Assembly: GCA_964016885.1 (NCBI GenBank)
Contig: OZ024741.1
Span: 320,044,001 to 320,108,000, forward strand
Length of the DNA: 64,000 nucleotides
Direction of reading: 5' to 3'
Origin: Eledone cirrhosa
Lineage: Eukaryota
Shown here piece by piece: positions 1-64,000 of this stretch (its first letter is position 1; each line of letters opens with the position of its first letter). The notes under the pieces were generated by a model. The model made no database searches and was not told the DNA's origin. It saw only the letters and a list, made by a program, of their open reading frames with translations. The translations under genes were made by a program, and so were the position numbers.

Positions 1-1722
1 CTTCTGTACGTATTGACACTCGAGCCTTTACTGCGGAAGCTGGAGCTGTTGCAGAGCATCCCGCTCGAACCGGGACGCGGAAAGGCTGTGTCGGCTTATG
101 CGGACGACATCACCGTGATGGTGTCGGACACCTCAGAAATCGAGGTAGTCGCAACTTATTGGAGGAATTTGAAAGGTTGACAGGAGCAAAACTTAATCCG
201 GAAAAGTCGGCGGGTTTGCAACTCGGCACCTGGAGAGGCAAGTCCATACCGTCCAACAGCGTCGTTAGGCGCTGGACGGACGGACCGGTAAAGTTGCTAG
301 GGGTTTGGTTCGGGCCAGACCTCCAGGTGGATAAGAATTCGGACGAGGTGACGGGCAGGGTAACCAGTCTCACCCAGAAATGGGCTGGGATGAAGCTATC
401 ACTGAAAGGTCGGGTGGAGGTGGCGAACGCGTACATCGCGTCCGTCATCTACTACCGTCTGACCGTCGTCCCTTGCCCCCGTTCGCACCTGGCCATCTTG
501 GAGCGGCTCCTCTTCAAATTCTTGTGGAGGGGTCAGGTTCCGCTGGTGAGGCGGTCCATCTGCTGCCAGCACCCTCTACGTGGAGGGCTGGGCATGCCGT
601 GGCTAATGATGCGCAGGCATGCGCTGACTGCGGCATCTCCAGATATTCTGCCTAAACGGTGAACAGGTTTGGTCGCCGTTTGTCAGACGGGCCTTTCCGC
701 AGCTCGTTTCTTTGACTGAGTTGCAGTCCTGAGTCAAGAAGAGACCGAGACTGGGTGACTGGCATCTGAAATGTTGCCAGGCACTCACTGCCCTCTACCA
801 GGTCAGAGTAACTTCCACTCTCGAGTTCTATAGAGGATTAGTGGTCGGCAAGTGCGACGACGCACTCGGAGAGGCTCTGGGAGTCAACGAGGTCGAACTA
901 ACCAGTCTGTACCAGAGGACTTTCGAGCCGGGGACGATGGATAATTTCCAAAAATCCCTCGCTTTGCAGTGTTACCGGGGGGCACTGCCGGTTCGAGATA
1001 AACTCTACAGGCACGGAAGTGCTGTCAGACGGACCTGCCCGAGATGCGCGCAGAGCGACGAAACTGTTCTGCACACACTCGTCCAATGACCGTGTATTAC
1101 TGACTTGTGGAGTTATGTTGAACAGCTGTTGTCGCGTGTAGAACGGATCCGGCTATCGGCCAAGTCCATAGTGAAGATCGACCCGCCGCCTTCTTTTGGC
1201 CAGGAAGGGCAAGCAATTTTCCTCTGTCTGGTGGCAGTAGCGAAAGAGGTTGTATGGTGGACGAGGTTGAAAGACTGAAGACAGACACTTTTCTCTTCGG
1301 CCAATCCCTCATCAACTTTTTCAAGTTTCACTTGGAAAGGAAGGTGAGGGTGGAGAAAGAAGTGCTGCCCCCCAGTACATTTGCTGAAAGGTGGGTGAAT
1401 GTGGCGAGAATGGCCCTTGTGAGTGGGCCTACTCTGGTCATGCGGCTGTAGGTAAATTTGAGGAGGAGAGGGGGTGCCCATCCAGGGTGCTCTCGAAGCG
1501 TCGGGTCGTTCAGGATTGGTGGGGTACTTGAGCGAACCCTGGGTGGTCATCCCCCCCCCCCTATTGGGGAATTTTTTCTTGTTGTAATTTTATTGTTACT
1601 TTGTTATTGTGATTCATATTTTTACTCGATTTTTCTGTAAAACCCCACTGTCCCAGTCTTTTGTATTCTCCCCTATATATCGGCCCTTGTGGCCAATAAA
1701 TGAAATAATAATTATTATTATT
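1..1722 (+). mobile_element. Tx1/L1-clade non-LTR retrotransposon, 3' part (RT C-terminus, CCHC domain, 3' UTR, AATAAA, (ATT)n tail); truncated by the window edge
   Basis: Frame fragments encode ...AYADDI..., GAKLNPEKS, LGVWF, GGLG and CPRCAQSDETVLH. Stops and frameshifts are present. AATAAA at 1695-1700 is followed by an ATT tail. Nearly identical to the reverse complement of 36592-38320. Confidence 0.92.
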
Positions 1723-1723
1723 G

Positions 1724-4700
1724 TTCTTTGAATCTCAGTCATTAATGTTAGCTAACTGGAAAGTTTGTTGAAATGAATATCAAGCCACTACCTGCAACCT
1801 CAGATATTCAGGACGTATCGGAGAGTTCTCGCTGTTCCCAGCAAGCATGTCTTTTGAAGTGTTCCAAAAAGGAAACTTTTTGAGATAGTACCTATTGCGC
1901 CTATGACAATCGGGACCACTTTGACTTCATGGCAGTTCCAAATCCTTTTTACCTCCCACTTTAAGTCCTGGTATCGGTTAATCTTCTCCCTCTCCTTCTC
2001 TTGCACTCTCGTGTCGAATGGGCAGGCCACATCCACAATCAGGCACGATCTTTTTTCCTTGTTCAAAACCACCAGGTCAGGTGTTCCAGTTTCTTGTTCG
2101 TCTGTATCCTAAAACCCCACAGCACCTTCACCTGACCGTTTTCAAACACCGACTCTGGCTTATGCTCATACTACTTCTCAGAATGTGGTAAATTGTTTAC
2201 TTTGCATAGGTGCCAGTGGATCACCCTGCCTATCACATCATGTCTCCAGCCTTTATAGTGAATCTGGGCTAGGTGTTTACTCTCGGATACAATGTGAGCC
2301 ACAGTCTCCTCTCTCTCTCCACAGATCCTGCACAGTGGGCCAGCCTCCTCCTTTTAAATATGGTGTTTCAGCCACTTCGTTTTGAGGGCCTGCTCTTGCG
2401 CAGCCATTAGCATTCCTTCTGTAGCCTTGTTAAGGTCGCCTCTTTTCAACCAGTTCCATGTCTGTGGATCTCTGAATTCCGTTTTCTCAAAGAAGGTACT
2501 ATGAAGGGATTTTTCAGGAAGGTTGCTCTTTCCCATCGTTGTTATTTTCTCCTTGGACATCCCCTGGTCTATTGTCCTCTCCTTCAGTACAATTCTGAGC
2601 ATTGGCTCCCTACTATCAGTCACGTATTTGTGTAGGTTGTTTTTCTCCATCTGAACACAGTCCTCTACGCTGATAAGATCTCTTCCAACTTCAGATCTCC
2701 TTAAGTAGATTCTATCGACATCACTCCTCTTGTGGAACATGGTGGAGATAGTCAATAGCTTCCTAGTTTCCTATCCATTTCTTTTTGTTCAGCAACATTC
2801 CATCACAGAATTCCCGCACTGTACCTAATAATAGACACAGCTCGGGAATTTACTGCACTTATGGCATTCCTACTGTTCAAATGTGACTTTAGTACGCTCC
2901 TTACTCTCCTAATGTATTCAGATCTTATCAATTCCTTCATTTCTTTGTTCTTGATGTCATCAGCCTCCAGAATACCCAAATAATTGTATCATTCTTCAGT
3001 GTCAATTCCCTTTATCATCTCACTTGTTGGTACCTGGATTCCGTTGCTTCTGCTCAATTTACCCCTCTTCATCACACGGACTCCACACTTACTAATACCA
3101 AATTGCATAAACATATCATTGCTGAAAATACGGACAGTGTCAACAAGCACATCCAACTCCTTCTCACTCTTCCCGAAGAGCTTAAGATCATCCATGAAGA
3201 GGAGGTGATTGATGGTAAGCTCTCCCTTTCCCAACTTGTATCCTGCTCTCACTTTTCGCAGTATAATGGTCAGGGGCATCAGGACAAGGACAAACAACAG
3301 AGTAGACAGACTATCTCCCTGGAAGATACCTCTCTTGATCTTCACGCCTCCCAAGGATTCTCCAGCTGATGTTAACTCTGTTTTCCAGGACTTCATACTT
3401 TTGCTCAACAACTGTTTGATGTTATCTGCCACCTTGAAGATCTTTGGGCTTTTGGTGATCCAAGAATGAGGCACCATGTCAAATGCCTTTTTGTAGTTTA
3501 TCCATCCCATGGCAAGACCAGTGTGTCTCCTCTTGCAATTCCTCATTACCATCTTATCAATAAGTAACTGGTCCTTTGTACCACGGGACTTCTTTCGGCA
3601 TCCTTTCTGTTCGTCCGGTAACAAGTTGTTTATGTGGAGGTGATGGTAGATGTCTTCAGACACAATGCTTGTTAACATTTTCCACATTACGGACAGACAT
3701 GTGATAGGTCTATAGTTGGTAACATCATTACCCTTGATTCGGTCTTTCATTACCAGAACTGTGGTACCTTTTGTCAACCACTCTGGTACCTCACCTAACA
3801 TCAAGCAGTCTTTGAACATGGTTGTCAGTTTCGGGTGGAGGGATGTTATATTTTTAATCCAATACCCCTGCACACCATCTGGTGATTTCCAGTTCGTTTT
3901 TTTTTGGCCTGCCCCTTAAGAGTTTCAACTGTGATATTCAAATCAGTTTGTTTGGTGTTCCTGTTCACTAATCTGTCTGGTCATTATGTTTAACATCCTG
4001 CTCCCATATTCTTCTCCAGAATGTCTTAGTTTGTTCCGCCTCAGGGATCAAGTCGTTGCCTCTTTCTTTCCCTTCAAGCTGTCCAAACAACATCTTCTGG
4101 TTGTTGTCAAACATGCGGTTCTGTCTATACTGACTGACTCTGCTCTCGTATCGCCTAATTTTTGCACTCTTTGCTACAATGCGTTGCTTCAGTTCCTCTA
4201 TGATAATATTTAGCTTTTTCCTCCTAGTTTTGTACTTTATTTCCAGTCTATTTTTTGTGCCTATGTTTTTTAGTGTCCCATTCAGTAGGGACTCAAGCTT
4301 TCCAATGTCATTTCTCATTTCCCTGATTTGACCATTCAGTCGTTTCTTCCACCAAGGTTCTGATCTTTTTTTTTGTTGTTTCCTCTCGCTTTTATGCCAA
4401 GTAATTTCCTCACCACATTTGCTGTTGCTTTGAGGATATTGTTGCACTGGTGAAGGCTCCTCGCCTCAAGGTATGGGATGACTTTGTTTACCTTAGCTGT
4501 TGTTTCTTTTAACTTTTTCCTGTCTACAAATCTTAGGTTCACAGGTTTCCCACTATCATTGTTCATTTCATCTACCACTAAGTTTAGGATATCAACCAAA
4601 TCTTGTCCTAGCCCGTCAGCATTCATCTCCTCAATGGCCGTATCTTTGTTCCAGGAATTATTTATTTCAGCATTCAGATCATTGTCTGCTTCGGATGGTT

Positions 4701-5260
4701 CCTCCGTTCTCTCAACCTCTTCACCTTCATTTCCCACTGGCTCGTTTGCCTGGCATACTCCACTCTCCATTTCCAACCTAATCTCTCTGCTCAGTTCCTC
4801 CAGTTCCAGCTCGCTTATCCACCCATTAGTTCTTATTACCCGAGTCTTCCCGGCCAATCTTTGTTCATCTAATTTAAATAGACCAATCTCGTTCCAGATG
4901 TTATGCATCCGTTTCCTATAGCCTTTTTCCTTGGGATTACTCTTCAGGTAACATTGCATAACAGTTCTATTCAATTCTTTCGTCCAGTTGGTTCTGGTCC
5001 CTTTCCTTCTTCCTCCGACACCAGCAGTATTTGGTTGACAGCCAGGTCCCTGCTGCTGAGCCAGGGAGCACCTGTTGGGTAAGAGTCTGTCACATGACAT
5101 TCCAGTCACCACTTCACCGTTATTCGAACTGTTTAGGTTCGACATTGAAGCACTCTTATCGAGGATTGGTGAATGTATGGTTACATAACCACCGGTGATT
5201 TCATCACCTCCGGTGATTTGATCACCCTCGGTTATTTTAGCGTGGCACGATCACGCTGTA
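1724..5260 (-). mobile_element. R4/Dong-like non-LTR retrotransposon (RT + CCHC + restriction-like endonuclease), near full length, degraded
   Basis: N-terminal ORF 4336-5145 (WTKELN..VMQCY..GYRKRM..W). RT 2989-3873 (YRPITCL, KAFDMVPH, GIFQGDSLS, LLFMDDLKL). RLE 1800-2080 (PDLVV..IVDVACP..EK..RYQDL..VPIVIGAIG). Short 3' UTR ends in (AAT)n. Confidence 0.9.
2989..3873 (-). pseudogene. Reverse transcriptase fragment of the R4/Dong-like element
   Basis: Non-LTR RT motifs QGD and FMDD; adjacent frames are broken by frameshifts. Confidence 0.88.
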
Positions 5261-5766
5261 GACGAACATAAATAAACAAACAAACAAATAGGTAAAAACC
5301 CCCAAAATAAGCATAGGTTTCATTGTAATGTAATGTTTGAATGTCTGACTTAGTTTTTTTGCTTGTCTGTCTGTTTGTTCTTCTTTTCTTTCTTCTTTTC
5401 TTTACGATTTTCGTTGCTGCTGTGCTGTTTTGATTTTGATTTTTGATTTTTTAATTTTTTGACCGGGTCATCAAATCAGTCTATTTATATCTTTTGATGC
5501 CTTCCTCATTTAGTGTCAGTACTACGGTGCCTGTCTTAGCAGGAGGTAGTGGGAGAGAATAGCAGCGGTAGCGATAATGAGGCAGTGGTGGTGATGTGAT
5601 CGTAGTACTGTAGTGATGGTGTTGAAGTTGAAGTAGAAATAGAAGTTGAGGTAACTTGACTAGAGTTTTTGGCGTGGTAGTGCTGGTGGTGGCGGTGGTG
5701 GTGTTGGTGGTGAAATTATTTGCCTGTCTGTCCACTTAGACATTTTTCTTTTTTTCGACTATAACA

Positions 5767-5769
<3 letters not shown>

Positions 5770-5797
<28 letters not shown>
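5770..5797 (+). repeat. (ATT)n microsatellite, 5' flank/target of a Tx1 element
   Basis: Read directly; a matching (ATT)n lies at 9372-9396. Confidence 0.95.
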
Positions 5798-8700
5798 GGT
5801 GATCTACGTAGGAAATCGTATCATCGTGAGCTCCGCAAAGGATTGTTGTTTTCAGTTGTTTAAAATTGCCATTTATGGAAAACTTTTATTGTTAACTGTA
5901 TACGAGAAGTAAGGTAAGTTGTCTTTCCCATCTTTTCCACTCCATTTCAACATGACCTCACTCAGAATAGGCAGCATAAATGCGCGTGGCTTGGGGTCGT
6001 CATGGAAGCAGGGCCACCTGCTGAACGACCTCAGGTCACTAAACATAGATGTAGTGGCCATCAGCGAGACCAGAATCTCCGAAGCACAGGGCTTTGCACC
6101 GATCTTCGGCGGCTACGTGTACGCATCTCCCAGCTGTCCTGGATCGAGGGGAGGAGATGCTGTGCTTTTTCGGATAGGTTTGGATCTCGCCATACGGGCC
6201 ATCTTCCTGGACCCAGAAGGTAAGTTGGTGGTGCTGGACGTGACCAGCAGAGACGGGCAAGCTTTCAAGCTAGTGGCCGTCTATGCCCCGACAGGAGCAG
6301 GACGGCCTGATTTCTTCCGGCGTCTGGAGACCTTTCTTGGAACGTCCCGCTCTTCAGTGTTAGTGGGCGACTGGAACGGGATCTTAGATGCACGCTGGGA
6401 CTGTGTGGGATTAGCGGATAGGGGAGGAGGGTGCAAGAGTCTCACCAACCTGCTCAGGCGTTTTGAACTGACTGACAGGTACGGATTGGATTTCCCGAAT
6501 GTGCCAATGTGGACTTGGACAAATCGCATAGGGTCATCCAGATCATATCTAGATAGAGTATTTTGTAGGGAAATAGATAGGTCTAGCATAGGCTGTACAC
6601 AATTCAAGATAGTCAGCTACACGGACCACAAATTCGTGATCTGTGTACTTGACTTAGATAGGCTTCATAGACGAGGACCCGGCTACTGGAAGCTAAACGC
6701 GTCCATACCAACGTGCAAGGCCTACAGAGACCCGATTAGTGAACTAGTTAAGTGGGTGTCGACGGGGGCCATCGTCAACAACAAGTGGTGGTTTGCTCTG
6801 AAAAGAGCGATTAGAATAGAGTCCATTAGGTTTAGTAAGGCTTTAGCAATAGAGAAAAATTGATCAGAGGGAGAACTAGTTAGAAAATTAGACGAGGCGC
6901 TTAGCAAAGTCATCGCGACCGACGTACTTGCGGCGAAATTGGCCCTTGACCAATTCTTCAATGCAAATTACGAAGGCTGCGTTGTCAGAGCTAGGGTGCA
7001 TGCTCTCAGACACGAGGGGAGGAAAGCCGTTCAATGGGCCCGAGTGGCGGAGGCGCGTCGTGGCAACAAAACCACGATCCGGTCTTTGGAGGATCACGAC
7101 GAGCGCATGCTACTCGATCCCGGGCAAATGTGTGAAGCTTTCCAGCGACACTTCGCACAGCTGTTCGGGGGCAGCGGCGGGCCGAATCGAGGGATGGACT
7201 TTAGTGTCTACCTCGACGGACTGCCGCGGCTCTCGGCCACTGAGGCGGAGTGTTGCGAAAAGCCGATAACAGCCGCTGAAGTACGGGAGGCAATGACTGG
7301 TTTGGATGGTCTGCCCTATGAACTTTACGTACAGATGCCAGACTTGTTCGGAGGCATCTTGGCGGACGTCTACTGCAACTGGCAACAGAACGGGAGAATT
7401 GCCAGCTCTGTGAGCCGATTAGCTGTAGCGCTGCTGAGGAAAGGATCCGAACAAGGGGGATAACATAGATAATTTTAGGCCCATAAGTCTGCTAAACACA
7501 GAGTTCAAGATTTTGGCCAAGGTGCTAGCAAAGAGGTTGGCGCTTGTCGTTGGTGGTCTTGTGGGAGAGGCGCAGACATGCGCCATTCCCGACAGATCCA
7601 TCCACGACAACCTCCACCTCATGCGATATATCGTAGAGAGTGTAGCTAAGTAACCTGGCACGGGTGGGTCCTTGATCAATTTAGATCAGTCGAAAGCTTT
7701 CGATAGGGTCGACCATCGTTACCTAGCGGCAGTCCTGAGGGCGGCTGGCTTTGGGCCCGTCTTCAGAGGCTGGATCGCTGTCATGCACAGCGACATCTGC
7801 TCTGTGGTGAGAGAGAACGGTCACCTTTCGGAACCGTTCAACATCATGCGCTCGGTCCGCCAAGGATGTCCCTTCTCGTCCCTCTTGTACGTATTGACTC
7901 TCGAGCCATTACTGCACAAACTGGAGACGTTGAGGGGGGGGGGGGGTCCCGCGCGAACTAGGATACGGAAGATCCGAGTCAGCATATGCGGACGATGTCA
8001 CCGTAGTGGTCTCGAACGCCAAACACATCGAGGCGATCGGCACTACACTAAGAGAATACGAAGCGGTGACAGGAGCAATGATCAACCAGGAAAAGTCAGT
8101 GGGCCTGCAGCTCGGCACCTGGAGAGGCAGGTCCATGCCGTCCAACAGCGTCGTCGGGCGCTGGACGGACGGACCAGTTAAATTGCTCGGGGTCTGGTTT
8201 GGTCCGGATCTCCAGACTGACAAAAACTGGGACGAGGTGACGAGCAGGGTGGCTTCTCTCACCCAGAAATGGGCCGAGATGAAGCTATCCCTGAAAGGTC
8301 GAGCGGAGGTGGCTAACGCGTATATCGCGTCCGTCATCTACTACCGCCTGACCGTCGTACCTTGTCCTAAGCCCCGCCTGACTGCGCTGGAGCGTTTGCT
8401 CTTTCGCATGTTGTAGAAGGGACGCGCTCCGATGGTCAGGCGGTCCATCTGCTGTCAACACCCGCTACGTCGAGGGCTGGGAATGCCGTGGCTGATGATG
8501 CGCAGACACGCGCTCAGGCTACGACATCTCCACCTCTTCCTCGACGGTGATCAAGTGTGGTCGCCGTTTGCTAGACACGTCTTTCCCCAGCTCGTCTCCT
8601 TGACGGAGCTGCAGTCCTGGGTCAAGCGAAGAACCAGAGGGAGCGCTTGGAGACTGGAATGTCTTCGGGATAAACTCTACAGGCATGGAGGTGCCGTCAA

Positions 8701-9371
8701 CCGGGCATGTCCGAGATGCGCGCAGGGCGACAAAACCGTCCTGCACGCACTCGTCCAGTGTCCGAGCATTGCTGACTTGTGGGTTTATGTAGAACACCTG
8801 CTGTCGCGTGTAGGACGGATCCAGCTATCAGCTGAGTCCATCGTGAGGATTGCCCCGCTCTCTTCCTTTAGCCGGGAAGGGCAGGCAGTTTTAATCTGTC
8901 TGGTGGCCATGGCGAAAGAGATAGTATGGTGGAGACGTTTGAAAGGGCTGAAGACGAGCACTTACCTCTTCGGTGATGCCCTGGTTAACTTTTTCAAATT
9001 TCATTTGAAAAGGAAAATCAGGGTAGAAAGAGAAGTGCTCTCTTCCCAGCATTTTGTTGAAAGATGGGTGAGAGAGGCAAGAATGGCCCGAGTGAATGGG
9101 CCTACTCTGAGTATGTGTCTGTAAATTAAAGGTGGAAAACTGGGAGAGGGCACTCGCCCTGGTAGTCAGGGTCACTGTGGATTTTTAATGGGCTTTCTCC
9201 ACAAATGTCCCTCGGAAGTTTCCCCCCTATTGGGGAATTTTTCATTGTTATTTTTTATTACATCCTCTGTTGTTTTTTACACGCAGAAATGCCCATTTGT
9301 ACCGTCCTGTATTGTCCTGTACTGTCCTTAATGTCTACTTTATGTAAACTCTTGTTGTTTATAAAGAAATC
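5798..9371 (+). mobile_element. Tx1/L1-clade element with complete but disrupted ORF2 and no ORF1, flanked by (ATT)n on both sides
   Basis: ~150-bp leader, then CAACATG and an APE endonuclease (NARGL, SET, VYAP, GDWN, SYLDR, TDH), RT (DQSKAFDRV, RQGCP, YADD) and CCHC (CPRC..H..C). 3' UTR ends ATAAAGAAATC(ATT)n. Confidence 0.93.
5952..9124 (+). pseudogene. Tx1 ORF2 (APE endonuclease-RT-zinc finger), interrupted by stops, frameshifts and a ~250-bp deletion at ~8663
   Basis: ORF fragments 5919-6863, 6939-7463, 7672-, 8006-8416 and 8432-9124 are collinear ORF2 domains. Confidence 0.9.
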
Positions 9372-9402
<31 letters not shown>

Positions 9403-10305
9403 AAACTCACGAATGCATTTATGTATCTGCTATGTTAGAGCGAAAACAAATTTTGTTTTTAATGTTCGGCAAAGCCAGCCGTAAAATCGCTCGGTATTAG
9501 GCTAATCAGCTGATGTATACTTTAGAGAATACTATATATTATCAAGAGTTCTAGTGCATAACAGGAAAAGGAGAGATACACAATCTTGACAGGAACAATA
9601 TTGCTGAAACAATTGCCAATTGTTTCTCTCTGCTATGGTTAGAACAAAAGGATGATGATAGTCGTCTAAAGACACATAGAGTTATGAGGCTGTTTGCTTG
9701 CAAACGAATCGAATATTAATATTATTATTATAATATAAAACTCACAAATGCATCCAAAAAACATTATTTTTTCTGAAAATATATCTTTTACACCATTTGT
9801 CACTTATTTGACAACTAAAATAAATATCTCCGCAATTATAAATTTATTAACCAACGTTAAAATTCCACATGCTCTAATAAATATAAATTTAACTTCAACT
9901 CACACTGCCATCGCAATTTCCATATTTGCACGTACAGTGTTGTGAACTTCATTATATTTTACACCATGCTTTATATAACAGCATTATTACGGTGGTAAAT
10001 ATATAATATTTAATACATATTTTATATTCGCTTATTTGATCACTGAACTAAAAAGTGTGCAATTTTGCATTTTAGCTTCACTATTTAGCCTAATACATTA
10101 ACAACTTCCATACAAATAGAATCTAGATATAATGAGATATAAGTAAACAAATGTTTATACGGCTGTAATGACCTCAGAGGAATAAATTTGATATTTTATA
10201 GATGCATTTTCTATATTTTCATCTAATCACAGTTCTCCTTATCTTTTCACCACTCCAAACATGTCCTCATATAGAATCATTTACATACACGTGCACCTCC
10301 ACACC

Positions 10306-10348
10306 AATATATATATGTATATATATATATATATATATATACATATAC

Positions 10349-10414
<66 letters not shown>

Positions 10415-10477
10415 TATACATATAACACACACACACACACGTACACACACACACGCGCACACCCACACACACACACC

Positions 10478-10513
<36 letters not shown>

Positions 10514-10521
10514 CATATAAC

Positions 10522-10558
<37 letters not shown>

Positions 10559-10560
10559 CA
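10306..10560. repeat. Compound (TA)n/(CA)n/(TG)n microsatellite
   Basis: Read directly. Confidence 0.95.
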
Positions 10561-10941
10561 TGCAGAAAAGAAGTGACCGAGACTGCGTAAACTTGCATAT
10601 TATTAGTATACAGTTATATAAACATGCCAAATATTCGTATTTCTGTTTAAATTGATAAGGAGGAGGCTAGGCCAGACTGACTATAAAGGATGGAGGCATG
10701 ATATCATAGGAAAGGTGATTCACTGGATGTACGCAAACTGAACAAATTACCTCATTCTGAGAAGATTAATGGCGTGGGGAGGGGAGGCTGGTATTCATGA
10801 TTGACTGCTGGTCTTCAACACTCAAACTTTGCCCACGCTTGTGCCTTGGAGGGGAACGTTCTAGGTGCAAAACCTTGGTCATAAATTTACGGTCGTAAAT
10901 TTATTAAATACTATAATTACAATATTTCTTAATCTTTTGTG

Positions 10942-10991
<50 letters not shown>

Positions 10992-11043
10992 GTAAGTATG
11001 TATGTATACGTACATACATATATGTATACAGACGTACAGTAGC

Positions 11044-11091
<48 letters not shown>

Positions 11092-11237
11092 GCACACATA
11101 TATATATGCACGTATCAGTTTACCGAACATTTATTATAATGTTCGCTTTGTTCGTTTGTAAACAAACGGACATCCTGATTTACGCCATAGAGTGTTCAGG
11201 CAACCACGTCACCTTTTTGTTCCACACTGACACAGGA

Positions 11238-11280
11238 ACGATGTACTAGTTTCAAGCTTGTTAGCTATCGTCAGCACCGT
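11238..11280 (-). ncRNA. Minimal type-I hammerhead ribozyme (family H1)
   Basis: Reverse complement of the 11643-11685 motif. Confidence 0.75.
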
Positions 11281-11499
11281 ATACCTTTCTGCCAGATGGT
11301 TGAACGTTCGAAAGTATATACTTTCTTTATGAAAATTAACGGCTGAGCAGCCTAATTTGCATATCGAGTGAGTTCAGTCGGCCAGGCGCACCGAAAACGA
11401 TAAATGGAATAGAATGAAACGAAATTTCATTTCTCACTTCGTTAAATGTAAGTATGTATGTATACGTACATACATATATGTATACAGACGTACAGTAGC

Positions 11500-11533
<34 letters not shown>

Positions 11534-11642
11534 GCTACTGTACGTCTGAACTCACTCGATATGCAAATTAGGCTGCTCAGCCGTTAATTTTCATAAAGAA
11601 AGTATATACTTTCGAACGTTCAACCATCTGGCAGAAAGGTAT

Positions 11643-11685
11643 ACGGTGCTGACGATAGCTAACAAGCTTGAAACTAGTACATCGT
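11643..11685 (+). ncRNA. Minimal type-I hammerhead ribozyme (family H1)
   Basis: acggtg-CTGACGA-t-agct-aaca-agct-t-GAAA-CTAGTA-catcgt: stem I acggtg/catcgt, stem II agct/agct, palindromic ACTAGT stem III, GUA cleavage triplet. Confidence 0.8.
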
Positions 11686-12656
11686 TCCTGTGTCAGTGTT
11701 GAACAAAAAGGTGACGTGGTTGCCTGAACACTCTATGGCGTAAATCAGGATGTCCGTTTGTTTACAAACGAACAAAGCGAACATTATAATAAATGTTCGG
11801 TAAACTGATACGTGCATATATATATGTCGTTTATTTAACGCATCTTTCCTTTTTAAATCTTATTATTTCAACCCATTCATAATTTCTTCAATCTATTTAT
11901 TTGCTACTTTCTTAAATGCAAATACACTCATATATACAAATTCGTCGAAATTAAAATCAATCCAAAGTTTTGTATATTAATCTATCATATTTATTCATTT
12001 TTATCCTCACTTGTCAGTGTCTCATTCTTTAGAGATTTAATCTCTTGTTTGTCTTGGCACACACATTATCTTATACATCAGGCACACAATTGTTGGCATG
12101 GATATGCACGTTAAATCCAAGTACATATACTTTTATTTTCATACGATCGGGCTAACCACCAAACATAATTATCATTTTTCTAATGATATATAACAATGCG
12201 TGTGTTGCATATAGATATTTGGTTAAACTTTTCTAATTCTCTGTATATCAAATTTCGGTTCACTATCTTAACATTTATTTCGTTAATTCTTATGAAACAT
12301 ATCCTATCATACAATTATTTATAAATATCTTAAATTATTCCCAATAGCTCTATAATATATATGCGTCGACAGTTCTCAAACGTAACTTGCAGACATTTCA
12401 ACTAAACTATATTCCACACCTGAATTCATGCCAAGTACCAACCATCACCATATCTTTATAACGGTAATTACATTCAATTTTCTGTTTGGTAATATGATTA
12501 ATCGAAAAACATTCCATGTCAATGTTGTGAGATCTCCCCCCATTATATATTTATATACACACATACATACATAATATATACATACATATGTATAAGTATC
12601 GAGTACTTAGCCGAACAATGGTGTTACTAGTCTAAACTGGTAACTCAAAATTCTCT

Positions 12657-12762
<106 letters not shown>

Positions 12763-12914
12763 TATGTATATATAGAGAGAAAGAGCCATATATCATTTGA
12801 GAAACACATTGTATTTTGTAAATATGTAAAACACAACATTTAGGAAAATATACGTACTTCTACTGAGAAACACAAGCATCTTACATATCATGTATATTGT
12901 GGTACAGTAATTTA

Positions 12915-13014
<100 letters not shown>

Positions 13015-13235
13015 TACAACAATATATATATATATAAGTATGTATACGTACATACATATATGTATACAGACGTACACTAGTATGTATATACATACACACA
13101 CATATATATATGTACGTATGGGTTTACTGAACATTTATTATAGTGCTCGGTTTGTTTGTAAACAAACAGCCCGAATTAGTAGCCATACAGTGTTCGGCAA
13201 CCATCGTTGCCCTTCTGTTCAACACTGACTAAGGA

Positions 13236-13278
13236 ACGATGAACAGGTTTCTAGCTTATTAGCTGTCATCAGCACCGT
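13236..13278 (-). ncRNA. Minimal hammerhead ribozyme (H1), stem III mutated
   Basis: Reverse strand reads acggtg-CTGATGA-cagctaataagcta-GAAA-CCTGTT-catcgt. Confidence 0.65.
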
Positions 13279-13687
13279 ATACCTTCCTGTCAGTCGATTG
13301 AACGTTTGATATATATATATACTTTCCTTATGCATATTAACGGCTGAGCAGCCTAATTTGCATATCGAGTGAGTTAGTCGGCCGGGTGTACCGAAAACGA
13401 TAAATGAAAAAAAAATCAAATTTCATTTCTCACTCTTAGTACGGCTGATACTTAAATATAAGTATGTATACGTACATACATATATGTATACAGACGTACG
13501 TATATAGTATGTATATACATACATACATGCACACATATATATATGTACGTATGGGTTTACCGAACATTTATTATGATGCTCGGTTTGTTTGTAAACAAAC
13601 AGCCCGAATTAACAATATGCATAAGCCGTTAATATGCATAAGAAAAGTATATACTTTCAAACGTTCAATCGACTGACAGGAAGGTAT

Positions 13688-13730
13688 ATAGTGCTGATGA
13701 CAGCTAATAAGCTAGAAACTAGTTCATCGT
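13688..13730 (+). ncRNA. Minimal hammerhead ribozyme (H1)
   Basis: atagtg-CTGATGA-cagctaataagcta-GAAA-CTAGTT-catcgt; stem I partly eroded. Confidence 0.68.
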
Positions 13731-14666
13731 TCCTTAGGCAGTGTTGAACAGAAGGGCAACGACGATGGTTGCGAACACTGTACGGCTACTAATTTGGGCT
13801 GTTTGTTTACAAACAAACCGAGCATTATAATAAATGTTCGGTAAAGCCATACGTGCATATATATATATATGTGCATGTATGTATCTATATACATACTAGT
13901 GTACGTCTGTATACATATATGTATGTACGTATACATACTTATATTTAAGTATCAGCCGTACTAAGAGTGAGAAATGAAATTTCATTTTTTCCCATATATA
14001 TATATATGACATAAATGGTGACTTTTCTGCCTCAATCTAGAAGCAATTTCTTCCCACCAATCATGAAGGCCCTAAAAAGGATATTGTCACTGTCTTACAA
14101 CCCCTAATTAAAACATAAAACAATCAGTTGTGTTTGTACATGTTAAAGTCTTGTGTGGTTACATGTGTATATATGCATATACACATAAGTTGACCGAGGC
14201 ATAATCACAGTTTAAAACCAACATACTGGGACATGTATGTTTATTATATATAAACGGGCTAATTGCTTTCATAGACGATTCTATTATGAATCCTGGAAAT
14301 TAATGCAACACAGACTTACTCAGACAGACACACACACTCACTCACGCACACACTCACTCACGCACATACTCACACACGCACCCCTCCCCACACACATATA
14401 TCTGCCAACATCACTCGATCATTTCTGTTTTAATTTTAATTGTATATCATTTCGGTTTAAGGAAGACTTAGTAAGCTTTTACCGTTTACGTTTGGCAGAT
14501 GAACATAAAAAAATTCAGTACTCTCATAATATAGCATTGTTTCTTATAAATTAGTCGCAATACCATATTACAGAAGTATCTCGAAGAATTAAAAAGACGA
14601 AATAAAAGACAAATATATATCGATGCTTGTGCGTGCGTATATCGATGGTTGTGCGTATATCTATGT

Positions 14667-14737
<71 letters not shown>

Positions 14738-14782
14738 TATAACTATATTACATTCTCTCCCTCCCTATTATCTATCTATCTA

Positions 14783-14834
<52 letters not shown>

Positions 14835-14836
14835 TA

Positions 14837-16148
14837 CGAGGTGTGTCAGAAAAGTTCCAGGACTGATCACAACAAAAGATTTATTTCAAACCCAAACTTC
14901 ACACTAAGAGTTTTCATCTTCAAACTAACCCCCCTGGAGTATGTAACTGTAATCTTAGCTCTCTGCAGCGATGAAACTTTTTCTTCATAATTGTATATAC
15001 ATGTCCTCTGTTTCAGGTCGTCAAGCAATGCAAACAAAGCAAAAAACAAACTTCAAATTTCTGTTCCAGTTGGGGAAAACTCCGTCAGAACCACTGGGAT
15101 TGCTGCAGCAAGTGTATGGAGATGAGACGATGTCACGCTCACGTGTTTTTGAGTGGTGCAAGAGGTTTAAAGAAGGACGCAAGGACGTGGAAGATGACCC
15201 CAGGAGCCGAAGGCCCTCAACAACCAGGACTGAGGTCAACGTTGAGCGCGTCAGGCAGATGCTGCGTAGCGATCGTCGGCCGCCTGTGAGATTGATGGCA
15301 ATTGAGCTGGGCAGGAATCGGGACAGCGTCTGGAAGATTCTCACTGAAGATTTGGACATGCAGAAAGTCTGCGCGAAGATGGTGCCAAAACTGCTGAACG
15401 ATGACCAGAGGGCTCGACGCATGCAGGTGTGCCAGGACATCTTCGAGCGTCTTGAAACCGAACCAGACTTGCTTGGGACAGTCATCACTGGTGATGAGTC
15501 ATGGATCTTCGAGTACGACCCGGAAACCAAACGCCAGAGCCTTCAGTGGAAGAGTCCGTCGTCGCCAAGGCCGAAGAAAGTACGACAGTCGAAGTCCAAA
15601 GTCAAGGTTATGTTGATCATATTTTTCGATGTGAGGAGGATCGTCCACTGCGAGTTCTTTCCACAGGGCCAGACGATGAACTAACATGTCTACAAAGAGA
15701 TACTGCAGCGTTTGCTTCGTTCTGTGCATGAGAAGAGGCGAGAGTTGTGGCAGGACAACTCGTGACTGCATCACCATGACAACGCGCCTGCTCACAATGC
15801 CCTGAACATCCGACAGTTCCTAGCCGAGAAGAACATCGCCGTGCTGGAGCAACCTCCCTACTCCCCCGACCTGGCTCCGTGTGATTTTTTTCTATTCCCC
15901 AAGCTCAAGGGGTCATCAAGAGGACCCGTTTTGAAGACGTGGACGACATCAAAAAGGCCGTGACGACGGAACTGCGGAGGTTCCCGGAAGAATCCTTCCA
16001 GGAGTGCATGCAAGCGTGGCAGAAAAGGATGGAAAAGTGCATTACAGTCCAGGGGGATTACTTTGAAGGAGAAAACTCTTAGTGTGAAGTTTGGATTTGA
16101 AATAAATCTTTTGTAACATCAGTCCTGCAACTTTTCTGACACACCTCA
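14837..16148 (+). mobile_element. Mariner (DD34D) DNA transposon, full length, TA-flanked
   Basis: TIRs CGAGGTGTGTCAGAAAAGTT... / ...AACTTTTCTGACACACCTCA with TA on both sides, and an internal transposase. Confidence 0.95.
15028..16082 (+). pseudogene. Mariner transposase pseudogene
   Basis: HTH region, KMVPK, VITGDESW, LHHDNAPAH and PPYSPDLAPCDF; 34 residues between D2 and D3. Stops at ~15682 and ~15763; frameshift at ~15910. Confidence 0.93.
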
Positions 16149-16182
16149 TATATATATATATGTATTATTATATATATTAAAT

Positions 16183-16525
16183 GCGCGGGGATTAGTGGTT
16201 AGAAGGTTGTATTCAAAATCGTGAGGTTGTAAGTTTGATTTTCGGACCGGGGGATGCGTTGTGTCCATCAATATAATTTGATCAATATGATTTGTTTCAG
16301 TTTGCTCCCGTTCATTCAGCTGTAGAAATTAGTTGCGTGGTCTCTTGTACCAAGCTGTATCAGCCTTTGCTTTCCCCATGGACAAAATCGCTGACGTGGA
16401 GGGTGAGACTGTTATGCTTGGGTGACTGCTTGTCTTCCAGAAAAAGTCATTGCCCGGGCTTGTGCCTCCAAGGAGTACTTTCTGGTGCAAATATCCTGGT
16501 CATTCGTGACCGAAAGTGATCTTTA
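16183..16525 (+). mobile_element. tRNA-derived SINE (degenerate)
   Basis: Head with A/B-box-like segments (gattagtggttaga...gaggttgtaagtttgatttt). The tail segment gcttgtgcct..ggtgcaaa..tggtcat is also seen at ~10836-10882. Confidence 0.6.
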
Positions 16526-16767
16526 CTCATGTATGTGTTAGCGTGCTAGCATGAATAGCTATGCATACAAATACACGCGTACTCACACTTACACTCACAC
16601 TAAGATTTCCGAACGAATATGACGCCTCAACGGACACAATGAATTTCATACAACTCACTAATAGCTACAAAAACGCAAAACATCACAAGCACATTCACAG
16701 ACATACGTATAATCACACCACTCATTTTTTCTTCTCACTTTTTCTTCCCATTTTTTCTACCCACAAA

Positions 16768-16811
16768 TCTACGCTGATGAAGACCAGTTAAGTCTGAAAT
16801 GCATCGACGAT
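16768..16811 (+). ncRNA. Minimal hammerhead ribozyme (H2), 5' stem I strand lost
   Basis: CTGATGA, stem II agac/gtct, GAAA, palindromic ATGCAT, AUC triplet, 3' strand gacgat. Confidence 0.6.
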
Positions 16812-17038
16812 TGTCACCCTTGCTTCTTCGGACACCACCAGATGGTGTTAGCCCCGGTGTTTTTTTTTTCACAGCTACGGCTATCTGTATACAGCTAAAT
16901 CCTAATTTTATTCTATTATAAGTTGAGCCAACTTATACAGCTTCATATGCAAATGAGATTAATCACCTCATTTACACAGACGAGAAAACTATATATTCTC
17001 GACTGTTTTCAACTCCAGCAGTCGCAAGCGTGGAAGGG

Positions 17039-17082
17039 ATCATCCTGATGAAGACCAGTTAAGTCTGAAATACATCGACAAT
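17039..17082 (+). ncRNA. Minimal hammerhead ribozyme (H2)
   Basis: atcatc-CTGATGA-agac..gtct-GAAATACATC-gacaat; the two copies give a consensus stem I of atcgtc/gacgat. Confidence 0.6.
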
Positions 17083-17611
17083 TGTCCCCCTTGCTTCTGC
17101 TGGACACCACCAGAGGGTGTTAGCCCCGGTGTTCTTTTCATAGCTACGGCTTCCGAAATGTTTACTCTGTAAGCATACCGCATTTCTTTAGAAATACAAA
17201 ATTTCTATACGTATCTGTATACAGCTATGTTTGAAGCTAAATATTTCTATAAAATATATTTATATTCTCTCCCTTTTTTTCGTCCGTCTTCCTTTTCTCT
17301 CTCTACAAAACAAACGCTACATCTTCTTGTGCTTCCAGCCTTTTCGATCAATGACAAGCATCTGAATCGTCAATACACTGTTATTACTTCTTTTAAGAGT
17401 TAACAGAAAGTATTTATATTATAATATATTACTTTCTGTTGATTATTTTTCATCTATTTCACTTGTGTTCGTAACTTTACCTCATGTTTTATTTATAATG
17501 ATCGATTACATTCATAGTCATTTTCATTCGGGAGGACTACATTTGAAATTTCAAATTTTCCCAAATGGAACATAAATCACATAGATGTATATATACACAC
17601 ACACACGCATG

Positions 17612-17677
<66 letters not shown>

Positions 17678-17687
<10 letters not shown>

Positions 17688-18059
17688 TAAACGGAATAGA
17701 AAATGCTGACAAATTGTTCACAGTGAAAAATAGTTTAATTAGGAATAAGTGAGAATTAGTAATTGTATTGGTTAGTATTCAGTTTTGGTTTTAAGTTTTA
17801 CCGGTTGCGCATTTCTAATGCTTTTCAAAAATAATTTTGAGATAGAGCGTCCGTGATGCTCTGGCAGATCAGAGCAAACATCACGGACGCTCTATCTCAA
17901 AATTATTTTTGAAAAGCATTAGAAATGCGCAACCGGTAAAACTTAAAACCAAAACTGAATACTAACCAATACAATTACTAATTCTCACTTATTCCTAATT
18001 AAACTATTTTTCACTGTGAACAATTTGTCAGCATTTTCTATTCCGTTTACCAATATATA
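17678..18059. repeat. Perfect ~180-bp inverted repeat with a 20-nt spacer
   Basis: 17678-17858 is the reverse complement of 17879-18059; contains an eroded HHR core (ttgaaaa-gcatt aga aatgc-gcaACCGGTA). Confidence 0.92.
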
Positions 18060-18088
18060 ATAACTTGTGTGTTACACCTCTATTCTTT

Positions 18089-18292
<204 letters not shown>

Positions 18293-18529
18293 TGTTTCTT
18301 TATTAGCCACAGGGGCACAAAAGAAGGGGACAAATACAAAGGGGGAAGTTTACATACAATAAAAACGTGTAAATATTATCACAAATGCAATTTAAAAATT
18401 AGTCGATTTTCCCCAATAGGGGGAGACAGTTCATATGGGTAACACATACCCCCGAAAAAATGTGCAACCCTCATCTCCAGGAGTACGAAGAGTTTGTACT
18501 CCCTTCCTCTCCTCCTCCTTTTCCTCAAC

Positions 18530-21525
18530 CTACAGGCTGATATAGAGAGAAGGCCCATTCACTCGGGCCATTCTCGCCACTTTCACCCACCTTTCATAAA
18601 ACTTGCTGGGGTACAGCACCTCTCTCTCCATCCTGATTCTTCTTCCGAAGTGGTATTTGAAAAAAAGAATCAGTTGTTGGCCGGAGAGAAAGGTGTCTGA
18701 CCTCAGCCCTTTCAACCTTGTCCATCATACAACCTCTTTCGCCATAGCTATCACACAAAGGAAAACCGCATCTCCTTCGTTTTTGAAGGAGGGTGGCGGT
18801 TTGATCATGACAATGGACTCGGTGGTCAACCGGATTGGTCCCACCCGCGACAATAGTCGTTCTACATAGCCCCACAGGCCGGTAACGCCCGGGAAGTGTA
18901 TGAATGCGTGCGCGACGGTTTCTTCGTCTCGCACGCACCTCGGACAGATCTTTTTTGCAGGGTCCCTTCCCGGGCGTCCATGTCTGTAGAGCTTGTCTCG
19001 AACTGGTAGAGCTCTTCGGTAGCACTGCCAGGCCAGGGACTTTTGAAAGTTGTCCATCGGTCCCGAGCGGAAGATCCTACCGAACAGACTAGCCAGTTCA
19101 TCTTCCTCTACGCCTAGAGTTTCACCGAGCGCGTCGTCGCACTAGCTGCGTATCAACCCTCTATAGAATGACGAAGTGGAGTCTCCACTGATCGCCAAGT
19201 CCGCCTGCCAGAGGGCTGTGAGAGCCTGAGCACATTCGATGTGCCAGTCGCCCATTTTCCTCGGTCTTTGCTTGACCCAGGACTGCAACTCGGTCAGCGA
19301 GACGAGTCGTGGGAAGGCTCGCTTCACGAACGGGGCCCACACCGGTTGTCCGGTGAGGAATACGTAGAGATGCCGCAGCCTGAGCGCGTGTTTGCGGATC
19401 GTCAGCCACGGCATCACCAGCCTTCCGTTGGAAGGGTGTTGGCAGCAGATGGATCTTGTCACCAAAAGAGCCCGACTCTTCCAAAGGAATTGGAAGAGCG
19501 CGCGCTCCATTTTGGTGAGCGTTTTGGCTAGGCAAGGCACGACGGTCAAGCGGTAGTAGATGGCGGAGGCTATAAAAGTTTTCGCCACCTCCGCTCGACC
19601 TTTCAAGGATAGTTTGCACTCGGCCCAGTTCTGGGTGAGTGCAAACACCTTGGCCGTCACCTCGTTCCAGTTCTTCTCTACCTGGAGGTCCGGACCAAAC
19701 CAGACCCCGAGCAGCTTTACCGATCCTTCCGTCCAGCGTCCTACGACGCCATCGGAAGGCATCGGTTTGCCTCTCCACGATCCGAGTTGCAAACCGATGG
19801 ACTTGTGCCGGTTCAGCTTCGCTCCTGTGAACCTTTCGTATTCCTTCAGTAAGGTGCCGACTTCCTCGATTTGCGAGGCGCTCGACACCATTACTATCAC
19901 GTCGTCGGCGTAGGCCGACGCCGCTTTCCGCAGTTCCGGTTCCAGAGGGATGCCCTGCAATAGCTCCAACTTCCGCAGTAGTGGCTCGAGAGTCAGTACG
20001 TACAGAAGTGAGGAGAGAAGGCATCCCTGTCGAATGGATCGCGTGATATGGAACGGCTCCGAGAGGTAGCCGTTCACCTTGACCCTTGAGCAGATGTTGC
20101 TGTTGTGCATTGCAACAATCCAGCCCCTGAACACGAGTCTTAATCCTGCCGCCTCGAGCACCGCATCCAGGTAACGATGGTCAACCATATCGAAAGCCTT
20201 AGACTGATCGGCCTTTCGCAGTACTTTGTCTCGCTGTCCGAGAGTCGCGGTAGACCGTCGAGGTATGGACCGAAATCCATAGCCTCTCCCGGCGCGCCGC
20301 CCTGCCCTAACAGTTGAGCAAAGTGCTGCTGAAAGGCCGCACACATCTGCTTCGGCTCACGGATCACGCGTCCGTTTTGGTCCTTCAAAGACCGAATCGT
20401 GGACTTGTTGCCACTTTTTGCCTCCGTCACTCGGGCCCAGCTAACAGCTTTGGCTCCCTCGTTTCCGATAATATGTATTTTGCTTCTGACAACGCAGCCT
20501 TCGTGCTTTGCGTCGAAGAACTGGTCCAAGGCCGTTCTCGTTGCTAGCCCGCTGGCTACGTTGCCACTTCTAATTGCCTCTTCTACTTTATCTACCAGTT
20601 CCTTCTCGGTTCTATTTCTATCTAACGCTAATTCTTTACTAAAAACTAACGAGTCTAATCTAACTGACCTCTTGAGAGAGTACCACCATCTGTTGTTGAC
20701 AATGGCCCCTGTCAAGTGTTGTTTAGCTAAAGTGCTAATCCGTCTACTGTAGGCTTTGCATGTCGGTAACGACAAGTTCAGCTTCCAGTAGCCGGGTCCT
20801 TGTCTATGGGTTCTATCAAGGTTGGCCATGCAGGTCACTAGTTTGTGATCTTAATAGGCAACCATGAACATTTGTGGACAGCTTAACATGTCCCTATCCT
20901 TATTTCTAACTAGAACCCTATCTAGGTACGATCTAGATGTTCCGCTAAGATTAGTCCACATCCACAGTGGCGCAGTCGGAAAATCTAGTCGATAGCTATC
21001 GGCCAGGTCAAATCGCTCGATTAACTGTTTGAGGCTGTTACACGCCCCTTTATCGGGACATGCTCCCACATAGTCCCAACGTGCATCTAGGATTCCATTC
21101 CATTCCCCCACTAAAAGCAAGGAGTCGGACGTTCCCAGAAAAGTCTCTAGACGTTTGAAGAAGTCTGGCCGCGGTGTCCCGGATGGGGCATATGCAGCAA
21201 CCAGCCTGAAGGCTCCACCTTCACTACCATCAACGTCTAGGACCACCAGTCGACCCTCCGGGTCCAGATGTACCGTCTGTGTTACGAGGCCCAGGTGTTT
21301 TCGCAGCAAAACTGCAACACCGCCCCCACCCTCCGGCCAACAGAGAGATGCGTAGATCTGAAAGTCATCGAAGATGGGGGCGAGCTGTCGCTCGCTGTGG
21401 ATCCTGGACTCGCAAATGGCTACTACATCCAAACTGTGCGACCTAAGGTCGTTTAAGAGTTTGCCCTGTTTCCAGGGCATCCCCAGGTCGCGTACGTTCA
21501 TACATCCAACTCTTATATTGTCCAT
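18530..21525 (-). pseudogene. Tx1 ORF2 pseudogene
   Basis: MDNIRVGCMNVRDL start, AYAP, GEWN, SYLDR, KAFD, RQGC, YADD, CPRC..H. Confidence 0.9.
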
Positions 21526-22810
21526 GTTGGTGCTGAAAAGTTGGGGGTGTTGGAGGGGTTGTCTGGGTGGGTGGTGGTTTCCGGCTGGGTGGGGACGGAG
21601 ATGTTTGGTGGGGCGGGTCTGGTGGGATGGGGGTGTCTGAGGTGGGGAGACATTTGAGAAAGACGCGGTTAAGTGGTTTCACGCAGGAATTCCCCATATC
21701 CTTTTCAAATGTTTCTTTTAGGGACCTATAAATTTGTATAGGGACCCTAATCAGTTTTAGGTTGATTCTTTTGTTATTTTTAACATAGTGGGCGAAAGTT
21801 TTCCCTTCGGTGAAAACCGAAGGGTTGTTCGTGATGGTCTCCATTAGTGTTTTGTTTTCAGTGTTTATGTAAGTGTAATTTTCTTGTGTTGTGTTTGTTT
21901 TTGTCTGTAGTTCTTGTGTGTGCTTTCGTTTTGTTGTAGGCATTTTGTTTTTAGGAGGTGGGGGTTTTGTTTGTGATTTTTTTGTTGTTTGTGTTGGTGG
22001 TTGTATGTTTGTGGTAGTGTTTGCTGTTTTTTTGCTTTTGTGATGCCTTTCTTTCTTTTCGAGCGATGGGGTTCTCCTACGTCTTCACTGGGTGATGGCG
22101 AGATAGCCTCATCTATTGTATCGTCTGTATGATTGGGGAGGGGTATGTTTTGGGGAGCTGTTGTGTCTGAATGTGATTTTGCAGTGGTTTTAGGAGGAGT
22201 GGGGTTGGGTGGGACTGTGTTTGTTGTGATTATTTTTTGTGTGTTGGTGTTGTTGTTGTGGTGGTGTTGGTGGTTGTGTTATTTTGATGGGTGTCGGCAG
22301 AAGAGTCTTTTTTTGACTCATTAATTTAGGACAGGAAGCCCTCAGGTGACCCCTGCTAAAGCAGTGGTAACATGAAGGCCGCCTACCCCCAACCGAAAAG
22401 TTTATGTAGGTGAGTCCGTCCAGGAGTACACGTTGTGGGATCATAGCTATTCGCTCTGGGCTCATTTGCACCAGAACTTCAACGCTAGTCCCATTGAATA
22501 CATCTCTGGGGGACTTTCCTACAGAAAGTATTCTGTCTTCATCAAAATTTGTGAAGCCGCACAGTATCCACCATATGTTTACCTTTGGTGTGACACTCAT
22601 GATTCTAATCTTTTGTGTCCTTTTTCCCATGTATGTAGGGAAAATGGTATACAGGTTGGATACAATTGGCGACACAGAGTAATTTTGGGCCGTCAATTGA
22701 TCCTTCATGAGTACCGATATACTCCCAAAGAGTTTGCATCTTTGAATGAATGAAATATCATTCATTGAATTTTTGAAAACCAGTTCAATTTCTATCTGTG
22801 AAAATTGCAC
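21443..22810 (-). pseudogene. Tx1 ORF1 (CCHC zinc knuckle, T/P/K-rich linker), frameshifted
   Basis: ORFs 22190-22810 and 21443-21943; similar motifs (YMGKRT, WWI/LL) in ORF1 at 41241-41993. Confidence 0.75.
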
Positions 22811-22929
22811 TGGTTTTCGGGTAGAATTGGTTACAAAATAATATAAAATTTAACTGAAAACTCATGTTTTTTTCTTACATAAATTAACGGAAACTTCTCC
22901 GCGAAGTTACACACGTCTGGTAGACAGAC

Positions 22930-22983
<54 letters not shown>

Positions 22984-23097
22984 ACGTTTAGGTTACCGGT
23001 TTAGACTAGTAAAACAAGGTTCAGCTTAGTACTGGAAACTTGGGAAAGTGGAGCGTATGTAGAGTGAAACGTTCGTTTGCGAAGGCTTAACTTTTCG

Positions 23098-23145
<48 letters not shown>

Positions 23146-23173
23146 GTAATCTGAGTTTTTCGAATATTAATAA

Positions 23174-23361
23174 CTGTTTCTACTTTTGGCACAAGGCCTG
23201 CAATTATCCCAGTGCATTACTGGTACTTTATTTTATCGACCTTGAAAGGATGAAATGCAAAGTTAGCCTCGGCAAGATTTGAACCCAGATCATAAAAGGC
23301 CGTAACTCTATGCTGTAAAGCATGGTGTCCGACCGCTACTGACACTGCCAATCCACCACTC
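23174..23361 (-). mobile_element. tRNA-derived SINE (MetaSINE-like central domain) with ~17-bp TSD
   Basis: The reverse strand carries the CATCCTT..GGTCGATAAAATAAAGTACCAG core. TSD ttttcgaatattaataa at 23157-23173 and 23362-23378. Confidence 0.85.
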
Positions 23362-23481
23362 TTTTCGAATATTAATAATAACATTCGATTCGTTTGCAAT
23401 TATGCAAACAAGCCTCAATTTTATAGCCATGTCAGTAGAATGAACCCTTCATTCTTGCTCTTATGTTGGCATGTGAACAGA

Positions 23482-23527
23482 ACTGCAGACACTAATGTTT
23501 CTGGGTATCACCCTTCATCAGTACAGC
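23482..23527 (-). ncRNA. Type-I hammerhead ribozyme (H3)
   Basis: Reverse strand reads gctgta-CTGATGA-a-gggt gat accc-a-GAAAC-ATTAGT-GTC-tgcagt: 6-bp stem I, near-palindromic ACATTAGTGT, GUC triplet. Confidence 0.78.
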
Positions 23528-24017
23528 TCACTGTTCACCTGCCAAACAGTCAGAGCTAGTGAAATTATATGCTCTTTTCAAAAATACACAGTGATTGATC
23601 GGCCTGATTTGCAATTTAGCAGACTGGCTGACCAGTCAGATCTGCATATTAGCAGATCCACTGATCAGCCAGATTTGCATATCAGCAGACTGGCCAGTCA
23701 GTTTCCTGTATACGAGCAATAAATGGCCGACTTTGTCAAATTCAAATAAAAAAGAAACTTTTTGCTCTATATGGCTGAATACAATAAATGTAATCTGAGT
23801 TTTTTGAATATTAATAACATTCGATTCGTTTGCAATTATGCAAACAAGCCTCAATTTTATAGCCATGTCAGTAGAATGAACCATTCATTCTTGCTCTTGT
23901 GTTGGCATGTAAACTGTCACTGTATATTTTTGAAAATAGCATAATGTCGAAACAATTATTAATATTTGAAAAACTCAGATTACATTTATTGAATTCAGCC
24001 ATGTAGAGCGAAAATTT

Positions 24018-24068
<51 letters not shown>

Positions 24069-24124
24069 TATGTAGGTAGGTGTGGGTGTGTGTTTGTGTG
24101 TATGTGTGTGTATGTGAGTGTGTA

Positions 24125-24168
<44 letters not shown>

Positions 24169-24207
24169 TAATATGAAAGGTAGACTTCAAAAATATGTAA
24201 TGGATTC

Positions 24208-24483
24208 TGTTGTATTCCTCTCGGTACTCGCAGAGAAAACACAACGAGTTATATCAAATAATTTGTGTAATTTGCGAAACAACCAAAACGCCCCTCCTCG
24301 CAGTAGCAGAATAACATAAAGTAAGTAAGTAGCAGTCTGTGACCGAGTTTTTAATACCAACGCTGACTGACTGCCCAGGTCACGTGATTCATATGCAAAC
24401 GTGTGAGCACGTGTAAATTGAATAGAAATTTAACAGTCCATACAACAATGAGGTTGTGAGTTCGATTCCCAGTCCATACAACA
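24208..24483 (-). repeat. 3' LTR
   Basis: Direct repeat of 28831-29105. Confidence 0.95.
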
Positions 24484-24517
24484 CCTCCTCACCGAAATTG
24501 ATGCGACAAAAGAAGCA

Positions 24518-27500
24518 TCAACAGCAAAGTCTCTCTGGGGGTTTACGAGTTCTCTTGGACCGTCTTCGATTGTCTGGTCCATACTCTGGAACGGGCAACA
24601 AGGTCTTGGGTCTGGTCTGTCTTGGAGTTAGTGGCACGATTTCCAAGATCTCCATCGGGTGATCTGTTGCAAATTCAAAAACAGTGTCTACTGCATCACC
24701 GGGTTCATTGTCTTCCTCAGTAGTGTACCGCGGTTGCAGCTGTTCCCAGTGTCGTCTCCACACCGGGCCATGAGGTATGACCTTAACGTTGAAGCAGCGA
24801 GTACCCAATGACTTCTTAATGATTGCTGGTACCCATCGGGGATCTTTGTCTCGGCGAGGTCCGTAGTACAGTGCATACACAAGATCTCCAGCCTTGTACT
24901 GCCTGGTAACCTTAGCGACACCTGCCGAGTCCGGAGTCATCTGAGATTTATATGCTTCCTTAGACTGCTTGCCTTGAGCGATGTGTGCTGGCGAGGGCAG
25001 CAGAGAATTAATCCTTGTCCGTATCTGCCGGTGATTCAAAAGTTCACTCGGAGAGAATCCACTGGATGTCGGTGTTCTCCGGTACTGCATCAAGAACTCT
25101 TGAAGTGCTCGCTTCGGCGGAAGAGAAGTCTTCCTCAGAGCTTGTTTGAAGGTCTGCACCAAACGTTCCGCTGCTCCGTTAGTAGGTGGGTGGTAAGGTG
25201 CCCCTGTCAAGTGCGTGATCCCACGTTCTTTGCACCAGCTCTGGAACTCCTCAGAAATAAAAGTTGGTGCGTTATCGGTGACTAGCGTGTGAGGAAATCC
25301 GAAGTGCGCAAAGTCTTCTTCAAGCAGATCTAAAGTTGCTCTGGAGGACGTGGAAGACGTAGGATGAATGCATGGATACTTGGAATAAGCATCCTTGATC
25401 ACCAACCAATTACTGCCCATGAAACTTATTGCGTGGTCCAGGTGTAAGCGGCTCCACGGCTTTTCAGGTAACATCCATGGGTGAACTGGAGACTTGGATG
25501 GCTGGTTTTGATGTTCACCACACGAATCACATTGTCGACTGGTTTTCTCTATAGCAGCATCGATACCAGGCCAATAAACAGCAGTTCTTGCCAATTGTTT
25601 CATGCGCTCCATACCAAAGTGTCCGAGATGCAGAAGATTGATGATCTTTGGCTGTAAGCTATGTAGTATCACAACTCTCGATCCATGGATAAGGCATCCG
25701 TGGCAGATACTGAGTGAATCCGATAACTTCCAGAACTTATTGACTTCGTCATTGATCTCAGTATTCTTTGGTGGCCAGCCTTCACGGACGTAGCGTATCA
25801 CTGTAGATATCACTGGATCTTTCCCTGACTCTTGACGGAGGACGTTAGCATCGATAGGTTGGACTTGAAGGCTGAGAGCTTTGATGGCGCACACCATGTC
25901 CATGTCTTCACCATTTTCCTTCCTGTCAAAGTCGATGTCATTACCAAATGGCAAGCGACCGAGGGCATCTGCATTGCCATGATCCGCTGTTTTCCGATAT
26001 TCGATGGTGTAGTCAAACTGGTTCAGCGAGAAGTGGCGTCCCTTTCCTCGGACTGAACAGTGATGTCAGTGGCTTGTGGTCAGTTACGAGTATAAACTGA
26101 TGTCTGTACAGATACTGATAGAACTTCTGCAAACCAAATATGATGGCCAGGGCTTCCTTTTGAATTTGGCTGTAGTTACGCTGTGTAGAAGTAAGAGTCT
26201 TGGACACATTGGATATTGGGCGCTCGCTTCCATCAGGATAGCGATGAAATAGGACTGCTCCAATACCAACGTTTGACGCGTCGCAAGCCAGTCCCAAAGT
26301 TTTGTTTGGATCGAAGTGTATCAGAACTCGATCCGATGAAAGCACATTTATCAACTGATCGAAAGCTGACTGTTCTTCATCTCCCCTCTTCCAAGTAGTC
26401 GTTTTTTTCGTAAGGCAATAGAGTGGCTCTGCCATGCTGGCCAGGTTTGGGATAAACTTTCCATAGAATTGAACTGAACCCAGGAAAGACTTCAAGCTTG
26501 AGACGTTCGTTGGAGGTGGCATCTTTAAAACTGCTTCGACCTTGGATCCCTTCGCGATCCCTTCAGTCGACAAGGTGTGTCCAAGGTCTTCCACACTGGG
26601 TAGTGCAAACTGGCACTTGTCACGGCGACATCTGAGTCCTTTGTCGCACAGACGTGTGAGCAGACACTTTAGGTTGTTCAGGTGATCGTTTGCATCTTTC
26701 CCACTGACGAGCATGTCGTCTTGGAAGACGGCCACTCCAGGTAGATCTTGAGTCAGGTTTTCCATGATCTCCTGAAAGTAACCAGGTGCTGACTTGATTC
26801 CGAAAGGGAGTCGTTCCAGCAGGAGCACCCCACGGTGAGTGCTGAGTGCAAGCCTGCGTTGAATTTCTGGAGCCAGCTTGATCTGATTATAGGCATCAGC
26901 AAGATCAATCTTTGTGTATCCGAATACACCTCCGAGCTTCTGCATCAGTTCCTCTGGGAGTGGCATTGGATGACGATGATCTGCAAGTTGGTCATTAATT
27001 CCCACAAAATAGTCACCACAAATCCGTAGTTTGGGCTTCAGGTTGCCTGAAGTATGTGCTTTACGAATCGGTACCACTGGCGTTCCGTATTCGTTGAACT
27101 GTACTGGCTTCCAGATTCCTTTGGCGATGCCTTCTTCGTAACCTTTGGCCAGGTCATCACGAAGAGCAAACGGGACCGGGCGTGCCTTGTGAAAGACCGG
27201 TGTCACGCCCGACTTGAACTTCACTTCCAGTTCGAAGTCATTAAGACATCCCAATTCAAGCTTGAAGAGATCTGGGAATTCATCACACATGTTGTGACAA
27301 TCTCGTTGCATGGAAATATAGGGCTCATTTGAGGTCTTTGGATGCATCACTTCTGTACCCTCACTCTTGGCCTGGCTGTCTATGCTTTTCAATCCTAGAG
27401 CATTGTCCACGGAAATTCCCAGAGTCTGGATAGCGTTTCGTCCCAGCAAATTAAGATCAGGGATCTTGGTGACGATGTAGGTATTGAATTCCGTTTACCG

Positions 27501-28745
27501 GTCGTTGGATCTTTGGTTTGGCCCATGAAAGTTCCCAGAACGGGCAGGTCGTGCTTGCTGGCAGATTCAAACCGATGTTTGACATCTTGCAGCTTCGGTT
27601 TTCCTAATTGTTTCCAAACTGACAAGGAAACAAAATTGCCTGTAGTAGCTGTGTCCAATTCCATTGTGAAAAGTCTGTTCTGGATTGTTATTGGCACATT
27701 CAAACTATGAGTATCGTGGGGAACTTCACCAAGGATCGCCTTGACTAGCTCAGCTTTCGTGATTCTTTTCACGTAATTCTGTGAGCGATGATTACGTTGC
27801 TGATGTTGTTTCTTTCTACACACCGCTTGCAAATGTCCCTTTTTGTCACAAAAATGACATTTGGCTTCTTTGAAGGGGCAGTCTGTCGCTTTGTGGGCCT
27901 TTCCACATCGGTAGCACATCTCCTGGTCTGTGGAATAAGACTGCTGATGGTTCTTTTGAGGACCCTTGTTCTTGTTCTGCTGGACCTTGTAGACTTGCTT
28001 GGTTTTGGAACCGTAAACAGTTTCCTTGGCGATCTTTGCTGCGTCTTCGGTCCCGATGGCAATTTGGACAGCACGGGCGAAATCTAGTTCTGTATCGTTG
28101 ATCTTGAAAATAACCTTCAACACAGCTTCATTATTGACAGAACATAAATCTCTGTCTTAGAGCTTCATCTTGTGGATTTGTGATCGAAGGAAAATCACAA
28201 GTAGCTGCATCCTGACGTATACGTGCTGCCAGCTCCTGGAGAGTTTCGCCTGGCTTCCGTTGCATGTCACTCCAGAACTTGAAACGTTCTCTCACAATGA
28301 AAAGTTTTGGGTCGAACTGTTCTTTCATGAAGTCAACAATTTCGTCCATTGTCAACTCGTTGATATCCTTAGGCGGATTTTGTTGAGCAGCCAGATTTGC
28401 AAGTTGTTTGTAGATAGCAGCCGTCTGATTAGTCAGGAACACTTTTGCCATGCGTTGCTCGGGTACAGCGTTAGCAGCCACAAACGTGCAGAATCTTGAC
28501 CAGTAATCAGGCCATAGTTCTGTTGTTGAATCAAAAGCAGCAAATGGTGGTATGAATGCCGTTGGTGTCAAAGCAACTGGCGACGCCAATAAACTCTGTT
28601 GTTCAGAATCTCGAGCACCAAACAGCTTTATCAGAGTGTCCATATCATTCTTGTGTTGTTGCATTTGTTGTTCCTGTTGTTGCATTTGTTGTTCCATCTG
28701 TTCTCTAAACAACTTTATTAGCTCCGCTGTTTGTTGTTCCGCCAT
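24518..28745 (-). pseudogene. gag-pol polyprotein, broken by ~3 frameshifts
   Basis: Zinc knuckles CYRCGKAH..C and CHFCDKKGH..C; protease LDTA; RT LPFG and FQDD; RNase H CDAS...EALA...TDH; integrase HHCC and D,D,E. Confidence 0.92.
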
Positions 28746-28830
28746 GTTTTTGTGATAAACAATTTCCCGGCAATGTAGGTAAATCCTATCGGCAATGTAG
28801 GTAAATCCTATCGTCGACGCCAATAAACTC

Positions 28831-29105
28831 TGTTGTATTCCTCTCGGTACTCGCAGAGAAAACACAACGAGTATATCAAATAATTTGTGTAATTTGCGAA
28901 ACAACCAAAACGCCCCTCCTCGCAGTAGCAGAATAACATAAAGTAAGTAAGTAGCAGTCTGTGACCGAGTTTTTAATACCAACGCTGACTGACTGCCCAG
29001 GTCACGTGATTCATATGCAAATGTGTGAGCACGTGTAAATTGAATAGAAATTTAACAGTCCATACAACAATGAGGTTGTGAGTTCGATTCCCAGTCCATA
29101 CAACA
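28831..29105 (-). repeat. 5' LTR
   Basis: Differs from the 3' LTR by about one substitution and one 1-nt indel (by eye). Confidence 0.95.
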
Positions 29106-29208
29106 GATTCTATATGAGCGACTAAACCACTTCATTACACTTCTGTAGCATGACCGCAGTATAATGACAGAGGCCAACAAAAATATGAAAGAATTCATCT
29201 CTATATCC

Positions 29209-29239
<31 letters not shown>

Positions 29240-29241
29240 CA

Positions 29242-29272
<31 letters not shown>

Positions 29273-29571
29273 GTATGTACGCACGTACGTACATACATAT
29301 ATACATACAAACATATATACATACATGCATGCATACGAACATCTATCCGCTTGGTCTATGACTGATTGTCTGACCAAAAGTCTTTCTGTTCGTCCGCTTG
29401 TAACTTTTGTTCGTAATTACAGAGGAATTTTAATTAAATTTGGATTATTCTAACGACATACTGACTGCAACACCAGTCATGCCGACTAATTATCTCGTAA
29501 GACGATTTGCCAACAGAACAAATGAAAGTAGACAATTATTAACATTGTTGTTGTTTCCTTATTATCATTAT

Positions 29572-31975
29572 GACGACCGCAGCACAGTGTTGCGAAAAGC
29601 CAATAACAGCCGGTGAAATACGGGATGCGATGGCTAACTGCACAAGGGGTAAATCGCCAGGTTTGGATGGTCTGCCCTACGAGCTTTATGCATTTATGCC
29701 AGACTTGTTCGGTGACCTCTTGGCAGACGTCTACTGCATCTAGCAGCAGAACGGGAGCATTCCCAGTTTTGTGAGCCGGGGAGCGGTGGCGCTGCTGAGA
29801 AAAGACCCGAACAAGGGGGATGTTATCGATAATTTCAGGCCCATAACCCTGCTAAACGCAGAGTTCAAGATTTTGGCCAAGGTGTTAGCAACGAGGTTGG
29901 CGCTAGTCGTCAAGGGTCTGGTGGGAGAGGCGCAGACATGCGCCATTCCGGACAGATCCATACACGACAACCTCCACCTCATGCGATACATCATAGAGAG
30001 GGTGGTTAAGGAACCTGGCACGGGTGGGACTGATCAACTTGGATCAATCCAAAGCATTGGATAGGGTCGACCATCGGTACCTGGCGGCGGTCCTCGAGGC
30101 AGCCGATTTCGGGCCCGTTTTCAGAGGTTCGATCGCAGCGATGTACAGCGACATTTGCTCAATTGTGAGGCTGAACGGTCACCTGTCAGCATCATGCGCT
30201 CAGTCCGCCAGGGTTGTCCCCTCTCGTCCCTCTTGTATGTATTAGCTCTCGAGCCGTTACTGCACAAATTGGGGGCGATGAGGGGCGTCCTACGCGAACT
30301 AGGATGCGGAAAATCAGAGTCGGCTTACGCTGACGACGTCACCATGGTGGTGTCGAGCACCAGACACGTCCAGATGCTCGGCACCGCTCTCAAGGAATAC
30401 CAAGCGGTGACAGGAGCAAAGATAAACCAGGAAAAGTCGGTGGGCCTGCAGCTCGGCACCTGGAGAGGCAAGTCTATGCCGTCCGACAGCGTCGTGGGGC
30501 GTTGGACGGACGGACCGGTTAAATTGCTCGGGGTCTGGTTCGGACCGGACCTCCAGATGGAGAAAAACTGGAACGAGGTGACGAGCAAGGTGGCCTCCCT
30601 CACCCAGAAATGGGCCGAGAGGAAACCGTCCCTGAAAGGCCGGGCAGAGGTGGCGAATGCGTACATCGCATCCGTCATCTTCTACCGCCTCACCGTCGTC
30701 CCTTGCTCCGGCCCAACTCTCACCAAAATGGAGCGCCTCCTCTTCCGCTTTTTGTGGAAGGGACGCGCTCCCATGGTCAGACGATCCATCTGCTGTCAAC
30801 ATCCGTTGCGTGGAGGACTGGGCATGCCATGGCTGATGATGCAAACATGCGCTGTGATATCTCTGGATCTCTGGTGCTTCCTTGACGGTGAACAGGTGTG
30901 GTCGCCGTTCGCCAGGCACGTTTTCCCACAGCTCGTTTCCTTGTCGGAGCTGCAGTCCTGGGTCAGAAAAAAACCGAGGGATAGCGCTTGGAAGCTGGAA
31001 TGTCTCCAGGCGCTCATTGCCCTCTGCCTGCTGGGCACCAGTATCGGTGGAACATCCACCTCGGCGTTCTATGAAGGACTAGTGGAGGGGAAGAGTGACG
31101 ACGTTCTCTGAGAGATCCTGGTCGTCGAAGAAGATCAGCTGTTTGCTCTCTTCCGGAGAACTTTCAGCCCGGGGCCTATGGATAACTTCCCAAAATCCCT
31201 GGCCTGGCAGTGCAACCGGGGAGCGCTGCCGTTTCGAGATAAGCTCTACAGACACGGAAGTGCCGTCAGCCGAGCCTGTCCGAGATGCGCGCAGAGCGAC
31301 GAAACCGTCGTGCACGCACTCGTTCAGTGCCCGAGCATTGCTGACTTGTGGAGCTATGTCGAACAGTTGCTGTCGTGTATAGGACTGATCCGGTTATCGA
31401 CTGAGTCCAATGTGCAGATGGTCTCGCCGTCTTCCTTCGAGGAGGAAGGGCAGGCGGTTTCCATCTGCCTGGTGGCCATGGCGAAAGAGATTGTGTGGTG
31501 GACAAGGTTGAAAGGGTTAAAGACAGTCACTTTCCTCTTCCGCGAATCCCTAATTAACTTTTTCAAATTACACTTGAAGAGGAAAATCAGGGTGGAGAGG
31601 CAAGTGCTGCCTTCTAGCAAGTTTGTTGAAAGGTGGGAGAATGTAGCGAGAATAGTCACTCTGAATATACGTGTGTAGTTTGAGAAATGGAAAAATTGAG
31701 AGAGGGCGCTTGCCCTGGTGGTCAGGATGGCCGTGGTCTTTTGTGTAGTTTTCGCCACGAGTAACCCTCGGAGGTTTCCGCCCTATTGGGGAATTTTTCA
31801 TTGTTTCAATTTTCATTTTTATTGTTTATATATATATATGTTTCTATGTCCTTTTTTTCTTTTCTTATATAAATAATAAAAATATTTACACGCACAAAAC
31901 CCACATCGTACCGTCCTGTACCGTCCTGTGCCGTCTGTAATGTTTTTCTTGATGTCAGCCCTTGTGGCCAATAAC

Positions 31976-31976
<1 letters not shown>
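29572..31976 (+). mobile_element. 5'-truncated Tx1 element (RT to 3' UTR) with (ATT)n tail
   Basis: PGLDGLPYE, FRPITLL, RQGCP, YADD, CPRC; tail at 31977-32012. Confidence 0.92.
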
Positions 31977-32013
<37 letters not shown>

Positions 32014-32016
<3 letters not shown>

Positions 32017-32934
32017 CGCTTGTCACACAGTATGTGTTGCTGGTGATGTAATGTAATTTTGTTGCTAGCTGCCCACAACCAGAGGAGTGTATTAGCACCT
32101 GCAATTGCTAATCACTTTACTGTGTATCCTGACAGCTTCAAGGAATATTGTTTTCTGTAGGGACTTAAAAATAGCTTTCAATTCATGTAGTCGCAGTACC
32201 AAGCGCCTCGAATGCAACTGAGATCACCTCAACCTTTTTCATTGTCCACAAATGTTTTATCTCCCATACTAATTGTTCGTATCTCTCAACCTTCTTCAAT
32301 TCCTTGTCGTAAACCATATTGTCAGTGCTACAAGTCGAATCCAGAATTAAACATTGTTAACGTTGTTGATCACCATAATATCTGGTTTCTGATATTCCAT
32401 TTCATGATCACATTGGACCATAAAATCTCATAGAATCTTGACTTGATCTTTTCTGTTTCACCCTATCTGTAAATCTTGTGTTTAACATAATTTGTCCTCT
32501 GGACTAGCTCCTGCGCTGCACATATTAACGCTTCCATTTCTGGTGTAAGGTAACTTTTTGTATCCATAGCCACCTCTTCTCCAAACTGGTTTTAGCTTGT
32601 GTCCCTTTAAAATTGCCTGTACCTCCTCTTTACTTTCCATCTCCTTACAGTTTCATTCACTTTTTGTATTACATTTTTTTTTCTTGGCTCTCTCTAATTT
32701 TCAACACATTTTTCTTTTTCCTTTCCAGCAGCAATGGTTTAGTGGCATTTTTTATGTTCCAGGATACGCTATTATCTTCTGATCTCACACATCCTTCACA
32801 ACTGGTGAGTCCTCTCCTTCCTATCTTTCGTACCAAGTATAATCAGTCAACATTACTCCTTGGGGGAAAGGTTCCGTTCATTGTGAGTAGCTCCGTCGTT
32901 TTCCTACCCAGGGATCGTAACTCGATTACGGTCT
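32014..32934 (-). mobile_element. Degenerate R4/Dong-like 3' fragment
   Basis: Minus strand encodes LLTMNG..RSNVD.LYL.R..G.RGL, EALICAAQE and KVERYEQL.WEIK.LW..; shares the (AAT)n tail at 31977-32013. Confidence 0.78.
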
Positions 32935-33781
32935 ACTCAACGCTTTCCTTATCTGCTAACCTAATGAAAAATCTATCTAAATACAATCTAGATGACCCTA
33001 AGCGATTGCGTCATGTTCACACTGGTGCGTTCGGGAAATCTAGTCGGTACCTTTCAGAAAATTGGAATTGTCTGATCAGTCTCTCGACCACTTTCGCATA
33101 GCATGTGTCTAAGATGCCATTTCAGTCTCCCACTTCCAGTAAAAGGTGAGATGTTCCAAGAAAAGCTTCCAGACACCTGAAGAAATACGACCGTCCTGTT
33201 CCACTCGGAGTATAGACGACGACTAACAGTAAAACCTTCGCTATTGTTCACATTCAGGACCACCAACGTTCTATCCGGGTCCAGGGATATCTAGGGATCC
33301 AAGCGTTTCCTGAACAACACAGTCACCTGACCTCTCAGTAGCTTTTGTTGTCACTATTTTCTTTTATTATTCTTGTGATGGTGATGGTGCTGTTGAAATT
33401 TCTAGCAGCGGTCAAATCGTTTCATGCGTTTCTCGTGGTGTGTTGTTGCTGATGTTGTTATTGTTGTTATTATTGTTGTTGTTGCTGTTGTTACTGATCT
33501 TTACAATTTTGCAGTTCCATTCTGCAGTGTGATAGTTCTTCTTTTCAGTAGATGTATATTCCTCGTCCGACATCTTTCTATTTTTAAACAAAAATTGAAA
33601 AGTGTGTTTGATGAACAAGCTCCAGATACCTTATAGATTAAATAAAGAAAAACTACGATCCTGGTTATTGTATCGATGAAGCGGTAACAAGTTTTCAATA
33701 AATAACTTTGAGTAACAAGGACAAATATAACAAACTGACAGGGTTGATGTGTAATACATCTTGAAAGACGCAACAACAAAG
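32935..33781 (-). mobile_element. Internally deleted 5' fragment of a Tx1 element (5' UTR, N-rich ORF1 start, APE fragment)
   Basis: Minus strand encodes VVLNV, DRYRLDFPNAPV and GSSRLYLDR; N-rich ORF 33412-33618; (AAT)n at 33782-33830. Confidence 0.7.
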
Positions 33782-33830
<49 letters not shown>

Positions 33831-33832
<2 letters not shown>

Positions 33833-36572
33833 CTTTCTTTATTAACCACAAGGGTTTACATAAAGTATACATTATGTACAGTACAGGACAATACAGGACG
33901 GTACAAATGGGCATTTCTGCGTCTAAAAAACAAAAACAGAGGATGTAATAAAAAAATAACAATGAAAATTTCCCAATAGGGGGGAGACTTACGAGGGACA
34001 TTTGTGGAGAAAGCCCATTAAAAGGCCACAGTGACCCTGACCACCAGGGCAAGTGCCCTCTCCCAGTTTTCCACCTTTAATTTACAGACGCATACTCAGA
34101 GTAGGCCCATTCACTCGGGCCATTCTTGCTTCTCTCACCCATCTTTCAACAAAATGCTGGGAAGAGAGCACTTCCCTCTCCACCCTGATTTTCCTTTTCA
34201 AATGAAATTTGAAAAAGTTAATGAGGGCATCACCGAAGAGGTAAATGCCCGTCTTCAGCCCTTTCAAACGTGTCCACCATACTATCTCTTTCGCCATGGC
34301 CACCAGACAGATAAAAACTGCCTGCCCTTCTCGGCTAAAGGAAGAGGGCGGGGCTATCCTCACGATGGACTCAGCTGATAGCTGGATCCGTCCTACACGT
34401 GACAGCAGGTGTTCGACATAAACCCACAAGTCAGCAATGCTCGGACACTGGACGAGTGCGTGCAGGACTGTTTCGTCGCCCTGCGCGCATCTCGGACATG
34501 CCCGGCTGACGGCACCTCCATGCCTGTAGAGTTTATCCCGAACTGGCAAAGCTCACAGTTAGCACTGCCAGGCCAGGGATTTCTGGAAGTTGTCCATAGG
34601 CCCGGCCCGAAAGTCCGTCCGAAGAGATTGGCTTGTTGATTTTCGCCGACGTCTAGAGTTTCTCCAAGTACGTCGTCGCTCTTCCCCTCCACTAATCCTC
34701 TGTAGAACGCCAAGGTGGAGTTTCCACCGATCACATTGCCCGATTGGTCGAGGGCTGTGAGCGCCTGAAGACATTCCAGTCTCCAAGCGCTCCCTCTCGG
34801 TCTTGGCTTGACCCAGGACTGCAGCTCCGTCAAGGAGACGAGCTGGGAAAGACGTTTCTAGCAAACGGCGACCACGGTAGATGACGGACGCGATGTACGC
34901 GTTAGCCACCTCCGCTCGCCCTTTCAGGGATAGCTTCCTCTCCGTCCATTTCTGGGTGAGAGAAGCCACGCTGCTCGTCACCTCGTCCCAGTTTTCGTCC
35001 GTCTGGAGGTCCGGAGCGAACCAGACCCCTAGCAATTTAACCGATCCGTCCGTCCAGCGCCCAACGACGCTGTTGGACGGCATGGACCTGCCTCTCCAGG
35101 TGCCGAGCTGCAGGCCCACTGACTTTTCCTGGTTGATCATTGCTCCTGTCACCGCTTCGTATTCTCTTAGCGTAGTGCCGATCGCCTCAATGTGTTTGGC
35201 GTTCGAGACCACTACGGTGACATCGTCGGCATATGCTGACACGGATCTTCCGCATCCTAGTTCGTGCGGGACGCCCCTCAATGTCTCCAGTTTGTGCAGT
35301 AATGGCTCGAGAGTCAATGCGTACAAGAGGGACGAGAAGGGACATCCTTGGCGGACCGAGCGCATGATGTTGAACGGTTCCGAAAGGTGACCGTTCACTC
35401 TCATCACAGAGCAGATGTCGCTGTGCATGGCAGCGATCCATCTCTGAAGATGGGCCCAAAGCCAGCCGCCCTCAGGACTGCCACTAGGTAACGATGGTCG
35501 ACCCTATCGAAAGCTTTCGACTGATCTAAATTGATCAAAGACCCACCCATGCCAGGTTCCCTAGCTACCCTCTCTACGATGTATCGCATGAGGTGGAGGT
35601 TGTCGTGGATGGATCTGTCGGGAATGGCGCATGTCTGAGCCTCTCCCACCAGACCACCAACGACAAGCGCCAACCTCTTTGCTAGCACCTTGGCCAAAAT
35701 CTTGAACTCTGTGTTTAACAGAGTTATGGGCCTGTAATTATCTATGTTATCACCCTTGTTCGGATCCTTTCTCAGCAGTGCCACCGCTCCTCGGCTCACA
35801 GAGCTGGGAATTCTCCCGTTCTGTTGCCAGTTGCAGTAGACGTCCGCCAAGAAGCCTCCAAACAAGTCTGGCATCTGTACGTAAAGTTCATAGGGCAGAC
35901 CATGCAGACCAGGCGATTTACCCCTTGTGCAGCCAGTCATTACCTCCCGTACTTCAGCGGCTGTTATCGGCTTTTCGCAACACTCCGCCTCAGTGGCCGA
36001 GAGCCGCGGCAGTCCGTCAAGGTAGACACTAAAGTCCTTCCCTCGACCCGGCCCACCGCTGCCCCAGAACAGTTGAGCGAAGTGTCGCTGAAAAGCTTCA
36101 CACATTTGCCCGGGATCGAGTAGCATGCGCCCGTCGTGGTCCACCAAAGAGCGGATAGTGGCTTTGTTGCCACGTCGCGCCTCCGCCACTCGGGCCCATT
36201 GAACGGCTTTCGTCCCCTCGTCTCTGAGAGCACGCACCCTAGCTCTCACAACGCAGCCTTCGTGTTTTGCATTGAAGAATTGGTCGGGGCCAATTTCACC
36301 GCAAGCACGTCGGTCGCGATGCCTTTGCTAAGCACCGCGTCTAATTTTCTAACTAAATGTTTTTTTTTGGTTTAAAATAAATATTGGGCACAAAACCCCA
36401 ATAAGCGGTTATTTAACCCCGAAGGGCCAAATAACGGGCAGAAAGACCCCTCTCACGAGGAGGAGAGTGTTATTGTCTACAATTTGGTTAAAGTTTTAAA
36501 CAATTTACAATTGTTATAGCGGTAAAAATTTACAATACCTTACAGAGCCGAGCCTCCGTCAACCCTGGCATT
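33831..36572 (-). mobile_element. Tx1 element (same subfamily as 5798-9371): 3' two-thirds of ORF2 fused to a 5'-UTR-like ~215-bp segment
   Basis: 3' UTR and ORF2 closely match 6880-9371. Junction at ~36357. Flanked by (AAT)n on both sides. Confidence 0.88.
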
Positions 36573-36857
36573 CAATAATAATAATAATAATGATTTCATT
36601 TATTGGCCACAAGGGCCGACATATAGGGGACAATACAAAAGACTGGGACAGTGGGGTTTTATAGAAAAATCGAGTAAACAATATGAATAACAATAACAAA
36701 GTAACAATAAAGTAACAATAAAATTACAACAAGAGAAAATTCCCCAATAGGGGGGATGACCACCTAGGGTTCATTCAGGTACCCCAGCAGTCCTGAACGA
36801 CCCGACGCTTCGAGAGCACCCTGGAAGGGCATCCCTCTCTTCTTCAAATTTACCTAC

Positions 36858-39800
36858 CTACAGCCGCATGACCAGAGTAGGCCCACTCACACGGGCCATT
36901 CTCGCCACATTCACCCACCTTTCAGCAAATGTACTGGGGGGCAGCACTTCTCTCTCCACCCTCACCTTCCTTTCCAAGTGAAACTTGAAAAAGTTGATGA
37001 GGGATTGGCCGAAGAGAAAAGTGTCTGTCTTCAGTCCTTTCAACCTCCTCTACCATACAACCGCTATCGCTACTGCCATCTGACAGAGAAAAATTGCCTG
37101 CCCTTCCTGGCCAAAAGAAGGCGGCGGGTCGATCTTCCCTATGGACTCGGCCGATAGCCGGATCCGTTCTACACGCGACAACAGCTGTTCAACATAACTC
37201 CACAAGTCAGTAATGCACGGATACTGGACGAGTGCGTGCAGAACGGTTTCGTCGCTCTGCGCGCATCTCGGGCAGGTCCGCCTGACAGCACTTCCGTGCC
37301 TGTAGAGTTTATCTCGAACCAGCAGTGCCCCCCGGTAGCACTGCCAAGCGAGGGATTTTTGGAAATTATCCATCGTCTCCGGCTCGAAAGTTCACCGGTA
37401 CAGACTGGTTAGTTCGAATTCGTTGACTCCCAGAGCCCCTGCGAGTGCGTCGTCGCACTTTCCCACCACTAATCCTCTATAGAACTCGAGAATGGAAGTT
37501 CCACTGACCGCATTGCCCGCCTGGTAGAGGGCAGTGAGTGCCTAGCAACATTCCAGATGCCTGTCACCCAGTCTCGGTCTCTTCTTGACCAAGGACTGCA
37601 ACTCAGTCAAAGAAACGAGCTGCGGAAAGGCCCGTTTGACAAACGGCGACCACACCTGTTCACCGTTTAGGCAGAATATCTGGAGATGCCGCAGCCTCAG
37701 CGCGTTCCTGCGCATCATTAGCCACGGCCATGCCCAGCCCTCCACGTAGAGGTTGCTGGCAGCAGATGGACCGCCTCACCAGCGGAACCTGACCCCTCCA
37801 CAAGAATTTGAAGAGGAGCCGCTCCAAGATGGCGAGGCGCGAAAGGGGGCAAGGGACGACAGTCAGACGGTAGTAGATGACGGACGCAATGTACGCGTTC
37901 GCCACCTCCGCCCGACATTTCAGTGATAGCTTCATCCCAGCCCATTTCTGGGTGAGACTGACTACCCTGCCCGTCACCTCGTCCTAATTCTTATCCACCT
38001 GGAGGTCTGGCCCGAACCAAATCCCTAGCAACTTTACCGCTCCGTCCGTCCAGCGCCTAACGACGCTGTTGGACGGCATAGACTTGCCTCTCCAGGTGCC
38101 TAGTTGCAAGCCCACTGACTTTTCCGGGTTAAGTTTTGCTCCCGTCAACCTTTCATATTCCTCCAATAAGTTGCCGACCACCTCGATTTCTGAAGTGTCC
38201 GACACCATTACGGTGATGTCGTCCGCATAAGCCGACACAGCCTTTCCGCGTCCCGGTTCGAGCGGGATGCCCTGCAACAGCTCCAGCTTCCGCTGTAAAG
38301 GCTCGAGAGTCAATACGTACAGAAGGGAGGACAGAGGGCACCCTTGACGGACCGATCGGGAGACCTGAAACGGTTTCGAGAGGTGGCCATTAATTTTGAC
38401 CATCGAGCAGGTGCCGCTGTGCATTGCAGCGATCCAGCTTCTGAAGAGGGGGCCGAAGCCAGCCGCCTTGAAGACAGCCTCCAGGTACCGATGGTCGACC
38501 CTATCAAATGCTTTCGATTGATCTAAATTGATCAGAGCCCCACCGAAGCCAGGTTTACACCCTACCCTCTCTATGATGTATCGCATTAGGTGGAGGTTGT
38601 CGTGTATGGACCTGGTTGGGATTGCGCAAGTTTGCGCTTCCCCAACCAAATCCCCGACGACAAGCGCCAACCTCTTCGCTAACACCCTGGCCAAAATCTT
38701 AAACTCTGTGTTGAGAAGAGTTATGGGCCTGAAATTGTCTAATGTGTTCCTCTTGTTCTCGTCTTTGCTTATCAACGTCACTCCGCCCCGGCTCACAGAA
38801 CTGGGAATACTCCCGTTTTGCTGCCAGTTGCAGTAGAGGGCTTCGATGAGATTGGAGAACAAGTCTGGCATATTTACGTAAAGCTCGTAGGGCAGACCAT
38901 CCAAACCGGGTGACATGCGCCTCATGCAGCCGACAAGGGCATCCTGAATCTCGGCTGAAGTAATTGGCCTTTCGCAGCGCCCAGGGTCAGCCGTCAAGTG
39001 TTGCGGCAAGCCATCGAGGTAGGGACTGAAGTCCGCCACCATCTCTGACCCGCCACTTCTCCCGAACAATCGAGCAAAATGTTGGCGAAAGGCTTCACAC
39101 ATCCTCTTCGAATCGCTCAGCTCGTGCGCGTCTCGGTCCATCAAAAACCGATTCGTGCTTTTTATTACCACGCTGCGCCTCTGCCACGCGGGCCCATCGA
39201 ACAGCTTTGGTTCCCTCGTTTCTCAGAGCACGTGCCTTAGCTCTGACAATGCAACCTTCGTGTTTCGCATTGAAGAAATGGTCTAATGCTATTCTCGCCG
39301 CTAGCACGTCAGTTGCAATGCCACTACCAATAGCCTCGTCTAACTTATCTACCAACTCCCCCTCCTTTCTATTTTTCTCTAATGCTACTTCTTTGCTAAA
39401 CTCTATCGACATTACTCTAATCTCTCTTTTGAGAGCCCCCACCATCTATTGTTGACGACTCCCCCTGTCAACCTTTTCTTAACTAAATTGTTGACCTTGT
39501 CCCTGTAAGCCTTACGTGCCGGAAATGACATGTTTAACTTCCAGTAACCAGGTCCTAACCTACGCGTCTTATCTAGGTCGACCATACAGATCACAAACTT
39601 GTGATCTGAATAGGTGACCGTTTTAAAATGTGGACAGCTTACACTATTTCTGTCTATTTTCCTAATGAATATCCTGTCTATATACGATCTAGATGACCCT
39701 ATGCGGTTAGCCCAGGTCCACACTGGCGTATTAGGGAAATCTAGTCGGTACCTGTCAGACAGTTGGAACTGGCTGATCAGGTTCTTGAGGCTTTTGCACC

Positions 39801-40279
39801 TCCCGCTCCTATCGGATACTCCCACACAGTCCCAGCGTGCGTCTAAGATGCCGTTCCAGTCCCCCGCTAACAGTAAAGGGCGAGACGTACCCAGAAAGGC
39901 TTCCAGGCGTCTAAAGAAGTCCGGCAGTCCTGCCCCAGTAGGAGCATAGACGGCCACCAGTCTAAAGGCACCACCTTCGTTATTGTTCACGTCCAGGACC
40001 ACCAACTTCTCGTCCGGGTCCCGGAAGATCGACCTTACCTCGAGGTCCAGGCCTTTCCTAAACAGCACTGCCACCCTGCCTCCCATTCCCGACCGGCTAA
40101 CATGCAAAGATCTGATAGTCGTCGAAAATGGGGGCTAATGCGCGCGTGTCGGAAATCCTGATCTCGCTGACGGCAATTACATCCATTTCTATAGACCTGA
40201 GGTCGTTGAGCAGGTGATTCTGCTTCCAGGACGATCCCAGGCCTCGAACATTTAAACATCCTACTCTTAATACGGCCAT
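36858..40279 (-). pseudogene. Tx1 ORF2 pseudogene
   Basis: MAVLRVGCLNVRGL, GDWN, SDH, KAFDRV, RQGCP, YADD, CPRC. Confidence 0.92.
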
Positions 40280-40310
40280 GTTGGCAGGTTAAAAAGAGAG
40301 AGAGGAAGGT

Positions 40311-42240
40311 TTACTTACCTTCCGGGCTCTTGTGAAGGTCGGGTTGTTCGACCTCCATAGTTGGTGGGGTTTCTTTTGGGAACCCCTTTAAAAGTCTTGA
40401 AGTGGGTTTTACGTTCGGGGTTCCCACGTCTTGCATTTCTTTGAATATATCGAGCGACATTCGCACCAGAACCAAATCTTCCGGCACGCAAAATGTGCTC
40501 GATTTAAAAATTTCCCCCTCTTTTTGTATATTTTCACTTCGTGCTACGAGGGCCATCAGTTCCTTGTTGGCCCTCCTGACGAGCACGAAGTTTTGTATGT
40601 TTTGTTGGTGTGATTTTATTTGTTTGCGTGGCTGTGGTGGTGATGGTTTTGGTGGTATTGTTTCGGTTATATCTGTGTTTGTTGTGAGTGAGGTGTCTGT
40701 GGTTTCAGATATTTGTGTGTATATTTGTTCTTGCGTCTGTTTAGGTTGTTTGCGTTTGGGGGAATCTGGTGATGGTGATGGTGGTGTTAATGTTGGTGTT
40801 ATTGGAGAGATGTTTGTGTGGGTGGTGTCTGCGTTTTTTATTGTGGGTGATTTTGTGCTTTGTTGAGTTTTTTTTTCTTTTTGTGTTTCCTTTTTTGTAT
40901 TTTGGGGGATTTTGGTTTTCCCTCATCTTTACAACTGGTAGATGAGGGGGTCTGTGTCTGTAAGTGTGTCTGTATCTATGTTTATGGTTTTATTGGTGTG
41001 TGTATTTTGGGGGGGAGGGGGAATTTGACAGCTTTCCTCGTTTCCCCCCTGGGTGGTCAATGTTGGTGGTGGTCTTTCTATTGGTGTTGTTGTTGGTGGT
41101 TTTGCCGGTGCTGGTGTTGGTTGTGGTCCTCTCCCCGGCATCGGCAGCAGTGGAGCCTTTCGAACCCTTGCTTCTTTCAGCAGTTGAGGGTAGAAGGCTC
41201 GCAAATGGGCTTTTTCCCCACAAACAAAACACTGCGGCCTTTAGTCTTCGGTCATAATGTGAATGACCGTCCCATTCTGAAGGCGGATGTGGTCCGGGAT
41301 TGTCTTCACATTCTCGGACCAGTCCTCTCTGGCCGTTCTGGTCACTTCTATAGGGACGGTATCCGTTCCCTCCACAATCACACATCCCAGAAGCCACCAC
41401 ATGTCAAGTCCTGGTGGAATTCTGGGAATGCGGAGACGGGCGGTTCTTTTTCCCATGTGGGAGGGGTACATTATGACCTTGCTGGTTTTGCAAGGAGTCA
41501 TAGCGTGTTTCATAGCGAGAGCTTCTGACTTGAACAACACCGAAATGGTGCCGTACTGTCTGCCCCTCTCTATGTATTCGGTATCTTTTCTGATGCACCT
41601 CAGCGCGACTTCGACATCTTCTTGTGGGATTAAAGCTGCCCTTTTGGTTTGTGCTGAGATGCATCTATAATGTGTTCTTCGCTCCACTGCCTCAATAGCT
41701 TCTACCGGGACAGTTAAGTTGGCCCAGGTTTGCTCTTGCTTGATGAGCTTCCATGCCTGGGCCAACTTTTCATCTTTATTTGAGAGGTCCATGTTGAAGC
41801 ATGGCCTCTTTTTTACTGCTGCCGCAGCGAAAGTGTTCTTCTTGTTTTCGTTGGGGGTGTTGTGGTCGTTGCCGTTGTTCTTGTTGGTGTTGTTGTTAGC
41901 ACTGTCGCTGTTATCATTGCTGTCTTTGTTGCCACCGTTGTTCTCGGTGCAGTTGGTATTGTTGCTCTTGGTGTTGTCGCTATTTGTTTTCATGTTAGTG
42001 GTGTTGATATTGTTGTTGTATTGGTTATTTTTTGTTTGTTATCTGTATTTTCGTTGTCGCTGTTACTGTCATTTTTTTCAAAATTAGAGTTCTCATTGGT
42101 ATCATTGGTGTCTTTGTTTACCTTGTTTGTGGTGGTGTTTGTGTTATCAATTTGTGTTAATTTCGCTGTAGCGCTCCTCTCAACTTCCACGTCGTTGTCG
42201 CACGACAGCAGACATATCGTTGGGGGCGTGGCTCAGCCAT
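40311..42240 (-). pseudogene. Tx1 ORF1, frameshifted
   Basis: ORF pieces 41990-42190, 41241-41993, 40929-41204 and 40311-40586. Confidence 0.72.
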
Positions 42241-42438
42241 TTTTTTTCTCTGTAAATGTTTTAACATGTAAAACAAATTCAAATATTTGGGCCAAAAGGC
42301 CCAAATGTTATACTTTCGCCTTCAGAGGGCAAAGTCTAAGGGCTTATATCCCTTACACAACAAGAAATATTTAACAACAAATAATTTTAACAGGCAAATT
42401 TACTTACTGGGAGCGAGCAAAATACGTCCGCTTAGACC

Positions 42439-42477
<39 letters not shown>

Positions 42478-44145
42478 TTGGTATTAATAAGTGTGGAGTC
42501 CTAGTGAGGAAGAGGGGTAAATTGAGCAGAAGCAACAGAATCCAGGTACCAACAGGTGAGATGATAAAGGAAACTGACTATGAAGAAGGATACAAATATT
42601 TAGGTGTTCTGGAGGCAGATGACATCAAGAACAAAAAAAATGAAGGAATTGATAAGATCTGAGTACATTAGGAGAGTAAGGAGCGTATTAAAATCACATC
42701 TGAATAGTAGGAATGTCATAAGTGCAGTGAATTCCCGAGCTGTCTATTATTAGGTACAGTGTGGGAATTCTGAATTGGAATGTTGCTGAACAAAAAGAAA
42801 TGGATAGGAAGACTAGGAAGCTATTGACTATCTACAACATGTTCCACAAGAGGAGTGATGTTGATAGATTCTACGTAAAGAGATCTGAAGGTGGGAGAGG
42901 TCTTATCAGCATAGAGGACTGTCTTCAGATGGAGAAAAACAACCTGCACAAATACGTGACCGACAGTAGGGAGCCAATGCTCAGAATTGTACTGAAGGAG
43001 AGAACAATAGACCAAGAGATGTCCAAGGAGGAAATAACAAGGAGGAAGAGCAGCCTTCATGAAAAATCCCTTCATAGTACCTTCTTTGAGAAAACTGAAT
43101 TCAGAGATCCACAGACATGGATACAGTAATGGACTACAAATTTCAGAAGTCCCATTTACTGATGAAATGGAAAACACAGAAAAAGCAAAGCAGGTAAAAG
43201 TAACTGCAAAGAAAGAACTGCTACAGAAACTGGCTAAGAAATGGCAAGAAAAGCCTCTGTATGGAAAATACCCAGAACGAGCTAACAATCCTGATGTTGA
43301 CAAAACTTTAACCCATCAGTGGTTGGCATCCTCTGGACTGAAATCGGAGACTGAAGGACTGATTATATCAGCACAAGATCAGTGTCTGCCAACAAAAAAT
43401 TACCAAGCCAACATAATAAAAAATGGATGCAGCCCATTATGCCGTGTATGCAAAAAACAACCAGAGACCATTGACCATATAATTTCAATGTGCAGTCCTA
43501 TAGCTCCAACCGAATACCTAAACAGGCATGACAGAGCTGCACAATACATACATTGGATAATATGTAAGCATTTTGACCTGCCCCATCAAAAGAATTGGTG
43601 GGAGCATCAACCACCTCCCATACTTGAAAAAGATCACATCTCAATCTTGTGGAACTTTAGCATCCAAACAGACCGAAAAATAAATGCAAATAGACCTGAT
43701 ATAATATTGAAGGACTTTAAAAAGAGGGTATGCCTGCTAATTGATATGTCCGTTCCAATAGACAAGAATGTATCTATAAAACCATTTGAAAAATTAAGCA
43801 AGTATAAGGACCTGGAGATAGAAATTGGAAAATGTGGAAATTGAGAACTAAAACAATACCAGTGGTTGTAGGCGCTCTGGGAATGATACCTAAGGGGTCT
43901 AATGATTACTTATCGCAAATCCCAGGAAACCCGCGTATAGGAGAAATACAAAAGATAGTACTAATGGGAACTGCCCATATACTAAGGAAGATTCTGTCAA
44001 TATAAGTACATCACAAGTCTAAACACTAAAGATGCATGTGTGAGTATGTATGTTCTCTCTTGAACATGGCGGACCTTGTTGTCTCTTGGTGATAACTCGT
44101 ATGAACATAAAGCAAGATAAATGCAACTGTAATAATAATAATAAT
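42478..44145 (+). mobile_element. 5'-truncated, chimeric R4/Dong-like element with (TAA)n tail
   Basis: 42478-43122 matches the reverse complement of ~2456-3100. From ~43123 a different R4 subfamily continues (CRVC..ETIDHI..C, RHD, RPDII..LIDMSVP..EK..KY.DL). Confidence 0.87.
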
Positions 44146-44149
44146 ATCT

Positions 44150-45195
44150 GATAATGTGAATGAAGGATGGATAAAGTACATGAAAGGAACATAAATAAAG
44201 CTAACAAATGGAAATCTTCTGTCATTGATAAAGTGCCAAACTTCTGGTTATCTTCTCTAACTGCTACCCATGATACATTGGTGAAATGATTTAACGAAAT
44301 TATACATAACCCTGAGGAAACTCCAGATTGGTTTGCACAATGTATAACATATCTCGCCAAAATCTACAAAAACATATTCCCAAACATTATCGTTTCACCA
44401 ATTACTTTTCCACATAATAAAAGTTCCTCACCTCAATCTTGACTAATAATTAGGCGAATGAGTCTGGAAAACTATTATAAAAAGCACACACGTTTGAGTA
44501 TTGCTTGGACCGACTATAAAAAAAAACATTTGATTGTGTTCACCACTCATGAATTTTGAAAATCTTGGATGTTCTGAAAATGTCCCCAGTAATATCAAAC
44601 TTCCTGTAATATAACATGTCTTTATGAAATACAAATCTATTAATGTCCCACACTGATGGAACTATAAATTCCAGCAGCAAAAGCATTAAATGTGCTATTT
44701 TTCAATGTAATTTTTTTTTCATCTTATATATTGCAATGTACTCATACATTAGTCTTTAGGGTTCAACAATAACAAATATGGTTACCAAATGGAGACAAAA
44801 ACCATAAGTCATCTGTTTTATACGGATGACTTAAAACAGTATGTGAAAAAAAAATGATAGCGAATTGAAAGATTGTTGAAGAGAGGTTGGTGTCCAATGA
44901 TGATGTGAGGATAGAATTTGCACTGGAAAAATGTGCGAAAGCGACATACAAGAAAGGCACAATGACAAGCATAAATTCAATGGAAATAGATATGAATACA
45001 ATAATTAAGGAACTGGAACAGGAGCAAACGCACAAATATTTAGGGATCAATGAAGGTATTCGCTCCGCCAGCACGAAAGAAAAAAATCAAGAAGTATTGC
45101 TACCGGAGAGTACGTGCTGTTTTGAAAACTGAGCTCAACTCAAAGAATAAAATTACTGTTATAAATGCTCTTTTAATGCCAGTTGTGCTAGCGCA
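44150..45195 (+). mobile_element. Highly degenerate R4-like RT fragment
   Basis: Remnants DKVPNFWL, HLFYTDDLK, FALEKCAK, KYLGINE and RRVRAVLKTELNSKNK..IN. Confidence 0.68.
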
Positions 45196-45337
45196 CTTCT
45201 TGTATATATATATATATATATGTATACTATACACACAAAGACTCGCACATACACACATGCACAAACCCACGCACACGCACGCACACACACACACCAACAC
45301 ACACACCAACACACACACATATATATATATATTTAGA

Positions 45338-45992
45338 GAGAAAAGGTGAAGTTGGAAATAGCACGAAAAATATATTTTAGGGTCAGTTTTTCTTTTTTTT
45401 TTCCTTTCTTTGATTCGTCAAAGTGACATTATTGAAAAGATGACAATATTGAAAAAATGAGAGGAACAATTCTTTTAAAAAAAAGTTTTATAATGTATAT
45501 AAAGTATATAAAGTATTACCGGTTTCGATGTATTATTAAAATTCACCTTATCAAATGTTGAGTATTGCAATTAAAAAGAATTAATAGGAATTAAAAACTA
45601 AAAATTAAAGATTTAAAATTAAAATTAAGTGTTGGAGTAAGTTTTTTTCCCATCTTTCTTGCTCAAAAGTGGACTGGAGAATGAGTTCTTGTTAATAGGG
45701 AGAGATGGTAATTTTAAATCTTTAATTTTTAGTTATAACTTCCTATTAATTCTTTTTAATTGCAATACTCAACATTTGATAAGGTGAATTTTAATAATAC
45801 ATCGAAACCGGTAATACTTTATATACTTTATATCCATTACAAAACTTTTTTCAAAACAATTGTCCTTCTCATTTTTTCAATATTGTCATCATTTCAATAA
45901 TGTCACTTTGACGAATCAAAGAAAGGAAAAAAAAAGAAACATAGACCCTAAAATATATTTTCCGCGCTATTTCCAACTTCACCTTTTTTCTA
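45338..45992. repeat. ~280-bp imperfect inverted repeat with ~90-bp spacer and an eroded HHR core
   Basis: 45338-45621 versus 45709-45992; ttgataa-ggtg...catc-GAAACCGGTA at 45776-45813. Confidence 0.85.
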
Positions 45993-46051
45993 TATCCACC
46001 GTTTTGTATAGAACCTTACTTCCCTTTTCTAATACACACGCATACACACAG

Positions 46052-46173
<122 letters not shown>

Positions 46174-46232
46174 ATTACATTATAAATAACTATTATAAAT
46201 AACTATTATAAATAACTATTATAAATAATTAT

Positions 46233-46342
46233 TCAAATCCCGCCGAGGTTAACTTTGCCTTTCATCCTTACGGGGTCGATAAAATAAAGTACCAGTAATG
46301 CACTGGGTAATTGCTGGCCTTGTGCCAAAAGTAGAAACAATT
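46233..46342 (+). mobile_element. 5'-truncated SINE (same family as 23174-23361)
   Basis: tcaaatcccgccgagg...ggggtcgataaaataaagtaccag...gtagaaacaatt. Confidence 0.85.
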
Positions 46343-46477
46343 ATAAATAACTATTCAGTAATGTTTAAAACAGTTAATCACTTACGGTCGTTTCATCCTG
46401 GCACAATGCCGTATTCATCGGATGAAACGATTGTAAGTGATTAAATGTTTTAAACACTCTTTGTTATTTATAATGTA

Positions 46478-46656
46478 TGGCGGTGGATTGGCAGTATCGG
46501 ACGCCATGCTTTGACGCATAGAGTTACGGCCCTTTCCATTCTGAGTTCAAATCCCGCCGAGGTGAACTTTGCTTTTCATCCTTATGGGGTCGATGAAATA
46601 AAGTACCAGTAATGTACTGGGTAGTTGCTGCCCTTGTGCCAAAAGGAGAAACAATT
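46478..46656 (+). mobile_element. SINE, near full length
   Basis: ggcggtggattggcag head, B-box-like gagttcaaatcc, same core and tail as the other copies. Confidence 0.85.
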
Positions 46657-47344
46657 TCGGCTCTGTAATATACGTTATTTTACATTGAGTTATTCTCATA
46701 CTTGTAATTGGATAATATTTAAAATTACCCACATTATATATATATATATATAAATATATATATATATAGACACCCAGAAATAAGTATATGTATTGATTTA
46801 CGATAGACAAATTGATGGACTGATGTTGACATACATAAATACATACCCATGTAACATATACATACTGACAGACAAGTACTGAATGAAAGACACGCTAGTT
46901 GACAATTGTTAAAGGGTTGATCGTTATACATCAAGAGTTGTCTGCAGATTTTTGAAAAGCAAAAGCAAATATCACGATATAATTTCAACTAAATTAGTAT
47001 ATTGACTGAATAAATGTAATATCATCACTGAATATATTGCATTGCAATAAAATACAATAGATTTGTGGTCTATTATCATTTCTCACATGCTCCCACGCAT
47101 TTATATACAGATACACTGAAACGTACTCACACAGTTTCTCACACATTTATTTTGTTTCTGGTGGGTTATTGAATATGACGCCAACCATTTCCTCTTTGAT
47201 TTGTAAATCGCAATCCTTGATAAACAGTAATATTTGCTGACTAGAGATAAAGATAATTGTGTTGGGAGGCCAGATGGAAACCTGGGTTCATTTCTCTTTT
47301 CTCGCCTTTCGTGGTACTGATGATTACATTTATACTACTTCTGA

Positions 47345-47870
47345 TAATAATGATTTATTTATTAGCCTCACAGAGTTCACATTAAGGAAATAATTGTTTC
47401 TACTTTTGGCACAAGGCCAGCAATTACCCAGTGTATTACTGGTACTTTATTTTATCGACCCCATAAGGATGAAAGGCAAAGTTAGCTTCGGCGGGATTTG
47501 AACTCAGAATGGCAAGGGCCGTAACTCTATGCGTCAAAGCATGGCGCCCGACCCTCTACCGATACTGCCAATCCACCGCCCTAAGGAAATAATAAAGACA
47601 ATACAAGACGATAAAGAGTGGGGCTTTTATATTTTACACAAAAATAAAATTTATCAAAGGGACTAAGAAAATAAACATTTAAAACAAACATAACAACTCC
47701 CCCAAAGTTGAGGAGACTATAAGGGTCACTCGTGTAGAAATCCCACAAAAGCAATGATCCACCAGAGGAAAGTGCCCACTCCCAGTATTTCTACTTAAAT
47801 CTACAGGCGTATGCTCAAGGCAGGCCCATTCACATGGACCATGCTCGCCGCTCTCACGCATCTTTCAACA
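47345..47870 (-). mobile_element. Old Tx1 3'-end remnant
   Basis: aggcccattcac..ccatgctcgcc..catctttcaac matches the ORF2 end (..VNGP); AATAAA..ATCATTATT terminus. Confidence 0.55.
47395..47581 (-). mobile_element. SINE with 12-bp TSD TAAGGAAATAAT, inserted in a Tx1 3' remnant
   Basis: TSD at 47383-47394 and 47582-47593. Confidence 0.88.
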
Positions 47871-48879
47871 GAGATGATAATAATAGCAGAGGGAATGTAG
47901 CGTAGCAGTGTCTTCCATTCCTGAAGGATGTTAATCCACTTCAAATTGGTCTTGAGTTGGTCTTTAAAGCATTTTAGGTTCTCCAGTCAGGTGTTGACAG
48001 TCGTGTAGCAGAAACAGTGGAAACATTGACTGCCCAGTAGACGGGGGCTTAATATGGAAGCCGGGTTTGTTGTTTAGAACATTTCACACGTTACTGAAGC
48101 CTAACTGAGGCAATTTAGCTTCACCACAATCAATGTTTAATCTTTGGAAATGATATTGCAAATGTATCTGAATTGTGTGTTACTTTCAGGTGTAAGTTAA
48201 ATGCTGATTAAGAAAAAAAAATGAAAATAATTGAGAAAAGAAGCTGTTTCCATAGCATTGTGTGATCCTCAGTGATGGGAATGGGTTCTGAATAATAGGA
48301 GTACGATAAGATTCATTTAACTGAAGCTGGGAAGAGGTGGAGTGGGTAGAGGCTATAAGAAGTTAGTGGAACGCCATTCCTGGGTGTAATCTTGATAACT
48401 ATTACTAATGAACGTAATTCCATCTTTTAATAGCCTTGGGGCGCAATTTATAGACACCGTTTCAATCCGGACCGCCTCCATTAAAGTTTACCGACCACGT
48501 CTCGAGATACTTCCACCCTCACACCTATTAGGGAACGGCTCACATTCAACTAGTTCACCTATATATTACCCTTCACCTCCAACCATCTAATTGCCGCCAG
48601 CAATGTCCCCGTCTAAGTTTTTACAACTACGTGTTTATGTGTAATTGTTAGCCCTGAATGAATGTGATTAATTTCGGGTGCGAACCGGCTATCAGAAATC
48701 TAACTTTCTATATATCAGGGAGAGTATCACCTAATATATATATATATAGAGAGATAAATCTACCAAAATATACGGTAGTGTCCAATCCGTATGAAGAACT
48801 CAATGTAATCCAAATATCATGAAAAGAGAAGATGCATTCAAAAATGTTCGATGAAAATCATAGGAAAACAGAGTCAAGA

Positions 48880-49231
48880 TAAATTAATAAAAACAATGAA
48901 TAAAGACAAAGAACAAGTTCCTTATATTAAAAAAATCATCGTTTCTAGGATGTATATGCGTGTTGGTATGTATATCATATAGATCTATGTAAACATATTA
49001 CAAACTATCAGAGGAAATATACATACCTTCACATATACATGCTGTCTTCATTTCTGAAGACAGCATGTATATGTGAAGGTATGTATATTTTCTCTGATAG
49101 TTTGTAATATGTTTACATAGATCTATATTATATACATACCAACACACATATACATCCTAGAAACGATCGAAAAATGATGAATTTTTTAATATAAGGAACT
49201 TGTTCTTTGTTTTTATTCATTGTTTTTATTA

Positions 49232-49236
<5 letters not shown>
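48880..49236. repeat. ~170-bp near-perfect palindrome with a 4-nt loop at ~49051-49054
   Basis: ...catgctgtcttca tttc tgaagacagcatg..., with arms extending to aaattaataaaaacaatg / cattgtttttattaattt. Confidence 0.9.
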
Positions 49237-49313
<77 letters not shown>

Positions 49314-49446
49314 GACCAAGGTTCATTGATTAATCAATGAATATAGTTTTACAATAGATTAGAAGCACTCAACTGTAAACATTTTCTGGAGTTATTAATA
49401 TTAATTCAAAATATTAATAAATATAGACATTCATGTGATCAAATAT

Positions 49447-49510
49447 ATTTTATTATATATATTTCAGAGGTACTGTGCTGTTTCCTCAGTACGTCCTCAT
49501 CAGATAAAAT
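49447..49510 (-). ncRNA. Type-I hammerhead ribozyme (H4; (AU)n stem III)
   Basis: Reverse strand reads attttat-CTGATGA-gga c gtactg..cagtac c tct-GAAATATATATA-ataaaat. Confidence 0.8.
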
Positions 49511-49630
49511 AAATTGATGTCTGGCATACTCCAACTGTGCTATAAATGTCTATATTTATTAATATTTTGAATTAATATATTTATATATGTATATATATAT
49601 ATATGTGTATATATATATATATATATATAA

Positions 49631-49731
<101 letters not shown>

Positions 49732-49763
49732 AGTGTGTGTATGTGTGTGTTTATGTATGTATG

Positions 49764-49827
<64 letters not shown>

Positions 49828-50581
49828 AACGGAGAAAGCTAATAGCGATACTCCGACCAATTTCCAACTCACTCAACAAACATTAGGAAATACCGGAGTA
49901 TATTCCCAATTAAACGTTTGGGGTTCTAACTTTATTGTATATGTTGATAATCGGCTGTATTATTTTATATGAGATATATTCAAATCTCATTCCCCATACG
50001 ATCGTTTCATTATAAGATTTCTACATGGTGGGTGAAATATTACCAAGTGGACTCTTATAAATCTTCAGTGGGTGCCCAATAATATCAATATTAATATCTT
50101 AATCAATATTAATATCTTAAATCAATATTAATATTAAGCGATAATCTCCATCAGTGCCAGAAAGAGCTGCCTAGATTGTATGTCCAGCAGTTCTAAAGAA
50201 AATCTCACACTGTCCCCAAATGGAAAGGGGAGGTCATCGCGAAAAAATAAAATAATATACACGCAGGTCATTGAACTCTGTCAACAATTTAAGCCACGTG
50301 TGAAGGACTCAATTGGATATGAAAAAATAAAATATATGGGTGCACTGTTTTAAGGACACATAGAGATATTTTCTCAGGCAAAATAACAGATATACGATTC
50401 AGGAACAAACAATCAATATTATATAAAAAAATAAATAAAGAGAGTCATACCTTATATCGGGAAACTTCATGTCTAGCGCTCCAAAAGTATAATACATAAA
50501 TACATAAACGGAGAAAGATATTAGCGATACTCCGACCAATTTCCATTTCACTCAACAAGCAGGAAATACCGGAGTATATTC

Positions 50582-50638
<57 letters not shown>

Positions 50639-51177
50639 TAGTATACAAATGGCTTCTACGGGACTAGAAATGATTCATTCTAAGGGAATCATCAGGAAAG
50701 CTAACTATTAAATCTAAGAGGTCCCTTTCGAAGTTTGCTAGATCCTAGGGTAATCGGTTGAAATGAGGTTGAATCTTTCAGTGGCGGCAGTTGCCATATC
50801 TCCGTCAAAGACCGGACAGAGCATTTCATCGTAATCTTCGTATCACATCCTCCACTTCCGCTAGTAGCATTTTGTATTAGAAGTTAGTTGTTATCGGCAT
50901 GTTCTTGGGGGACAAATCTATCTCGTATATGCTAGGTTGACAATGATACTTATGTCTGGAGAGTGCTTAACTGTTCTGGCCACTATGCCAGTCCGTTGTA
51001 CTGGTGTATGACTGACTTTGCTGCAAAGATTCACGCTACGAGAAATATGTGTCTGTAGGATATCCTTAGATAAACAGTCAAGGAAAACAATGCTCAGTTT
51101 ATTGTAAGAGAGCTTCCTTAATATCAATAAGTTTCATACACTTATAATGTATGTGAGAGCATTGGTACTAAATATAT

Positions 51178-51238
<61 letters not shown>

Positions 51239-51324
51239 GACACATATATAAATATAAACATATATATGTATGTATATGTATCTATTAACAGATATACATA
51301 TATATATATACACACACACACATA

Positions 51325-51394
51325 TATATATATATACATATATAAATATAAACATATATATGTATGCATATGTATCTCTGTATATATACCTATA

Positions 51395-51438
<44 letters not shown>

Positions 51439-51546
51439 CATATATATGTATGTATATATATATATATATATATATACCTATACCTATATATATATATATA
51501 TATAGGTATAGGTATATATATATATATATATACATACATATATATG

Positions 51547-51590
<44 letters not shown>

Positions 51591-51660
51591 TATAGGTATA
51601 TATACAGAGATACATATGCATACATATATATGTTTATATTTATATATGTATATATATATA
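51325..51660. repeat. Palindrome built from compound microsatellite, centre ~51492
   Basis: Unique interruptions (gtatctctg, cctatattc) are mirrored as cagagatac and gaatatagg. Confidence 0.85.
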
Positions 51661-51706
51661 TATGTATATATACATACATATATATGTATATACATATATA
51701 TATATA

Positions 51707-51753
<47 letters not shown>

Positions 51754-51841
51754 CTCTCTCTATATATATATATATACCTATATATATATATATATATATA
51801 TATAGAAAGATTTGAATGGATACAGTTTAGTTGAAAGGAAT

Positions 51842-51961
51842 TTATTGACACGTGTTTCTATAACAGTTACATAACCTAAAACAGCTGCTATCTACAAACT
51901 TTTAGTTATGCAGACATTCAATATTTCAATGTTATTATTTACTGTCATTTCATCAGAATAA
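51842..51961 (-). ncRNA. Hammerhead ribozyme with extended stem II (H5)
   Basis: Reverse complement of 55689-55808. Confidence 0.72.
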
Positions 51962-52517
51962 TATTACTGAGGACCTATTTAGTTTTTATAGAGAATATTA
52001 GGAGGGAGGGGTGAAGCTGTTAGAAGAATAGTTGAAGGAGTGGTTTTTCGATAGCAGTGAGAATTCTTGGTGGCAGTGAGTAATTAGATTCCCATCTGTT
52101 GTTTTGACATTTTTTATAGAATATATTATTGGTTATTTTTCTAAATCTATAGAAGCATTAGAGATAGTAAAGATATGCGTGGTTGGTTTTGTGTTTGCAC
52201 TTAATTAACATTCAGACTTAAATTTTTCTTTCAAGTGTACGTATCCTTTCACCCACGCATTCACAAACAAATATATTTGCACACCTCTACAAAATACATA
52301 TACTCACAATTCACATATTCATACTTACATATATATACACATGCATACACATATATATACACACATGTATTCATGTACATACATACGCGCTCATGTGTAT
52401 ACATTTTCATACTCAACTTATCTTTATATACACACGTATAGACACACACATATATACATACATACTCTAGTCCATGTGTACACACATACACATACATACA
52501 CATCCATATACACATAT

Positions 52518-52560
<43 letters not shown>

Positions 52561-53442
52561 CACTTTAATACATGAATACACTTACATCTAACTATACACA
52601 TCAAACATATATATATATATTTACTTATTTATATACATTTTCACATATATATACATACTTATGGACGTTTTTAGACACATTCATTATCGCATATTTGTAC
52701 CTATTCTCATCAGCATATCTTTCCATTATTAGTGTGGTAATTTAAGGTTATTATTATATGTTGAGAAGAGATTGTTTTTATATTTTTCTAACTAGATTAA
52801 GGTTTATATAGTTGGGGGATGTCCCTCTTTTATGTAATGTTCGGCTTGTAGTGGGAAAAAAGGGTTTTAGTTCTGTGACGGCAGAATAATGTTCGTTCAA
52901 TTCTGTTATTCAGCAGTTTCTTCTTGTGTGTGATTATGTAATAAATCTCAAGATTACACAATTTGCAGAAATTTTGGCTCCTGGAAAAGCTTTGGGTTTT
53001 AGCTAATTTTTCCCATTTTAGGGTAAACTTTTGATCGCTATCCCTGAGCGTCCAAGCTTTTTCTGCTAAAGTTGTTACATTTCTTTGGCTCTGGTGTTTT
53101 ATTGAGTAAGAATGCCTATACAATCGAGATTTAAACGATGTTGCCGTTGATCCCACGTAATACCACTCGTTGCCTCCGGATTTAATGGTACACTTATAAA
53201 TAATATTTTTTTCCAGGCAGTTATTGCCGAGGGGGCAGTTGTCAGGATAGGTGCAGTTACAGTTGTGTACGTTGGGTTTTCTCTGGAGTAGTATTGCGGA
53301 CGAACTTAGGTGTGGTTTATTTATGTTCTGTAGTGTATTGTTTACTGTTTTTTGTGTTCTTTGTACTTAAGTTCTCAGTGTTTTCGTTTAACCTTCTAGT
53401 ATTGATCTTTTTTATGTGTTGTTCAAGGTTTAACGCTGTAGA

Positions 53443-54118
53443 GTTTTTAGCTAGGAGGAGAACATCGTCGCGGTATATTCCGCCGTGGAGATTGCTGAAT
53501 TTTTCCTGGAGTCTAAAGGCGATAAATAACCCCACAATATCAGTTATTTCCGCCGAATCGTTAGAGCCCATTGTTATGTCAAAGTTAGAGGGTCTATCTT
53601 TACGTACCCAATAACTGTTCTCAAATTTGACTATAGTTTTCCTAGCTTCTAATATAATCTTAATTTCATCGTTTGTAAGGTCAGAGTTATCCTTAGCAAA
53701 CTTAATGGCTCTATTCAAAGTTTCAGGTGATATCGATGAGTAATATTCATCGATATCAAACTGGATAAACTTAGATTTATTCTTATTGCTAATGCTATTA
53801 AACCATCTTATTGCTTCTTGGGTCTTCCCCCAGAGTTTAATGTTAACCTTAGCCTTAATTTGGGGGATGATTCTATCTAAGATATATTTGCTTATTTTAC
53901 CTATATCTGATTTAGAGGGGCAGATTAATCTAATTTTAGGGTCATTATCAAAGTTTACCTTGTGGTCCTTAAGATTGAAGGTGGGTACCGCCGGTAAGAG
54001 TGGTCCTGTCCTATCTTCGATTCCGAGATTTTTCACTATTTCGCATGCCTCATCATTGATGTGCTTAAGGGTTACTTCACTCGTTTTTCTATATTTTTTA
54101 TGTAATTCTTTTTTTATG
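53443..54118 (-). pseudogene. PLE reverse transcriptase, N-terminal half
   Basis: LKDHK..F..PKIRLI.P.KS.IGKISK, QFDI, MGS, GGIYRDD. Confidence 0.88.
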
Positions 54119-54797
54119 ACATTTTCCCACATCACACAAATACCACAAAATCCTAAACCCTACCACTATAAGACTGTCATACTCTACAGCGTTAAACCTT
54201 GAACAACACATAAAAAAGATCAATACTAGAAGGTTAAACGAAAACACTGAGAACTTAAGTACAAAGAACACACAAAAAACAGTAAACAATACACTACAGA
54301 ACATAAATAAACCACACCTAAGTTCGTCCGCAATACTACTCCAGAGAAAACCCAACGTACACAACTGTAACTGCACCTATCCTGACAACTGCCCCCTCGG
54401 CAATAACTGCCTGGAAAAAAATATTATTTATAAGTGTACCATTAAATCCGGAGGCAACGAGTGGTATTACGTGGGATCAACGGCAACATCGTTTAAATCT
54501 CGATTGTATAGGCATTCTTACTCAATAAAACACCAGAGCCAAAGAAATGTAACAACTTTAGCAGAAAAAGCTTGGACGCTCAGGGATAGCGATCAAAAGT
54601 TTACCCTAAAATGGGAAAAATTAGCTAAAACCCAAAGCTTTTCCAGGAGCCAAAATTTCTGCAAATTGTGTAATCTTGAGATTTATTACATAATCACACA
54701 CAAGAAGAAACTGCTGAATAACAGAATTGAACGAACATTATTCTGCCGTCACAGAACTAAAACCCTTTTTTCCCACTACAAGCCGAACATTACATAA
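54119..54797 (+). pseudogene. PLE C-terminal GIY-YIG endonuclease fragment (inverted copy; also at 52830-53442 on minus)
   Basis: CNC..CPL..C, IIY...YVG, R..H, CKLC..E, LLN, CRH. Confidence 0.85.
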
Positions 54798-55063
54798 AAG
54801 AGGGACATCCCCCAACTATATAAACCTTAATCTAGTTAGAAAAATATAAAAACAATCTCTTCTCAACATATATTAATAACCTTAAATTACCACACTAATA
54901 ATGGAAAGATATGCTGATGAGAATAGGTACAAATATGCGATAATGAATGTGTCTAAAAACGTCCATAAGTATGTATATATATGTGAAAATGTATATAAAT
55001 AAGTAAATATATATATATGTTTGATGTGTATAGTTAGATGTAGTGTATTCATGTATTAAAGTG

Positions 55064-55132
<69 letters not shown>

Positions 55133-55688
55133 ATATGTGTATATGGATGTGTATGTATGTGTATGTGTGTACACATGGACTAGAGTATGTATGTATATAT
55201 GTGTGTGTCTATACGTGTGTATATAAAGATAAGTTGAGTATGAAAATGTATACGCATGCGCGCGTATGTATGTACATGAATACATATGTGTATATATATG
55301 TTTATGCATGTGTATATATATGTAAGTATGAATATGTGAATTGTGAGTATATGTATTTTGTAGAGGTGTGCAAATATATTTGTTTGTGAATGCGTGGGTG
55401 AAAGGATACGTACACTTGAAAGAAAAATTTAAGTCTGAATGTTAATTAAGTGCAAACACAAAACCAACCACGCATATCTTTACTATCTCTAATCCTTCTA
55501 TAGATTTAGAAAAATAACCAATAATATATTCTATAAAAAATGTCAAAACAACAGATGGGAATCTAATTACTCACTGCCACCAAGAATTCTCACTGCTATC
55601 GAAAAACCACTCCTTCAACTATTCTTCTAACAACTTCACCCCTCCCTCCTAATATTCTCTATAAAAACTAAATAGGTCCTCAGTAATA

Positions 55689-55808
55689 TTATTCTGATGA
55701 AATGACAGTAAATAATAACATTGAAATATTGAATGTCTGCATAACTAAAAGTTTGTAGATAGCAGCTGTTTTAGGTTATGTAACTGTTATAGAAACACGT
55801 GTCAATAA
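55689..55808 (+). ncRNA. Hammerhead ribozyme with extended stem II (H5)
   Basis: ttatt-CTGATGA-a-atgacagt...actgttat-a-GAAACACGTGTC-aataa. Confidence 0.75.
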
Positions 55809-55978
55809 ATTCCTTTCAACTAAACTGTATCCATTCAAATCTTTCTATTTTTCTCCGGATTACTTTTGGAACTACAACTGGAACCGTCGAGCAAACTCTA
55901 CGTGAGCTGATAATCTACTGTGTGTAATATTTATATTACAACACAACGGAAAATACTGTATATATATATATATATGTA

Positions 55979-56068
<90 letters not shown>

Positions 56069-56116
56069 CCTATATATATATATATATATATGTATATATA
56101 CCTATATATATATATA

Positions 56117-56151
<35 letters not shown>

Positions 56152-56164
56152 ATATATATATATA

Positions 56165-56205
<41 letters not shown>

Positions 56206-56316
56206 ATATATATATATATATATAGGTATGTACGTTATTCCGGGTTGAATCGGGGGTAACCACAGTAAGTAAGGTACTCAATACATAGCAGAGTATAAAA
56301 GTTTTAATATAGATGA

Positions 56317-56365
56317 GATTCTACAGGACTAGAACTGTTTCATTCATTAGAAATCATCAGGAATC
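56317..56365 (-). ncRNA. Type-I hammerhead ribozyme (H6)
   Basis: Reverse strand reads gattc-CTGATGA-tttctaatgaat-GAA-ACAG ttctagtc CTGT-A-gaatc; stem II is weak. Confidence 0.65.
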
Positions 56366-56416
56366 AGAGATTATATATATATATACCTATATATCAGAGA
56401 TATATATATATATATA

Positions 56417-56451
<35 letters not shown>

Positions 56452-56474
56452 ATATATATATATATATATATATA

Positions 56475-56550
<76 letters not shown>

Positions 56551-56554
<4 letters not shown>

Positions 56555-56860
56555 TATACACTGAGGATGAAAAACTCAGAGCTGTATGGGAGCATCCCAA
56601 AAGTCAGCTCAAAAGTGACACAGAGGAGACTGAGGTTAGCTGGACATGCTCACCGACTTCCAGAGTTGACATTGCACTCAGTACTCCTTAGGGAGCCCCT
56701 ACATGGACACACTAGAAGAGGAAGACCAAGGTTAACGTATGTTGATGCCCTAATGACAGACACTGGTTTGTTGGAGATGCAGGACATGGCAGCGATAATG
56801 AGGGACAGAGACCGCTGGAGAGAACTCGTCCATGGATCTCGGGAATTTTACCTGCCTTAG
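56551..56860 (+). mobile_element. RTE-clade LINE 3' fragment
   Basis: [11 protein letters not shown]...RGRPRLTY..; closely similar to 59506-59815. Confidence 0.85.
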
Positions 56861-56869
56861 ATAGATATA

Positions 56870-56915
56870 TCTATATATATATATATATATATATACCTAT
56901 ATATATATATATACC

Positions 56916-56947
<32 letters not shown>

Positions 56948-56949
56948 CC

Positions 56950-57023
<74 letters not shown>

Positions 57024-57037
57024 TATATATATATACC

Positions 57038-57102
<65 letters not shown>

Positions 57103-57229
57103 ATATATATATATATATATACCTATATATATATATATATACCTATATATATATATATATACCTATATATATATACCTATATATATATATATATACCTAT
57201 ATATATATATATATATACCTATATATATA

Positions 57230-57298
<69 letters not shown>

Positions 57299-57365
57299 AT
57301 ATATATATATATATATATATATACCTATATATATATATATATACCTATATATATATATATATATA

Positions 57366-57419
<54 letters not shown>

Positions 57420-57591
57420 CCTATATATATGTATATATATATATACCTATATATATGTATATATATATATACCTATATATATACATATATATACCTATAT
57501 ATATATATATATATATATATACCTATATATATATATATATATATATACCTATATATATATATATATACCTATATATATATATATATATACC

Positions 57592-57622
<31 letters not shown>

Positions 57623-57737
57623 ATATATATATATATATATATATACCTATATATATATATAAATATATATACCTATATACATATATATATATACCTATAT
57701 ATATATATATATACCTATATATATATATATATATACC

Positions 57738-57787
<50 letters not shown>

Positions 57788-57795
57788 CCTATACC

Positions 57796-57847
<52 letters not shown>

Positions 57848-57871
57848 CCTATATATATATATATATATACC

Positions 57872-57938
<67 letters not shown>
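56870..57938. repeat. ~1.07-kb (TA)n array punctuated by CC (TATACC units)
   Basis: Read directly; the same pattern occurs at 51700-51802, 55990-56225 and 56375-56550. Confidence 0.93.
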
Positions 57939-57941
<3 letters not shown>

Positions 57942-58292
57942 GTGTGTGTGTGTGTGTGCATGCATGTGTGTGTATATGAATATGTGTCTATCGATACATG
58001 ATGCATTCATGTGCGTGCGTTTGAATTTATTGATGTTCCAATATTCATAATAATTAGAAACAGCCGTGTTCAAAGAATTAAAAATACATGCATACATATA
58101 AATCTATAAAGATATATACATACGTGTTTGCATATGTGTATGGCTAGGAATGAAATATTCATATGCAGACGTCTGTACATAAGCACTACGGCGTGTGATT
58201 AGCAATTTTTGGACAACATAATCAATGAAACAATTGTTAATACTGTAAATAAAACCCTTTTTGTAATGTTGACCATGTTATTCTACACTCTT

Positions 58293-58339
<47 letters not shown>

Positions 58340-58354
58340 TTAATAATCTCAGGG

Positions 58355-58402
58355 GATTCCTGATGATTTCTAAAGAATGAAACAGTTCTAGTCCTGTAGA
58401 AT
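58355..58402 (+). ncRNA. Type-I hammerhead ribozyme (H6)
   Basis: attc-CTGATGA-tttctaaagaat-GAA-ACAG ttctagtc CTGT-A-gaat; lies in a ~135-bp inverted copy of 56233-56365. Confidence 0.65.
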
Positions 58403-58657
58403 ATCATCTATATTAAAACTTTACTCTGCTATGTATTGAGTACCTTACTTACTGTGGTTATCTCCGATTCAACCCGGAATAACTTACCTATTTTTTTATT
58501 TTTTATTTTTTAATATATGTTGGTTGTTTTCCAACACCTCAGTATGCAGATTGGATCACTCGACGAAGTACGCAGGTTGGTTTGTGTACTCCGGAGTAAT
58601 ATAAAATAAAGTAATTAAGTCAAATATTTAAGATTTGGCTTCGTTTATTAAAGATAT

Positions 58658-58712
58658 ACTGCTATATATATTTCGGTGACAGCCATCATTGGCTGTGACC
58701 TCTTCAGGCAGT
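58658..58712 (-). ncRNA. Type-I hammerhead ribozyme (H4)
   Basis: Reverse strand reads actgc-CTGAAGA-ggt c acagcca atga tggctgt c acc-GAAATATATATA-gcagt. Confidence 0.85.
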
Positions 58713-58764
58713 TCGAATTGGTGTGGTAGAGTTCCTCAGAGAAATAACAACCCAACCAGGAGCT

Positions 58765-59820
58765 GGACATGTAAGATCTTCATCAGGCAGTGACGGCCCA
58801 CAGAATCAAAGGCCTTCCTAAAGTCAATGAAAACTATGACCGCAGGAAGGCACTTTGCTCTAGCTCCCTCTAATATCCTCCCTAGCACCAGGATGTGACT
58901 GGTTGTTGATCTTCCTTCTCTGAAGCCGTTCTGGTTGTCCCTGAGCTTCTTCTCCATCTCAGGCTGGATCCTGTTAAGGATAATCCTGTTGACGGTCTTT
59001 ACCACGTGACGGCTCAGAGCAGGAGAGTTAAGGCGAAACAGATATCGGATGCTGAATTTGCCGACGACATAATTTTGGTGACAAATACAGTGAAGGAGGC
59101 AAAGGATTTGATGCAGGAGGTTGAGACTGTGTCGATGAGTGTGGGGCTGAGAATGAATGAGACTGAAACAAAATATCTTGTAGAGAATGTTGAGAAGCCA
59201 GAGGGGATCACTAATGTAGGCGGGAAGCCACTAGAATTGGTTGAGGGCTTCCTGTATTTGGGAGCAAAGATTGGGAATGCGGAAGATGATGTGGTTGAAA
59301 GGAAGAGCAAGGTCTGGGCGGCGTGCCACAGCTTGAGATCGGTGTGGAAATCGGACCTTCGTAAAGACCTGAAAATCCGCCTCTTCATTGCTGTAGTGGA
59401 GTCTGTGCTGCTGTACGGGTCTGAGACTTGGACACTGACCAAGAAACTCACTCAGATGGTGGATTGGTGCTACGCGAGAATACTGAGGATGGCTCTGAAC
59501 ATTAATCAGTATACACTGAGGATGAAAAACTCAGAGCTGTACGAGAGCCTACCAAAAGTCAGCTCAAAAGTGACACAGAGGAGACTGAGGTTAGCTGGAT
59601 ATGCTCACCAACATCCAGAGTTGACACTGCACTCAGTGCTCCTGTGGGAGCCCCTACATGGACACACTGGAAGAGGAAGACCAAGGTTAACATATGTTGA
59701 TACCCTAAGGACAGACACTGGTCTGTTGGAGATGCAGGACATGGCAGCGATAATGAAGGATAGAGACCGCTGGAGAGAACTCGTCGATGGATCTCGGGAA
59801 TTTTACCCGCCCTAAAAAAA
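58765..59820 (+). mobile_element. RTE-clade LINE with 5' inversion
   Basis: 58765-59005 encodes QNGFR..RST..FIDFRKAFDSV on minus; 59006-59815 encodes FADDI, FLYLG, LLYGSETW, RGRP on plus. Confidence 0.88.
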
Positions 59821-59991
59821 ATACATATATATATATATATACAGTTTTTTCCGTTGTGTTGTAATATAAATATTACACACAGTAGATTATCAGCTCACGT
59901 AGAGTTTGCTCGACGGTTCCAGTTGTAGTTCCAAAAGTAATCCGGAGAAAAATAGAAAGATTTGAATGGATACAGTTTAGTTGAAAGGAAT

Positions 59992-60108
59992 TTATTGACA
60001 CGTGTTTCTATAACAGTTACATAACCTAAAACAGCTATCTACAAACTTTTAGTTATGCAGACATTCAATATTTCAATGTTATTGTTTACTGTCATTTCAT
60101 CAGAATAA
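59992..60108 (-). ncRNA. Hammerhead ribozyme with extended stem II (H5)
   Basis: Copy in the inverted arm of element B. Confidence 0.72.
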
Positions 60109-60692
60109 TATTACTGAGGACCTATTTAGTTTTTATAGAGAATATTAGGAGGAAGGGGTGAAGTTGTTAGAAGAATAGTTGAAGGAGTGGTTTTTCGATA
60201 GCAGTGAGAATTCTTGGTGGCAGTGATTAATTAGATTCCCATCTGTTGTTTTGACATTTTTTATAGAATATATTATTGGTTATTTTTCTAAATCTATAGA
60301 AGGATTAGAGATAGTAAAGATATGCGTGGTTGGTTTTGTGTTTGCACTTAACATTCAGACTTAAATTTTTCTTTCAAGTGTACGTATTCTTTCACCCACG
60401 CATTCACACACAAATATATTTGCACACCTCTACAAAATACATATACTCACAATTCACATATTCATACTTACATATATATACACATGCATACACATATATA
60501 TACACACTTGTATTCATGTACATACATACGCGCTCATGTGTATACATTTTCATACTCAACTTATCTTTATATATACACACGTATAGACACACACATATAT
60601 ACATACATACTCTAGTCCATGTGTACACACATACATACACATCCATATACACATACATACATACACATATATATATACATATATACATATAC

Positions 60693-60723
<31 letters not shown>

Positions 60724-60746
60724 CACATACATATATACACACATAT

Positions 60747-60777
<31 letters not shown>

Positions 60778-61360
60778 AGCACTTTAATACATGAATACAC
60801 TTACATCTAACTATACACATCAAACATATATATATATTTACTTATTTATATACATTTTCACATATATATACATACTTATGGACGTTTTTAGACACATTCA
60901 TTATCGCATATTTGTACCTATTCTCATCAGCATATCTTTTTATTATTAGTATGGTAATTTAAGGTTATTAATATATGTTGAAAAGAGATTGTTTTTATAT
61001 TTTTCTAACTAGATTAAGGTTTATATAGTTGGGGGATGTCCCTCTTTTATGTAATATTCGGCTTGTAGTGGGAAAAAAGGGTTTTAGTTCTGTGACGGCA
61101 GAATAATGTTCGTTCAATTCTGTTATTCAGCAGTTTCTTCTTGTGTGTGATTATGTAATAAATCTCAAGATTACACAATTTGCAGAAATTTTGGCTCCTG
61201 GAAAAGCTTTGGGTTTTAGCTAATTTTTCCCATTTTAGGGTAAACTTTTGATTGCTATCCCTGAGCGTCCAAGCTTTCTCTGCTAAAGTTGTTACATTTC
61301 TTTGGCTCTGGTGTTTTATTGAGTAAGAATGCCTATACAATCGAGATTTAAACGATGTTG

Positions 61361-62783
61361 CAAATTTGAGAACAGTTATTGGGTACGTAAAGATAGACCC
61401 TCTAACTTTGACATAACAATGGGCTCTAACGATTCGGCGGAAATAACTGATATTGTGGGGTTATTTATCGCCTTTAGACTCCAGGAAAAATTCAGCAATC
61501 TCCACGGCGGAATATACCGCGACGATGTTCTCCTCCTAGCTAAAAACCTTAATAACCAAAAACTAGAAAAACTACGCAAAGATATAAGAAAACTACTACT
61601 CGAAATAGGACTAACTATAACATATGAATACAACCTTAAAGTAGTTAACTTCCTGGATGTCACACTCAATTTAAACTCTGGTTTGATTAAACCGTTTCAT
61701 AAATTGAATGAAAATCTCAAATACGTAAATGTTGGGTCTAACCACCCCATCTCTATAATTAAATCTATCCCTAAAAATATTTCCCTTAGAATCTCGGGTC
61801 TATCTTCTAACATACAAGTATTTAAGGAACACGCCGAGTACTACGATAACGCCCTTAGTAAAGCAGGCTACCTCAACAAAATAGAGTACATAGATGGGAA
61901 CAATCAAAACACCCAAAATAAATCCCACATAGGTAGATATAATAACACAACACCAAACCACACTTACTACCATAGTATGCACACCAGTAAACCAACAAAC
62001 AAAACTAATAGAAAGCGATGCAAAGAGTACTTATGGTATAACCCCGAATACAATAGCTCCATTAGTACAAATTTACCAGTACTCTTCTTTAAAATAATTA
62101 AAAGACATTTTCCCACATCACACAAATACCACAAAATCCTAAACCCTACCACTATAAGACTGTCATACTCTACAGCGTTAAACCTTGAACAACACATAAA
62201 AAAGATCAATACTAGAAGGTTAAACGAAAACACTAAGAACTTAAGTACAAAGAACCCCAAAAAAACAGTAGACAATACACTACAGAACATAAATAAACCA
62301 CACCTAAGTTCGTCCGCAATACTACTCCAGAGAAAACCCAACGTACACAACTGTAACTGCACCTATCCTGACAACTGCCCCCTCGGCAATAACTGCCTGG
62401 AAAAAAATATTATTTATAAGTGTACCATTAAATCCGGAGGCAACGAGTGGTATTACGTGGGATCAACGGCAACATCGTTTAAATCTCGATTGTATAGGCA
62501 TTCTTACTCAATAAAACACCAGAGCCAAAGAAATGTAACAACTTTAGCAGAGAAAGCTTGGACGCTCAGGGATAGCAATCAAAAGTTTACCCTAAAATGG
62601 GAAAAATTAGCTAAAACCCAAAGCTTTTCCAGGAGCCAAAATTTCTGCAAATTGTGTAATCTTGAGATTTATTACATAATCACACACAAGAAGAAACTGC
62701 TGAATAACAGAATTGAACGAACATTATTCTGCCGTCACAGAACTAAAACCCTTTTTTCCCACTACAAGCCGAATATTACATAA
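61361..62783 (+). CDS. PLE RT C-terminal half + Cys-rich linker + GIY-YIG endonuclease (open frame, 5'-truncated)
   Basis: MGS, YRDD, FLDV, SNHP, WYNP.Y, CNC..CPL..C, IIY..YVG, CKLC, CRH; no internal stops. Confidence 0.9.
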
Positions 62784-63052
62784 AAGAGGGACATCCCCCA
62801 ACTATATAAACCTTAATCTAGTTAGAAAAATATAAAAACAATCTCTTTTCAACATATATTAATAACCTTAAATTACCATACTAATAATGAAAAGATATGC
62901 TGATGAGAATAGGTACAAATATGCGATAATGAATGTGTCTAAAAACGTCCATAAGTATGTATATATATGTGAAAATGTATATAAATAAGTAAATATATAT
63001 ATATGTTTGATGTGTATAGTTAGATGTAAGTGTATTCATGTATTAAAGTGCT

Positions 63053-63085
<33 letters not shown>

Positions 63086-63102
63086 ATATGTGTGTATATA
63101 TG

Positions 63103-63135
<33 letters not shown>

Positions 63136-63729
63136 ATGTATATGTATATATGTATATATATATGTGTATGTATGTATGTGTATATGGATGTGTATGTATG
63201 TGTATGTGTGTACACATGGACTAGAGTATGTATGTATATATGTGTGTGTCTATACGTGTGTATATATAAAGATAAGTTGAGTATGAAAATGTATACACAT
63301 GAGCGCGTATGTATGTACATGAATACAAGTGTGTATATATATGTGTATGCATGTGTGTATATATATGTAAGTATGAATATGTGAATTGTGAGTATATGTA
63401 TTTTGTAGAGGTGTGCAAATATATTTGTGTGTGAATGCGTGGGTGAAAGAATACGTACACTTGAAAGAAAAATTTAAGTCTGAATGTTAAGTGCAAACAC
63501 AAAACCAACCACGCATATCTTTACTATCTCTAATCCTTCTATAGATTTAGAAAAATAACCAATAATATATTCTATAAAAAATGTCAAAACAACAGATGGG
63601 AATCTAATTAATCACTGCCACCAAGAATTCTCACTGCTATCGAAAAACCACTCCTTCAACTATTCTTCTAACAACTTCACCCCTTCCTCCTAATATTCTC
63701 TATAAAAACTAAATAGGTCCTCAGTAATA

Positions 63730-63846
63730 TTATTCTGATGAAATGACAGTAAACAATAACATTGAAATATTGAATGTCTGCATAACTAAAAGTTTGTAGA
63801 TAGCTGTTTTAGGTTATGTAACTGTTATAGAAACACGTGTCAATAA
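63730..63846 (+). ncRNA. Hammerhead ribozyme with extended stem II (H5)
   Basis: Same as 55689-55808, with a 3-nt deletion in a stem II loop. Confidence 0.75.
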
Positions 63847-63880
63847 ATTCCTTTCAACTAAACTGTATCCATTCAAATCT

Positions 63881-63939
<59 letters not shown>

Positions 63940-64000
63940 CATATATACATACATATATATATATATATATATATTAGGGTTAACATTGATGCAATTCAAT

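Follow-up and report, generated by a model that had tools for sequence, protein, structure and literature searches.

In the window, by which the whole analyzed stretch of 64,000 nt is meant, two halves of a hammerhead core lie 91 nt apart, which raises the question of whether they form one ribozyme and what the sequence between them is for. The first half, CTGATGA (C3 to A9, CUGAUGA in the RNA), occupies 55694-55700 (+) and the second, GAAACACGTGTC, 55792-55803 (+); the latter comprises G12-A14, the palindromic stem III (55795-55802) and C17, and a cut is predicted after 55803. All bases of the core consensus C3UGANGA9, G12AA14, A15.1-U16.1 and H17 are in place (among pattern matches, core bases are invariant by construction). 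Three helices surround this core: an open stem I of 5 bp (55689-55693, + strand, with 55804-55808), for which compensatory changes occur in related long-arm motifs, a stem II with a basal helix of 8 bp (55702-55709 with 55783-55790), and stem III, ACACGTGT, which is a perfect palindrome. The 91 nt between the core halves (55701-55791, +) form the stem II arm. A preliminary description had read the locus as an enlarged type-I hammerhead motif of a Penelope-like element (PLE) with palindromic stem III, and this reading of core and stems was confirmed. The four copies it had claimed are likewise all present, two per strand, at 51956-51847 (-), 55694-55803 (+), 60103-59997 (-) and 63735-63841 (+). 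With their stem I strands, the first of these (51842-51961, -) belongs to an inverted partner and is identical to the 55689 copy, the third (59992-60108, -) has an 88-nt arm and is followed by a tail, and the fourth (63730-63846, +) has an 88-nt arm in an insertion that ends at +45.

The window copies lack a G-C pair at positions 10.1/11.1 and carry an A.A mismatch there (55701/55791), which the preliminary description had left out. G-C is the optimal pair at these positions of a hammerhead, and because of the A.A mismatch the ribozyme predicted for young copies of the host family (family A) may cut poorly. Old A subfamilies have A-U at 10.1/11.1, and an older group of long-armed motifs, described below, has A.A in 27 of 50 arms. 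Published hammerheads of Hydra-clade PLEs are often mismatched at 10.1/11.1, so that the pair is not defining for this subclass. As in dimeric PLE hammerheads, a perfect 8-nt palindromic stem III is combined with tandem copies; their minimal size is not shared, as stem II measures 88-92 nt. In the youngest and commonest A subfamilies the A10.1-U11.1 pair and two basal pairs have been lost and a donor-like GT context has been gained, and in one of these subfamilies 3 nt of the arm are also deleted.

A chance pairing of two core halves was considered and rejected, since matches lie far above the reversed-pattern control. With a spacer of 70-100 nt, the family A pattern gave 2,742 exact matches in the element's own 3.0-Gb genome, and the reversed control gave none. 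A general pattern was matched 52,719 times with a stem II of 8-33 nt (control 78), 5,451 times with 39-68 nt (control 106) and 387 times with 69-87 nt (control 3), lengths of 34-38 nt falling outside these counts; with young A copies left out, 978 matches of 69-98 nt were obtained (control 41). Little or no excess over the control was seen in this genome for arms above ~96 nt (598 vs 497) or for arms of 69-98 nt with a stem III starting with T (387 vs 361). Stem II length thus forms a continuum from ~20 to 92 nt, of which family A is the upper end. Altogether the genome holds more than 60,000 PLE-type hammerhead motifs of many families, a lower bound from one narrow pattern; a C.C mismatch at the fourth stem II pair is common to the short-armed families, and for families with a stem II of 40-62 nt no tie to a Hydra ORF was found.

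That size-limited searches would miss such a motif had been anticipated, and this proved right. Rfam hammerhead models gave no match at the gathering score in the window and none at E<=10 over the motif. At E<=1 they also missed short- and mid-arm PLE motifs in seven control loci, so this subclass lies outside the reach of the models. The core spacers given for the search of Craig et al. (2021, PMC8557442), 7-17 nt and 35-50 nt at most, are too short for the arm described here. Descriptor searches thereby undercount hammerheads: in this genome, a single narrow pattern returned ~52,700 motifs with short, 5,450 with medium and >3,000 with long arms, and PLEs reported with only a "half core" may hold long-armed ribozymes of this kind.

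The element that hosts the hammerhead is an active Hydra-clade PLE, family A, with thousands of near-identical copies and many intact ORFs in the genome. Full-length copies outside the window form tandem units of ~3.6 kb and encode, in a single ORF, a 773-aa protein with an RT followed by a C-terminal GIY-YIG domain. This protein has RWK, DKT, a CxCX5C linker, and CxxC and CxH around the GIY-YIG, and is without CCHH, which are the protein features listed for the Hydra clade (PMC8557442). The insertion habits of this clade are present as well, namely (TA)n targets, partial tandems, inverted 5'-truncated partners and a tail; the clade assignment is based on the motif list and on these habits, the trees having taken in unnamed homologues only. 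Within the window there are two insertions, A (51802-55979) and B (59821-63888), each a head-to-head (inverted) pair of copies that are truncated at the 5' end and lie in (TA)n. Insertion B retains an RT-thumb-GIY-YIG frame (61323-62783, +), and a Pfam scan of the PLE fragments within the window yielded no match. A cephalopod protein is one of the homologues matched and, with the repeat landscape, points to a probable cephalopod host. The motif had been assigned to the 3' UTR, which is correct and at the same time incomplete: in tandem copies the predicted cut precedes the ATG by 210 nt, and the motif is therefore part of the 3' UTR and of the 5' pseudo-LTR alike.

Two further families were compared with family A. 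Family B, a second active family with 41% protein identity to A, has a hammerhead with the same core in the same place, a 36-nt stem II and a stem I of 8 bp; its palindrome differs from that of A. Family J is a tandem Hydra element with the same core in the same place and a 90-nt arm of different sequence; its protein is 63% identical to that of A over residues 1-482, and J is sister to A in the tree (A+J 99/97). Sequencing contigs from eight runs contain near-identical copies of the element. In two of these runs, X2 and X5, labelled as two other organisms, the element is nearly identical and has a high summed contig depth, which may reflect close relatives or a recent transfer; the X5 copy has changes at 55690 and 55742 and one base added after 55746.

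How the arm folds is a point on which the preliminary description was not upheld. It had drawn two extra hairpins on stem II, a branched fold of -15.9 kcal/mol as drawn and -19.2 kcal/mol at best. Both the MFE and the centroid structure of the 91-nt insert are one unbranched rod of -26.8 kcal/mol, and the 18 branch pairs have a probability of about 0. The folding z-score of the family A arm is -4.46 and that of its antisense strand -0.50; rod z-scores are -3.60 for old A and -3.61 and -2.47 for J, whose 90-nt arm folds as the same kind of rod. Differences between insertions A and B had been said to fall in unpaired or loop positions. For the 3-nt deletion (one of two) this holds under the branched model only, in which it lies in a loop; in the rod, paired bases are lost. 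The covariation of stems across genomic copies that had been suggested as a check is found for the rod and for stems I and III in the older group, while family A alone does not separate the two folds, as its 12 variants are 97.4% paired in the rod and 95.2% in the branched model and the folds are indistinguishable by this measure. That the branched fold exists, alone or as a switch state, is scarcely credible to us: its helices can be drawn, they stay paired across the A variants, where U-A or C-G pairs have in some cases become U-G, and a model of it weakly matched two older arms, but it lies 7.6 kcal/mol above the rod, and the rod is the fold obtained for J and for the older group as well. 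A rod model built from family A matched four of five J arms in register, with weak E-values of 1.5-2.1, and the branched model matched none of the five; the rod model is unspecific, ordinary inverted repeats outscoring the J arms. We thus describe the arm as one unbranched imperfect rod, as thermodynamic modelling predicts.

The arms of A and J are homologous. Their alignment score of 58 compares with 26 +/- 6.8 for shuffled sequences and was reached in 0 of 1000 shuffles, and they are more alike than five of six equal stretches of flanking sequence (z 3.7-3.8 vs -0.6 to 1.6), the exception being the 60 nt before the ATG with a z of 3.9. By eye, the A and J folds show several double-sided changes in a structure-guided register. 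Among 120 candidate arms, 52 that belong to neither A nor J scored above 15 bits and 14 were unassigned; alignment A3 contains 50 of these older arms of 75-87 nt, the two omitted being a near-duplicate and a copy with a deletion, and alignment A4 contains 45. The alignment of the 50 arms took only their sequences into account; along the rod, 82% of cells are paired, and 172 cells carry double-sided changes, compared with 75.5 +/- 7.0 after shuffling and at most 49 in slid alignments; the group amounts to 12-21 effective sequences, and relatedness inflates the covariation. Compensatory changes also occur in stem I, as does a change from U-A to C-G at the centre of the palindrome. Singly, the older arms fold weakly (median z -0.7, below -2 in 6/50), APC-corrected mutual information in these arms did not single out the rod pairs and was dominated by family structure, and consensus folding of both alignments gave no structure by default alifold and the rod by RIBOSUM scoring alone.

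A PLE protein remnant lies upstream of 7 of the 52 older motifs, and in trees that took in unnamed homologues only these seven remnants place the group among Hydra-like elements. The trees neither favour nor contradict a single origin of the long arms, with values of 64/75 for the RT and 52/79 for the endonuclease. Neither A nor J arms were detected by a profile built from the sequences of the older arms. A structure model trained on these older arms and no others placed the A arms of the window and one J arm in exact register, with weak E-values of 9.4 and 7.1, and did not match old-A copies. A common ancestry of the older group and the arms of A and J is thus weakly indicated. The rare changes in the A arms show no A-to-G excess (6 A>G vs 8 T>C).

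The same small asymmetric internal loop, 5'-A-N-U-3' opposite 5'-A-G-3', occurs twice per arm in A, in J and in the older group. At the locus under study, the first consists of A55720-N55721-U55722 opposite A55773-G55774 (55720-55774, +) and the second of A55732-N55733-U55734 opposite A55761-G55762 (55732-55762, +). The two are spaced by 12 nt in A, 11 nt in J and 10 nt in the older group, about one helical turn. With a descriptor that was defined after the data had been seen, the double loop was found in every tested arm of A (4) and J (2); among the 50 older arms, 12 have it where 0.24 would be expected. Fold-keeping shuffles gave p-values of 0.005-0.035 per family. None of the 47 motifs whose stem II measures 20-52 nt contains the double loop, and of the 14 motifs with 56-62 nt, 7 show one match. 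The N of loop 2 ranks with the most variable positions in family A, while the A of that loop is fixed.

The conservation of these loops bears on the view that the hammerhead is real and its long arm a tolerated expansion, with the loops being inherited leftovers or breaks that avoid long perfect dsRNA. The length continuum of stem II, the abundance of short-armed families, which are the most numerous, and the young A subfamilies that have lost arm pairs would all fit such an expansion. In the older group, however, the eight loop-defining columns (A, U, A and G of both loops) are conserved at 0.90, the N positions at 0.55, the covarying helix between the loops at 0.61 and the whole arm at 0.64, and the loops are kept between families whose RTs are only ~50-66% identical, which makes a mere expansion rather unlikely. 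The loops might otherwise dock RNA, that is stem I, the tail or a partner hammerhead, and thereby replace the loop I/loop II contact and speed up protein-free cleavage. Conserved asymmetric A.G-type loops such as those of the arm are typical receptors, and minimal PLE hammerheads are without the usual tertiary contact (PMC6155905). But the distance of the loops from the core, ~20 and 32 nt, far exceeds that of the canonical contact, and a covarying partner sequence was not found; we regard RNA docking as distinctly unlikely. What the loops are likely to dock, judging from the modelled arm, is a protein: they are sequence-specific, they lie on one helical face, and the helix around them is otherwise conserved in its pairing only. 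The preliminary description had proposed an RT-binding or tertiary-contact module for the insert; the repeated loop would suit binding, although sister Hydra families with stems of 26-36 nt do without it.

The arm also contains sequences that resemble splice signals, and an intron of the pseudo-LTR could end inside it, so that splicing would either leave a compact stem II of 24 nt or take away the 5' half-core, and would thereby switch the ribozyme. In family A, a donor-like GT stands at arm position 8 and the AG at position 73-75 is preceded by a pyrimidine run; a branch-like CTAAT is also present, for which one J subfamily has TACTAAC. The Penelope intron of D. virilis is reported to end at helix I (PMC4209133). 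Against this stand the predicted junction, which is present in none of the genomic copies (the sole shortened copy carries an unrelated deletion), the donor GT, which is weak in old A copies and missing from J, the older arms, which are without branch point and pyrimidine tract, and an internal intron of only ~67 nt. A role of the arm in splicing is therefore very improbable.

The ends of genomic insertions show in which state the RNA is copied. Insertion 3' ends fall at two sharp sites, +45 (30/82) and +163 (48/82), both downstream of the cut; at the locus, the 3' strand of stem I and a spacer lead to the first (55804-55848, +), and a tail of ~115 nt leads to the second at +155 to +163 (55849-55966, +), after which (TA)n follows. 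None of the 17 5' truncation points between -514 and +211 lies at the predicted cut, and 34 of 43 alignments spanning the ATG retain the whole upstream hammerhead, overlapping loci included. As copies end at +45 or +163 and none starts at the cut, the copied templates are uncut at the predicted site. The tails between the two 3' ends (window 55849-55966 and loci L051, L096 and L141) measure 87-147 nt, compared with 30-40 nt reported for PLEs. Some 75-110 nt after the cut, they have in common a short motif with GAG, a candidate site for RT binding. This motif is common to long- and short-armed families and is also present in a published coral Hydra element, and as a candidate based on sequence it would make a better general RT site than the arm.

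In our main reading, to which we give a probability of just under one half (about 0.48), the locus holds a type-I hammerhead motif whose 91-nt unbranched arm with twin loops likely docks a protein and likely helps to control slow, dimer-dependent self-cleavage. In the monomer the junction is not the MFE structure (-23.1 vs -26.9 kcal/mol for the arm alone). Two palindromic stems III form an 8-bp duplex with a predicted -10.3 kcal/mol, and this pairing would close the core, in line with the dimer mechanism described for PLE hammerheads (PMC4209133; PMC6765202). The four copies in the window point away from each other, so that they could dimerise in trans only; read-through of a tandem would give a transcript in which hammerheads separated by 3.6 kb pair and are cut after C17, and the RNA that gets reverse-transcribed would be uncut and primed at +45 or +163. 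A protein would attach to the twin loops, the simplest candidate being the RT-endonuclease that the element itself encodes, and once bound it could set the timing of core folding.

A precedent is found in the Poseidon PAc element of Anolis, whose hammerhead was reported to cleave only with protein added and whose uncut RNA served as template in vitro (Frangieh et al., 2024, PMC11167929). Since the templates are uncut here too and Poseidon cleavage depends on protein, we take the putative ribozyme to act slowly and conditionally, with the arm as the likely docking surface for protein. Poseidon likewise has two reverse-transcription starts downstream of the hammerhead that bound a tail, and no read end was described at its cut site. 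It belongs to another clade, however, its tail is 30-40 nt long vs ~115 nt here, and its ORF starts inside stem II, whereas the ATG lies 210 nt downstream in family A (PMC11167929). The protein site reported for Poseidon is downstream of the hammerhead, which counts against docking on the arm (PMC11167929). Moreover, short-armed Hydra families without the loops are far more numerous, and the putative docking arm is therefore not needed for transposition in general. Going further, stem II may have been turned, in one Hydra-clade lineage, into a conserved protein-docking arm of 75-92 nt, whose loops on one face would bind a dimeric RT-endonuclease and couple cleavage to RNP assembly; we offer this as a tentative extension that is somewhat doubtful. 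If true, it would represent a natural protein-gated hammerhead and a hidden ribozyme size class that current descriptors miss in many invertebrate genomes.

PLE hammerheads as such are already known, and it is the long-armed stem II that appears to be new. The Hydra hammerheads of Craig et al. (2021, PMC8557442) are of the same type I, lie near the 3' end in the pseudo-LTR, have a palindromic stem III and a frequent 10.1/11.1 mismatch, and belong to elements with (TA)n targets and the same protein motifs. In the 26 Hydra rows of their table, loop 2 is 3-10 nt and stem II up to ~26 nt, compared with 88-92 nt here and 75-90 nt in the sister families; the longest entry, PLE-X1_sMoe, is non-Hydra, has ~54 nt and is marked as deviating (PMC8557442). 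The metazoan PLE hammerheads of Cervera and de la Pena (2014, PMC4209133) share a short stem I, a larger-than-usual helix II, an extra nucleotide after A9, a palindromic helix III, a predicted dimer and a low expected activity. Their helix II, however, is described as 6-8 bp with a conserved G10.1-C11.1, in contrast to the interrupted rod of ~33 bp with A.A or A-U and two conserved loops found here (PMC4209133). In the discontinuous mammalian Clec2 hammerhead, a large insertion likewise separates the core halves, and compact descriptors fail to find the motif; it is a ribozyme of a host-gene 3' UTR with an insertion of several hundred nt (PMC6765202), whereas the insert studied here is a conserved, covarying stem II of a retroelement. 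The journal literature on PLE hammerheads that was compared does not report long stem II arms, and a prior description elsewhere is possible. Among the matches listed in a metagenome scan, 0/117 were PLE-linked long hammerheads, and viral contigs contained no relative, so that all evidence comes from one genome. Why PLEs keep a barely cutting hammerhead is an open question in the field, and an active long-armed family next to short-armed sisters offers a ready-made comparison for protein-assisted cleavage.

Further hammerheads and repeats were observed in the vicinity and at other loci. At window 49454-49503 (-), (TA)n flanks the end-piece of a hammerhead with a short arm of 31 nt, together with its tail, and part of a second degenerate end is found just upstream of it (~49500-49580). 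At 58663-58707 (-), beside a LINE fragment, there is a further core with a CUGAAGA variant, a 26-nt stem II and a palindromic stem III. Weak Rfam matches at L092:241-285 (-) (Hammerhead_1, E 0.0007) and L083:47-117 (+) (HH9, E 0.0002) apparently represent a separate repeat family of compact hammerheads. RTE-like LINE fragments with weak RVT_1 and DUF6451 matches occupy 58736-59815, of which ~58736-58910 is inverted, and 56550-56860. An inverted repeat of ~200 nt with (TA)n ends, present at 56227-56434 and 58297-58490, is probably the end of another (TA)n-targeting element. Finally, locus L104 contains an intronless frame of 261 aa (229-1011, -), which presumably resembles a BAP31-type membrane protein and is possibly a retrocopy.
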